DNA of 37,489 nt from Candidatus Aenigmatarchaeota archaeon. GTDB lineage: Archaea > Aenigmatarchaeota > Aenigmatarchaeia > CG10238-14 > SCSR01. How positions within the stretch are numbered: the stretch's first letter is position 1; each line of letters begins with the position of its first letter. Position numbers and translations under genes: made by a program. Shown in pieces: positions 1-37,489 of this stretch. A model generated the notes under the pieces. That model was not told where the DNA came from. It saw only the letters and a list, made by a program, of their open reading frames with translations, and did not search any database. Location: positions 1 through 37,489 of the forward strand of contig JBDRGB010000006.1 of NCBI GenBank assembly GCA_043818155.1, given 5' to 3'.

Positions 1-2400
1 GGCTGGTCCGCAATGACCCAGCGCGTGGCCGGTTCGTTGCGCGCCGCATCCCAGTCCCTGATGGCGAATTCGCCTGCACGGACCGTCTTCGGGATGCTGA
101 GAACGGCGCTGGAATCCATTTCGCCGAGCGCCATAGCCGGCAGGCTCGCTTCGCTTTCAAAAACGATCGTGCAGGCCGCGGCCCCGACCGCCTTGGCGGG
201 CCGCACGGCGTCGATTGCGAGGGCTCTGTCGCAGCAGTTTGGGTTGCTGAGCGTTACCATCCAGTCTTTCGAGTTCACCTACAATAGGATTGCCAGCGCG
301 TACATTACAACTGCCGGCGCGGTTGCAAGAGGCTTCGAGGCGGTGAGGGCGATACAGCAGTTCGTTGCCGCCAACATCGTCTCGTCCAGAATCTCGGCCG
401 TGACAAAGGCCGTGGCGCAGTCGCTCGCTTTCGGCCAGTACGTGGAGAAAGTCTTCGGGATTCTGCGCTGGGCGGCGCAGTCTCTTTCGGCCGAAACCGT
501 GGCCGGAAGGCTTGCGCTGCTCGCGCGCGCAGTGCCGCAGAACATCGATGCCGCTGTAATCGCATCAAGAGCCGCGTCAATATTCAGGACGCTGTCGCAG
601 TCCTTCGCGGCCGCAGACCTGTCGAAGACGCTGTCGTCCTTCGGCCGGGCCTTGGCGCAAGCGATCGGTGAGAACATCGCGATAGCCAGAGCGCAATCCC
701 TGTACAAGACCTTGTCGCAGTCGCTCGCCGCGAACGCCATCGCATCAAGGATACCGATAGTCATGAAAACGCTTACTCAGGCAGCCTCCGTCGAAGCGCT
801 GTCGACAAGGCTGGCGCATGCGTCAAGGACCATAGCGCAAAGCGCCAACGTCGGCCTGGCTATGGGCAGGATACGGGACGTTTTCAGGTCGATGACGCAA
901 TCGGTGTCCGCGACAATGCAGGCAAACACGCTCGATATCTACAGCAGGATAGCGAACGCGGTCACGCCGATCACGGCCAGCGTCGCGAAGCTGCGCCAGG
1001 CCGGCAGGCTGGCAACGCAATCCCTGCCCGTGTCAGGCAATGTGGCTCGCGTTTTTGACGGCATCAGGGCGGCGTTGCAGTCGCTCGGCTGGTCGGCGAT
1101 GCCGCAGCGCGTGGCGGTTTCGCTGCGCGCGACGTCCCAGTCTCTGGCATCTAACTCGGCCGCAGGCACCCTCTTCGGAATATTGAGAACGGCGCTCCAA
1201 ACGCTTTCGCCCGACGCGATAGCCGGCAGGCTCGCTTCGCTTTCCAAAGTCCTAGCGCAGGCGGTTGCGACGAACGCCTTGGCGGGCCGCGTGGCGTCGA
1301 TTACCAGGACGCTGTCTCAGTCGTTCGGTCTATTCGACATAACCAGGCAGTCGTTCGAGCTGACCTACAACAAACTAGTCACCGCGTACATCACGGCCGC
1401 CGACGCGGTCGCGCGAGGCTTCGACGCAGCCAGGGCGATACCGCAGTCGGTCGCTACGAATGTCATCCCGTCCAGAATATCGTACGCGATAAAGAATATC
1501 GCGGCGCAGCTCCAGGCGTCGCTGATAGCCGGCAGGTTCTCGGCCGTGACCAAGGCTGTGTCGCAGTCGCTCGATTTCGGACAGCGCATAGACAAGGCCT
1601 TCGGAATCCTGCGATGGGCGACGCAGTCCCTTTCGGCAGATGCGGTGGCCGCGAGGCTGGCGACAATAGCGCGCGCGGTGCCGCAGGCGCTCGGCCCCGC
1701 CGCCATCGCGGCTAGGGTTGCATCGATGTTCAGGACGTTGTCGCAGAGCGTCTCGTACTCTTCGCAGATATACAACCTTGTGTTCAAGTCGTACGAGACT
1801 TTCGCCACCGCGGCGATGCAGGTAACCGGGAACGCGGGTAGGCTCGTTTCCGCGCTCAGGACGACGATGCAGTCGCTGGCCGCGGACATCGCCGCGCGCA
1901 GGATTTTCGGTGGCATCGCCACGGCAGGCGATGCGCTCGGCATAAGTTCTGCAGCGGCGCGCGTGGGTGAGGCTGTCAGGAATGTGCCGCAGTCGCTGTA
2001 CTCGGCGTCAGCCGCGGCCAGCGCGTTCGTGAGGTCCAGGGTGGCGATGCTCGGGCTGGCGCTCGGCGACGTAGCTGGCAGGCTGGCGTCGGTTTCGAGA
2101 ATCACGGCGCAGCTGCTCTCGGTGGAAAACGCGGCCAAGCTTCCGTCGTTCGCGTACGACAGGATCACGGCGCTCGCGGTGTCGATATCGGACGCGCTGC
2201 AAAAGCTGAGGATGGCGGGCAGGGCAGTGACTGGCGCGCTCACGCTGACGGACGCGGCAGGAAGGATGGTTGAGTTCGCCAGGGCAACCGGGCACCAGCT
2301 TAGCGCGGCTTCGGTCGTTGCGAGAGCTGCGTCGTTCCAGAGGAACCTGTTCACCGCGCTGTCGGTGCTGTTCGGATGGTTCTTCAGGTTCCCGGCATGG
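1..2400 (+). repeat. Coding tandem repeat of about 39 units of 20 aa, with a higher-order 1086-nt duplication
   Basis: Units such as KAVAQSLAFGQYVEKVFGIL, RWAAQSLSAETVAGRLALLA and RAVPQNIDAAVIASRAASIF have R/K at position 1, Q at 5 and R/K at 15. Bases 1-603 recur at 1087-1749 with one extra 60-nt unit. Confidence 0.9.
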
Positions 2401-4401
2401 GCTTACTCGTCGCAGCCGACGTGCGAGGCGGCCGGATACTACTGGTGCTCGGGCGCGTGCACCACGATGTCGTGCGACACGCGTCACAACGTCACGTATG
2501 CAAACGTGACCGCCGACCAGCAGATGCAGGTCAACGCGACCGGCACGAACGTGTCGATAGCGCTTTTGTCGAACACCACGCTCAACAACGTCGCTTTCGA
2601 CACGTGGTCCTACGAGGACACGCCCGCAGCGACCACGCTCGCCGCTGACATGGACACGCAGAGCCTGAAATATTTCAATGTCACAGCAAACAGCACGCTC
2701 AACGCGACCGTGCTGCAGTGGCTGATGATGAAGTTCGAGTACACCGATTCCGAGGTTTCCACGGCCGGTCTTGCGGAGAGCACGCTGTCGATGTACACGT
2801 ACAACGAGACGCTCGGTTTGTGGGTGCAACTCAGTAACAGCAGCGCAGGCGTGTTCGCGACTGGCATCGATACCGCGGCGAAGTACGCGTGGGTCAACAA
2901 GACGAACATGAGTCTGTATGCGCTGGGCGGGCTGTACGTGAACGGCCATGTATGTTCGGTGTCGGCCGAGTGCTACTCGGGCGCCTGCTGCTCGAGCACT
3001 TGCCAGAACAGCTGCGCTGCAACGCCGTCGCCGACGCCATCGCCAGGAGGTGGAGGAGGATCGATTATAACCCCGCCGGCCGAGTCGGACGTGAAGTACA
3101 AAAAGATAGCGGTGCTCAGGGAAGTAATGCCAGGCCAAGCCGTTGTCGTGGTCGTGGAGGTGAAGAACGAGGGCGCGATCGCGCAGAAGGGCATGGAACT
3201 GACCGTGTCGGGCATGCCCGCGAGCTGGATATCCAAGAGCGTCAGCAGCGTCGACGTGCAGTCGTCTGACTCGAAGGGCTTCAACATCATCGTCAGCCCG
3301 CCAACGGACGCAATCCCCGGCGACTACAAGGTCACGCTGAACCTGAAGAACGCTGTCATGGAGTCGGAGAGCTTCTTCATAGTGAGGGTTAGGAACATAC
3401 CTGCGGACTACGACAAGCCGATCGTGTTGAGGCAGGTGAACATAGACAAGGAAAGTGGCCGTACGGACGTGGGCATAGTCGTGAGCAACCCCTATAGGGA
3501 TTACGAGCGCGTCGATGTTATAGAGAGCATACCGAGAGAGCTTGCGAACTCCATCGAGTATGTGGACTTTGACACGAAGCCGAGCACGATTGTCAGGAAC
3601 GATCTGATAGTGATGTGGAGCATCACAGGCATGGCCGCGGGCGAAACGCGCACGTTCTCGTACTCAGTGTCGAATGTGCTCGACGAGTTCGCGCCCTACA
3701 TATACTGGCCGCTGAGGCAGCTGAACGTGATAGCGGCGACCGCGCCCTCCACCATGAAGCTTACGGGATTCGCGGTCCCGTACTTCACGCCGGGGCTGAG
3801 CTCCGACATCAGGTTCAAGGTCAGGAACACGGACGCAGTGCCGCACGACTTCACGTTCGGCATGGAGCTGCCGGCGGGCTGGAAGATGAACCCGGAGGGC
3901 ATAAAGGAAACGTTGGCGGCGGGCGAGGAGAAGGAGTTCAGGGTATCTGTAACGCCGGCGGCTGACGCGAAGGCCGGCAGGCACATGGTAAGGGCGGCGT
4001 TCGGATGGGACGACACGCACGTGATAAAGGAGTACGTCGCGGAAACTGCTACGGCCGGACTGTCGCTTGTGCTGATCGCGGCTGTCGGCGCAGTCTTCGC
4101 AATCGGCGCATGGTACGGCTACCGCATTAGGGCACAGGTCAGGCCGCAGGTCCGCGACAGGCTCGCCATGAACGAGAAGCTCGGCCGCATAAGGGACGCC
4201 ATACGCGCGTCGCGGCCGGTGCCCGCTGGACGCGGCGCGCTCGAGTCCGAACTGAGGTCCGTGCGGGAGTTGAGAACAGGCATCGAACTGTCCGCACGGC
4301 ATGACAAGGGAAGGCCGATTCCGGGCAGGTTGGCTGCGGTACATCAAGTCAGGAACATTCTACGGCGGAGGAGCAGGCCATGGCGCGACTATTGGAGCTG
4401 A
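1..4401 (+). CDS. Giant membrane-anchored surface protein, probably 5'-truncated by the window edge: 20-aa repeat region, Cys-rich motifs, sequon-rich domain, Ig-like (NEW3/CARDB-like) domains, C-terminal TM helix
   Basis: The frame is open from base 1 (GWSAM..., matching the internal copy at 1087), so the ATG at 13 is probably not the true start. Contains Cys motifs CEAAGYYWCSGAC and CSVSAECYSGACCSSTC, many N-x-S/T sequons, a TPSPTPSPGGGGG linker, and TM GLSLVLIAAVGAVFAIGAWYGY followed by a basic tail. Confidence 0.85.
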   Translation, partial: GWSAMTQRVAGSLRAASQSLMANSPARTVFGMLRTALESISPSAIAGRLASLSKTIVQAAAPTALAGRTASIARALSQQFGLLSVTIQSFEFTYNRIASAYITTAGAVARGFEAVRAIQQFVAANIVSSRISAVTKAVAQSLAFGQYVEKVFGILRWAAQSLSAETVAGRLALLARAVPQNIDAAVIASRAASIFRTLSQSFAAADLSKTLSSFGRALAQAIGENIAIARAQSLYKTLSQSLAANAIASRIPIVMKTLTQAASVEALSTRLAHASRTIAQSANVGLAMGRIRDVFRSMTQSVSATMQANTLDIYSRIANAVTPITASVAKLRQAGRLATQSLPVSGNVARVFDGIRAALQSLGWSAMPQRVAVSLRATSQSLASNSAAGTLFGILRTALQTLSPDAIAGRLASLSKVLAQAVATNALAGRVASITRTLSQSFGLFDITRQSFELTYNKLVTAYITAADAVARGFDAARAIPQSVATNVIPSRISYAIKNIAAQLQASLIAGRFSAVTKAVSQSLDFGQRIDKAFGILRWATQSLSADAVAARLATIARAVPQALGPAAIAARVASMFRTLSQSVSYSSQIYNLVFKSYETFATAAMQVTGNAGRLVSALRTTMQSLAADIAARRIFGGIATAGDALGISSAAARVGEAVRNVPQSLYSASAAASAFVRSRVAMLGLALGDVAGRLASVSRITAQLLSVENAAKLPSFAYDRITALAVSISDALQKLRMAGRAVTGALTLTDAAGRMVEFARATGHQLSAASVVARAASFQRNLFTALSVLFGWFFRFPAWAYSSQPTCEAAGYYWCSGACTTMSCDTRHNVTYANVTADQQMQVNATGTNVSIALLSNTTLNNVAFDTWSYEDTPAATTLAADMDTQSLKYFNVTANSTLNATVLQWLMMKFEYTDSEVSTAGLAESTLSMYTYNETLGLWVQLSNSSAGVFATGIDTAAKYAWVNKTNMSLYALGGLYVNGHVCSVSAECYSGACCSSTCQNSCAATPSPTPSPGGGGGSIITPPAESDVKYKKIAVLREVMPGQAVVVVVEVKNEGAIAQKGMELTVSGMPASWISKSVSSVDVQSSDSKGFNIIVSPPTDAIPGDYKVTLNLKNAVMESESFFIVRVRNIPADYDKPIVLRQVNIDKESGRTDVGIVVSNPYRDYERVDVIESIPRELANSIEYVDFDTKPSTIVRNDLIVMWSITGMAAGETRTFSYSVSNVLDEFAPYIYWPLRQLNVIAATAPSTMKLTGFAVPYFTPGLSSDIRFKVRNTDAVPHDFTFGMELPAGWKMNPEGIKETLAAGEEKEFRVSVTPAADAKAGRHMVRAAFGWDDTHVIKEYVAETATAGLSLVLIAAVGAVFAIGAWYGYRIRAQVRPQVRDRLAMNEKLGRIRDAIRASRPVPAGRGALESELRSVRELRTGIELSARHDKGRPIPGRLAAVHQVRNILRRRSRPWRDYWS

Positions 4402-4435
4402 AAAATAAGCGGTATGAAAACGAAAAGTGATATAG

Positions 4436-5713
4436 ATGAAACCGGAAAACTTGCGCATTGCCGGCCGGAGAAGCGCGCTGCTGCTCGCGGCCGCGGTGCT
4501 GTCCGTATGCGTGTTCCTAGCGACAGCTACGAATTGTTTTTCCTACGAGTACTACTCCAAATACGGAGTCGGGCTATACGCAGGTGAGATAGTCGACATG
4601 ACTGTCATCCCGGCAAAGCCGAAGGTGTTCGAGGACGCCACGGTCACGGTAACCGCCCGAAACCTGCAAGACCAGAACAACGAATACTTGTTAAGCATGT
4701 TCTCCGCCAAAGACGGCCAAGTGTTGGACGAGAACGAATTGACATTCAAAATCAACCCAGGAAAGGACATAACGGTCTCAATCGCATTTTCGCCGACAAG
4801 AATCGGCAAGTACACGATCGTCGCCAAGCTGTACGACAAATACAAGTCCGTCCTTTACAGCGAGCGCGTCCTGGACGTTGAGGTAGTCAGCGAGATAGGG
4901 CCGTTCGACGTGCAGCTCGACGTGTTGTCTAGGAACATAAGGCCGGGTTACGAGATACCGCTTCTGATCAGCCTGAAACACATGGGCATGAGCGGCACCG
5001 ACGTGAAGGTGTCCGTGTACATGGACTGCGCGGACGGCGGGAGGTACAAGGACTTTTCCGTGTTTGTCGACGGCGGAGGCAAGGTGGACAAGACGTTCAG
5101 CATACAGGCGTGCGAGCAGGAGGGCTACCATGAGATAACTGCGAAGGTGGTCATGTTCGACAGCGTGCTGGCCCAGTCTACCGGCAACGTATTCATAAGA
5201 GAGTCCCAGAAAGACATCTACGTGCGGGCGCCCGACCGCATAGAGGCGAGGAAGGGTTCGTCAAAGGTTTTCGACGTCTACGTCAGGAACGACTATAACA
5301 TAACCGTACACAACCTGAAGCTGGCGCTCGTCGGCCTGCCAGAAGGATGGCTGTATATATCGCCGGGCAACGTGGCGTCCATAGACGCCAACGAAAGCGC
5401 GCTGTTCGTCGTGAACATGACCATCCCGGCCGACGCGGCTGCCATCGAATACCCGCTTGTCGTTTCGGTGGGATGCGACGAAACGCTGACGCAGAAGGAA
5501 TCCATGCTCAAGGTCCTCCAGCCAGGCGCTGTCTACACGCGGCCTGCTGGGGAGGCGCTGCCATACGACTCGGCGCTACTCAAGGCGGCGGCAGTAGTCA
5601 TTGTCGTCGCCGTTGCAGCGGTTGTAGTCTGGCATTTCAGGAACATGCGTGTGTCGGGCGCGAGGAAGACCGTCTTGGCAAAAGTAAAGGATATGATTAG
5701 GGCGAACGAATAG
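4436..5713 (+). CDS. Secreted, membrane-anchored protein with Ig-like (CARDB/NEW3-like) domains
   Basis: N-terminal signal peptide (RRSALLLAAAVLSVCVFLA), beta-rich domains (GLPEGW...IPADAAAIEYPL), C-terminal TM AAAVVIVVAVAAVVVWHF plus a basic tail. Confidence 0.8.
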   Translation: MKPENLRIAGRRSALLLAAAVLSVCVFLATATNCFSYEYYSKYGVGLYAGEIVDMTVIPAKPKVFEDATVTVTARNLQDQNNEYLLSMFSAKDGQVLDENELTFKINPGKDITVSIAFSPTRIGKYTIVAKLYDKYKSVLYSERVLDVEVVSEIGPFDVQLDVLSRNIRPGYEIPLLISLKHMGMSGTDVKVSVYMDCADGGRYKDFSVFVDGGGKVDKTFSIQACEQEGYHEITAKVVMFDSVLAQSTGNVFIRESQKDIYVRAPDRIEARKGSSKVFDVYVRNDYNITVHNLKLALVGLPEGWLYISPGNVASIDANESALFVVNMTIPADAAAIEYPLVVSVGCDETLTQKESMLKVLQPGAVYTRPAGEALPYDSALLKAAAVVIVVAVAAVVVWHFRNMRVSGARKTVLAKVKDMIRANE

Positions 5714-5746
5714 TTTATTGTACGCGAAACTCTGCGAGGCGCTTCG

Positions 5747-6940
5747 ATGGCGAGATCGACCGTGATCGGGATACTTTCGGGCAAGGGCGGAGTGGGGAAG
5801 ACCACGATAACGGCCAATCTGGGCGCTGCCCTCGCGCACGATTTCGGAAGGAAGGCGCTGGTAATCGACAGCAACATCAAGACCTCGCACCTCGGGCTGC
5901 ACTTCGGGGTGTACGACGAGTTCCCGGTCACGCTCCGCGACGTGCTGGACAGGAAGGTTCCGCCGATGTACGCAATCTACATGCACCCGGCGAGCGGCCT
6001 GCGCATGCTGCCCGCGCCGATGAAGGACGGCAGCATGCTGCGCAACATGGACGCCGTGGTGGGCCAGCTCAGGCGGACGTACGACCCGATAATCGTGGAC
6101 TGCGCACCCGGGCTCGGGAGCGATGCCATCATAGCAGCGAAGGCCATCGACAAGGCCATAATAGTCACGACGCCCGACCTCCCCGCATTCACGGACGCGC
6201 TGAAGACCATCGACCTACTAAAAAGGCTGCGCAAGGACGTGCTGGGAATCGTGATGAACCGCGTGCGCGGGGAGAGGTACGAGCTGACGAGGGAGGAGAT
6301 CGAGCAGACGTCCGGACAGGAAGTGATAGCCGTCATCCCGGAAACCACGAGGATACCCGAATCCATCGCGGCCGGTTCGCCGATAGTCATAAGCTCTAAC
6401 TCGGGCGCGGCTGCGGAGTTCAAAAAGCTGGCGGCCGCTATCGCCGGCGTGCGGTACGTGCCGGACGGGATATTCGGCAGGCTTGCCAACGTATTCGGCA
6501 GGCTTGCCAACGTCTTCAATTTCAATTTTTCAGCGTTGGACGGCGCGAGGGCCAGAAAGGAAACGAACGTCTTCGTCCGCGAAGCGGCTGCTGGAGGCGA
6601 ATCAGATGCCGTGGAAGTGCCGGAGGCGGAAGGGTATGAGGAAGGCGAACCGAAGCCGTTCCGGGCGCAGAAAATAAAGCCGCAGATAAACAGGACGGGC
6701 GGTGCGTGGAAGTCGGCGAGAAGCGCCGCCAGATACATAAACCCGCGCAGGCGTGAAGCCGAGGCCGCCGAGCATGAGGTCGAGGCCGTGGCTGACCTGA
6801 GGCGCGGGCTGCCGGCCGCGGCGAAGCCGGACAACATGGGCCCGTACAGGGGCTTCGCGAGGAGCGGCGCGGCCGCTGACATGGAGACGGAGATACTGAG
6901 GAAGGTGAAGGCAAGGTTAAAGGCGAAGCTCGGCCGTTGA
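5747..6940 (+). CDS. minD: MinD/ParA-family ATPase (archaeal MinD-like) with long C-terminal extension
   Basis: Deviant Walker A SGKGGVGKTT, IIVDCAPG, IVTTPD, GIVMNRV, and an amphipathic GIFGRLANVF segment. Confidence 0.88.
   Translation: MARSTVIGILSGKGGVGKTTITANLGAALAHDFGRKALVIDSNIKTSHLGLHFGVYDEFPVTLRDVLDRKVPPMYAIYMHPASGLRMLPAPMKDGSMLRNMDAVVGQLRRTYDPIIVDCAPGLGSDAIIAAKAIDKAIIVTTPDLPAFTDALKTIDLLKRLRKDVLGIVMNRVRGERYELTREEIEQTSGQEVIAVIPETTRIPESIAAGSPIVISSNSGAAAEFKKLAAAIAGVRYVPDGIFGRLANVFGRLANVFNFNFSALDGARARKETNVFVREAAAGGESDAVEVPEAEGYEEGEPKPFRAQKIKPQINRTGGAWKSARSAARYINPRRREAEAAEHEVEAVADLRRGLPAAAKPDNMGPYRGFARSGAAADMETEILRKVKARLKAKLGR
6471..6512 (+). repeat. Perfect 21-nt tandem duplication within minD
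   Basis: TATTCGGCAGGCTTGCCAACG occurs at 6471-6491 and 6492-6512, encoding FGRLANV twice. Confidence 0.95.
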
Positions 6941-6964
6941 CGAAAGGATGGGAGGCGGGTTGTT

Positions 6965-7318
6965 ATGGACTGGAGACGCATAGTAAGCAAGGCGCGGGCC
7001 GAGGAGGGCGAAGACGGGGTTGAGCCAGGAAGCTCGGACGTGCTCGCGGACGGGATAGCGGATATCATCGTCGAAGCGGAGCGCAGGAACGCGGCCGAGC
7101 TCGGGAAACTGAGGGTCAGGGTCGAGACGCTCGAGCGGAGGCTGTCGAAGAAACAGGCAGCAGCGGTTCCGCAGGAGGCAGGCGACGCGAAGGCCGGACG
7201 CGAACGGTCGGAACCCAGCGAAATGGAGCTGTTGCTTGACCTACACGGCCAGATCGAAGACCTGCGCACATCCATGGTCAAGCTGAGCAACAGGATGAAG
7301 GCGCTCGCAGGCGAATGA
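6965..7318 (+). CDS. Hypothetical coiled-coil protein
   Basis: GGAGG upstream of the ATG, heptad-like segments (LGKLRVRVETLERRL, LHGQIEDLRTSMVKL), host-like codon usage. Confidence 0.7.
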   Translation: MDWRRIVSKARAEEGEDGVEPGSSDVLADGIADIIVEAERRNAAELGKLRVRVETLERRLSKKQAAAVPQEAGDAKAGRERSEPSEMELLLDLHGQIEDLRTSMVKLSNRMKALAGE

Positions 7319-7386
7319 AACTGCGGCCGCGGCCGCCTTTGCTCCAAACCTATTCCTAACTTTATTATCCCCGGCCGAGAGAATAA

Positions 7387-7394
7387 TATATAAA
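7387..7394 (+). promoter_or_regulatory. Putative TATA box for the eS26 gene
   Basis: TATATAAA in an AT-rich intergenic patch about 55 nt before the ATG at 7447. Confidence 0.5.
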
Positions 7395-7446
7395 GAACAA
7401 CGCACTGGATATTTCAAAGGAGTTCGAAGAAAGCCGAAGTGATAGC

Positions 7447-7734
7447 ATGCCGATAAGCACAGCGCCTTACAAGCGCGAGTACCGCCACACCAAGAGCCGC
7501 GGGGGCGAGCAGATGGTCACTTGCGACTCGTGCGGCCGCCAGGTGCCGAGGTATAAGACCTTTACCAGGACCCGCGGGTTCAGCTTGGGCGACCCTTCAC
7601 TGATGAGGCAGGTCGACAGGAGGATGGTGCACCTGATGCGCAGGATCGAGAGGTTCTGTCCTGCGTGCGCGAGGTCGAGGGGCGTGTCGCAGCCGGGCAA
7701 GTCCGTGAGGAAGAAGTACGAAGGCCGCATGTGA
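7447..7734 (+). CDS. rps26e: 30S ribosomal protein S26e (eS26)
   Basis: Basic 95-aa protein with V-T-CDSCGRQVPRYK and FCPACA zinc ligands spaced as in eS26. Confidence 0.8.
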   Translation: MPISTAPYKREYRHTKSRGGEQMVTCDSCGRQVPRYKTFTRTRGFSLGDPSLMRQVDRRMVHLMRRIERFCPACARSRGVSQPGKSVRKKYEGRM

Positions 7735-7824
7735 CCATGCAAGCTGCCGCAGCCGATCTGCTCCTTTGAGTGTTCTGTGTGTATGTTCGACCGTTAGTAC
7801 CCGGTCCGTGCGGGCGATGCTCTG

Positions 7825-10008
7825 ATGGCCGACGAGAATCCTGAAAACAAGGGACAGCCACAAGACCAAAACCAAGCACAGCCGGCGGCATCCTCAGCGC
7901 CGGCGTTCAGCATGGAAAGCATCGGAGAGGGCATCGAGCGCATAAAGGCCATGCGCGGGGCGCTGTACAGGGCGATAATGGAGCAGTTGCAGCACTCCAA
8001 GGAGGAGGAGGCGAGGCTGGTCAGGCTCGAGCTTCCGCTGCCCGGGTTCAACATCAAGAATATCAAGCGGACGGCCGAGTTCCCGAAGTTCGACGACATC
8101 TCCCAGGTCGATGTCACATACCCGCTGATCGAACCGTTCGCGTACGCCAACATAAAGTGGGACCCGGTGGACAAGGTCCTGGTGTACAACGTGGTGCAGC
8201 CGCAGCTGGACGACAAGGACAGGCAGATGCTCAAGAAGATAGCCAGCGCGCTCATAGAGCTCGTGGAGGTCGAGCTCACGTCCATCAAGGAGGAGGGCAA
8301 GGTGGTGGAGTACCTGGAGAAGCAGATAGCCAAGATAATCCGCCAGTTCGGGCTCGACATTCCGGCCGACCGCTACGCGCGCATAATGTACTTCATCTAC
8401 CGCAACTTCGTCGGGTTCAACGAGATAGAGCCCTTCCTCCAGGATCCGAACATAGAGGACATAAGCTGCGACGGCACCGGCGCGCCGATGTACGTGGTGC
8501 ACCGCAAGTTCGGGTCGATAAAGACGAACGTGGTCATAGACGACCTGGAGAACCTGCGCGAGTTCGTGATAAAGATAGCGGAGCGCACCGGACGGTACGT
8601 GAGCTACGCCGAGCCTGTGCTGGAGGGCACGCTGCCGGACGGCTCGCGCGTTTCCGCAACGCTGGCGGGCGACGTCGCCACACGCGGGCCGACGTTCACA
8701 ATCAGGAAGTTCAGCGAGCGTCCGTTCTCGCCGATAGACGTGATGAACGTGAAGACCGCGTCCGCAGCTCTGATGTCGTACTTCTGGTACCTTATCGAGT
8801 ACGGCGCGTCCATACTTGTCGTGGGCGGGGTCGCGACCGGCAAGACGAGCTTCCTGAACAGCCTGTGCATGTTCATCCCGCCCGAGGCGAAGATAGTCAG
8901 CATCGAGGACACGCGGGAGCTGCGCATACCCAACGAGCACTGGGTTCCTACGCTCGCGCGCGTCGGGTTCGGCATACCGATGCCGAGCGGGGAGAAGTAC
9001 GGCGGCGTCTCGCTGTTCGACCTGCTGAAGCAGAGCTTCAGGCAGAACCCCGACTATGTCATCGTGGGCGAGACCCGTGGAAAGGAGGCGTACGTGATGT
9101 TCCAAGGCATGAGCTCAGGCCACCCGAGCATGAGCACCTTCCATGCCGGCTCCGTTGATGCTGTGATAAAGAGGCTGACCACGTCGCCTATAGACCTGTC
9201 GCCCACGCTGATAGAGAGCCTGAACGTGATCGTTGTTATGGTGCACGCACGCGAGAAGGGCAAGTCCGCGCGCCGCGTGAAGCAGATTGCGGAGGTACTG
9301 AACGTGGACGCGAAGACCGGCGAGGTCAAGACGAACATAGTGTTCACGTGGGACCCGGTCAGCGACACGTTCGTGAAGGTCAACGAAAGCGTGACGGCCA
9401 GGAAGCTCGTGGAGGCCAAGGGCGGCACGGCCGAGCAGGCGATGAAGGAGATGGAGGTGCGCACGCGCGTGCTCGAGTGGATGCGGGCGCAGGGCATAAC
9501 CGACTACACCGAGGTCACGAAGATAATCAACCGTTACTACAAGGAGCCGAATATCCTGATGGAACAGATGGCCGGATTCCTGACTCCGAAGGACGCGGAA
9601 CTGAAGGTCGTGAAACCGCTGCAGGCCGAGCTGCCGCAGCCGCGGCCGGAACCGAAGGCCGGAGAGGAGGAACAGCCGGCTCCGGCAGAGGTGGAACCGC
9701 AGCCGAAACCGCAACCGCAGATACAGCCGCCAGTTGCAGAACCAGCGCGGGCGAGGCCGAAGGCCAGGGCCAAGCCGTTCAAGTTCCTCGAGTCCGATAA
9801 CCCGCTCGACGCCATGGCTAAAGCCGGGTCAGAGCAAGCGAGACTCGCGGCCGGCGACGCAGCTGAGAACGGGAAGCATGTGCAGGCCGAAACAAGCGCG
9901 GAAAGGGCGAGGGAACTGCCCGGCAACGCCTCGATGCTGGGCCTGTTCAACCTCAGGTTCGTGAAGGATAGGGCGGAGCAGCTGAAGCGCGAGCTGGCCA
10001 GGATATGA
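7825..10008 (+). CDS. Type IV pilus/archaellum-family assembly ATPase (VirB11/FlaI-like)
   Basis: DPNIEDISCDG, FTIRKF, Walker A GGVATGKTS, SIEDTREL, Walker B RQNPDYVIVGETRG, His box GHPSMSTFH, and a P/Q/E-rich C-terminal tail. Confidence 0.95.
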   Translation: MADENPENKGQPQDQNQAQPAASSAPAFSMESIGEGIERIKAMRGALYRAIMEQLQHSKEEEARLVRLELPLPGFNIKNIKRTAEFPKFDDISQVDVTYPLIEPFAYANIKWDPVDKVLVYNVVQPQLDDKDRQMLKKIASALIELVEVELTSIKEEGKVVEYLEKQIAKIIRQFGLDIPADRYARIMYFIYRNFVGFNEIEPFLQDPNIEDISCDGTGAPMYVVHRKFGSIKTNVVIDDLENLREFVIKIAERTGRYVSYAEPVLEGTLPDGSRVSATLAGDVATRGPTFTIRKFSERPFSPIDVMNVKTASAALMSYFWYLIEYGASILVVGGVATGKTSFLNSLCMFIPPEAKIVSIEDTRELRIPNEHWVPTLARVGFGIPMPSGEKYGGVSLFDLLKQSFRQNPDYVIVGETRGKEAYVMFQGMSSGHPSMSTFHAGSVDAVIKRLTTSPIDLSPTLIESLNVIVVMVHAREKGKSARRVKQIAEVLNVDAKTGEVKTNIVFTWDPVSDTFVKVNESVTARKLVEAKGGTAEQAMKEMEVRTRVLEWMRAQGITDYTEVTKIINRYYKEPNILMEQMAGFLTPKDAELKVVKPLQAELPQPRPEPKAGEEEQPAPAEVEPQPKPQPQIQPPVAEPARARPKARAKPFKFLESDNPLDAMAKAGSEQARLAAGDAAENGKHVQAETSAERARELPGNASMLGLFNLRFVKDRAEQLKRELARI

Positions 10009-10086
10009 GCGGCCGCACGGCCAGCGCAAAGCCGACCTCTTTCAAAAGCATTTTCTTAACGGGACACAAATAATAATTGACGGCAT

Positions 10087-10959
10087 ATGGTAAACCTCAA
10101 CTCCCTGGCGGACTCGATGTTCGGTTGGGTCTCGGACAGGTACGGCGAATACTTCTCCATAGTGAAGGACAGCATTCCGAAGGCGGACATATACATGACA
10201 TTCCGCACGTACATGAGCATGGTGTTCATGACCGCGTCCATGGCCTACGTGTCCACGTTCTTCGCGCTGGCGCTTGCGCTCGGCTTCGTCGAGATATCCG
10301 CTATGATGAAGGTCGTATACCTGCTGTTCGTGCCGTTCATGGTCGCAATCGCGACCGTGGTCATACTCGTGTTCTACCCCTACCAGAAGATGATGGACAG
10401 GCGCAAGAGCATAGAGACTAACTTCCCGTTCGTGCTGACGCACATGGGCGCGGTCGCGGAATCAGGTGTGCCGCCGTACGTGATTTTCAAGCTGATATCG
10501 CAGTTCGACGAGTACGGCGAGGTCGCCGCGGAGATGAGGAAGGTAGTGCGGAACATGGAGAACTTCGGCCTTGACCCGCTGAAGGCCGTGAAGGAGGTGG
10601 CGGAGCGCACGCCCTCGGACAAGATGAAGCAGATGCTGCTCGGGTTCGTGACCACGACCGAATCCGGCGGGGACGTGAAGTTGTATCTCAAGGGCGCCGG
10701 CGAGCAGGCTCTGTTCGACTGGCGCATAAAGCGCGAGCGCTTCCTGCAGCAGCTGTCCGCGTACGCCGAGTTCTACACGGGCATACTCATCGCCGCGCCG
10801 CTGTTCATCATAGCATTGTTTGCCGTCATGAACATGATACAGCCGACCGTGGCCGGGTTCGACATACTGTTCCTGACCAAGGTCAGCATATACGGCGCGA
10901 TACCGCTGCTGAACATAGGCTTCCTGCTGTTCCTGCGCGGCATGGAAGTGGAGATGTAA
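10087..10959 (+). CDS. Type II secretion system F-family (TadC/FlaJ-like) membrane platform protein
   Basis: TM helices plus IETNFPFVLTHMGAVAESG, EYGEVAAEM and ERTPSDKM motifs, directly downstream of the ATPase. Confidence 0.92.
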   Translation: MVNLNSLADSMFGWVSDRYGEYFSIVKDSIPKADIYMTFRTYMSMVFMTASMAYVSTFFALALALGFVEISAMMKVVYLLFVPFMVAIATVVILVFYPYQKMMDRRKSIETNFPFVLTHMGAVAESGVPPYVIFKLISQFDEYGEVAAEMRKVVRNMENFGLDPLKAVKEVAERTPSDKMKQMLLGFVTTTESGGDVKLYLKGAGEQALFDWRIKRERFLQQLSAYAEFYTGILIAAPLFIIALFAVMNMIQPTVAGFDILFLTKVSIYGAIPLLNIGFLLFLRGMEVEM

Positions 10960-11961
10960 GTGGGGATGCGAGGTATGGAAGAGGGAATCGACATGCCGGG
11001 CGCGAAGCCTGAAGAAGCCGGACCCGCAGAGGCGCAGCCGGTGCCGGCGGCCATGCAGAAGCTTGACGAGGTGGAGATGGAGTTCAAGTCAGCGGACGAG
11101 ATCGAGGTCAAGCTGCTCGGACGGAAGATCGTGGTCAAGAAGAACACCGCGATCGTACTGGCGCTGAACACCGCGCTCGTCGCGGCCATCCTGTTGATAA
11201 ACTTCCTGATGCTCAGCGACGTGCCGTCGCTCTTCTCCACGATAAACATAATCGCGATGTTCATCTTCGTGCTGCCGATAATACTCATCAGGTACACCGA
11301 GTACAAGGAACTGAAGGAGGTGGAGGAGATGTTCCCCGTCTTCCTCAGGGACTTCGTCCAGACCATACGCAGCGGCATGACCCTGCCCGCCGCGATAAAG
11401 GCCGTGGCGAAGAACGACTACAAGTCGCTGAACTCGTACGTGCGCAGGATGTCCGCGCAGCTGGACTGGGGAATAACGGTCAACAAGGTGCTTACCAGCT
11501 TCGGCCGCAGGTCGAAGTCGAAGCTGATAATGCGCATCATCTCCTCCGTCATAGAGAGCCACCGGTTCGGCGGCAACCTCTCGGACACGTTCGAGGCTCT
11601 GAGCAACACGGCCGTGGAAATAGACAGGCTGCGCGAGGAGCGCAAGCTCTACATGAATTCGCAGATGATCACTGGCTACGTGGTGTTCTTCGTGTTCCTA
11701 GCTGTCATGATAGGCCTGGAGAAGTTCCTGGTGCCGAGCATGGCCGACATCTCCACGGGAGGCATCATGGGCGGCGCAGCGGTCGGGCCTTCGAACATAG
11801 CCGAGGAGTACAAGGTGGTCTTCCGAAACCTGATCCTGATACAGGGATTGTTTGCAGGACTGGCCGTCGGAAAGATGGCCGAAGGCGCCATAGCCGCCGG
11901 CCTGAAGCACAGCGTGTTCATGATGTTCGTGGGTTTCCTGGTGTTCACGGTCGCGGGATGA
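10960..11961 (+). CDS. Second type II secretion system F-family (TadB/TadC-like) membrane protein
   Basis: EEMFPVFLRDFVQTIRSGMTL, LDWG, GGNLSD and IQGLFAGLAVGKMAEG...GLKH motifs. The exact start is uncertain (10960, 10966, 10975 or 10993). Confidence 0.92.
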   Translation: MGMRGMEEGIDMPGAKPEEAGPAEAQPVPAAMQKLDEVEMEFKSADEIEVKLLGRKIVVKKNTAIVLALNTALVAAILLINFLMLSDVPSLFSTINIIAMFIFVLPIILIRYTEYKELKEVEEMFPVFLRDFVQTIRSGMTLPAAIKAVAKNDYKSLNSYVRRMSAQLDWGITVNKVLTSFGRRSKSKLIMRIISSVIESHRFGGNLSDTFEALSNTAVEIDRLREERKLYMNSQMITGYVVFFVFLAVMIGLEKFLVPSMADISTGGIMGGAAVGPSNIAEEYKVVFRNLILIQGLFAGLAVGKMAEGAIAAGLKHSVFMMFVGFLVFTVAG

Positions 11962-12012
11962 GAGAAGCTGACGGACGAGCGAAGCGCGCATGGCACGGCG
12001 CGCGTGCGGCGT

Positions 12013-12474
12013 TCAGCATGAGGTGACGTCCGACCGTACCGCGTCGTCGTACACGTTCGAGCAGTTCGTGTAGACGTGTATGAGGTTATAGTTGCTGCCG
12101 CCGATGGACACGTTGAAGGAGTCTATCTCGCGCGGCGTGAGCGACATGAACGTGGTGGCGCCGCTCCTGTTGAGCGGGATCTTCTCGCTGGTGGAGTTGT
12201 CGAAGATTATCTGGACGGTTATGTTGCCTATGTCCACGAGGTTCGTGTTCGCTACCACGCCCGAAAAGTACCCGCCGCAGTACCTGAGGCTCGAGACTGA
12301 CACCCCGCCGTACGCGCAGTACAACTCCCTGTCCGACTGCTGCGTCACCTGCTCGGTGGACGTGGAGACGAAGTTGGTTATCCATACGCTGACTATGCCC
12401 GCAACGGCCACGGTGAACGCTATGAGCAGCACCGTGCCTATCATCTCAGAAACCGCCTTGCGCCGCGTCATCAT
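12013..12474 (-). CDS. Archaeal type IV pilin (class III signal peptide)
   Basis: MMTRRKA/VSEMIGTVLLIAFTVAVAGIV. The ATG at 12474 overlaps the upstream stop (ATGA). The longer ORF-track N-terminus is a shadow frame. Confidence 0.9.
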   Translation of the reverse strand: MMTRRKAVSEMIGTVLLIAFTVAVAGIVSVWITNFVSTSTEQVTQQSDRELYCAYGGVSVSSLRYCGGYFSGVVANTNLVDIGNITVQIIFDNSTSEKIPLNRSGATTFMSLTPREIDSFNVSIGGSNYNLIHVYTNCSNVYDDAVRSDVTSC

Positions 12475-12950
12475 CCGGTCCTCGTGCATGTCTTCTCCTC
12501 GCGCTTGTCCGCGCAGTGCGTCTTGACAAGTATTTTCGTGAAGTTCGCGTCCACGCCGGTTATCGAGAACGGCTTGAGCGCTCCGGCCGTGAGCGTGGTG
12601 TTCAGCGGGATTGCGTCTGACACGGACGAGTTCGCGTATATCATGAAGGCGCGCAGGTTGGTCAGCTCTATGTTCTTCAGGTTCTCGAGTATGAGGCTGA
12701 TCTTGCTCGTCGAGTTGTCGTACGTGCACGAATAAATGGAGAAGCTCGCGAGCCTGCATTCGGCATCTGTGGCGTTCGACTCGGGCAGGGACGTCTTGAC
12801 GAAGCCCGTGGCCCAGTAAGCCAGCACGCCAGCTATGGTCATGGTTATCGCGATGAGCAGCACCGCAGCCACGAGCGGGGATATGCCGAGCCTCGACATG
12901 CCTGGACTCTGCATCGAGGCGCCCCTAAGCGTTCCCATCGCAGTTCCCAT
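12471..12950 (-). CDS. Archaeal type IV pilin (class III signal peptide)
   Basis: SRLG/ISPLVAAVLLIAITMTIAGVL, conserved Cys pairs and several N-glycosylation sequons. Alternative start at 12899. Confidence 0.9.
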   Translation of the reverse strand: MGTAMGTLRGASMQSPGMSRLGISPLVAAVLLIAITMTIAGVLAYWATGFVKTSLPESNATDAECRLASFSIYSCTYDNSTSKISLILENLKNIELTNLRAFMIYANSSVSDAIPLNTTLTAGALKPFSITGVDANFTKILVKTHCADKREEKTCTRTG

Positions 12951-12973
12951 AGATTAATTTTCCATTTTTCACC

Positions 12974-13024
12974 AAATAAACGTTGTTCGGCTGGCGACAA
13001 CCGGAGGTGGTGGCGGGTTTTTAT
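12974..13024. promoter_or_regulatory. Divergent TATA-like boxes for the pilin pair (-) and the 13050 gene (+)
   Basis: Minus-strand TTTATTT at 12980-12974 and plus-strand TTTTTAT at 13018-13024, each about 25 nt from an ATG, consistent with leaderless transcripts. Confidence 0.5.
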
Positions 13025-13049
13025 CCAGTGGCCGAAGCGAACGGTAATT

Positions 13050-13478
13050 ATGGCGCGCGCGTCCGCAAGGAGGGAAAGGTACGGCATACCCAGCCAGAGG
13101 CGGATGTCGGGCATGCGCGCTGCCAGGCTGCTCGAGGAACGCGGGGCGGTGTGCGACGTGGCCAACAGCAACCGCCTGTTCATGCACAACCGCAACGAGG
13201 GCACGAAGCACTGGGTCGTGAAGGCGCTCCTGTTCAAGGCGCTGCGCGAGCTCGGACGCACAGTGGGCACGGAGATAGAGGTCCGCGGCGGCATAGTGGA
13301 CGTGCTGGACGCTGACAACCTCGTGGGCTATGAGGTCGAGACTAGAATAAGCAGGCCGGCGATCGAGCGCAAGTATAGGCGGCTGTGGAGGCTGCGCGAC
13401 GTCGTGTTCGTGGACGCGTCCAAGATACCGGACGGCATCGCGGATGCCGAGCGCTGCATCAAGGCGCTCGTGGCCTGA
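13050..13478 (+). CDS. Hypothetical protein with putative PD-(D/E)xK nuclease-like fold
   Basis: H...K helix followed by TEIEVRGGIVDVLD...GYEVET, matching the E...D...E-x-E pattern of restriction-endonuclease-like folds. Confidence 0.55.
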   Translation: MARASARRERYGIPSQRRMSGMRAARLLEERGAVCDVANSNRLFMHNRNEGTKHWVVKALLFKALRELGRTVGTEIEVRGGIVDVLDADNLVGYEVETRISRPAIERKYRRLWRLRDVVFVDASKIPDGIADAERCIKALVA

Positions 13479-13509
13479 TGTTTTTCTTCGACCGGCGACA
13501 TAATCATTA

Positions 13510-14610
13510 TTGATGCCGACTCCTAGGACCCGTGGCAGGCTTGACGGAGTAGCGATACTTAAGACTCCCGGCGTAAGGAAGGCGCTGCCGCGATACGCGC
13601 GCGTCGTGCTTGACGGGATGCCGCCGAAGTTCCAGATAGCCAGGCGCGTAGTGTTCGAGCCGCTGAAGAGCATGACCGCTGCCGCGATGTGGCGCGAGCA
13701 CGCGAGGTTGATGGACAAGTTCAGGCAGACGCAGGCAATGGTGGACAAGCGCAAGCTCGATGTGGCCGAGCTCGAAGTGCCGCGCTTCTCGCTGCTCGAC
13801 CTGAAGGCGAAGCTCGCAGACGAGGTGATGCGCTCGTGCGAGATGTGCGAGAGACGATGCGGCGTGGACCGCACTAAAGGCGGCCGCGGATTCTGCGGGG
13901 TGGGCACGGACTGGAGAATTTTCGGCGCGCACGCGCACCTGGGCGAGGAGCCGGAGCTCGTACCTTCGCTCACGCTCTTCGGCGCCGGCTGCACCATGAG
14001 ATGCGTGTACTGCCAGAACGCGCCCGACAGCGTAGATGCGAAGGCGGCCACGGCGTGGCCGGAGGGGCGCGTAGCGCGCTTTGTAGAGGCTCAGCATAGG
14101 GCAGGCTGCCGCAACCTGAACTTGGTCGGTGGCGACCCCACATGCCACATCGGCAGCATCCTGAAGATGCTCGCGGCCTTCAGAGCGGACATCCCGGTCG
14201 TGTTCAACTCGAACGCGTACCTTTCGGCGAAGGCGATGGAGCTGATGGACGGCGTCGTTGACGTCTATCTGCTCGACTTCCGCTACTTCGACGACGACTG
14301 TGCTGAAGTGCTCTCGTCGGCGCCGCGCTACGTGGAGGCGGCGAAACGCAGCCACCTGCTCGCGAAGATGCAGGCCGAGCTAATCGTGCGAGTGCTCGTG
14401 ATTCCCGACCATCTCGAATGCGACGCGAAGCCCGCGCTCAAGTGGATTCGCGAAAACCTCGGGCCGTGGACGCGCGTCAACGTGCTCTCGCAATACGCGC
14501 CGCGCTTCCGGGCGCGCGAATACATGGGCATATGCAGGCCGCTCTCAGCGGAGGAGCATGCGGACGTGGTTGCGTACGCCAGAAAAATCGGGTTGAAGAA
14601 CCTGATATAG
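13510..14610 (+). CDS. Radical SAM protein, PflX (pyruvate formate-lyase activating enzyme-like) family
   Basis: CEMCERRCGVDR...GFCG, HLGEEPELVPS, CxxxCxxC in GCTMRCVYCQN, NLVGGDPT, VFNSNAY. Confidence 0.9.
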   Translation: MMPTPRTRGRLDGVAILKTPGVRKALPRYARVVLDGMPPKFQIARRVVFEPLKSMTAAAMWREHARLMDKFRQTQAMVDKRKLDVAELEVPRFSLLDLKAKLADEVMRSCEMCERRCGVDRTKGGRGFCGVGTDWRIFGAHAHLGEEPELVPSLTLFGAGCTMRCVYCQNAPDSVDAKAATAWPEGRVARFVEAQHRAGCRNLNLVGGDPTCHIGSILKMLAAFRADIPVVFNSNAYLSAKAMELMDGVVDVYLLDFRYFDDDCAEVLSSAPRYVEAAKRSHLLAKMQAELIVRVLVIPDHLECDAKPALKWIRENLGPWTRVNVLSQYAPRFRAREYMGICRPLSAEEHADVVAYARKIGLKNLI

Positions 14611-14682
14611 CCATGCCTGCCGGCCGAGATTCCATGAAAATTAATTACGTCCCGCGCACAAATCATATACAAGGTTTTTAGA

Positions 14683-15279
14683 TTGAGAAGGAGGAAACTG
14701 CCATCAAGAAGAAAGGTTAGGCCGACGCGGAGCCGCGGCGTCACCATCGCCTCTATCAGGCGTTACGCGCGCAGGCACATGGCCGCCGGCTCGGTGATGC
14801 TCGCGATTGTTGTTTTGGCGGTTGCGACGTACATGATGGTTGGCGGTTCGAAGGACCCCGTGTTCGTCATACCCGAGCTCTTCACGTACGGCTACACGCA
14901 GGTGTCTGTTGACGCGGGCATGGACAGCGAGGGCGGCGTCGTGACGCTCACCGCCGGGTGCAGGCAGATACGCGCGCACGTCGAGCCGTCGCAGGCCGAG
15001 AGCATCTACATGGCTATCCAAGGCGTAGTATCGCCGCGGCCGAACGCGCATGACATAGTGGCGGACGCGTTCGACAGCCTCGGCATAGAGGTGCTGATGG
15101 TTAAGGTCACCGATCTGCGCAACCAGACGTTCTACGGCAAGATAATACTCAGGAACGGCAACCGCGTGGCCAACCTGGACGCGCGGCCGAGCGACGCGAC
15201 CGCGATAGCGCTCCGAATGCACGTGCCCGTGTACGTGAAAACGCAGCTGCTCGAAGAGAACGGAGAGAAAATCTGCTGA
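14683..15279 (+). CDS. Bifunctional nuclease (DUF151/BFN) domain protein with N-terminal TM helix
   Basis: RPNAHD, TFYGKI and LDARPSDATAIALR signature. Start is either TTG at 14683 or ATG at 14779. Confidence 0.88.
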   Translation: MRRRKLPSRRKVRPTRSRGVTIASIRRYARRHMAAGSVMLAIVVLAVATYMMVGGSKDPVFVIPELFTYGYTQVSVDAGMDSEGGVVTLTAGCRQIRAHVEPSQAESIYMAIQGVVSPRPNAHDIVADAFDSLGIEVLMVKVTDLRNQTFYGKIILRNGNRVANLDARPSDATAIALRMHVPVYVKTQLLEENGEKIC

Positions 15280-15299
15280 GCGGGTCGGCCGGATGGAAC

Positions 15300-15578
15300 C
15301 TATGCCTTCACCGCCTTCTTGAACGCCTCGGAGAACTCCTCGGTCTGCTTGATGACGCGCTCCGCAGCCTTGTCCAACGCTGTCACGGGCTTTCCCTTAG
15401 AAACCTTCACGAATATCTTCGGCTCCTCCAGGTACGGGTGCTCCTTGATGTGCGCGGCCTCCTTCACGTTCTCGTCGTTCCACAGCTCTCCCGTAACGAC
15501 GTTCGTGACGGTCACGCTCTCGCCCTTCACTTCCAGAAGCAGAGTATCGTCCGATTCCTTCACGGCCTTCAGTTCCAT
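15300..15578 (-). CDS. rpoL: DNA-directed RNA polymerase subunit L (Rpo11)
   Basis: MELKAVKE...LEVKGESVTVTN...EHPYLEEPKI, with a GAGGT ribosome-binding site before the ATG at 15578. Confidence 0.88.
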   Translation of the reverse strand: MELKAVKESDDTLLLEVKGESVTVTNVVTGELWNDENVKEAAHIKEHPYLEEPKIFVKVSKGKPVTALDKAAERVIKQTEEFSEAFKKAVKA

Positions 15579-15588
15579 TTCCAAAACC

Positions 15589-16239
15589 TCAAACGCGCTC
15601 AACCACGAAAAGGTCCACGTTATAACTTACCTTTGGTTTTCTGTGGAATTTAAACATATATGGTACGTCGAATTTAAATTCCTTCACCGCGAGCACTTTC
15701 CCGCCGTTCAGCTGAATGAAGTTCTCTAAGAACGCGCGCGTCCGCTTGTTGCCGCCTTCGTCCTCGTAGCCGCCGCGGTGCAGGCTGTACACGCGGCCGC
15801 CCCTTCGGACGCACTCGATCGCTTTTGACAAAAATCCCTTGTCCGCGCCCCTCGTCCCGCGCATTCCGAACGGCGGGTTCTGCACCACCGTGTCGCATTC
15901 GCCCGAGAATTCCGCGATGTCGCTTAGCACGAACTCCACATCAACGCCCGCCGCCTCCGCGTTCTCCTTAGCAAGCTTTATCGACGCATCATCCACATCC
16001 ACGCCGACAGCCCTCTCCGCACCGAGCAGGGCAGCGCCGATCGCCAGCCTGCCGCTCCCGCACCCCAAATCGAAAACGGTCTTGCCTTCTATGTCGCCTG
16101 CGACTAGCGCGATGTTGAGTATGTCGGCCGCCAAACCTGAAGGTATCGCGTACTGCTCGAGGTTCACGCTCGGCTTCTCGGGAGTCTTCAGCTTCGACAG
16201 CGCTATCTCAAGCTGTTTCTTGGTCGGCGCCATGCGCAT
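15589..16239 (-). CDS. METTL5-like N6-adenine RNA methyltransferase
   Basis: LEQY, SAM-binding VFDLGCGSGRL, catalytic NPPFG, and C-terminal PYMFKFH. Confidence 0.9.
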   Translation of the reverse strand: MRMAPTKKQLEIALSKLKTPEKPSVNLEQYAIPSGLAADILNIALVAGDIEGKTVFDLGCGSGRLAIGAALLGAERAVGVDVDDASIKLAKENAEAAGVDVEFVLSDIAEFSGECDTVVQNPPFGMRGTRGADKGFLSKAIECVRRGGRVYSLHRGGYEDEGGNKRTRAFLENFIQLNGGKVLAVKEFKFDVPYMFKFHRKPKVSYNVDLFVVERV

Positions 16240-16294
16240 CGCTTCTTATTACGGCCGTGAAAGCTATTAATCTGTTCGAGGGGAAGAAATCTGT

Positions 16295-17824
16295 ATGCAA
16301 ACCCCGGACGAGGCTGAAGGCAAAGCCGGCGACAAAGACAGGCGCCTGGAGATTCTGGAAGAGCAGATAAAGTCCATAGACAAGAAGATAGACGCGTTCT
16401 ACATCAGCCTGATGCCCGTGCTCAACAGGGAGCGATCCGCGCACCCGGTGAAGGTCGAGGCCGGCATGCAGACGAAGCTGCAGCCGCAGCCCGAGGACCT
16501 AATGAAAGCGCCGGTTCCAGCGAAGCCGCAACTGCAGCCGCAGGCGCAACCGCGGGCGCAGCCGCAGAATAAAAATTATCGCGTGAAGGACGTCGCTCTA
16601 GCGGAGCAGGGCAAGCTGAATATCGAATGGGCCGAGAGGCATATGCCCGTGCTCATGCGCATACGCCGCGAGTTCGAGAATGCGAAACCGCTGAAGGACG
16701 TACGCATCGCGGCTTGCCTGCACGTGACGAAGGAGACTGCTGTTTTGATGAGGACTTTGAAGGCGGGCGGGGCCGAGGTCGCGCTGTGCGCCTCGAACCC
16801 GCTGAGCACGCAGGACGACGTGGCCGCGGCGCTGGCTGCCGAAGGCATAAAGGTTTTCGCGTGGCGCGGAATCACCAACGAGGACTACTACTGGTGCATA
16901 AACCGTGTGCTGGACACGCGGCCGAACATAACCATGGACGACGGCGCCGACCTCATATCCACCGTGCACTCGAAGCGAACCGACCTGCTGCCGGGGATAC
17001 TCGGCGGACAGGAGGAGACGACGACGGGCGTGATCCGACTGCGCGCCATGGCCGCGGACGGCGCGCTGAAGTACCCGCTCTTCGCAGTGAACGATACTCC
17101 GACGAAGCACATGTTCGACAACGTCTACGGCACCGGCCAGAGCACGGTCGACGGCATAATCCGCGCCACGAACGTGCTGCTCGCGGGCAAGAACTTCGTG
17201 GTATGCGGCTACGGCTACTGCAGCGGCGGGATCGCGCGCGTCGCGAAAGGGCTGGGCGCGAACGTCATCATCACCGAGGTCGACCCGACGAAGGCGCTGA
17301 AGGCGGCGATGGACGGGTTCCGCGTGATGCCGATGGCGGACGCGGCGCGCGTGGGCGACATCTTCGTAACAGCAACGGGCGACAAGAACGTGATACGCGG
17401 CGAGCACATGCTTTTGATGAAGGACAATGCCATACTGGCCAACTCGGGCCACTTCAACGCGGAGATTTCCATCCCCGACCTGGAAAACATCTCAGCGGGC
17501 AAGCGCAGAATCCGCGAGAACGTCGAGGAGTACAGCACGAAGGCAGGCAGGCGGCTTTACCTGCTGGCCGAAGGCAGGCTCGTGAACCTCGCCGCGGCCG
17601 AAGGACACCCGAGCGAGGTCATGGACATGAGCTTCGCGAACCAGGCGTTGTGCGCCGAGTACTTTGCGAAGCACGCGAAGGAGCTCGAGCCGCTCGTGTA
17701 CGACGTGCCCGAGGACATAGACCTGCGCGTCGCGAGGCTGAAGCTCGAGTCGATGGCCGTGCGCATAGACGTGCTCACAGAGGAGCAGAAGAAGTACCTG
17801 CAGTCTTGGCAGGAAGGGACGTAG
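16295..17824 (+). CDS. ahcY: Adenosylhomocysteinase with N-terminal extension
   Basis: [56 protein letters not shown]. Confidence 0.97.
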
Positions 17825-17830
17825 GATTTC

Positions 17831-18163
17831 TCATCCGGCTTCCAGCTTCTTCTTCATCCCGCCTACCATCTTGATGAAGTCGTCCAGCATATCGATGGGC
17901 AGCACGAAGCCTTGCTTCGTCGGACCTTTGTACATCGCAGTATTCTTCCACACGCGGAAGTCTATGCGGTCGTCTCCCTTGTAGTTCGTCTTCTTTATCA
18001 GCAGGACCGAGTCCGGCCTGAGCTTGAACTCCCCGAGCTTTATGTCCTTCTGCGTCTGTTCGGTCTCCATCGCGCCCGCCGCTTCCTCGGCAGACTCGCG
18101 TTCCGACTCTTCCTCCGCCTTCTCGAACTTCTCCATCGTCTCTGCTTTCTTCCTCCTCGGCAT
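17831..18163 (-). CDS. PC4/Sub1-like single-stranded DNA-binding protein
   Basis: TNYKGDDRIDFRVW...PTKQGFVLP matches the PC4 fold signature. Acidic, probably disordered N-terminus. Confidence 0.75.
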   Translation of the reverse strand: MPRRKKAETMEKFEKAEEESERESAEEAAGAMETEQTQKDIKLGEFKLRPDSVLLIKKTNYKGDDRIDFRVWKNTAMYKGPTKQGFVLPIDMLDDFIKMVGGMKKKLEAG

Positions 18164-18197
18164 GCAAAACACCTGAGAATAACTTCTACGCCGTTGC

Positions 18198-19127
18198 TTA
18201 AATCTGGATTCCCGCGTCCTCCAGGTTCAGCACGGGCAGCCTGTATCGGCCAATGTCGTCGATTCCGATCCTCGGGCACGCCATGTTCAGCGCGGCATCT
18301 ATCTTCAATCCTGCGAGTTTCTCGGGCGTTATCTCGTCGCTCGCGAGAATAACAACTTCTTTCCCCTTCGCTTCAAGCTTGCGCTTTATTTCGAACGGCG
18401 ATTTAGCCTGCCCGCGCTTCCAGCTCACGAACAACCCCACTCGCTTCGCCTCGTCGAAGGCAGCACGGTTCCATGCGATAGTCTTCTGTATTTTCTTCTT
18501 AAATTCGTCCATGTCCGTTATTGCACCTTTTTCCAAATCCAAGCAGAGCATCGGCTTGTCCGTCTTCATCACCAGCCCGAGGCCGTAGAACTTCCCCGCG
18601 GAAATGCACAGGAACGCGTCAACATCCTTCTCGATTTTCAAAGCCGCCTCGAGGTTGCATCCGAGTATCTGGCCCTCGTGCTGCAGCGCCTTGTGCGTGC
18701 GCACTTCCTTCCCGTGACTTTCCAAAAACTTCTTCGCCTTCTCGATAGCGCCGACGAATTGTATGCTCGTCACGAGCCCTATCTTGTCGTACGACTTTAG
18801 TTTTTCGAATTCCTTCTCGAGAATCGGGACTGGGTCCGCGTCGATGAAGTATTCCCAGAAAACGACCGGCAGTTCCCCCTTCACGCCGAAATCCTCGTGG
18901 CCGATGTGCAGCAGCGCGTCGCAGCCCAAGCGCTTGGCTTCGGCGTCACGTATGTCGCAGGCGCCGTAGCACGGCTCGACGCTGACTATGACTTCGAAGC
19001 CGGCCTTCTCCAATTCCTTTGCAAACTCCTGCACGCGCAGCTTCAGCCCTTCCGGGTACTGCACGAACACGCGCTTCGCTTTCAGCTGCTTCAGTTTTTC
19101 GACCGCAGGCGCAATGCTTCCGCTCAT
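18198..19127 (-). CDS. dph2: Diphthamide biosynthesis protein Dph2
   Basis: VQYPEGLK, CYGACD, HIGH, GQILGC and ACPRIGIDD supply the three Fe-S cysteines. Confidence 0.95.
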   Translation of the reverse strand: MSGSIAPAVEKLKQLKAKRVFVQYPEGLKLRVQEFAKELEKAGFEVIVSVEPCYGACDIRDAEAKRLGCDALLHIGHEDFGVKGELPVVFWEYFIDADPVPILEKEFEKLKSYDKIGLVTSIQFVGAIEKAKKFLESHGKEVRTHKALQHEGQILGCNLEAALKIEKDVDAFLCISAGKFYGLGLVMKTDKPMLCLDLEKGAITDMDEFKKKIQKTIAWNRAAFDEAKRVGLFVSWKRGQAKSPFEIKRKLEAKGKEVVILASDEITPEKLAGLKIDAALNMACPRIGIDDIGRYRLPVLNLEDAGIQI

Positions 19128-19188
19128 GGAAAACAGATAGAATCGGTACTATTAAAACTTTCCGCGCAAAACGCCCGGCTGACGCGCC

Positions 19189-19533
19189 TTAGAACTTCAT
19201 CAGGCTGTCGACGAGCTTGTGCGTCGCGTCCTCCGCCGACTCGTCCTCCGGCCTAATCATGTCGCGTATGACGCGCTCGATGGTCTTGCGCTTCTCGGCG
19301 TCGCCAATCTCCACAATCGCGCGGAAAGGCTCCTCGGCTCTGAGCTGCAGCTTCTGCGTCTCGTCTAGCTGCTTCTTCATCTCAACGAGCGCGGCCCACA
19401 GCTGCGCGACCTTCACGTCCTCGGCCTGCATGTACGCGCCCTTGTGCCTCTTCGTAGCGTTCAGAAGCTCGGCGAGCGTCTTCTGCGCCTCAGGCGCAAG
19501 GAAATCCTTCCAGTCGTTGTTCTCTTCTGCCAT
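19189..19533 (-). CDS. Hypothetical helical protein
   Basis: Clean ORF with host codon bias (HKGAYMQAEDVKVAQLWAALVE), co-oriented with dph2. Confidence 0.75.
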   Translation of the reverse strand: MAEENNDWKDFLAPEAQKTLAELLNATKRHKGAYMQAEDVKVAQLWAALVEMKKQLDETQKLQLRAEEPFRAIVEIGDAEKRKTIERVIRDMIRPEDESAEDATHKLVDSLMKF

Positions 19534-19593
19534 GCGAATCAATCCAAGTTGCTTTTCTATTATTCAAATCTGAAAGTGAAAGTTAAATAGACT

Positions 19594-20931
19594 TCAACCG
19601 AACCTCTCGTCCGCGTGCTTCTTCGACCCGCCGCGCCTCGCGTACGCGAGCAGCGCGTCGCGCTTCATCACAGCGGCTGCAATCACGACCGCTGCGAGCG
19701 CCATGCCGAACAGGTCCGAAAGCTGCGTGTTGAACATCCCGGCCGACCGCACGTCCACCGTCGCTGTGCGCGAATCGGTGGTCTTTCCGCTGGCGGTTAT
19801 CGTGAACGCGTGCTCTCCGGACGCGGCGTCGCACGGCACGGATACGAACGCCGTGACCTGCTTCGTCTCGCCCTTGCCGATCGTGACGCTCGGCACCACG
19901 TCAACCCACACCGCCACTTCGCCAGACACCTTCAGTTCGAAGCTGCCGGCCTCACCGCTGTTCTTTATCGAAAACTGCGCATCAGTCACCTCGCAGCGCT
20001 CCGCCTCATACGTCGTGCGCAAGAAGACCTCCGGCTCGCCCACTTTCGCCGAGGCCGCCGGCTCCACGCACTTGTTGCCCTCGCACCCGTACGGGCAGTA
20101 GTCCGTTATGCGCCAGCGCTTCTCGCAGCCGTCCTGCACCAGCTGCTGCCTGTAGCTTCCGAAGCAGCGGTAGTCGCCGACGCGGTAGTCGGCCGTGGAC
20201 TTTTCGTCAGCGCGCGCGCAGCCTATGCCGAAGCACGGATAATTCCAATCATACCCCCAGTCATAGTCGCCGCCCCACATGCGCCTGTCCTCGGGGCAGG
20301 CGATGCCGTGGCTGTTCGTCACCTTGAACTCGCTCGAATACAGCGTCTGGCTGTTGATGATCGCGTCCTCGGACAGGACCACCTTCACTTTGTAGTGCCC
20401 GGCCATGCCGACCGGCAGCGAGCACCTGACCGTCGTGTAGCCGTTGCCGCCCACGTAGAAGCGGTCCTCGTCGCAGGACATCCGCACGCACCCGGACCCG
20501 CCGTAGCCGTAGTAGCCGCTGCATCCGTGGTCGGTGCCGTCGTCCGTCCTGCACACATAAGCGCTTATGTCGTAGGTTGCTCCATACTGCCCGTTGTTCT
20601 CGACGCGCATGGTCTCGTACACAGTGTCACCCTCCTTCGAGTCCGAGGGCGTGGACATCGAGACGCTCGCCGAAGGCCTGCTGCACGAGTAGCCGCTGCA
20701 TCCGCCGCTGCAGCTGCCATAGTCGCGCCAGCCCGTGGTGCAGTCGGAGTATCGCCACATGCGCTGCTGCACGCTGCCCGAGCAGCGGTACTGGTCCACG
20801 TAGCCCTCGCTGCACGTGCTGCAGAAGTTGCCGTCGCAGTACGCGTCAGCCCTGGACGCGAGAACGGACACAGCAACGAGCGCCAGCATGACCGTGACGC
20901 CGAGCATCAAAAGGCCGTTTTCGAACCTCAT
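19594..20931 (-). CDS. Cys-rich secreted protein with Ig-like domains and C-terminal TM anchor
   Basis: Signal peptide, two YRC-x-G...WR...C-x-x-GC modules, and TM LFGMALAAVVIAAAVM plus a basic tail. Confidence 0.8.
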   Translation of the reverse strand: MRFENGLLMLGVTVMLALVAVSVLASRADAYCDGNFCSTCSEGYVDQYRCSGSVQQRMWRYSDCTTGWRDYGSCSGGCSGYSCSRPSASVSMSTPSDSKEGDTVYETMRVENNGQYGATYDISAYVCRTDDGTDHGCSGYYGYGGSGCVRMSCDEDRFYVGGNGYTTVRCSLPVGMAGHYKVKVVLSEDAIINSQTLYSSEFKVTNSHGIACPEDRRMWGGDYDWGYDWNYPCFGIGCARADEKSTADYRVGDYRCFGSYRQQLVQDGCEKRWRITDYCPYGCEGNKCVEPAASAKVGEPEVFLRTTYEAERCEVTDAQFSIKNSGEAGSFELKVSGEVAVWVDVVPSVTIGKGETKQVTAFVSVPCDAASGEHAFTITASGKTTDSRTATVDVRSAGMFNTQLSDLFGMALAAVVIAAAVMKRDALLAYARRGGSKKHADERFG

Positions 20932-20991
20932 AACATGCACAAACTAACGATAAACAGTCAAACTTAAAAGGGTTTCGCATAAGTAATTATT

Positions 20992-21243
20992 ATGGCCGTT
21001 GCACGGGGGGAGGGTTCTGTCGAAGTCAAGCGCAAGGGCGCGCGGCTGTTCGCGGACGGACGCGTGCGGAAGGAGATGGACACCGACCGGCGTTCTTACT
21101 TCGAAGTGCAGGGCGAGACCGAACAGCACTCGGTCGTGTTCGACAAGACCCGCAGCGTCTGGTCGTGCGACTGCAAGTTCAGCTCCATGAAGAACCGCGA
21201 GTGCAGCCACATCTACGCGTGCAAGCTCGCGGGAAAACGCTAA
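20992..21243 (+). CDS. SWIM zinc-finger protein
   Basis: WSCDCK...ECSHIYA is a CxC...CxH motif, preceded by YFEVQG. Confidence 0.8.
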   Translation: MAVARGEGSVEVKRKGARLFADGRVRKEMDTDRRSYFEVQGETEQHSVVFDKTRSVWSCDCKFSSMKNRECSHIYACKLAGKR

Positions 21244-21262
21244 GCGCCTGAAACCGAAACGC

Positions 21263-21271
21263 TTTTATATA
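21263..21271 (+). promoter_or_regulatory. TATA box
   Basis: TTTTATATA preceded by purine-rich CGAAA and ending 21 nt before the ATG at 21292. Confidence 0.6.
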
Positions 21272-21291
21272 ACTACTTCAAAGTAGCAAAT

Positions 21292-21909
21292 ATGATAAAA
21301 CCTTCCGACTTCGCATTGGATGCGGAACAGAAGAGAAAAATCAAAAAGTTCTACAACCTGATGTCGGAAGGCAAAGAGTTCTACTACACGCCTTTTCCGG
21401 ACACGCTCTACGCCGACCTCAACATGACCATGACCGACAAGCATCTCGCCATGTGCATGTTGAGGCATTTGGACAAGGAAATCGCCGAGACCGCCGAAAA
21501 AATAATGAAGACCGACAGGCCTAAGAGTAGCAAGGTCATGTCGATAGCAAAGCTCGTCGAAGGAAAGACGATAGCGGAACTCATCGACGCGTCGAGGGAT
21601 GCTGTGGACGAAATCCGGGTGCCGCCTTATATCGCCCGCGAACTCCCGAGGCTGAAACCGAGCAGACTAACGATATGGACGGATACACCCAGGGAAACGG
21701 CCGCCATATACATAAGGAAGATGATAGATCCGCTGTATAACCGAAATGGTGAAATAGAGGACATAGTTCTTTATGCGACCGAGTTGCAGCATGATGGCGG
21801 GATACTCACAGGCGCGATAAACTCCCTGCCGGACGAACATTTCCGGCACAACATACAGCACATCGACTACCTGAATTTCCTCAAGAAGGTCGCTGACAGA
21901 ATCGCATAG
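21292..21909 (+). CDS. Hypothetical protein, degenerate HAD-IB (SerB-like) fold
   Basis: TLYADLNMT resembles motif I, LTIWTD resembles motif II, and YATELQHDGGILTG resembles SerB. No motif IV is visible. Confidence 0.5.
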   Translation: MIKPSDFALDAEQKRKIKKFYNLMSEGKEFYYTPFPDTLYADLNMTMTDKHLAMCMLRHLDKEIAETAEKIMKTDRPKSSKVMSIAKLVEGKTIAELIDASRDAVDEIRVPPYIARELPRLKPSRLTIWTDTPRETAAIYIRKMIDPLYNRNGEIEDIVLYATELQHDGGILTGAINSLPDEHFRHNIQHIDYLNFLKKVADRIA

Positions 21910-21968
21910 CCCAACTTCTACGGCGCTATCATGTTCCTTGCAGGCTGAAAAAGAAGGAAGCAACGTAG

Positions 21969-22229
21969 CTACCTGCGCATCCTCTTCGAGATGCCGTCCA
22001 TTGCCATCCTATAGGCCATGGCAGCGGCCTCGTACGGGTTCTTGCTCTCGAACCGGGTGTCGTCCACAAACACTTCGTAGCAAAGCGAGAGCCCTGCAAC
22101 CGTATAAACGGCACCGATTCCCTTTGTGAGCGGATCGCCCCCGTGTAGCGCCATGCCGCATCCCTTCCAGGAAGCTCCGACCCCGAAAAAAAGCATCATC
22201 GAGTAAGCCAGTTCCTTGGCCAGGTCCAT
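21969..22229 (-). CDS. Small hypothetical membrane protein
   Basis: 86 aa with two hydrophobic segments and a T-rich promoter-like stretch about 25 nt upstream. Confidence 0.55.
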   Translation of the reverse strand: MDLAKELAYSMMLFFGVGASWKGCGMALHGGDPLTKGIGAVYTVAGLSLCYEVFVDDTRFESKNPYEAAAMAYRMAMDGISKRMRR

Positions 22230-22256
22230 AATTGTATATTCGCACCAAAAAATAAA

Positions 22257-22790
22257 TCATTTCCGGCCGGCCGCATGCGCCTTCAGGAACGTGTTCACAT
22301 GGTACAGCGAAAGCTCAAGCGCCCTGTCGCGCGACGCCTCGACGACCGGCGTGTATAGCAGCCGGGCTTTGGCGAGCGCGGTCGGCACGTCAGTGATGAT
22401 GTCGCATTCGGCCTCGAACCCGTCCCTGCGCAGGCAATAGTCCCCGGGGTGCACTACGCAGCGCACTCCTTGGAATTGTTCGGACGCTATCGTGAACGGC
22501 CTGTAATCGCCGTAATTCTCGTCCGCCGTCTTCTTGGCACTTTCCCACAGCGACAGCGCCGCCTCCCGCAGCGCCGCGTGGGCATCCGCCGCGCTTGGCA
22601 AGAACCCGCGCGAACCGAGCATCCGCCGGTCCGAAACCGAAGTACAGCAGGACATGTAAGGCTCGTCTATCGAGCTCACGTGGAAATGGAGGCCGTCGTG
22701 CAAGTAGGAGTTTTTGCGGATCGGACCGAGTCCGGCCAAGACGTCCATGATTCGTCTTAGCCGCGGTACGCCAAAAGCGTAGACCACCAC
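22257..22790 (-). CDS. Hypothetical protein
   Basis: Best ORF filling the gap downstream of aspS. No recognisable motif, and the start is uncertain (22790 or 22748). Confidence 0.5.
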   Translation of the reverse strand: MVVYAFGVPRLRRIMDVLAGLGPIRKNSYLHDGLHFHVSSIDEPYMSCCTSVSDRRMLGSRGFLPSAADAHAALREAALSLWESAKKTADENYGDYRPFTIASEQFQGVRCVVHPGDYCLRRDGFEAECDIITDVPTALAKARLLYTPVVEASRDRALELSLYHVNTFLKAHAAGRK

Positions 22791-22808
22791 TGGCGGTGGT
22801 GAAACTCG

Positions 22809-24122
22809 CTATGGGTTTATTCTGTTGCGGTCGCGCGGGAACATCGTGGCCTCGCGTATGTTGCTCCTGCCGGTTATCTGCATGGTCAGCCTTTCGAGCC
22901 CAATCGACCAGCCCGCGTGCGGCGGGGCGCCGTATCGGAAGAAGTCCACGTAGAACTTGAAGTCGTCAGGGTTCAACCCCTTCGATTTTAGCTGCCTTAT
23001 CAGAAGTTCGGGTATGTGTATGCGCTGCGTGCCCGAGCATATCTCTAGGCCGCCGTATATCAGGTCGAACGCGTGGCACGTCTTCGGGTTCTCTTCGTCA
23101 GGCATGGCGTAGAAAGCCTTGATCTCGGTCGGCCAGTCCTTCAGTATGAACGCCTCGTCGCCAACGAGCTTGAGCATCATCCTCTCCTGCGTTTTGCTGA
23201 AGTCGTCGCCCCACTTGACCTTCTCGCCGGCCTTCTGCAGCAGCCTGACAATCTCGTCGTACGTGACGCGCCGCAGCGGCAGCTTCGGCACCTTCAGCCC
23301 CTCGCGGCCGAGCGTCTTCAGCTCCTCGGCGCAGCTCTTCTTCACGTCCTTCAGCATACGCGCGAAGCACTCCCCCAGAACCGCGATGACGTCCTCGTCC
23401 GTGGCGAAAGCCTGCTCTATGTCCATCTGCCTCAGCTCGTTCAGGTGCGTGGGCTGGTCGAACTTCTCAGCGCGGAAGACCGGCAGCACCGTGAAAACTT
23501 TCTCGAACGCTAGCGCGCACATCTGCTTGTACAGTTGCGGACTCTGGGCGAGGTACGCGCGCTTCTCGAAGTACGGGATATCGAACAGCTCCGCGCCTCC
23601 TTCCGACGCGGACGCGATAATCACGGGCGGCTGTATCTCCATGTACCCGCGCTCGAGCAGGAACTCGCGGAACGATTTCAGCACCTGCGACTGTATGCGG
23701 AATATCGCGCGCGCTTCGTCGGTGCGCATGTGCAGCACGCGCCAGTCGAGCTGCGTGTCCAGGTTGGCAGGGGTCACGTTGCGCGGGTCGAGCGGCAGAG
23801 GCGTCTCGGACTTGTTCACGACCTCGATGCTTTCCGGAATAATCTCGAAACCCGCCCGCGCCTCGTCGCTCTTCGCGACCTTGCCCGTTACGGCTATCAC
23901 GTCCTCTTGCCGAAGCCCTTCGATGAGTTTCATCGCGCCATCTGGAACCTTTCCGCGCACTGCCGTCACCTGGCATTTCCCGCTCTTGTCGCGGAGCACC
24001 ACGAAGCTTATCTTCCCGAGAACGCGCGTGTCGTGCACCCAGCCGAGAAGTTTGACGCGCTCGCCTATCCTTCCGCCCAGCTCTTCGACGAACGCTCGCT
24101 CTTCGGACTTTTTGATGACCAT
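22809..24122 (-). CDS. aspS: Aspartyl-tRNA synthetase (archaeal type)
   Basis: OB fold GWVHDTR...FVVLRD, ASEGGAELF, AYLAQSPQLYKQ, FRAE, GAPPHAGWSIGLERL, FPRD. Confidence 0.96.
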   Translation of the reverse strand: MVIKKSEERAFVEELGGRIGERVKLLGWVHDTRVLGKISFVVLRDKSGKCQVTAVRGKVPDGAMKLIEGLRQEDVIAVTGKVAKSDEARAGFEIIPESIEVVNKSETPLPLDPRNVTPANLDTQLDWRVLHMRTDEARAIFRIQSQVLKSFREFLLERGYMEIQPPVIIASASEGGAELFDIPYFEKRAYLAQSPQLYKQMCALAFEKVFTVLPVFRAEKFDQPTHLNELRQMDIEQAFATDEDVIAVLGECFARMLKDVKKSCAEELKTLGREGLKVPKLPLRRVTYDEIVRLLQKAGEKVKWGDDFSKTQERMMLKLVGDEAFILKDWPTEIKAFYAMPDEENPKTCHAFDLIYGGLEICSGTQRIHIPELLIRQLKSKGLNPDDFKFYVDFFRYGAPPHAGWSIGLERLTMQITGRSNIREATMFPRDRNRINP

Positions 24123-24149
24123 CGAATATCCACCATCGTCAAATCCGCG

Positions 24150-24404
24150 CTACAGGTTGTACAGGAATATCCACACTACAGCCCAGACGAGCAGGAAAGT
24201 CACGAGGCTGTTCGACAGCAGCTGCGACCTCTTCTGCCCGCGGCCGAGCCTGAACATGACCGCGGCCGAAGCTGCGTACGCCGCCAGCGGAAGCAGCACC
24301 GCATACACCAGCGGCCCCGCCTCGAAATAGTTCGACAGCACGCCCGACGCCACTCCGAGCGCTGAGTATGCCGCCACGACCTTCTGTTCCAGTTTTATCT
24401 CCAT
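24150..24404 (-). CDS. Small three-TM protein, EMC6-like
   Basis: Three hydrophobic helices and C-terminal TFLLVWAVVWIFLYNL resembling the EMC6/Rab5ip-family end motif. Confidence 0.6.
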   Translation of the reverse strand: MEIKLEQKVVAAYSALGVASGVLSNYFEAGPLVYAVLLPLAAYAASAAVMFRLGRGQKRSQLLSNSLVTFLLVWAVVWIFLYNL

Positions 24405-24428
24405 CCAGCTTCAACCCAGAAACGCGCC

Positions 24429-25231
24429 TTACATCTTCTTCTCTTTTCCAAAGATAAAATCCTTTATCTTCCGCTGCCAGTTCTTCTCCTGCAGCTGCTG
24501 CGTCGTTATCCAGCTCTTTCGCACGTACGCTGGCAGCCTGCGCTGCGTCTTGATCAGCATGTCGACAAAATCCACGGTCCGCTGGTCGTGCGGATAGCCT
24601 ACGCCGAAGTCCACTCCCGCCTCCTTCTTTATCTCCTCGATTGCGCGGTCGCGCTCGACCTTCGCGATTATCGACGCCGCACTCACTATGGGGTAGCGCT
24701 TGTCCGCCTCGTTCTCCGCTATTATGCGGAACTTCTTCCCTTCGACCCGCACGTCCTTGCCGCGCTTCCCCTCGTTCAAAAATTCCAGCACTATCTTCTT
24801 GAAGCGCTCGGGCCGCGTGGTCAGCGCGTCCAGGTACACCTCCTCCCCGCCTATCATGCCGATTATCTCGGCCATGGTGCGCGCCTCGAGCAGGTTGAGG
24901 TTGCTGTTCTCGGACTTTTGCGCGTCTATCCTGCACGGCGGTATGGATATGGGCAGTATGCTCGATACGCGGCTCTCGGTCCGCAGCACGCGCTTGATGC
25001 TGTCGTACAGCTCCGCGCGCTTCGCGGGCGTCAGCTCCTTCGAGTCGCGCACGCCCATCCTCCTAAGCTTGGCGACTACGCGTTTCTCCGCCGTTATGCC
25101 GCATATGACCATCGGGCCGATGAGTGCGCCTCTTCTGGTAGGATGGCCTCTCAGCCGAGCCTATTTCCAGCCTCATCAATCCCGGTAATCAGCGTACTAC
25201 TATCCGTTTTTCTGTCGGAACTCTTTGCCAT
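24429..25231 (-). CDS. rnhB: Ribonuclease HII, intron-interrupted: join(25231..25165, 25132..24429), 256 aa if started at ATG 25231
   Basis: Removing 32 nt gives LITGIDEAGRGALIGPMVICG. Downstream motifs GVRDSKEL, ADKRYPIVSAASIIAKVERD and FGVGYPHD are intact. Confidence 0.9.
25133..25164 (-). other. Putative 32-nt archaeal (BHB/BHL-type) intron in rnhB
   Basis: RNA reads CUGG-AA^A-UAGG-CUC-GGCU-GAGA-GGCC-AU-CCUA-CCAG-AA^G: a 4-bp CUGG/CCAG helix, a 3-nt bulge, a UAGG/CCUA stem and a GNRA-capped hairpin. Cuts after the second bulge nucleotide give GAG GCT GGA AGA GGC. Confidence 0.85.
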
Positions 25232-26199
25232 AACTTTCCGTTCCTTTTTACCAAATTGAGTTTTTCTAATTCATTAAGTCTTCTGTAAACGGATTTCCAA
25301 GATTTGCCAGTTGATTTTGCCACCTCGGCAGTCGTTTTGGCTTTGCCTAAAATTGTCAATAAGTTGCTTTTTACTTTGGAAATCACAATCAGGTTCGAGT
25401 TTGCCCTAACCCAAAAATCCCTGCTTCCAGCTCTGAAATTGGTTACCATGCTCTCTTTTTTGAGAGCACCCAAAACCTTGCTTATGCGCGCCTTGGATCT
25501 GCCGAATTTCTCCGAAAGTTCTCTTGTTGGAATCGGGACCGAGAGGAGCAGGTATAGCTCGCTCTTTAAGAAATTTTTATCGTAATGTCGCTGTTTGTAG
25601 CAATTCATCATGCTATGGAATTTGGAGTTTTTGTCCCTGTGCAAGGACGTCATTCCAATTTTAAGGATTTTTTCCAAATTCCTCCTGTTAGAAATCTCAT
25701 ATTCTCTATCTTCTTTTCTGAACCTAGACTCTATTCCAAAATTTTCTAACATTTTTTCCAATATCGCGTTCCTTGATTTTTGGGAGATGCGCACGACTCT
25801 GCTTTTACATCTCCGGACAAACCTAACGCTCCCTTCCCCTGCGAAAAAGCCTTGCAGTACAAACTCGTATGATTTTTTATTCGAAATAGTTTTTCGGACT
25901 ATCTCTTTCCAAATTTTAACGAGTTTGACATTTGCAATCCTGTATATGAAATAAGGCTTTCTGGCCCTCTTGTCGGTGTAGAATTTATGTACGGCTTTTA
26001 TCGGCAGCCTTATCTCTCGGCCATCATCCGAGTAGACATAAATTCTAGCGTTCGGAATTGAACCAAAAATACTAGTCATGGTCTTATCAAAAAGTATGAC
26101 AAGCTCCTTTAAATTGTTCGTAAAAGTTATTTCACTACTCGTTGTGCTGTCGCCTTCAGCAAGCCATAACCCGACGCATCTAGAAACGTCTTTATGCAT
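25189..26199 (-). mobile_element. Free-standing LAGLIDADG homing-endonuclease-like gene with two C-terminal winged-HTH domains
   Basis: Motifs CVGLWLAEGD and VLQGFFAGEGS, HTH segments PTRELSEKFGRSKARISKVL and TTAEVAKSTGKSWKSVYRRL. Markedly more AT-rich than both flanks, with its own TTTTTATA box at about 26229-26222. Confidence 0.85.
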
Positions 26200-26266
26200 G
26201 CGTGCATATTGTAATTCCTAATATAAAAATATACCCTATGAAATATCCTCTACCAAAAAGAGGAAA

Positions 26267-26704
26267 TCATATCCAGTGCCTGTACCCCATCTTGAACACT
26301 ACGACATCCTCTGCGAGGTCCCATACGATGTGCAACACCATCGCAGCGAAGAACAGCCCGACTAGGAAGTACTCCGATATCGCCACGAGCAGCGACCCGC
26401 CGAGCGCGACGAAAAACACCATGAAGTTGTGCATCTTGTACTTCCGGGGCTTGCCGTACTCCTCGACCGTGCGCAGTTTGAGATAGCCGCGTATGCCGAC
26501 GTCCATCCAAAGCGGCACGTGGTCGAAGTCCAGCACCGCAGTGCCCAGGGCAACGGCCGCCGCCTTGCCCATGTCCAGCGTCAGGCTGGGCTGCACCGCG
26601 AAGTACAGCGCCGCGGCCAGCACCACGTGCACCGCAGCGTGCACCAGCGCGTAGTTGTACCCTATTATCCTCAGTTTCGGCATGGCCAAGCCAGACACCT
26701 TCAC
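26267..26704 (-). CDS. Membrane-bound metal-dependent hydrolase (YdjM/LexA-binding-like)
   Basis: TM helices carrying H...H, DFDH, MHN and HIVWD putative metal ligands. Confidence 0.7.
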   Translation of the reverse strand: MKVSGLAMPKLRIIGYNYALVHAAVHVVLAAALYFAVQPSLTLDMGKAAAVALGTAVLDFDHVPLWMDVGIRGYLKLRTVEEYGKPRKYKMHNFMVFFVALGGSLLVAISEYFLVGLFFAAMVLHIVWDLAEDVVVFKMGYRHWI

Positions 26705-26857
26705 ACAGTTTCCGTTTTATTCCTATATCGTTTGCAGGATTTTAATCCTTCTGCGTCCCGCGGCCGTTTCGACGGCTCCGAACAAAAGCATTTTCGAAAA
26801 GCATAAAACTTTACTATAAATAGTTTTGCGATAAATTTATGCTAAGGCGATTTTTAA

Positions 26858-27448
26858 GTGGTTGCTTCGAAACTATCTGCTTCGAAGGAATTCAACATAC
26901 GGATAGAGAACATCGTCGCGTCCGCGTCTTTCGGAGTGCTCATACCGCTCGAGAAGGTCGTATCCAAGCTTGACGGCATGGAGTACGAGCCCGAGCAGTT
27001 TCCCGGCCTCGTCTATCGCATGAAGGACCCGAAGGCGGCCGCGCTCATATTCGGCAGCGGGAAGATCGTGTGCACTGGCGCGCGCAGCGTCAAGGACGTC
27101 AAGGCCGTTTTCGCGAAGGTCGTCGAGGTGGTCACGAAGTCGGGCGTGAAGGTCCCGAAGGACTTCAAGACGCAGGTCGAGAACATCGTCGCGTCCGCGA
27201 AGCTGGACGGCAACCTGAACCTCGACAAGATAGCGTTCAACCTCGAGAACTCCGAGTACGAGCCGGAGCAGTTTCCCGGACTGGTGTACAGGATGAAGGA
27301 CCCGAAGGTCGCGTTCCTGCTGTTCGGCTCTGGCAAGGTCGTGTGCACGGGCGCGCGCAGCGTCAAGGACGTCGGCATAGCCGTTACAAAAGTGTCGAAG
27401 AAGCTCAAGAGCATCGGCGCGATGGTGAAGCCGAAGCCTGTGAAGTGA
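26858..27448 (+). CDS. tbp: TATA-box-binding protein
   Basis: Two repeats of ENIVAS...EYEPEQFPGLVYR...FGSGK.VCTGA. Confidence 0.97.
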   Translation: MVASKLSASKEFNIRIENIVASASFGVLIPLEKVVSKLDGMEYEPEQFPGLVYRMKDPKAAALIFGSGKIVCTGARSVKDVKAVFAKVVEVVTKSGVKVPKDFKTQVENIVASAKLDGNLNLDKIAFNLENSEYEPEQFPGLVYRMKDPKVAFLLFGSGKVVCTGARSVKDVGIAVTKVSKKLKSIGAMVKPKPVK

Positions 27449-27460
27449 AGCGTTGGGCGG

Positions 27461-27487
27461 TTTTTGTTTTCCCCTTTCAATTTTTTT
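27461..27487 (+). terminator. Putative T-rich archaeal terminator after tbp
   Basis: TTTTTGTTTT followed by TTTTTTT within 40 nt of the stop codon. Confidence 0.55.
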
Positions 27488-27727
27488 CAGCGGAAGTGAG
27501 GTCTCGCAAGCGGCAATACCCGCCGCGCGCAAATATACATCAACCGCAGCACGCAGCGAACGCGTGTCCTCTGATAGAGGCGTGGCGCGGAAGCTGCAAA
27601 TGGCCCGCGCCCGCGATTAGCGGCCGGGCCGGCAATGCGGTTTTCCCGAACACCCACCTGTTTTGGAAATACCATAGAATTCGGTTAACGATAATAACAT
27701 CCGGACCGAAGAAGACTTTTGGAGATT

Positions 27728-30700
27728 ATGGAACGCGAAGAGCTGGTAGAAAAATTCTCGGAGTTCCTGAACGAGAGATGCATGGGCGACCTCGTCACCG
27801 CGCTCACCGAGAACAGAAAGTCCATCTCCGTAGACTTCTCGCTGCTCGACAAGTTCGACGTCGAGCTCGCGGACTACCTGATCGAGCAGCCTGAGGACGC
27901 GCTGTCCGCGGCCGAGGAGGCGATCAAGAGCATAGACACCGGCATGGTCGAGTCCAAGCTGCGCGTGCGCTTCTACAACCTGCCAGCGAGCAAGAACATC
28001 CGCATACGCAGCATACGCGCCGAGCACCTGGGCAAGATGCTGGTCGTCGACGGCGTTGTGAAGAGCGCGAGCGAGGTCCGTCCGGAGATTTCGGAGGCGG
28101 TTTTCGCATGCCCGGAGTGCGGCATGCGCATGTCCGTGATGCAGGCCGAGCGCAACATCAAGGCGCCGGACCGCTGCGAGTGCGGGTGCAAGCGCGGCTT
28201 CAGCCTGGTGGACCAGAAGATGTTCGACGTGCGCTGGGTCACGGTAGAGGAGCCGTTCGAGATAACCTCGGGCGAGCAGCCGAGCGAGCTGACCATACTC
28301 ATGAAGGAGGACCTGACGACCCCGCTGATGCAGAACCGCACAGAACCGGGCAACCGTATACTGATAACGGGCGTGCTCAAGCACGTGCCGCGGGTTTCAA
28401 GGGACGCGTCGTCGCGCATGATGGACATCTACCTCGACGCGAACCACGTCGACTCGATCGAGGTAGGGTGGGAGGAGCTGAACATCAGCCCGGACGACGA
28501 GCAGAAGATCATCGAGCTGTCGAAGGACCCGCTGCTGTACGACAAGCTCGTGGCGTCGCTCGCTCCGACCATCTACGGCCTGAACGACATCAAGGAGTCC
28601 ATCATCCTGCAGATGTTCGCGGGCGAGCAGCACGTGCTCCGCGACAAGACGCGCATACGCGGCAACCTCCATTTGTTGTTGGTCGGCGATCCGGCGTGCC
28701 TCGTCGCGGACGAGCGCATCGTGCTTGCGGACGGCACCATCATGAAGATGGCCGAGGCCGGAACGCGGCACCTGCAGAAGATAGACCTACACGTGCACAC
28801 GGGCAGCGGCCGCAACTACGGCCGGGCCGACAGGTTCCATGTGTACCGGAAGCAGCCGGTCATGGAGATCGTCACGGAAACGGGAAAGAGTATAAAGGGC
28901 TCGTACAACCAGCCGGTGCTCGTGCTCGATAACACGAGTAACGTCTGGAAGAGGCTGGACGAAATCAGGATCGGCGACAGGGTGCGGACGCTGTCGAAAA
29001 TCGAGTGCAAAATCAAGTCGCCGGTGGAGACTGGATGGAGCGACAAGGATTATTATCACAAGAAGCCAGAGTGGAAGATTAAAGTCCCCGCGCACGTCGA
29101 TGAGAAGCTGGCCGCGATATTCGGCTACGTCGTCGCGGACGGATGGGTGCAGAAGAACAGGGTCGGCTTCGTTATCAGCAAGGACGAGTCCGACATCCTC
29201 CCGGAACTGGAGTGTGCCTTCGCGGACTGCTTCGGCGCGCCAGTGTCCACGTACGTGCACAGGCGGGCCAGCAGGCGCATCGCGTACTACCAAGTGAACA
29301 GGACGCACGCGGCCGAGCTGCTTCAGTTCCTGAAGGAGAAGCGCGTGCCCGGCCTGATTTTCAAGTCCGGCAACCGTGTTGTCGCGTCGTTCCTGCGCTG
29401 GCTGTACGAAGGTGATGGCACGGCGTTCGCGAACGGCCGCGGCCGCACGTCTGTAAGCCTGCGCTCGGCCAGCATCGAGCTGCTGCGGGACGTGCAGATG
29501 CTTCTCCTGAGGTTCGGCATACATTCGCGAATCCTGTGGGACGGCAGGGGAAGCGCGTCCAAGATAGATGGCCGTGTGATAAAAGGCTATCCCAGCGGGA
29601 CGCTGATGATACGCAGGTCCGGGGACATACTACGGTTCTTCAAGAACGTCGGATTCGCGAGCGCGAAGAAGAAGGATAGGCTCGCAAAGGTCGTCGAGTA
29701 CGCCAAGGCGCACGTCCGACGCGTGCATAAGGAAAGGGCTGAGAAAATCGTGCGCATAAGCCGTCATCCGGCCGAGGACGTTTTCGACATAGAGGTGCCC
29801 GTGCACCACAGGTTCGTGGCGAACGGCATAGTCGTGCACAACACGGCAAAGTCGCAGATCATGAAGCTCGCGTCCACGATGATACCGCGCGGCAAGTATG
29901 CGTCCGGAACGGCAGTCTCGGGCGCAGGCCTTACCGCGACGGTCGTGCGCGAGGAAAAGTTCGTCGGCGGCTGGGTGCTCGAGGCGGGCGCGCTCGTGCT
30001 CGCGAACCGCTCGATTTGCGCGATCGACGAGTTCAGCCACGTGGCGCCGCATGACATGATCAAGCTGCAGGAGGCGATGTCGCTCGAGACCATCTCCATC
30101 GCGAAGGCTTCCATCGTCGCGACGCTCCCGGCGCAGACCGCCATCCTCGCGGGCGCCAACCCCAAGTTCGGACGATTCGACCCTTATATCCCGATCAAGG
30201 AGCAGCTCGATATAAACGAGGTCATGCTCAGCAGGTTCGACCTGCGGTTCGCGCTCAAGGACGTGCCCAACCCGGAAACGGACAAGAAGATAGCCGACCA
30301 CGTCCTGAAGATGCGGCACTTCGAGGAGGACGCGGCATTGCCGGCGATAGACCCCGCGTTCCTGCGCAAGTACATCGCCTACGCGCGCGCGAACGTGCAC
30401 CCGAAGCTCACGGTGGAGGCGGGCGAGAAGCTGAAGGAGTTCTACCTGGAGATGCGCGCCATGAGCGGCGAGGACTCGGCCGTCTCCATAACCGTGCGCC
30501 AGTACGACTCGCTAATACGCATGTCCGAGGCGTCGGCGAAGGTCCGGCTCAGCGAAACGGTGGACATCGAGGACGCTCAGCGCGCCATAAACCTCATGAG
30601 CCTCTCGCTGCGCCAGTTCGGGTTCGAGCCCAGCACGGGTAAGATAGACATCGACCGCGTCGAAGGGCAGCGTATGACGTCCGCGCAGCGCGGCAAGACC

Positions 30701-30886
30701 AAGATAATGATGGACGTGATAGCCGCGCTCGAGGCTGAGCTGGGCAAGGAGATGCCCAGGGACGAGCTCGTCCGGCGCGCGGCCGCCGAGGGCATAGACG
30801 ACGCCGAGGACATCTTGCGCAAGCTGCTGCAGATAGGCGACCTTTACGAGCCGAGGCAGAACGTGATCAGCCGCGTGCACGGGTAG
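27728..30886 (+). CDS. mcm: Replicative helicase MCM with one intein (about 670 aa after splicing)
   Basis: Zn finger CPECG...CECGC, Walker A GDPA|TAKS split by an intein, Walker B AIDEF, AGANP, arginine finger SRFDL, GGAG ribosome-binding site before ATG 27728. Confidence 0.97.
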   Translation: MEREELVEKFSEFLNERCMGDLVTALTENRKSISVDFSLLDKFDVELADYLIEQPEDALSAAEEAIKSIDTGMVESKLRVRFYNLPASKNIRIRSIRAEHLGKMLVVDGVVKSASEVRPEISEAVFACPECGMRMSVMQAERNIKAPDRCECGCKRGFSLVDQKMFDVRWVTVEEPFEITSGEQPSELTILMKEDLTTPLMQNRTEPGNRILITGVLKHVPRVSRDASSRMMDIYLDANHVDSIEVGWEELNISPDDEQKIIELSKDPLLYDKLVASLAPTIYGLNDIKESIILQMFAGEQHVLRDKTRIRGNLHLLLVGDPACLVADERIVLADGTIMKMAEAGTRHLQKIDLHVHTGSGRNYGRADRFHVYRKQPVMEIVTETGKSIKGSYNQPVLVLDNTSNVWKRLDEIRIGDRVRTLSKIECKIKSPVETGWSDKDYYHKKPEWKIKVPAHVDEKLAAIFGYVVADGWVQKNRVGFVISKDESDILPELECAFADCFGAPVSTYVHRRASRRIAYYQVNRTHAAELLQFLKEKRVPGLIFKSGNRVVASFLRWLYEGDGTAFANGRGRTSVSLRSASIELLRDVQMLLLRFGIHSRILWDGRGSASKIDGRVIKGYPSGTLMIRRSGDILRFFKNVGFASAKKKDRLAKVVEYAKAHVRRVHKERAEKIVRISRHPAEDVFDIEVPVHHRFVANGIVVHNTAKSQIMKLASTMIPRGKYASGTAVSGAGLTATVVREEKFVGGWVLEAGALVLANRSICAIDEFSHVAPHDMIKLQEAMSLETISIAKASIVATLPAQTAILAGANPKFGRFDPYIPIKEQLDINEVMLSRFDLRFALKDVPNPETDKKIADHVLKMRHFEEDAALPAIDPAFLRKYIAYARANVHPKLTVEAGEKLKEFYLEMRAMSGEDSAVSITVRQYDSLIRMSEASAKVRLSETVDIEDAQRAINLMSLSLRQFGFEPSTGKIDIDRVEGQRMTSAQRGKTKIMMDVIAALEAELGKEMPRDELVRRAAAEGIDDAEDILRKLLQIGDLYEPRQNVISRVHG
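28697..29842 (+). mobile_element. 382-aa intein with LAGLIDADG homing endonuclease in the MCM Walker A motif
   Basis: Begins CLVADERIVLADG and ends VFDIEV...FVANGIVVHN followed by Thr. Endonuclease motifs IFGYVVADG and FLRWLYEGDG. Confidence 0.95.
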
Positions 30887-30952
30887 CGCTACCTGCAGGC
30901 GCTGGCAAGTTAAGTCGTTTTACGGGCAATTACATTTGAGGCGTTGACCTGT

Positions 30953-31711
30953 ATGGAGTTCGAGAGCGACGCGCTGGCCGGGAAGCCGGAAAGGCTCGTT
31001 GCGGTGCGCGTGCGCGCCGCGGACATAACGAAGGCCCGCTTCTTCCCAGGCAGCCGCGAGGTCATGGAGGCAGGCTATGCCATCACTCCCCTGGCCGAGA
31101 GGGTGTCGCGTGCCAATCTGCTAGGCACAATCGTAGACAAATTCGTAAGCGACGATGCGAAGTACGCGAGCATCACGCTCGACGACGGCACGGACGCGGT
31201 GCGCGCGAAGGCCTTCGGCGAGGACGTCGGGATGTTCGAAAGCGTGAAACCCGGCAGCGCGGCTGTAGTGATCGGCAGGGTGAAGGAGTACCAGAGTGAG
31301 ACATACCTGGCGGCGGAGTCGGTGCGCGTGTTGCAGCCGGGCGAGGCGAACGAGGAAAGCATGCGCAAGCTTGAAATCCTGGACAGGCTGAACGACCAGC
31401 GCACGGTGGTGGAGGCCGTCCGGCGTGCTGCGACGGGCATGTCCGACGAGGACCTGCGCGAGTACGCGCGGCGCGTGGGCATGGACGCGGAGGCGCTGCA
31501 GGTCGTGCTCGAACATAAGGCCGAGGACCACAGGCCCCGAGTGCTGGAGGTGCTTGAACGGCTGGACGAGGGCGGCGGCGTGGACGTCATGCGGCTGTTC
31601 GAGGAACTGAAGCTGCCCGACGCCGTTGTGGAGCGTGCGGTCGACGAGCTTCTGGAGGATGGTTCGCTGTTCGAGCCGTCGCCAGGGAAATTTAAGGTAA
31701 TCAGGGGTTAA
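30953..31711 (+). CDS. RPA32-like OB-fold ssDNA-binding protein with C-terminal winged helix
   Basis: SRANLLGTIVDK...ITLDDGTDAVRAKAF...VIGRVKEY, and C-terminal LLEDGSLFEPSPG. Confidence 0.85.
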   Translation: MEFESDALAGKPERLVAVRVRAADITKARFFPGSREVMEAGYAITPLAERVSRANLLGTIVDKFVSDDAKYASITLDDGTDAVRAKAFGEDVGMFESVKPGSAAVVIGRVKEYQSETYLAAESVRVLQPGEANEESMRKLEILDRLNDQRTVVEAVRRAATGMSDEDLREYARRVGMDAEALQVVLEHKAEDHRPRVLEVLERLDEGGGVDVMRLFEELKLPDAVVERAVDELLEDGSLFEPSPGKFKVIRG

Positions 31712-31771
31712 TCTAATAAAGCACAAGTTCGAAATGAAAGCATCTGATGCATGCGAATGGGTGGTTTTCGA

Positions 31772-32182
31772 ATGGTAGACGAGTACGAGCGGCTGCTGAA
31801 GGCGGCCATGGACAGGATGCCGAGGAAGACGGCCGAGAAGAAGAGGTTCGACGTGCCGAAGGTATTGACGCTCGTGCAGGGCAACAAGACCATAATCAAG
31901 AACTTCGCGGAAATACTGGCGGCGTTCCGCCGAGACGAGCGACACGTGTCGAAGTACCTGCTCAAACAGCTGGCCACGCCCGGCACTGTGGATGCGGGCA
32001 CGCTCGTGCTGCAGCGCAAGGTCGAGCAGTCGATGATACAGCGCAAGCTCGAGGACTACATCCGCGAGTACGTCTACTGCAAGGTGTGCGGCGAGCCGGA
32101 CACGGCGCTCGTGCGCGAGGACCGTCTCGTGTTCATGAAGTGCGAGGCATGCGGGGCGCGCTCGTCGGCGAAGGAAATCTAG
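31772..32182 (+). CDS. eif2b: Translation initiation factor 2 subunit beta (aIF-2beta)
   Basis: YERLL, RFDVP, GNKTIIKNF, EYVYCKVCGEPDT, CEACGA, with a GGTGG ribosome-binding site. Confidence 0.95.
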   Translation: MVDEYERLLKAAMDRMPRKTAEKKRFDVPKVLTLVQGNKTIIKNFAEILAAFRRDERHVSKYLLKQLATPGTVDAGTLVLQRKVEQSMIQRKLEDYIREYVYCKVCGEPDTALVREDRLVFMKCEACGARSSAKEI

Positions 32183-32208
32183 ACGATAGACGGTCGATGG
32201 TGGCATTG

Positions 32209-32511
32209 ATGTTCTGGGGAAGGTTCTTCGTAGCCAAGCGCGACGTGGTGCTCGCGATGTGCGACGACGACCTGCTCGACAAGAGGATCGGCGACGGCAG
32301 GCTCCAAATCACGGTCAGCAAGCGCTTCTACGGCGAGAAGCTGATAGGGAGCGAGGCCGACGCCGTGAAGTACCTGGGCAAGTGCACAATCGGCAACATC
32401 ATCGGAAAGCGCATAGTCGCGCTCGCGGAGAAGAACGGTTTTATCACGAAGGAAAACATACTTCTTATTGGTGGGGTGCCGCATGCGCAGTTCGTCAAGC
32501 TCAAGGTCTAG
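32209..32511 (+). CDS. DUF424 family protein
   Basis: VLAMCDDDLL, VSKRFYG, GNIIG, IGGVPHAQ. This family is commonly adjacent to aIF-2beta. Confidence 0.85.
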   Translation: MFWGRFFVAKRDVVLAMCDDDLLDKRIGDGRLQITVSKRFYGEKLIGSEADAVKYLGKCTIGNIIGKRIVALAEKNGFITKENILLIGGVPHAQFVKLKV

Positions 32512-32935
32512 CCGGCCGCGGCAGAGCAACAAGGCGCAGTTCCTCGTCATAACCGCGTTCGTCATGGTCAGCATATTCTACCTGGTCAGCAAGTGGATGC
32601 AGCCGTACACCATACCGGACACCTCCGAGATAGTGCTCGCGGAGGAGCCGTTCGTGTTCAACAACGTAAAGGAGAAGGCGCTCTACCTCGTCAACACCAG
32701 CAGCAGCTGCGAGGAGCTCGTGTACAACCTGCAGGAGTTCAAGTCGTACGTGGAGGACTATGCGTTCCGCAAGCTCATCGTCTACTTCGACTACACCTTG
32801 GAGACGCCGTGCTATACGGAGGATCCGGACTTTCCCTTTCCCGTGCTCGTCCTGTTCGACATACGCGTCCAATCGCAGACCCTGAAGGCCGCTGACAAGT
32901 TCTACGGCTACTGGCCGCCTGGCACCGGGCCGTGA
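32483..32935 (+). CDS. Pilin-like protein with KAQ-type class III signal peptide
   Basis: NKAQ/FLVITAFVMVSIFYLV, with GGTGGGGTG upstream of ATG 32483 and host codon bias. Confidence 0.65.
   Translation: MRSSSSSRSSRPRQSNKAQFLVITAFVMVSIFYLVSKWMQPYTIPDTSEIVLAEEPFVFNNVKEKALYLVNTSSSCEELVYNLQEFKSYVEDYAFRKLIVYFDYTLETPCYTEDPDFPFPVLVLFDIRVQSQTLKAADKFYGYWPPGTGP
32921..32933 (+). repeat. Direct repeat, left copy (gene 3' end)
   Basis: GGCACCGGGCCGT is identical to 35447-35459, and the match is 16/17 when extended 4 nt to the left. Confidence 0.8.
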
Positions 32936-33013
32936 TGCGACTGACACATTAATTATTAGAAGGTCGTTTAATAACGAATTAATAACAATTAATAAAATAA
33001 TAGTGTGGTTGCT

Positions 33014-33442
33014 ATGCAAGAAGGATCTCTCAGCTTTGGCAAAGATTCGGTTGCCATACACCTCACAAAGGAAAATTATTGGAAGTTTTTCAGAGATTTA
33101 TTTGAAGCGCTTGGAGAGACAAGAGACTGTACGATAGACCTCGCTTACGGCACAGGCCTCACGCAGGCAGACATCTGTGATGCTGCTAATCCGTGTGTGT
33201 TTTTTGAAAAATTGGGGGTTTCGGTGGGCAAAGATTTCAAGGGAACGTTCGACTCGACGAACATAGACATGGTAACACGCAACCTCGTTGAGAAGTACGG
33301 CTGGCAGGACTGTAGGATAGAATGTAAGGATTTTTTCATAGAGCAGAATCATCACGAGTTCTTCACAGTGAGGCAGAAACCGGGGAAGGTTTTGGAGTGG
33401 GAAAAAATCTCCAAAGCAATCAGCAAAGTTTTCGAGTCTTGA
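33014..33442 (+). CDS. Hypothetical protein
   Basis: ORF behind an AT-rich promoter-like stretch. No recognisable motif, start 33005 or 33014. Confidence 0.65.
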   Translation: MQEGSLSFGKDSVAIHLTKENYWKFFRDLFEALGETRDCTIDLAYGTGLTQADICDAANPCVFFEKLGVSVGKDFKGTFDSTNIDMVTRNLVEKYGWQDCRIECKDFFIEQNHHEFFTVRQKPGKVLEWEKISKAISKVFES

Positions 33443-33448
33443 TTCGCA

Positions 33449-33868
33449 TTATTTTTTACTGCTTCCTTCTTTCTGTAGCCTGATTAATCTTTCATAGAGA
33501 GGTTCTGGCATTTCTATACCAAGCGGCCCAAACCGCTTTCTATCGAAATCTGACCCCCTTTCTCCTAGCACCCAACTTGTCATATCTATGTGAGACACTG
33601 GATGATGTGCGTCAGCTGGGTGGGTCTCGACCTTTACGCCTGTAAACCTGTCCCTAAATTCTGCACTTCTTACGAAAGCGTCAAGCGATAGACTCCCAGT
33701 GCTTACGAAAGGTTGGTGCTTAGCAAATGGGTCGAACGAAAGAACGTGACCGAGACCGGGTCTAGGCTTTAATCCGTAGTACAGCTGCATAGAGGAGGAC
33801 TCGGTTACCAGATAGGCATTGCCCAACAGTTTTTGTATGTTTGAGGAGTAAACGACTTCGGCGACCAT
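33449..33868 (-). CDS. Hypothetical protein
   Basis: AGGTGAT ribosome-binding site upstream of ATG 33868, convergent with the previous gene. Confidence 0.65.
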   Translation of the reverse strand: MVAEVVYSSNIQKLLGNAYLVTESSSMQLYYGLKPRPGLGHVLSFDPFAKHQPFVSTGSLSLDAFVRSAEFRDRFTGVKVETHPADAHHPVSHIDMTSWVLGERGSDFDRKRFGPLGIEMPEPLYERLIRLQKEGSSKK

Positions 33869-33901
33869 GGCATCACCTACTTGTTATTTGAAACAGAATG
33901 C

Positions 33902-34576
33902 TTAAAAATCACTCACATTTAGGCGTTTCAGGTAGTCTACTACGCTAGAAAATCCATTTTCTTTGAGAGGTTTCAATAAATTGTAGCCTTCTATGTAATA
34001 ATCTTTGGAAACTGTACGAGTGATACGACCAAGGATTTCTTCTTCTACCAACAAAGAAAATCCTTCGATATGAGGAATGAGCGCGGACTGTAGGTTTTTC
34101 AATCTGGACGCCTTTTCTCTATAACTCCCAAAATGTTTTTTATCAATTTCGTAGACTGGACGATTTTTAAAGAGTGATTCTATGCCCGAAGCTTCGATTT
34201 CCTTTTTTGAAAGTTTTTTAGACTGCGAGTTTGTAAGTTCCTTTTCAATAACAATTATATTTTCTATTTTTTCATCTCCGAATAACGATTTTTCCAAATC
34301 ATAGACCTCTCTGTCCAAAGTTGCGAGGGTTTGGCCGATAGGAAAATTCTCGAAAAACGACCCGTGGGCGGATTCGTGAACGTACCTCGCAAGAACTTCG
34401 TTTTCGTCCTGCACTAAAAGCACATAGCCCTCGTAACTACGAGGTAAAAACATGCCTCCTTCGCCATCGGTGACGTTCTCTAATTTATCGCAAAGGTAAA
34501 TTTTCGTTCTTTCGAGCGGAATTCCATTCTTCTTATACCACTCCAAAACCTCTTCTACCTCGATTTTCAGAGGCAT
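33902..34576 (-). CDS. Hypothetical protein with HExxH zinc-metallopeptidase-like motif
   Basis: GGMF...YVHESAHG and a downstream HIEGFS that could supply the third ligand. Confidence 0.6.
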   Translation of the reverse strand: MPLKIEVEEVLEWYKKNGIPLERTKIYLCDKLENVTDGEGGMFLPRSYEGYVLLVQDENEVLARYVHESAHGSFFENFPIGQTLATLDREVYDLEKSLFGDEKIENIIVIEKELTNSQSKKLSKKEIEASGIESLFKNRPVYEIDKKHFGSYREKASRLKNLQSALIPHIEGFSLLVEEEILGRITRTVSKDYYIEGYNLLKPLKENGFSSVVDYLKRLNVSDF

Positions 34577-34583
34577 AATTAGT

Positions 34584-34606
34584 TATTTAAAAGTGATTTT
34601 TAAATA
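34584..34606. promoter_or_regulatory. Overlapping divergent TATA boxes forming a perfect 9-bp inverted repeat
   Basis: TATTTAAAA-gtgat-TTTTAAATA lies in the 37-bp gap between ATG 34576 (-) and ATG 34614 (+), each box about 25 nt from its ATG. Confidence 0.65.
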
Positions 34607-34613
34607 CTCGTTC

Positions 34614-35420
34614 ATGGAGCCGGACTTTCAGAAGCTGGCGGAACTTCTAGAAGACAGGTTTGGCGACATCTCAAAGGTCACATGGGTATTCGGCTCCTTT
34701 TCGGAGAATACGCAGAATGGCTTTAGCGATGTGGATATCGCGACTGTGACGATAGACGAAGAGTCTGCAGTACAGATAGAAACCATGTCGGAGTCCTTGT
34801 CCAAAACATATAATTTGAATCTGGATATAGTCCCCTTTTCCGAAAACAACATAAATCAGAGGTGTAGTCACAACGACTATTTGCTCGGAAGCGTATTGAA
34901 AAATCCACTCCACTTATTCGGTGACAAAACTTTCCTAAACGAGCTTGTTAGAAAATTATATTCAAAGAAGCCGACCGAAGATTCTGTGAAATACAACCTA
35001 CTTCAATCAATCTACGTTTTTGATATATGCATGTCATATTTCGAGGAATTCAAATTTTATTCAAGAAAACTGCTTCACGACACGTTCCCAGAGGTGGATG
35101 CATACAAAACTCTTGTATTTGAGAACGCTTTCGGCAAAGAACTCAGAGGTGAAAACTTGGATGTTAGAATAGCCAATCGGAGGCTATTTGATAGCCTGAA
35201 AAACATCCCTGTTTCGGCTGGATACAAGTTGGCATCCCAAAAAATCAAAGCACTTGGCAGAACCGTAGACTTGAGTGATTTGAGGAGGTATACAGAGACT
35301 CCAGAAGAGCTATTTTTCAACGACGCATATGACTACTATAAATCACATAAGAACCGGGACGCCGAACCGCTGAAAGTGAGGGACTACCTCAAAACACTTT
35401 CTGATATGCTGCAAAATTAA
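34614..35420 (+). CDS. Pol-beta-like (minimal) nucleotidyltransferase domain protein with helical C-terminal domain
   Basis: WVFGSFSENTQNGFSDVDIA (GS...DxD) and a third Asp in LDIVPF. Confidence 0.8.
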   Translation: MEPDFQKLAELLEDRFGDISKVTWVFGSFSENTQNGFSDVDIATVTIDEESAVQIETMSESLSKTYNLNLDIVPFSENNINQRCSHNDYLLGSVLKNPLHLFGDKTFLNELVRKLYSKKPTEDSVKYNLLQSIYVFDICMSYFEEFKFYSRKLLHDTFPEVDAYKTLVFENAFGKELRGENLDVRIANRRLFDSLKNIPVSAGYKLASQKIKALGRTVDLSDLRRYTETPEELFFNDAYDYYKSHKNRDAEPLKVRDYLKTLSDMLQN

Positions 35421-35446
35421 CCAAGCGACAAGGATGCAGACTGCCG

Positions 35447-35459
35447 GGCACCGGGCCGT
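35447..35459 (+). repeat. Direct repeat, right copy
   Basis: GGCACCGGGCCGT followed by AG, so it reads PGTGP-stop like the end of the 32483-32935 gene. Confidence 0.8.
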
Positions 35460-35556
35460 AGGCGCATTGAAATTCAAGTATACTTTATTGTTTGTCAGAG
35501 CCAGCCAGCAAGGCGTATTTGGCAGCACATCTGAATGAATGAAAATAAAAATCTGA

Positions 35557-36330
35557 TTATTCCTGATACCATTTGAAGAATCTGACTCCGATTGCAAAGG
35601 TCGCCAAACTAATCGCACTCAGCATGAGTATTTCTGGAATCATGTCCCACACAGACGCCCCCAGTAGCATGCTTTTTCTAAAGGCCTCCACGGAATATGT
35701 CAATGGAAGGAATTTACTGATGATATTGACGTACCAAGGAGCCATTTCCTTAGAGTAAAAGATGGGGGAAAAAAACATCATGACAAAGGAGAGCGGTTGT
35801 ACGATTATTCCTGCTTCTCTTGGGGTCTTAGCGTACGACGCGGCTAAAAATCCGATTCCAGAAAGAGAAGAGACGGTAAGGACGTTCAAGAGCAGTAAAA
35901 CCGTAAAATCCACAATGATTTTAGCGCCCAGTAAAAAGACTCCTATACCTATTGTTATTACCCCAAGAGCTATCCCCCACAGACCACCGATTAAGGCCAT
36001 AGAAAGTAGGTAGCTGAATCTTGACAACGGTGTCGACATCAATAGCTCAACCCGGCCTCTTTCTTTATCCTCAGTGATTCTTAGTGGCACTATCATGAGG
36101 TTGGTAAACATCAGCATGAGGGGTAGATAGCCGGCGATTATTATAGAAATGTGCGTTGCCTCTATGCTTCCAATTGAGATGGTTCCTTGGTTGAATATGG
36201 TACCGAACGCTACGAGTGAGATTACAGGAAATAGCAACAAGCCAAACAACGATAACGGTTCTCTGGACAGTTCCTTTAGGCCGCACACCGTGAGCCAGTA
36301 GGCATCCTTCAAGTCCTTGATTTTTATCAT
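35557..36330 (-). CDS. ABC-2 type transporter permease
   Basis: Six TM helices, EDKERGRVELLMSTPLSR, FFSPIFY, LPLTYSVEAFR. Confidence 0.93.
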   Translation of the reverse strand: MIKIKDLKDAYWLTVCGLKELSREPLSLFGLLLFPVISLVAFGTIFNQGTISIGSIEATHISIIIAGYLPLMLMFTNLMIVPLRITEDKERGRVELLMSTPLSRFSYLLSMALIGGLWGIALGVITIGIGVFLLGAKIIVDFTVLLLLNVLTVSSLSGIGFLAASYAKTPREAGIIVQPLSFVMMFFSPIFYSKEMAPWYVNIISKFLPLTYSVEAFRKSMLLGASVWDMIPEILMLSAISLATFAIGVRFFKWYQE

Positions 36331-37237
36331 TCTTCCAACCTCTTGCCGGTCAGGGACAAAAAGACGTCCTCAAGCGTAGGCTCTCTGATGTGGATCGCCT
36401 TTAAGGTCTTTCTGACTTTATCCTGCGACATAATTTGCGAGACGAGTTTGGCGGGCCTTTTGGTGAAAAATTCAAACACATCCCCATTGTTCCTGATGAA
36501 ATCTATCACACCATTGAGTTTTTCTGGTTCGATGTTTTTTGCCTCGATCTCTATGACGTATTCCGCGCCCAATTCCTTTTTTAGGTCCTTTGGCCTTCCT
36601 TCTTTGATTAATTTTCCCCCGTCCATTATCCCAACCACGTCGCATAGACTGTCTGCCTCTTCCATATAGTGCGTGGTCATGACTATCGTCGTCCCCTGAT
36701 TTTTAATTTCCTTTATAAATTTCCATATCTCCCTCTTTATCGAGGGGTCGAGTCCCGTTGTCGGCTCGTCTAAAAACAGGACATCGGGCTTGTGTATGAT
36801 GGCCATGGCGATGCTCAGGCGTTTTTTTATGCCTGTGGAGAAGTTTTTTGTAACGCGATTCTGGCAGTCCTCTATGTCAAGAAGCTTGACCACTTCCAGG
36901 ATTCTCTTTTTTAGCTTATCTCCGGACAATCCCCTGATTCTTCCAAAAAGGGCAAGATACTCTTTTGCCGTAAGGTTCCCTGAAAACCTGTTTTCCTGCG
37001 GGACAACGCCTATCATCTGCTTTATTTCTTCTTGGTCAACCGAAACATCAAAGCCGCCAATGAATGCGGCTCCGGAAGAGGGTTTTAAAATGCAAGCCAT
37101 CATCTTAAGGAGAGTTGTCTTTCCCGCGCCATTTCTCCCAAGTAGTCCGTATATGGTGCCTTTTTTTATTTTTAAATTGAGGTCTTTTACTGCAACAAAA
37201 TCATCAAACTTCTTGGAAGGTTTTTTGTTACTATCAT
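36327..37237 (-). pseudogene. ABC transporter ATP-binding subunit (DrrA-like) with a frameshift after about codon 6-7
   Basis: ATG 37237 gives MIVTKNL and then a stop. The -1 frame continues SKKFDDFVAVKDL...GRNGAGKTT (Walker A)...FSTG...LFLDEPT and has no start codon upstream of Walker A. Confidence 0.75.
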
Positions 37238-37421
37238 AATTTAACCTAGGAATTTATATTTCTCTACTTAGTTCTTTACAATCAATAATTAATAACCACT
37301 ATCACCCGCGCGTCGTTTCTGGCCTTTTCGGACCGTAGCCTGGACGGCAACTATTTTAAGCGGCCGGACGAAGGATTATTTGTCCCGATTCGGCGGTTTC
37401 CGCCTTATAAGGAGGGTCATC

Positions 37422-37429
37422 TTTATATA
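37422..37429 (+). promoter_or_regulatory. TATA box for a gene running off the window end (possible ATG at 37464)
   Basis: TTTATATA followed by GTGAT and ATG CCG GCG CTT GAA AGG, open to the end of the window. Confidence 0.45.
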
Positions 37430-37489
37430 CCACTTGGCGGTAGTGAATAAATAGTGATGTTTGATGCCGGCGCTTGAAAGGCACATAGG

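What the first reader, a model, noticed from the sequence alone, without database searches (positions are those of the whole stretch)
25119..25177. Probable tRNA-type (bulge-helix-bulge) intron splitting the catalytic motif of RNase HII mRNA
Seen: the conserved GIDEAGRG motif is interrupted by 32 nt. Unspliced, it reads GIDEAG-NRLG-stop. The RNA folds as CUGG/CCAG (4-bp central helix), an AAA bulge, a UAGG/CCUA stem and a GGCU-GAGA-GGCC tetraloop hairpin. On the exon side GAUGAG pairs with CUCAUC across an internal loop, giving a relaxed BHL form. Established: archaeal splicing endonuclease cuts after the second nucleotide of each bulge, and relaxed motifs are handled by the heteromeric and epsilon2 enzymes of crenarchaea and some DPANN. 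Applying that rule removes exactly 25164-25133 and restores E-A-G-R-G in frame. The well-established archaeal mRNA intron is in cbf5, and I know of none described in rnhB. The ORF track misses the 5' exon and yields an enzyme without its catalytic Asp-Glu.
Basis: partly seen in the sequence, partly recalled or inferred. Interest (0 to 1): 0.92.

Follow-up and report, generated by a model that had tools for sequence, protein, structure and literature searches.

The report
Mobile mini-intron splitting archaeal RNase HII
A 32-base tRNA-type intron interrupts the catalytic motif of the RNase HII gene of a tiny uncultured archaeon, related archaea carry similar inserts at the same spot, and some also carry a homing-endonuclease gene beside it, so it looks like a mobile element that cells tolerate by splicing the messenger RNA.

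Summary
On the minus strand, rnhB reads ...GIDEAG, then 32 nt (25164-25133), then RGALIGPMV... Unspliced, it ends in NRLG-stop.

The archaeal bulge-helix-bulge rule (4-bp helix, 3-nt bulges, cut after bulge nt 2) removes exactly these 32 nt.

Comparison carries the argument. In the window's order, 39 of 111 rnhB loci hold a 14-40 nt insert at one of three positions within 8 nt of this motif. With 10 more from other lineages (49 introns):
- every insert breaks the frame (38) or carries an in-frame stop (11);
- the rule restores G[ILM]DE[AVS]GRG in all 49;
- 188 of 196 central-helix cells pair, with exon wobble positions covarying with intron bases.

Eleven metagenome contigs behave the same. 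The insert also occurs in Promethearchaeota and Thermoproteota MAGs.

Presence is patchy: at least 24 changes on the gene tree, with intron-less alleles in the same genus. The genome has EndA and RtcB.

New here: the low-GC ORF just upstream (25189-26199) is an I-DmoI-like LAGLIDADG endonuclease gene. It is absent from the sister genome. All 8 homologues found beside an rnhB gene sit directly upstream of one with an insert after the Gly codon.

No RNA data exist. No rnhB intron was found in print.

The parts
25165..25231 (-). rnhB 5' exon: ATG 25231 to the first base of the Arg codon (MAKSSDRKTDSSTLITGIDEAG + A)
   Evidence: The N-terminal extension is native to the genus: uninterrupted relatives read M..K....DGSTLITG[IV]DEAGRG and L221/L222 do too. 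The start codon is inferred, not shown.
25133..25164 (-). 32-nt bulge-helix-bulge (relaxed, bulge-helix-loop) intron, position type A1 (GGN A|GA)
   Evidence: The same insert, with 3 base differences, is in the sister genome G001.
25167..25170 (-). central helix, exon strand (CUGG), followed by 5' bulge AAA 25166-25164
   Evidence: pairs 4 of 4 with CCAG 25138-25135.
25135..25138 (-). central helix, intron strand (CCAG), followed by AAG 25134-25132, which holds the 3' cut
25172..25177 (-). outer exon-exon helix, 5' strand (GAUGAG = Asp-Glu codons)
   Evidence: Pairs 6 of 6 with CUCAUC 25124-25119. All 5 of 5 A1 loci have at least 5 of 6 pairs, against 14 of 72 intron-less loci.
25119..25124 (-). 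outer exon-exon helix, 3' strand (CUCAUC = Leu-Ile codons)
24429..25132 (-). rnhB 3' exon (GA of the Arg codon, then GALIGPMV... to the stop 24429-24431)
   Evidence: Pfam RNase_HII 2.7e-29. It is the only rnhB match in G000. dN/dS against G001 is 0.12/0.65.
25189..26199 (-). free-standing LAGLIDADG homing-endonuclease-like gene (336 aa) with two C-terminal winged helices; its last 14 codons overlap the rnhB 5' exon in another frame
   Evidence: Pfam LAGLIDADG_3 7.9e-9 plus HTH families. GC is 0.375-0.443 against about 0.55-0.66 around it. It is absent from G001. The AF2 model has pLDDT 90 and is most like E-DreI, I-DmoI and I-Tsp061I. All 8 of 8 homologues found beside an rnhB gene lie directly upstream of one with a type-A insert.
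26200..26266 (-). 5' end of the inserted cassette, with an A+T-rich promoter-like stretch
   Evidence: homology with G001 stops at the stop codon of the upstream gene. The promoter function is inferred only.
26267..26704 (-). conserved upstream neighbour (ends ...FKMGYRHWI); marks the ancestral gene order X-rnhB
   Evidence: the same C-terminus lies just upstream of rnhB in many relatives. No Pfam match.

Best explanation
The 32 nt at 25164-25133 are an archaeal endonuclease-type (bulge-helix-bulge) intron in the rnhB pre-mRNA.

Proposed mechanism:
1. The transcript folds so that exon CUGG pairs with intron CCAG. This presents AAA and AAG as the two cut sites.
2. The genome's EndA cuts after the second nucleotide of each.
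3. RtcB joins the exons. This recreates the Arg codon and the catalytic GIDEAGRG motif.

Without splicing only a 26-aa peptide, or an enzyme lacking its Asp-Glu, can be made.

The intron belongs to a family of 14-40 nt mini-introns that sit at three positions within 8 nt of each other in this motif. The family is scattered over Aenigmatarchaeota and occurs in some Asgard and Thermoproteota genomes.

Shown:
- anatomy;
- conservation of the rule;
- covariation;
- selection on the 3' exon;
- presence of the enzymes.

Inferred: the cleavage and ligation themselves.
For: 1. Anatomy and frame restoration in the window.

2. Census of the order. There are 118 genomes, of which 114 have an rnhB match. 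I analysed 111 full loci. Of these, 39 have an insert and 72 are intact. By position: 20 after GAR| (type B), 5 at GGN A|GA (type A1), and 14 at GGN AG|A (type A2).

3. Over 49 introns (39 + 5 from other families of the class + 5 from other phyla):
- 38 shift the frame, 11 are in frame but hold a stop, and 0 are readable.
- The rule restores G[ILM]DE[AVS]GRG in 49 of 49.
- 188 of 196 central-helix cells pair, against 53-127 in registers slid by 1-3 nt.

4. Compensatory changes between synonymous exon positions and intron bases:
- GACG/CGUC against GAUG/CAUC;
- UGGG/CCCA, UGGC/GCCA, UGGU/ACCA, GGGA/UCCU, CGGC/GCCG.

5. Eleven further inserts on metagenome contigs obey the rule: 10 with 4 of 4 pairs and 1 with 3 of 4.

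6. Not an assembly error and not decay:
- The sister genome G001 has the same 32-nt insert.
- All 111 3' exons are open for at least 204 aa.
- dN = 0.12, dS = 0.65 between G000 and G001.
- There is one rnhB match per genome in G000.

7. Machinery in G000:
- EndA, with N and C domains.
- RtcB.
- 9 of 26 aragorn tRNAs are predicted with introns, one of them doubtful.

8. The outer exon helix is better in A1 loci (5 of 5 with at least 5 of 6 pairs) than in intron-less loci (14 of 72).
Against: - No RNA evidence. No listed sequencing run is RNA.
- On the single sequence, the fold is not better than shuffles (z = -1.63). The bulge-helix-bulge fold is 2.3 kcal/mol above the minimum.
- The 3' cut site lies in an 8-10 nt loop, not in a strict 3-nt bulge. 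The EndA found is a single alpha-type unit. According to the introduction of PMC5829648 (passages read), that class was long held to cut only strict motifs. The same paper links loop-bearing alpha4 enzymes of DPANN to disrupted tRNAs.
- One partner register slid by -3 also pairs well (127 of 196), through G-U pairs with the U-rich inner helix.
- Two introns have a poor central helix: L071 (my script's best frame-restoring parse failed) and L032 (3 of 4).
- My scan found no second mRNA intron in G000, and cbf5 is uninterrupted.
Confidence: 0.88

Rival explanations
1. Selfish two-part mobile element. This refines the best explanation rather than excluding it. The upstream LAGLIDADG enzyme would cut intron-less rnhB DNA in the conserved GIDEAGRG-coding stretch. 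Repair from an allele that carries both parts would copy the endonuclease gene and the mini-intron together. The intron would split the target and so protect its carrier, as in 'collaborative homing'.
For: - The 1.0-kb low-GC cassette is present in G000 and absent in the sister genome G001, between the same two genes.
- In the order's 118 genomes the only 4 strong homologues (E below 1e-78) all lie directly upstream of rnhB.
- There are three more in other families of the class and one on a metagenome contig.
- All 8 of 8 are next to a type-A insert. None is next to an intact or type-B gene.
- Six full-length copies are intact, with both LAGLIDADG motifs and their Glu conserved.
- The fold is most like the archaeal intron-encoded enzymes I-DmoI and I-Tsp061I.
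- Intron presence needs at least 24 changes on the gene tree.
- The same genus holds intron-less alleles (L221, L222; P0001-5 and P0007) and intron-bearing ones (G000, G001, L220).
- The concept is taken from passages of PMC6083498.
Against: - No cleavage data, and the target site is unknown.
- Most intron-bearing loci have no endonuclease gene: 35 of 39 in the order. Type B has none. None was found in the 5 other-phylum genomes.
- Kin are not independent. G078 and G081 are one genus.
- Most loci were fetched with only 200-300 nt upstream, though the whole-genome search covers the order.
- A LAGLIDADG fold with HTH domains can also be a regulator: WhiA is among the fold hits.
Confidence: 0.4
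2. The insert is decoded without RNA splicing, by ribosomal bypassing (hopping) over the hairpin, as in phage T4 gene 60.
For: A short structured insert sits just after a Gly codon, with a stop soon after it. There is no direct evidence for splicing either.
Against: - No matching take-off and landing codons. In G000, GGA is followed by AAU, and there is no GGA before AGA GGC. In type B, GAA would have to match CAA.
- What is conserved is a 4-bp helix with 3-nt bulges in exact register with the frame-restoring cut, in three different codon phases. Hopping does not predict this.
- The T4 comparison is recalled, not looked up.
Confidence: 0.02
3. The gene is broken (pseudogene or assembly artefact), and the fold is coincidence.
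For: The single-sequence fold is not significant. The genome is a fragmented bin of 45 contigs, 85% complete. The DNA contigs laid did not cover the insert.
Against: - The same insert is in an independent sister assembly, and homologous inserts occur in dozens of assemblies.
- 0 of 60 inserts is readable, yet all 60 give back the motif under one rule.
- dN/dS is 0.19.
- It is the only rnhB copy.
Confidence: 0.02
4. The intron is kept because it regulates RNase HII. Splicing efficiency would set enzyme level, or link it to tRNA-processing capacity. It would not be kept as a selfish element.
For: The position inside the catalytic motif makes unspliced mRNA harmless. The intron persists in many lineages without an endonuclease gene.
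Against: - 72 of 111 relatives do well without it.
- Closest relatives differ in presence, which fits neutrality or parasitism better than a conserved control device.
- No data on expression.
Confidence: 0.1

Closest known systems
cbf5 pre-mRNA intron of Crenarchaeota (Watanabe 2002; Yoshinari 2006; Yokobori 2009, PMC2738675: abstract seen in search listings, the first two only as references in PMC5829648 and PMC12397907)
   Same: [quoted passage not shown] Gains and losses among relatives.
   Different: - Another gene (rnhB) and other phyla: Aenigmatarchaeota, plus some Promethearchaeota and Thermoproteota MAGs.
- Much shorter (14-40 nt).
- Three insertion points within 8 nt inside a catalytic motif.
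- A single-unit alpha-type EndA in the host rather than a heteromeric one.
- An adjacent endonuclease gene in some carriers.
- cbf5 itself is uninterrupted in G000.
Archaeal rRNA/tRNA bulge-helix-bulge introns that encode LAGLIDADG enzymes (I-DmoI, I-Tsp061I)
   Same: The same splicing motif. The neighbouring protein's fold is most like these enzymes.
   Different: Here the endonuclease gene lies outside the intron, upstream of the host gene, and has two extra winged-helix domains. The host gene encodes a protein. No rnhB insert longer than 40 nt was seen.
Collaborative homing: cyanophage S-PM2 psbA group I intron plus free-standing F-CphI (passages of PMC6083498); T4 mobE/I-TevIII (PMC2790892, listing only)
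   Same: A free-standing endonuclease gene sits next to an intron-interrupted conserved gene. The intron would shield the carrier's own target.
   Different: - Archaeal chromosome, not phage.
- Protein-spliced bulge-helix-bulge mini-intron, not a self-splicing group I intron.
- LAGLIDADG, not Endo VII or HNH.
- Activity and target are untested here.
HAC1/XBP1 unconventional mRNA splicing (recalled; RtcB link mentioned in the abstract of PMC8718801's listing)
   Same: Protein-enzyme cutting of an mRNA at paired stem-loops, followed by RtcB-type ligation. Frame change on splicing.
   Different: A different nuclease (IRE1), eukaryotic, and regulatory.

Membership tests
Archaeal EndA-type (bulge-helix-bulge) intron | 4-bp central helix between exon and intron strands | tested here: met
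   CUGG/CCAG pairs 4 of 4 in the window. Over 49 introns, 188 of 196 cells pair. Of 11 metagenome inserts, 10 have 4 of 4 pairs.
Archaeal EndA-type (bulge-helix-bulge) intron | Two 3-nt bulges on opposite strands; cuts after nt 2 give a functional product | tested here: met
   The cuts restore G[ILM]DE[AVS]GRG in 49 of 49 and 11 of 11. Bulges are A-rich (AAA, AGA, AGU, CAA / AAG, AAA).
Archaeal EndA-type (bulge-helix-bulge) intron | Strict hBHBh' form: outer helix directly next to the 3' bulge | tested here: not met
   In the window the 3' site lies in an 8-10 nt loop before the outer helix. This is the relaxed bulge-helix-loop form, which is still counted among archaeal introns (PMC5829648 passages).
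Archaeal EndA-type (bulge-helix-bulge) intron | Splicing endonuclease and RNA ligase encoded by the host | tested here: met
   EndA PF01974 and PF02778 on C19 and C35. RtcB on C38, cut by the contig end.
Archaeal EndA-type (bulge-helix-bulge) intron | Excision and exon ligation seen in RNA | not testable with these tools
   No RNA run is listed for this sequence.
RNase HII (Pfam PF01351) | Family profile match and catalytic Asp-Glu in the N-terminal GIDEAGRG motif | tested here: met
   The 3' exon alone scores 2.7e-29, covering profile positions 15-199. The Asp-Glu lie in the 5' exon and join in frame only after removal of the 32 nt.
LAGLIDADG homing endonuclease | Two LAGLIDADG motifs with conserved acidic residue; I-DmoI-like fold | tested here: met
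   GLWLAEG and GFFAGEG are invariant or nearly so in 6 copies. Pfam LAGLIDADG_3 scores 36.1 bits against a cut-off of 22.5. Foldseek gives TM (target) 0.56-0.62 to E-DreI and I-DmoI.
LAGLIDADG homing endonuclease | Optional gene with presence/absence polymorphism at a fixed site | tested here: met
   Present in G000 and absent in G001 between the same genes. The same site is used in 8 lineages.
LAGLIDADG homing endonuclease | Site-specific DNA cleavage of the empty allele | not testable with these tools
   Needs an enzyme assay.
Collaborative homing pair (free-standing endonuclease + protective intron) | Endonuclease gene adjacent to an intron-bearing target gene | tested here: met
   8 of 8 homologues found beside an rnhB gene lie next to a type-A insert.
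Collaborative homing pair (free-standing endonuclease + protective intron) | Enzyme cuts the intron-less allele at the insertion site and is blocked by the intron | not testable with these tools

The most novel reading that the evidence does not exclude
rnhB of Aenigmatarchaeota hosts a two-part selfish element of a kind not described in archaea. One part is a free-standing I-DmoI-like LAGLIDADG homing endonuclease gene that lands just upstream of the gene. The other part is a protein-spliced mini-intron, placed in the endonuclease's presumed target, the DNA that encodes GIDEAGRG, where it acts as the immunity half.

The pair would spread by homing, and the endonuclease gene would then be lost. 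Orphan mini-introns would remain and would drift among three neighbouring positions and across phyla, including Asgard archaea. This would make tRNA-type splicing of mRNA a general tolerance mechanism for mobile DNA in archaea.
Probability: 0.35. Interest if true: 0.9.

Novelty: new variant of a known kind. Interest (0 to 1): 0.8.

Why it matters
- **Rarity.** In the papers I could search, including a 2025 structural paper on these enzymes (PMC12397907, reference list seen), cbf5 is the only archaeal mRNA cited as spliced by the tRNA endonuclease. A second gene would show that mRNA splicing by this enzyme is not a crenarchaeal oddity. That gene carries dozens of natural variants in DPANN, Asgard and Thermoproteota genomes.
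- **A natural mutational series.** The variants span 14 to 40 nt, three phases, and strict to relaxed motifs. They could be used to test what a single-unit EndA can cut.
- **Annotation.** Gene callers truncate these genes. P0006 starts at an internal Met. Catalytic residues then look absent and the gene may be scored as defective.
- **A testable origin.** The link to a homing endonuclease gene offers a route by which such introns could arise and spread in protein-coding genes.

Tried and rejected
**RNA evidence.** The look-up of sequencing runs listed 11 runs and no RNA holder. Read laying on X1-X4 gave contig pieces over 24429-25035 and 25331-25400 only. Nothing lay over the insert, so it gave no information either way.

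**Single-sequence fold.** Not significant.

**Rfam at E up to 1 on 24300-26400.** Two chance-level matches (U6 at 18.1 bits, sR10 at 15.1 bits), both far below their gathering scores.

**Genome-wide scan of G000 for other frame-restoring bulge-helix-bulge inserts.**
- 2433 raw candidates, 71 after stricter filters.
- The scan failed its own positive control. rnhB was dropped because its short 5' exon lies in the A+T-rich tail of the endonuclease gene and scores as non-coding.
- Most candidates are gaps between adjacent genes.
- The best-looking new one (C11 19030-19054) is the end of one gene followed by the start of the next.
- So the scan says nothing about absence.

**cbf5.** One open frame, no insert.

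**Class-level census.** Only about 150 of 384 match rows were shown. I fetched 17 rows that started late or held a stop: 5 had inserts and 12 were intact. This is a biased pick, not a frequency.

**Endonuclease gene in other phyla.** Searched in the five other-phylum genomes with inserts; none found.

**PDB sequence search with the endonuclease-like protein.** No hit. The fold search did find relatives.

**Remnants of the endonuclease gene.** I considered that remnants upstream of orphan introns would show loss. I rejected the test because the gene's tail is read from the native rnhB leader and Shine-Dalgarno region, so resemblance there is uninformative.

**Hopping, pseudogene and artefact readings.** See rivals.

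Full report
**1. What is in the window**

The gene lies on the minus strand. From ATG 25231 the frame reads MAKSSDRKTDSSTLITGIDEAG and runs on into NRLG-stop. Thirty-two bases later another frame reads RGALIGPMVICGI... to the stop at 24429.

The 3' part alone matches Pfam RNase_HII (2.7e-29), but only from profile position 15. The catalytic Asp-Glu therefore sit in the short upstream piece.

- CUGG/CCAG;
- AAA;
- UAGG/CCUA;
- the GGCU-GAGA-GGCC hairpin;
- GAUGAG/CUCAUC.

Cutting after the second nucleotide of AAA and of AAG removes 25164-25133 and gives GCU GGA A|GA GGC, which reads A-G-R-G.

On its own the stretch is not remarkable. The RNAfold z-score is -1.63 and 13 of 200 shuffles fold as well. 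The minimum-energy fold is a different one, and the bulge-helix-bulge fold costs 2.3 kcal/mol more. In that fold the 3' cut site lies in an 8-10 nt loop, so the motif is the relaxed bulge-helix-loop form.

**2. The organism**

The window is contig C6 of a 534-kb, 45-contig genome that is 85% complete. It encodes archaeal TBP, an MCM with an intein, and an archaeal-type AspRS. The closest named public records are 'Candidatus Aenigmatarchaeota archaeon' MAGs.

Splicing machinery in the genome:
- EndA is present as two 92%-identical ORFs of about 190 aa, each with N and C domains.
- They align end to end with the M. jannaschii homotetramer subunit. They carry 8 extra residues just before the HEHTK stretch, relative to the M. 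kandleri alpha unit.
- RtcB is present.
- Aragorn predicts introns in 9 of 26 tRNA genes, one of them doubtful.

**3. Comparative test**

*Census of the order.* All 41 nearest genomes have rnhB. Reading the DNA upstream of the RG codons showed short inserts at the same motif in many of them. I then took the whole order:
- 118 genomes, of which 114 have a match. The four without are 80-86% complete.
- Three matches were fragments at contig ends or weak (G105, G067, G096) and were dropped.
- The other 111 loci were fetched.

Thirty-nine of 111 have an insert and 72 read GxDExGRG without interruption. The inserts fall into three classes:

| Type | Position | Phase | Length | Loci |
|---|---|---|---|---|
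| B | directly after the Glu codon | 0 | 14-23 nt | 20 |
| A1 | one base into the Arg codon | 1 | 31-32 nt | 5 (includes the window and its sister genome G001) |
| A2 | two bases into the Arg codon | 2 | 28-40 nt | 14 |

*More distant lineages.*
- Five more inserts (31-33 nt) turned up among 17 hand-picked loci of other families of the class.
- Twelve of 74 loci from the species-representative genome collection have one. These include two Promethearchaeota MAGs, one Thermoproteota MAG and two unnamed archaea.
- Eleven of 69 metagenome contigs have one.

*Does the rule hold?* Over 49 non-redundant introns:
- 38 shift the frame, 11 are multiples of three but hold a stop, and none can be read through.
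- The bulge rule restores G[ILM]DE[AVS]GRG in all 49.
- 188 of 196 central-helix positions pair. Registers slid by one to three bases give 53 to 71, except -3, which gives 127 through G-U pairs with the U-rich inner helix.

The pairs covary with synonymous exon positions:
- Asp GAC pairs with ...CGUC, but GAU with ...CAUC.
- Gly GGG, GGC, GGU and GGA are matched by CCCA, GCCA, ACCA and UCCU.

The inner helix differs in sequence between lineages but stays paired, with 2-11 contiguous pairs in most. Two cases are poor: L032 has 3 of 4 pairs, and for L071 my parser failed. The 11 metagenome inserts all obey the rule.

*Not an artefact, not decay.*
- G001 has the same 32 nt with three changes.
- dN is 0.12 and dS 0.65 for the 3' exon between the two genomes.
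- Every 3' exon is open for at least 204 aa.

I take this as strong evidence that the insert is removed from the RNA at exactly these bonds. That is what the archaeal splicing endonuclease does.

**4. Dynamics**

On a tree of the 3' exon proteins (quick IQ-TREE, LG+G4), presence or absence needs at least 24 changes. Fourteen of these are forced by well-supported branches. The window's clade (G000 + G001) is nested among six intron-less genes.

Single genera are mixed:
- g6 has A2 in 4, A1 in 1, and none in 5.
- g36 has A1 in 2 and B in 2.

Within the window's own genus:
- Contig L220 has an A1 intron with a different inner hairpin.
- L221 and L222 are intron-less DNA.
- The nearest public proteins (P0001-5 and P0007; 81-93% identical, 256-258 aa) read straight through the motif.

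Alleles with the A1 intron have GAUGAG...CUCAUC, the outer helix. The intron-less L221 has GACGAG...CUGAUA. At least 5 of 6 outer pairs occur in 5 of 5 A1 loci, against 14 of 72 intron-less loci.

Gene callers miss the 5' exon. P0006 (227 aa) starts at the internal Met, and its longest contig has the length of L220's contig.

**5. The neighbour**

The 336-aa ORF at 25189-26199 lies in a low-GC island: 0.375-0.443, against roughly 0.55-0.66 around it. It matches LAGLIDADG_3 plus winged-helix families.

Against G001, the stretch between the conserved upstream gene (...GYRHWI-stop) and rnhB is about 1.08 kb in G000 and 76 nt in G001.

*Where its homologues lie:*
- In the order's 118 genomes the only four strong homologues (41-43% identity, full length) are in G000, G004, G078 and G081. 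Each lies directly upstream of rnhB on the same strand.
- G133 and G142 (full length) and G151 (cut by a contig end), from three other families, show the same arrangement.
- Metagenome contig L277 does too.
- All eight sit beside a type-A insert. None sits beside an intact or type-B gene.

*Properties of the protein:*
- The ORF ends 5-11 nt before, or 8-11 nt inside, the GxDE codons.
- Six full-length copies are intact. GLWLAEG is invariant, and GFFAGEG is conserved in five of the six (one reads GFFAVEG).
- The AlphaFold model has mean pLDDT 90.2. It is most like E-DreI, I-DmoI and I-Tsp061I over the first ~200 residues, with SelB-like winged helices behind them. WhiA's LAGLIDADG domain is also among the hits.

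*Reading.* This is the arrangement described for cyanophage S-PM2. There a free-standing endonuclease cuts the intron-less psbA at the intron insertion site, and the intron protects the carrier (passages of PMC6083498). I think the same logic may apply here and would explain the patchiness.

The reading has clear limits:
- No activity is shown.
- 35 of 39 intron carriers in the order lack the gene.
- Type B has no such neighbour.
- The five other-phylum genomes lack it.

**6. What is known**

Full-text searches found no rnhB intron:
- 'RNase HII' with 'bulge-helix-bulge' (the single hit is unrelated);
- 'ribonuclease HII' with splicing endonuclease, intron and archaea (zero hits);
- several broader sets.

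Recent papers on the enzyme cite only the cbf5 work for mRNA (PMC5829648 passages; PMC12397907 reference list). The library lacks most subscription journals, and supplements were closed, so 'not in print' is limited to these searches.

**7. Verdict**

It is a new variant of a known kind: a family of very short, mobile bulge-helix-bulge introns inside the catalytic motif of RNase HII. It spans several archaeal phyla and is partly linked to a homing-endonuclease gene. RNA evidence and enzyme assays are the missing steps.

Noticed in passing
window 27719-30886 (+): The MCM helicase gene carries an intein with a LAGLIDADG_3 domain (Pfam Intein_splicing 2.3e-14, LAGLIDADG_3 8.5e-19). This is a second homing-type element 1.5 kb from the first.
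   Followed up: no
window 32800-37489: A long low-GC stretch (0.37-0.48, against about 0.6 elsewhere) at the end of the contig. It may be foreign DNA. Its genes were not examined.
   Followed up: no
G000 contigs C19 (4108-4629) and C35 (25-624); loci L002, L001: There are two EndA genes 92% identical over 188 aa, with identical C-terminal halves. One lies at a contig end. They may be a true duplication or two strains in the bin. Both have 8 extra residues (with a Lys) just before the HEHTK stretch, relative to the M. kandleri alpha unit. PMC5829648 places specificity loops near the catalytic His.
   Followed up: partly
window 25189-25231 and loci L014, L068, L069, L214, L215: The endonuclease ORF has no stop of its own. 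It reads on through the rnhB leader or first codons in another frame. In the window's genus, rnhB has a 14-residue N-terminal extension that overlaps this tail and is kept even in alleles without the endonuclease gene.
   Followed up: partly
loci L012, L014, L068, L069, L071, L072, L097, L225: A2 introns from different genera share an inner UAAGUC...GAUUU hairpin. This points to common descent of these introns rather than repeated new origin. The Asgard-type inserts share a different core (UAAUUC...GAAUUA).
   Followed up: partly
locus L050 (G103): The shortest insert is 14 nt. It has no inner helix but has 11 contiguous outer exon-exon pairs next to the central helix. It is the mirror-image relaxed form of the window's motif.
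   Followed up: no
G000 C35 12008-13673: Aragorn calls a tRNA-His(atg) with a 1573-nt 'intron'. It is probably a false call, but it could hide an intron with an ORF.
   Followed up: no
loci L162, L195, L288: Some archaeal rnhB genes read GIEEAG instead of GIDEAG at the motif. They are uninterrupted.
   Followed up: no

Follow-up and report, generated by a model that had tools for sequence, protein, structure and literature searches.

In the 37,489-nucleotide stretch of DNA analysed here (the window), a free-standing LAGLIDADG homing endonuclease gene lies directly upstream of an RNase HII gene (rnhB) that is split within its active-site motif by a 32-nt bulge-helix-bulge-like (BHB-like) micro-intron. 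The explanation that accounts best for this arrangement is that the two form an archaeal analogue of collaborative homing, the rnhB intron probably providing immunity against the endonuclease. According to the mechanism that we propose, a LAGLIDADG gene with its own promoter would settle immediately upstream of rnhB, its natural target being the uninterrupted DNA that codes for DEAGRG, the RNase HII active-site motif, some 20–45 bp downstream of the endonuclease gene. An insert of 14–52 nt would break this target stretch in every carrier; the host EndA and RtcB would remove it from the mRNA so that RNase HII is still made, and the carrier's own DNA would no longer be a target. A naive allele would be cleaved, and its repair on a carrier template would transfer both the endonuclease gene and the intron; the endonuclease gene would later decay and be lost while the intron stays as immunity.

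All genes of the locus are on the reverse strand. The left border of the insertion is marked by a membrane-protein gene (26267–26704, given for context) at whose stop codon, 26267–26269, the homology to the window ends in G001, the sister of G000 and the nearest relative devoid of the endonuclease. The left end of the inserted segment (26200–26266) contains a TATA-like run at 26220–26229, around 25 nt ahead of the endonuclease ATG, and is probably the gene's own promoter. Such a run, predicted originally as a TATA box, is found also 25–30 nt ahead of the ATG in G000, G004, G078, L122, L147, L149 and L156, and a crude motif count places it in 20 of 48 loci. The endonuclease gene itself (25189–26199, 336 aa, assigned from Pfam, the fold model and the conserved motifs) has a GC content of 37–45% against about 60% in its flanks, and lies below the host GC in the four genomes (4/4) in which both were measured. 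Its stop codon TGA occupies 25189–25191, leaving a gap of 24 nt to the insert, which begins at 25164. The AT-rich, two-motif reading frame ending at this distance from the insert is thus borne out by Pfam, GC content and coordinates. The window also contains an MCM intein, which is unrelated to the endonuclease.

The rnhB gene consists of a 5′ exon (25165–25192), the micro-intron (25133–25164) and a 3′ exon comprising the remainder of RNase HII (24429–25132). The 5′ frame, reading up to ITGIDEAG, meets a stop, and the remainder resumes in another frame from 25132, its RNase_HII Pfam match (2.7e-29) beginning at profile position 15; deleting the 32 nt restores DEAGRG, and the pairing rule and the relatives described below also identify the insert as an intron. 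The gene is single-copy in this genome and is present in 112 of the 118 genomes of the order. The reading frame, the overlap in relatives and the alignment with G001, which has an ATG at the corresponding place, indicate that the first codon is CTG (25190–25192), overlapping the endonuclease stop as CTGA. This one-base-shifted stop/start overlap is shared by 44 of 49 loci, the codon being ATG, GTG or TTG in 18 of these. An alternative rnhB start, the ATG at 25229–25231 within the endonuclease gene, is open and in frame as had been proposed. The last codons of the endonuclease gene appear to carry the rnhB ribosome-binding site, and the two genes appear to be translationally coupled.

Comparison with G001 bears on further elements of the original prediction. 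This genome contains the same intron (29 of 32 bases identical), preceded by a 70-nt spacer and its own ATG. The two TGATT copies noted at the borders of the inserted segment do exist, but excision between them, or their origin as a target duplication, is unsupported given the spacer and ATG of G001, and the second copy is part of the conserved stop/start overlap. The argument from the codon usage of the 5′ exon is unsupported, since the same codons are found in G001, where the endonuclease is lacking, and pair with the intron through their third bases. As to the palindrome at 26193–26208, an inverted repeat with 6-nt arms and a 4-nt spacer that overlaps the endonuclease start codon, it is present in the sequence, but an autoregulatory role as a conserved operator is unsupported, as none of the three orthologous upstream regions that we read contains it. 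We have also asked whether the 70-nt spacer derives from the endonuclease segment; no remnant was found in it, the local alignment being no better than that of shuffled sequences (its score was reached by 163 of 300 shuffles).

We have carried out a search for further members of the family using the endonuclease motifs alone, which identified 58 additional loci spread over numerous lineages of archaea, Thaumarchaeota and several DPANN groups among them. In every locus with downstream sequence rnhB follows around 80–100 nt after the endonuclease, the exception being the decayed copy L176, which is not adjacent to rnhB; identical gene order and split site in dozens of unrelated genomes are more than expected by chance. 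Of the 58 loci, 53 show the rnhB junction, which is interrupted in every one of them, in addition to that of the window, these loci not being independent as kin and several duplicates are included. The endonuclease-linked introns comprise 46 distinct sequences inserted 6, 13, 14 or 16 nt into the code for Asp-Glu-Ala-Gly-Arg-Gly (3, 3, 38 and 2 introns, respectively). What the endonuclease-linked alleles have in common is the disruption of the DEAGRG-coding stretch and no particular intron, and because the four positions fall within 10 nt we infer a cut at or near the intron site. More distant LAGLIDADG matches in relatives (25–28% identity) had no rnhB nearby in the four loci checked, L033–L036; in L034, the one locus whose reading frames were read, the matching frame is convergent to TFB.

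The reverse association does not hold. Within the window's order, 110 rnhB junctions could be read, of which 72 are uninterrupted, inserts at position 6 and at positions 13/14 accounting for 19 each. The endonuclease occurs in 4 of 118 genomes, all four with an interrupted gene, and the endonuclease-less alleles divide into 72/106 uninterrupted and 34/106 interrupted. Likewise, among 30 loci of a thaumarchaeal order, 26 are uninterrupted and have no endonuclease, and 4 are interrupted, 2 of these with the endonuclease, so that 26 of 28 endonuclease-less alleles are uninterrupted and 2 interrupted. Pooling both samples, 98 of 134 endonuclease-less alleles are uninterrupted and 36 interrupted, and the endonuclease is found in 0 of the 98 uninterrupted alleles. 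An endonuclease that occurs only with interrupted rnhB, and an intron that occurs also alone, is the asymmetry predicted by a cycle of immunity and decay, and the comparison of relatives that had been suggested as a check thus gives strong support to the link.

It can be argued that the endonuclease is mobile but cuts elsewhere, for example where rnhB begins or where its own gene is inserted, the intron being a linked passenger or a feature of the lineage. Lying some 25–45 nt from the endonuclease gene, the intron would be carried along by any gene conversion; moreover, introns are common in the window's order without the enzyme, and G000 and G001 have the intron in common and not the enzyme gene. 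However, a passenger of single origin would be expected to be of one type, whereas the enzyme-linked introns occupy four positions and have unrelated sequences, and entry regardless of intron state predicts some uninterrupted carriers, considering the proportion of such alleles among those without the enzyme, and none was seen in 53 junctions. We thus regard cutting elsewhere as rather improbable, and retain immunity by disruption of the target as the preferred reading.

The history of the locus is also reflected in the states of the alleles. The endonuclease copies are intact, frameshifted or truncated, and one is reduced to a 40-aa remnant. Within a single genus (g6) the same flanking context is shared by naive alleles (e.g. 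G080), alleles with endonuclease and intron (G078, G081), an allele with a 23-nt footprint and the intron (G006) and one with the intron only (G079). Patchy presence at one homologous site together with decay corresponds, as judged from these alleles, to the population pattern of a selfish gene. Among the species of this genus, which are 54–81% identical, no co-conversion tract is visible. Furthermore, a single endonuclease clade contains a mixture of intron positions, which strict co-conversion of enzyme gene and intron would not predict; the proposal that the two spread together is hence borne out in part only. For the pair G000 and G001, either the intron was present before the endonuclease gene arrived, an order of events impossible by simple homing, or the endonuclease gene was lost cleanly.

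Concerning the protein, Pfam detects LAGLIDADG_3 (7.9e-9) in the reading frame at 25189–26199, a TrmB/HTH_24 winged helix at residues 286–320 and a weaker second HTH at residues 218–258, so that the C-terminal part comprises two winged-helix domains (~25405–25572 and ~25222–25377). NCBIfam and PDB sequence searches returned weak HTH matches only, and members of the family are publicly named 'hypothetical protein', 'transcriptional regulator' or 'predicted transcriptional regulator'. Both motifs, GLWLAEG (26152–26172) and GFFAGEG (25831–25851), contain an acidic residue followed by glycine: E15 is kept in 39/39 copies and E122 in 42/42, and both catalytic glutamates are present in every intact copy. 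The AlphaFold2 model (pLDDT 83) agrees with two packed αββαββα domains joined via the motif helices, and its top fold matches in the PDB are E-DreI, I-DmoI and I-Tsp061I, with the bI3 maturase and WhiA (rank 11) also among the matches. The enzyme shares with I-DmoI and I-Tsp061I, which are monomeric and reside in archaeal rRNA introns, the two-domain LAGLIDADG fold and one acidic residue per motif (Foldseek TM to target ~0.55–0.62). It differs from them in sequence (~12–14% identity), in not being intron-encoded, in the two extra C-terminal winged-helix domains and in having a protein-coding gene as predicted target. With invariant glutamates and an I-DmoI-like fold, the endonuclease looks active.

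The winged helices, the public annotation of relatives, the fold matches to WhiA and the bI3 maturase and the translational coupling to rnhB would also suit a domesticated DNA- or RNA-binding factor that regulates rnhB in the manner of WhiA, or assists splicing of the relaxed intron in the manner of a maturase, and is no active nuclease. Indeed, the bacterial regulator WhiA has the same order of LAGLIDADG domains and helix-turn-helix region. WhiA, however, is not known to possess the catalytic acidic residues, whereas in the rnhB-linked family both are invariant, which argues against a WhiA-like dead scaffold, the case that would have spoken against the original prediction; the family is also archaeal, patchy and decaying. 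Since the protein is absent from 34 of the 38 intron-bearing genomes of the order, it is not needed for splicing, and its sparse distribution (4/118), low GC and frequent frameshifted copies are those of a selfish gene, unlike a host factor. Domestication is thus an unlikely explanation, and an active homing endonuclease remains the preferred one.

The micro-introns have a common architecture. In the window, exon CTGG (25167–25170) pairs with intron CCAG (25135–25138) in a central helix, each strand of which is followed by two A's, with the predicted cuts after them (25165/25164 and 25133/25132), and TAGG (25160–25163) pairs with CCTA (25139–25142) in an inner helix. A minimum-free-energy fold of the window region does not show this motif (z = −0.49), which was found by hand and by a rule specifying a 4-bp central helix, a bulge of 3 nt where the 5′ splice site lies and, next to it, an inner helix. 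Among 78 distinct introns, the exon pairs with the intron 3′ end in all four central pairs in 75, the inner helix has at least 3 bp in 75, and both helices occur together in 72, as compared with 28 of 7800 shuffles (0.36%). The exon/intron helix occurs in 26 different combinations, which follow the Ala and Gly codons at their wobble bases, and covariation is extensive. An outer helix closing the 3′ bulge does not exceed 1 bp in 76 of the 78, so that the strict hBHBh′ form is absent and the inserts, judged by their pairing, are BHB-like in a relaxed form, which implies the need for a splicing enzyme of broad specificity. The introns contain no reading frame. Two EndA-domain genes (tRNA_int_endo matches, 91 bits each) and RtcB (427 bits) are encoded in the genome, and EndA and RtcB are expected to excise the insert from the rnhB mRNA.

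That the insert is no intron, rnhB being a pseudogene, read through a frameshift or misassembled, could draw on the missing outer helix but is highly improbable, as independent assemblies provide 88 resolved loci with an interruption at this site, the gene being otherwise intact and its motif restored in each case by excision, the lengths of 14–52 nt are in 64 of 78 cases not multiples of three, the covariation is strong, and a related strain from another sample has the same arrangement. Among the DNA contigs of four sequencing runs compared over 24300–26800, one of 798 nt from a relative spans rnhB, the intron and the 3′ half of the endonuclease, and none has a joint skipping endonuclease gene or intron.

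F-CphI is a free-standing endonuclease encoded beside the psbA group I intron of cyanophage S-PM2. Collaborative homing in phages pairs a free-standing endonuclease with an interrupted gene, including T4 mobE with the nrdB intron and I-TevIII (PMC6083498, PMC2790892). The rnhB system resembles these pairs in having the endonuclease gene outside the intron, beside the interrupted gene and tightly linked to it, in an intron without enzyme and, as suggested by the sequence, in an intron at the presumed cut site that would render carriers immune. It differs in that the host is a cellular archaeal genome, the introns are of BHB type, small and predicted to be removed by host enzymes instead of self-splicing, the enzyme is a LAGLIDADG protein with winged helices whose translation appears to be coupled to that of the host gene, and an intron at any of four positions would fulfil the same role. 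In Crenarchaeota, the cbf5 pre-mRNA likewise contains a BHB-type intron within a protein-coding sequence; it is presumably a substrate of the tRNA-splicing endonuclease and has been gained and lost among relatives (PMC2738675). The present introns differ from it in gene, in lineage (DPANN/Thaumarchaeota), in being far smaller (down to 14 nt), in occupying several positions within 10 nt and in the linked endonuclease gene.

We found no published account of the pairing of rnhB intron and endonuclease. If correct, it would be the first cooperation of a free-standing homing endonuclease with an intron outside phages, and the first with enzyme-spliced archaeal introns. The family defined here is widespread and unannotated, with a predictable natural target, and is possibly useful as a new LAGLIDADG scaffold. 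For annotation, it matters that an intron of 14–52 nt splits rnhB in many genomes of DPANN archaea and Thaumarchaeota, in which the gene may be called truncated or broken. More tentatively, given introns at four positions with unrelated sequences, endonuclease attack may repeatedly have driven the birth and fixation of tiny host-spliced introns wherever they break the DEAGRG site; BHB introns of archaeal protein-coding genes might then originate and spread as immunity, and the free-standing arrangement might be an archaeal precursor of intron-encoded endonucleases. If true, the system would explain concretely, in terms of selection, why protein-coding genes of archaea have introns, cbf5 being the only such gene that we found in the literature.

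On the minus strand of the window, a membrane-protein gene ending at 26267 is followed by the AT-rich ORF of the endonuclease (25189–26199, minus strand; 37–45% GC versus about 60% around it) and then by rnhB, also on the minus strand, whose Pfam RNase_HII match begins only at profile position 15. The N-terminus of RNase HII (...ITGIDEAG) is encoded right behind the AT-rich ORF in a different frame and then meets a stop, and the universal DEAGRG motif is regained once 32 nt at 25133–25164 are excised; the distance of 24 nt between endonuclease stop and insert is as originally noted. Both the endonuclease ORF and rnhB are single-copy in the genome (G000; 0.53 Mb, 85% complete). The order MCM, TBP, membrane gene, (endonuclease), rnhB, EMC6-like gene (24150–24404, minus strand) and AspRS is common to G000 and G004, a genome of the same order. 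Inside the MCM gene (27719–30886, plus strand; 1055 aa) sits an intein-like insertion that has LAGLIDADG-type motifs; this further selfish endonuclease element lies 1.5 kb off and shows no sequence kinship to the rnhB-linked one.

The AT-rich ORF has a Pfam LAGLIDADG_3 match and two winged-helix regions at its C-terminus, and both LAGLIDADG glutamates are invariant in an alignment of 42 near-intact copies. The predicted structure (pLDDT 83) has a modelled fold matching E-DreI, I-DmoI, I-Tsp061I, the bI3 maturase and WhiA, the C-terminal tail of the model matching SelB winged helices. The LAGLIDADG core has no sequence match among curated NCBIfam models or solved structures, and the 118 clusters of relatives in a large protein collection are called, where a name is given, 'hypothetical protein', 'predicted transcriptional regulator' or similar. 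At locus L034 (G022:C13, 1384–2421, minus strand), a remotely similar LAGLIDADG gene that is likewise free-standing (27% identity) does not adjoin rnhB, its neighbours being TFB and a PduO-type adenosyltransferase-like gene.

Judged by its pairing potential, the rnhB insert is predicted to be a relaxed bulge-helix-bulge (BHB) intron. Among 88 resolved interrupted rnhB genes, giving 78 distinct introns, the central helix was located by hand and by rule: exon bases ending 2 nt ahead of the 5' cut pair over 4 bp with intron bases ending 2 nt ahead of the 3' cut (exon CTGG with intron CCAG in the window), and an inner helix begins one base past the 5' cut. All 4 bp of the central helix are present in 75 of the 78 introns and the inner helix reaches at least 3 bp in 75/78; both are found in 72/78, versus 28 of 7800 letter-shuffled introns under identical scoring. 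The central helix occurs in 26 different exon/intron base combinations, which change in step with the wobble positions of the Ala and Gly codons and thus show covariation. The motif does not have the strict BHB form, since it lacks the outer helix expected to close the 3' bulge (no more than 1 bp in 76/78). As for splicing, G000 encodes RtcB and two separate genes with the tRNA-splicing endonuclease (EndA) catalytic domain (G000:C35:25-303 and G000:C19:4108-4383, 91 bits each), which may form a hetero-oligomeric enzyme; according to PMC5829648, non-canonical introns are cut only by hetero-oligomeric and epsilon-type splicing endonucleases. A stop in the 5'-exon frame occurs in 55/78 introns (versus 45% in shuffles) and 64/78 have lengths not divisible by three, so that full-length RNase HII is impossible from such unspliced mRNAs. 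The loop word UAAGUC recurs in introns of several genera inserted at position 14, counted in nucleotides into the DEAGRG code, and introns at position 6 may measure just 14 and 15 nt, with 0–2 bp left for the inner helix (L048 in G103, L010 in G007).

Within the window's order rnhB was found in 112/118 genomes, and its junction was read in 110 (G059 and G105, with matches at contig ends, being excluded). It is uninterrupted in 72/110, interrupted directly behind Asp-Glu (position 6) by 14–24 nt in 19, and interrupted in the Arg codon in 19 (5 at position 13, 14 at position 14). Full-length endonuclease orthologues (41–43% identity) occur only in G000, G004, G078 and G081, in each directly upstream of an interrupted rnhB. 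G001, of the window's genus, has the same intron (29/32 bases identical) and a 70-nt spacer where G000 has a 1074-nt endonuclease segment. In genus g28 (G028, G033, G036, G106, G107, G108) one in-frame TGA occurs in every rnhB match, where the motif has the form DENGRG; a recoded stop is one possible cause, a further interruption another.

Scans using the endonuclease motifs alone gave 58 loci, 25 of them from species genomes and 33 from metagenome contigs, with several duplicating one another or G004, G078 and G081. Carriers are labelled Iainarchaeum, Micrarchaeota, Nanoarchaeota, Woesearchaeota, Aenigmatarchaeota, Nanohaloarchaea/Nanohalobium and Asbonarchaeaceae, with several Thaumarchaeota/Nitrososphaeria and one Methanosarcinales MAG. 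The gene is followed by rnhB at 51 loci by tblastn and at two by eye (L153, L129); four contigs end before the junction (L161, L170, L173, L178), and L176 holds a decayed fragment with no rnhB behind it. All 53 visible junctions are interrupted, 50 being resolved by script and three by eye (L129, L131, L164). They yield, together with the window and three orthologues in its order, 46 distinct endonuclease-linked introns: 38 at position 14, three at 13, three at 6 and two at 16. In a second, unrelated order, around a thaumarchaeal carrier, the best 30 of 144 rnhB matches comprise 26 uninterrupted alleles with no endonuclease upstream and four interrupted ones, two with an endonuclease (one intact, one decayed). 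In the comparison originally proposed as a check, none of the 98 uninterrupted alleles of both orders (best 30 of 144 matches in the second) adjoins the endonuclease, and no visible junction next to an endonuclease copy is uninterrupted.

The two genes overlap, the endonuclease stop running into an rnhB-frame codon with a one-base shift (NTGA, NTAA or NTAG) at 44/49 loci. The overlapping codon is ATG, GTG or TTG in 18 of these 44 and ATA, CTA, TTA, GTA or CTG, not standard starts, in the other 26, which may point to termination-reinitiation or to unconventional rnhB starts. It lies 11, 17, 20 or 26 nt upstream of the Asp codon, apart from L152 (−22), where the endonuclease frame continues beyond that codon. 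A Shine-Dalgarno-like GGTGA/GAGGT falls within the final endonuclease codons at 34/49 loci. The window's overlap is CTGA, its endonuclease 3' end has no Shine-Dalgarno match, and an open in-frame ATG at 25231 is a candidate rnhB start. Since the overlap is conserved across loci, the second TGATT copy originally noted belongs to it and is no target duplication.

Several signs point to a selfish life cycle: endonuclease GC is below host GC in 4/4 genomes measured, and besides intact copies there are frameshifted or truncated ones (for example L137, L142–L145, L171, L172, L174, L176–L179), going down to a 40-aa remnant (L146). In addition, genus g6 has, in a shared flanking context, naive alleles (G080, G076, G077), endonuclease-plus-intron alleles (G078, G081), an allele in which the terminal 23 nt of the endonuclease segment persist beside the intron (G006) and one with the intron alone (G079).

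We found no description of the endonuclease/rnhB-intron pair in the main texts of the open literature on bulge-helix-bulge introns of protein-coding genes, homing endonucleases in archaea and mRNA introns of DPANN archaea. The one paper there that mentions both RNase HII and the bulge-helix-bulge motif is irrelevant, and none combines ribonuclease HII, introns, archaea and LAGLIDADG; the matches listed for 'collaborative homing' apparently concern phages, eukaryotic viruses, organelles or reviews. The best reading of the pairing would be that the rnhB intron confers immunity against the endonuclease's predicted cleavage. Three observations fit less well, namely the mixed intron positions inside one endonuclease clade (FastTree, midpoint root; topology only), the intron common to G000 and G001 with the endonuclease gene in G000 alone, and the lack of a visible co-conversion tract among the species of genus g6 (54–81% identical). 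A passenger intron of single origin predicts one intron type, which is not what carriers show, and an enzyme indifferent to the intron should sometimes adjoin the commoner uninterrupted allele, which is never seen; both points favour immunity. Indeed, the sole property common to all carriers is a broken 10-nt core of the DEAGRG-coding stretch, which is what a LAGLIDADG site centred on that stretch would require.
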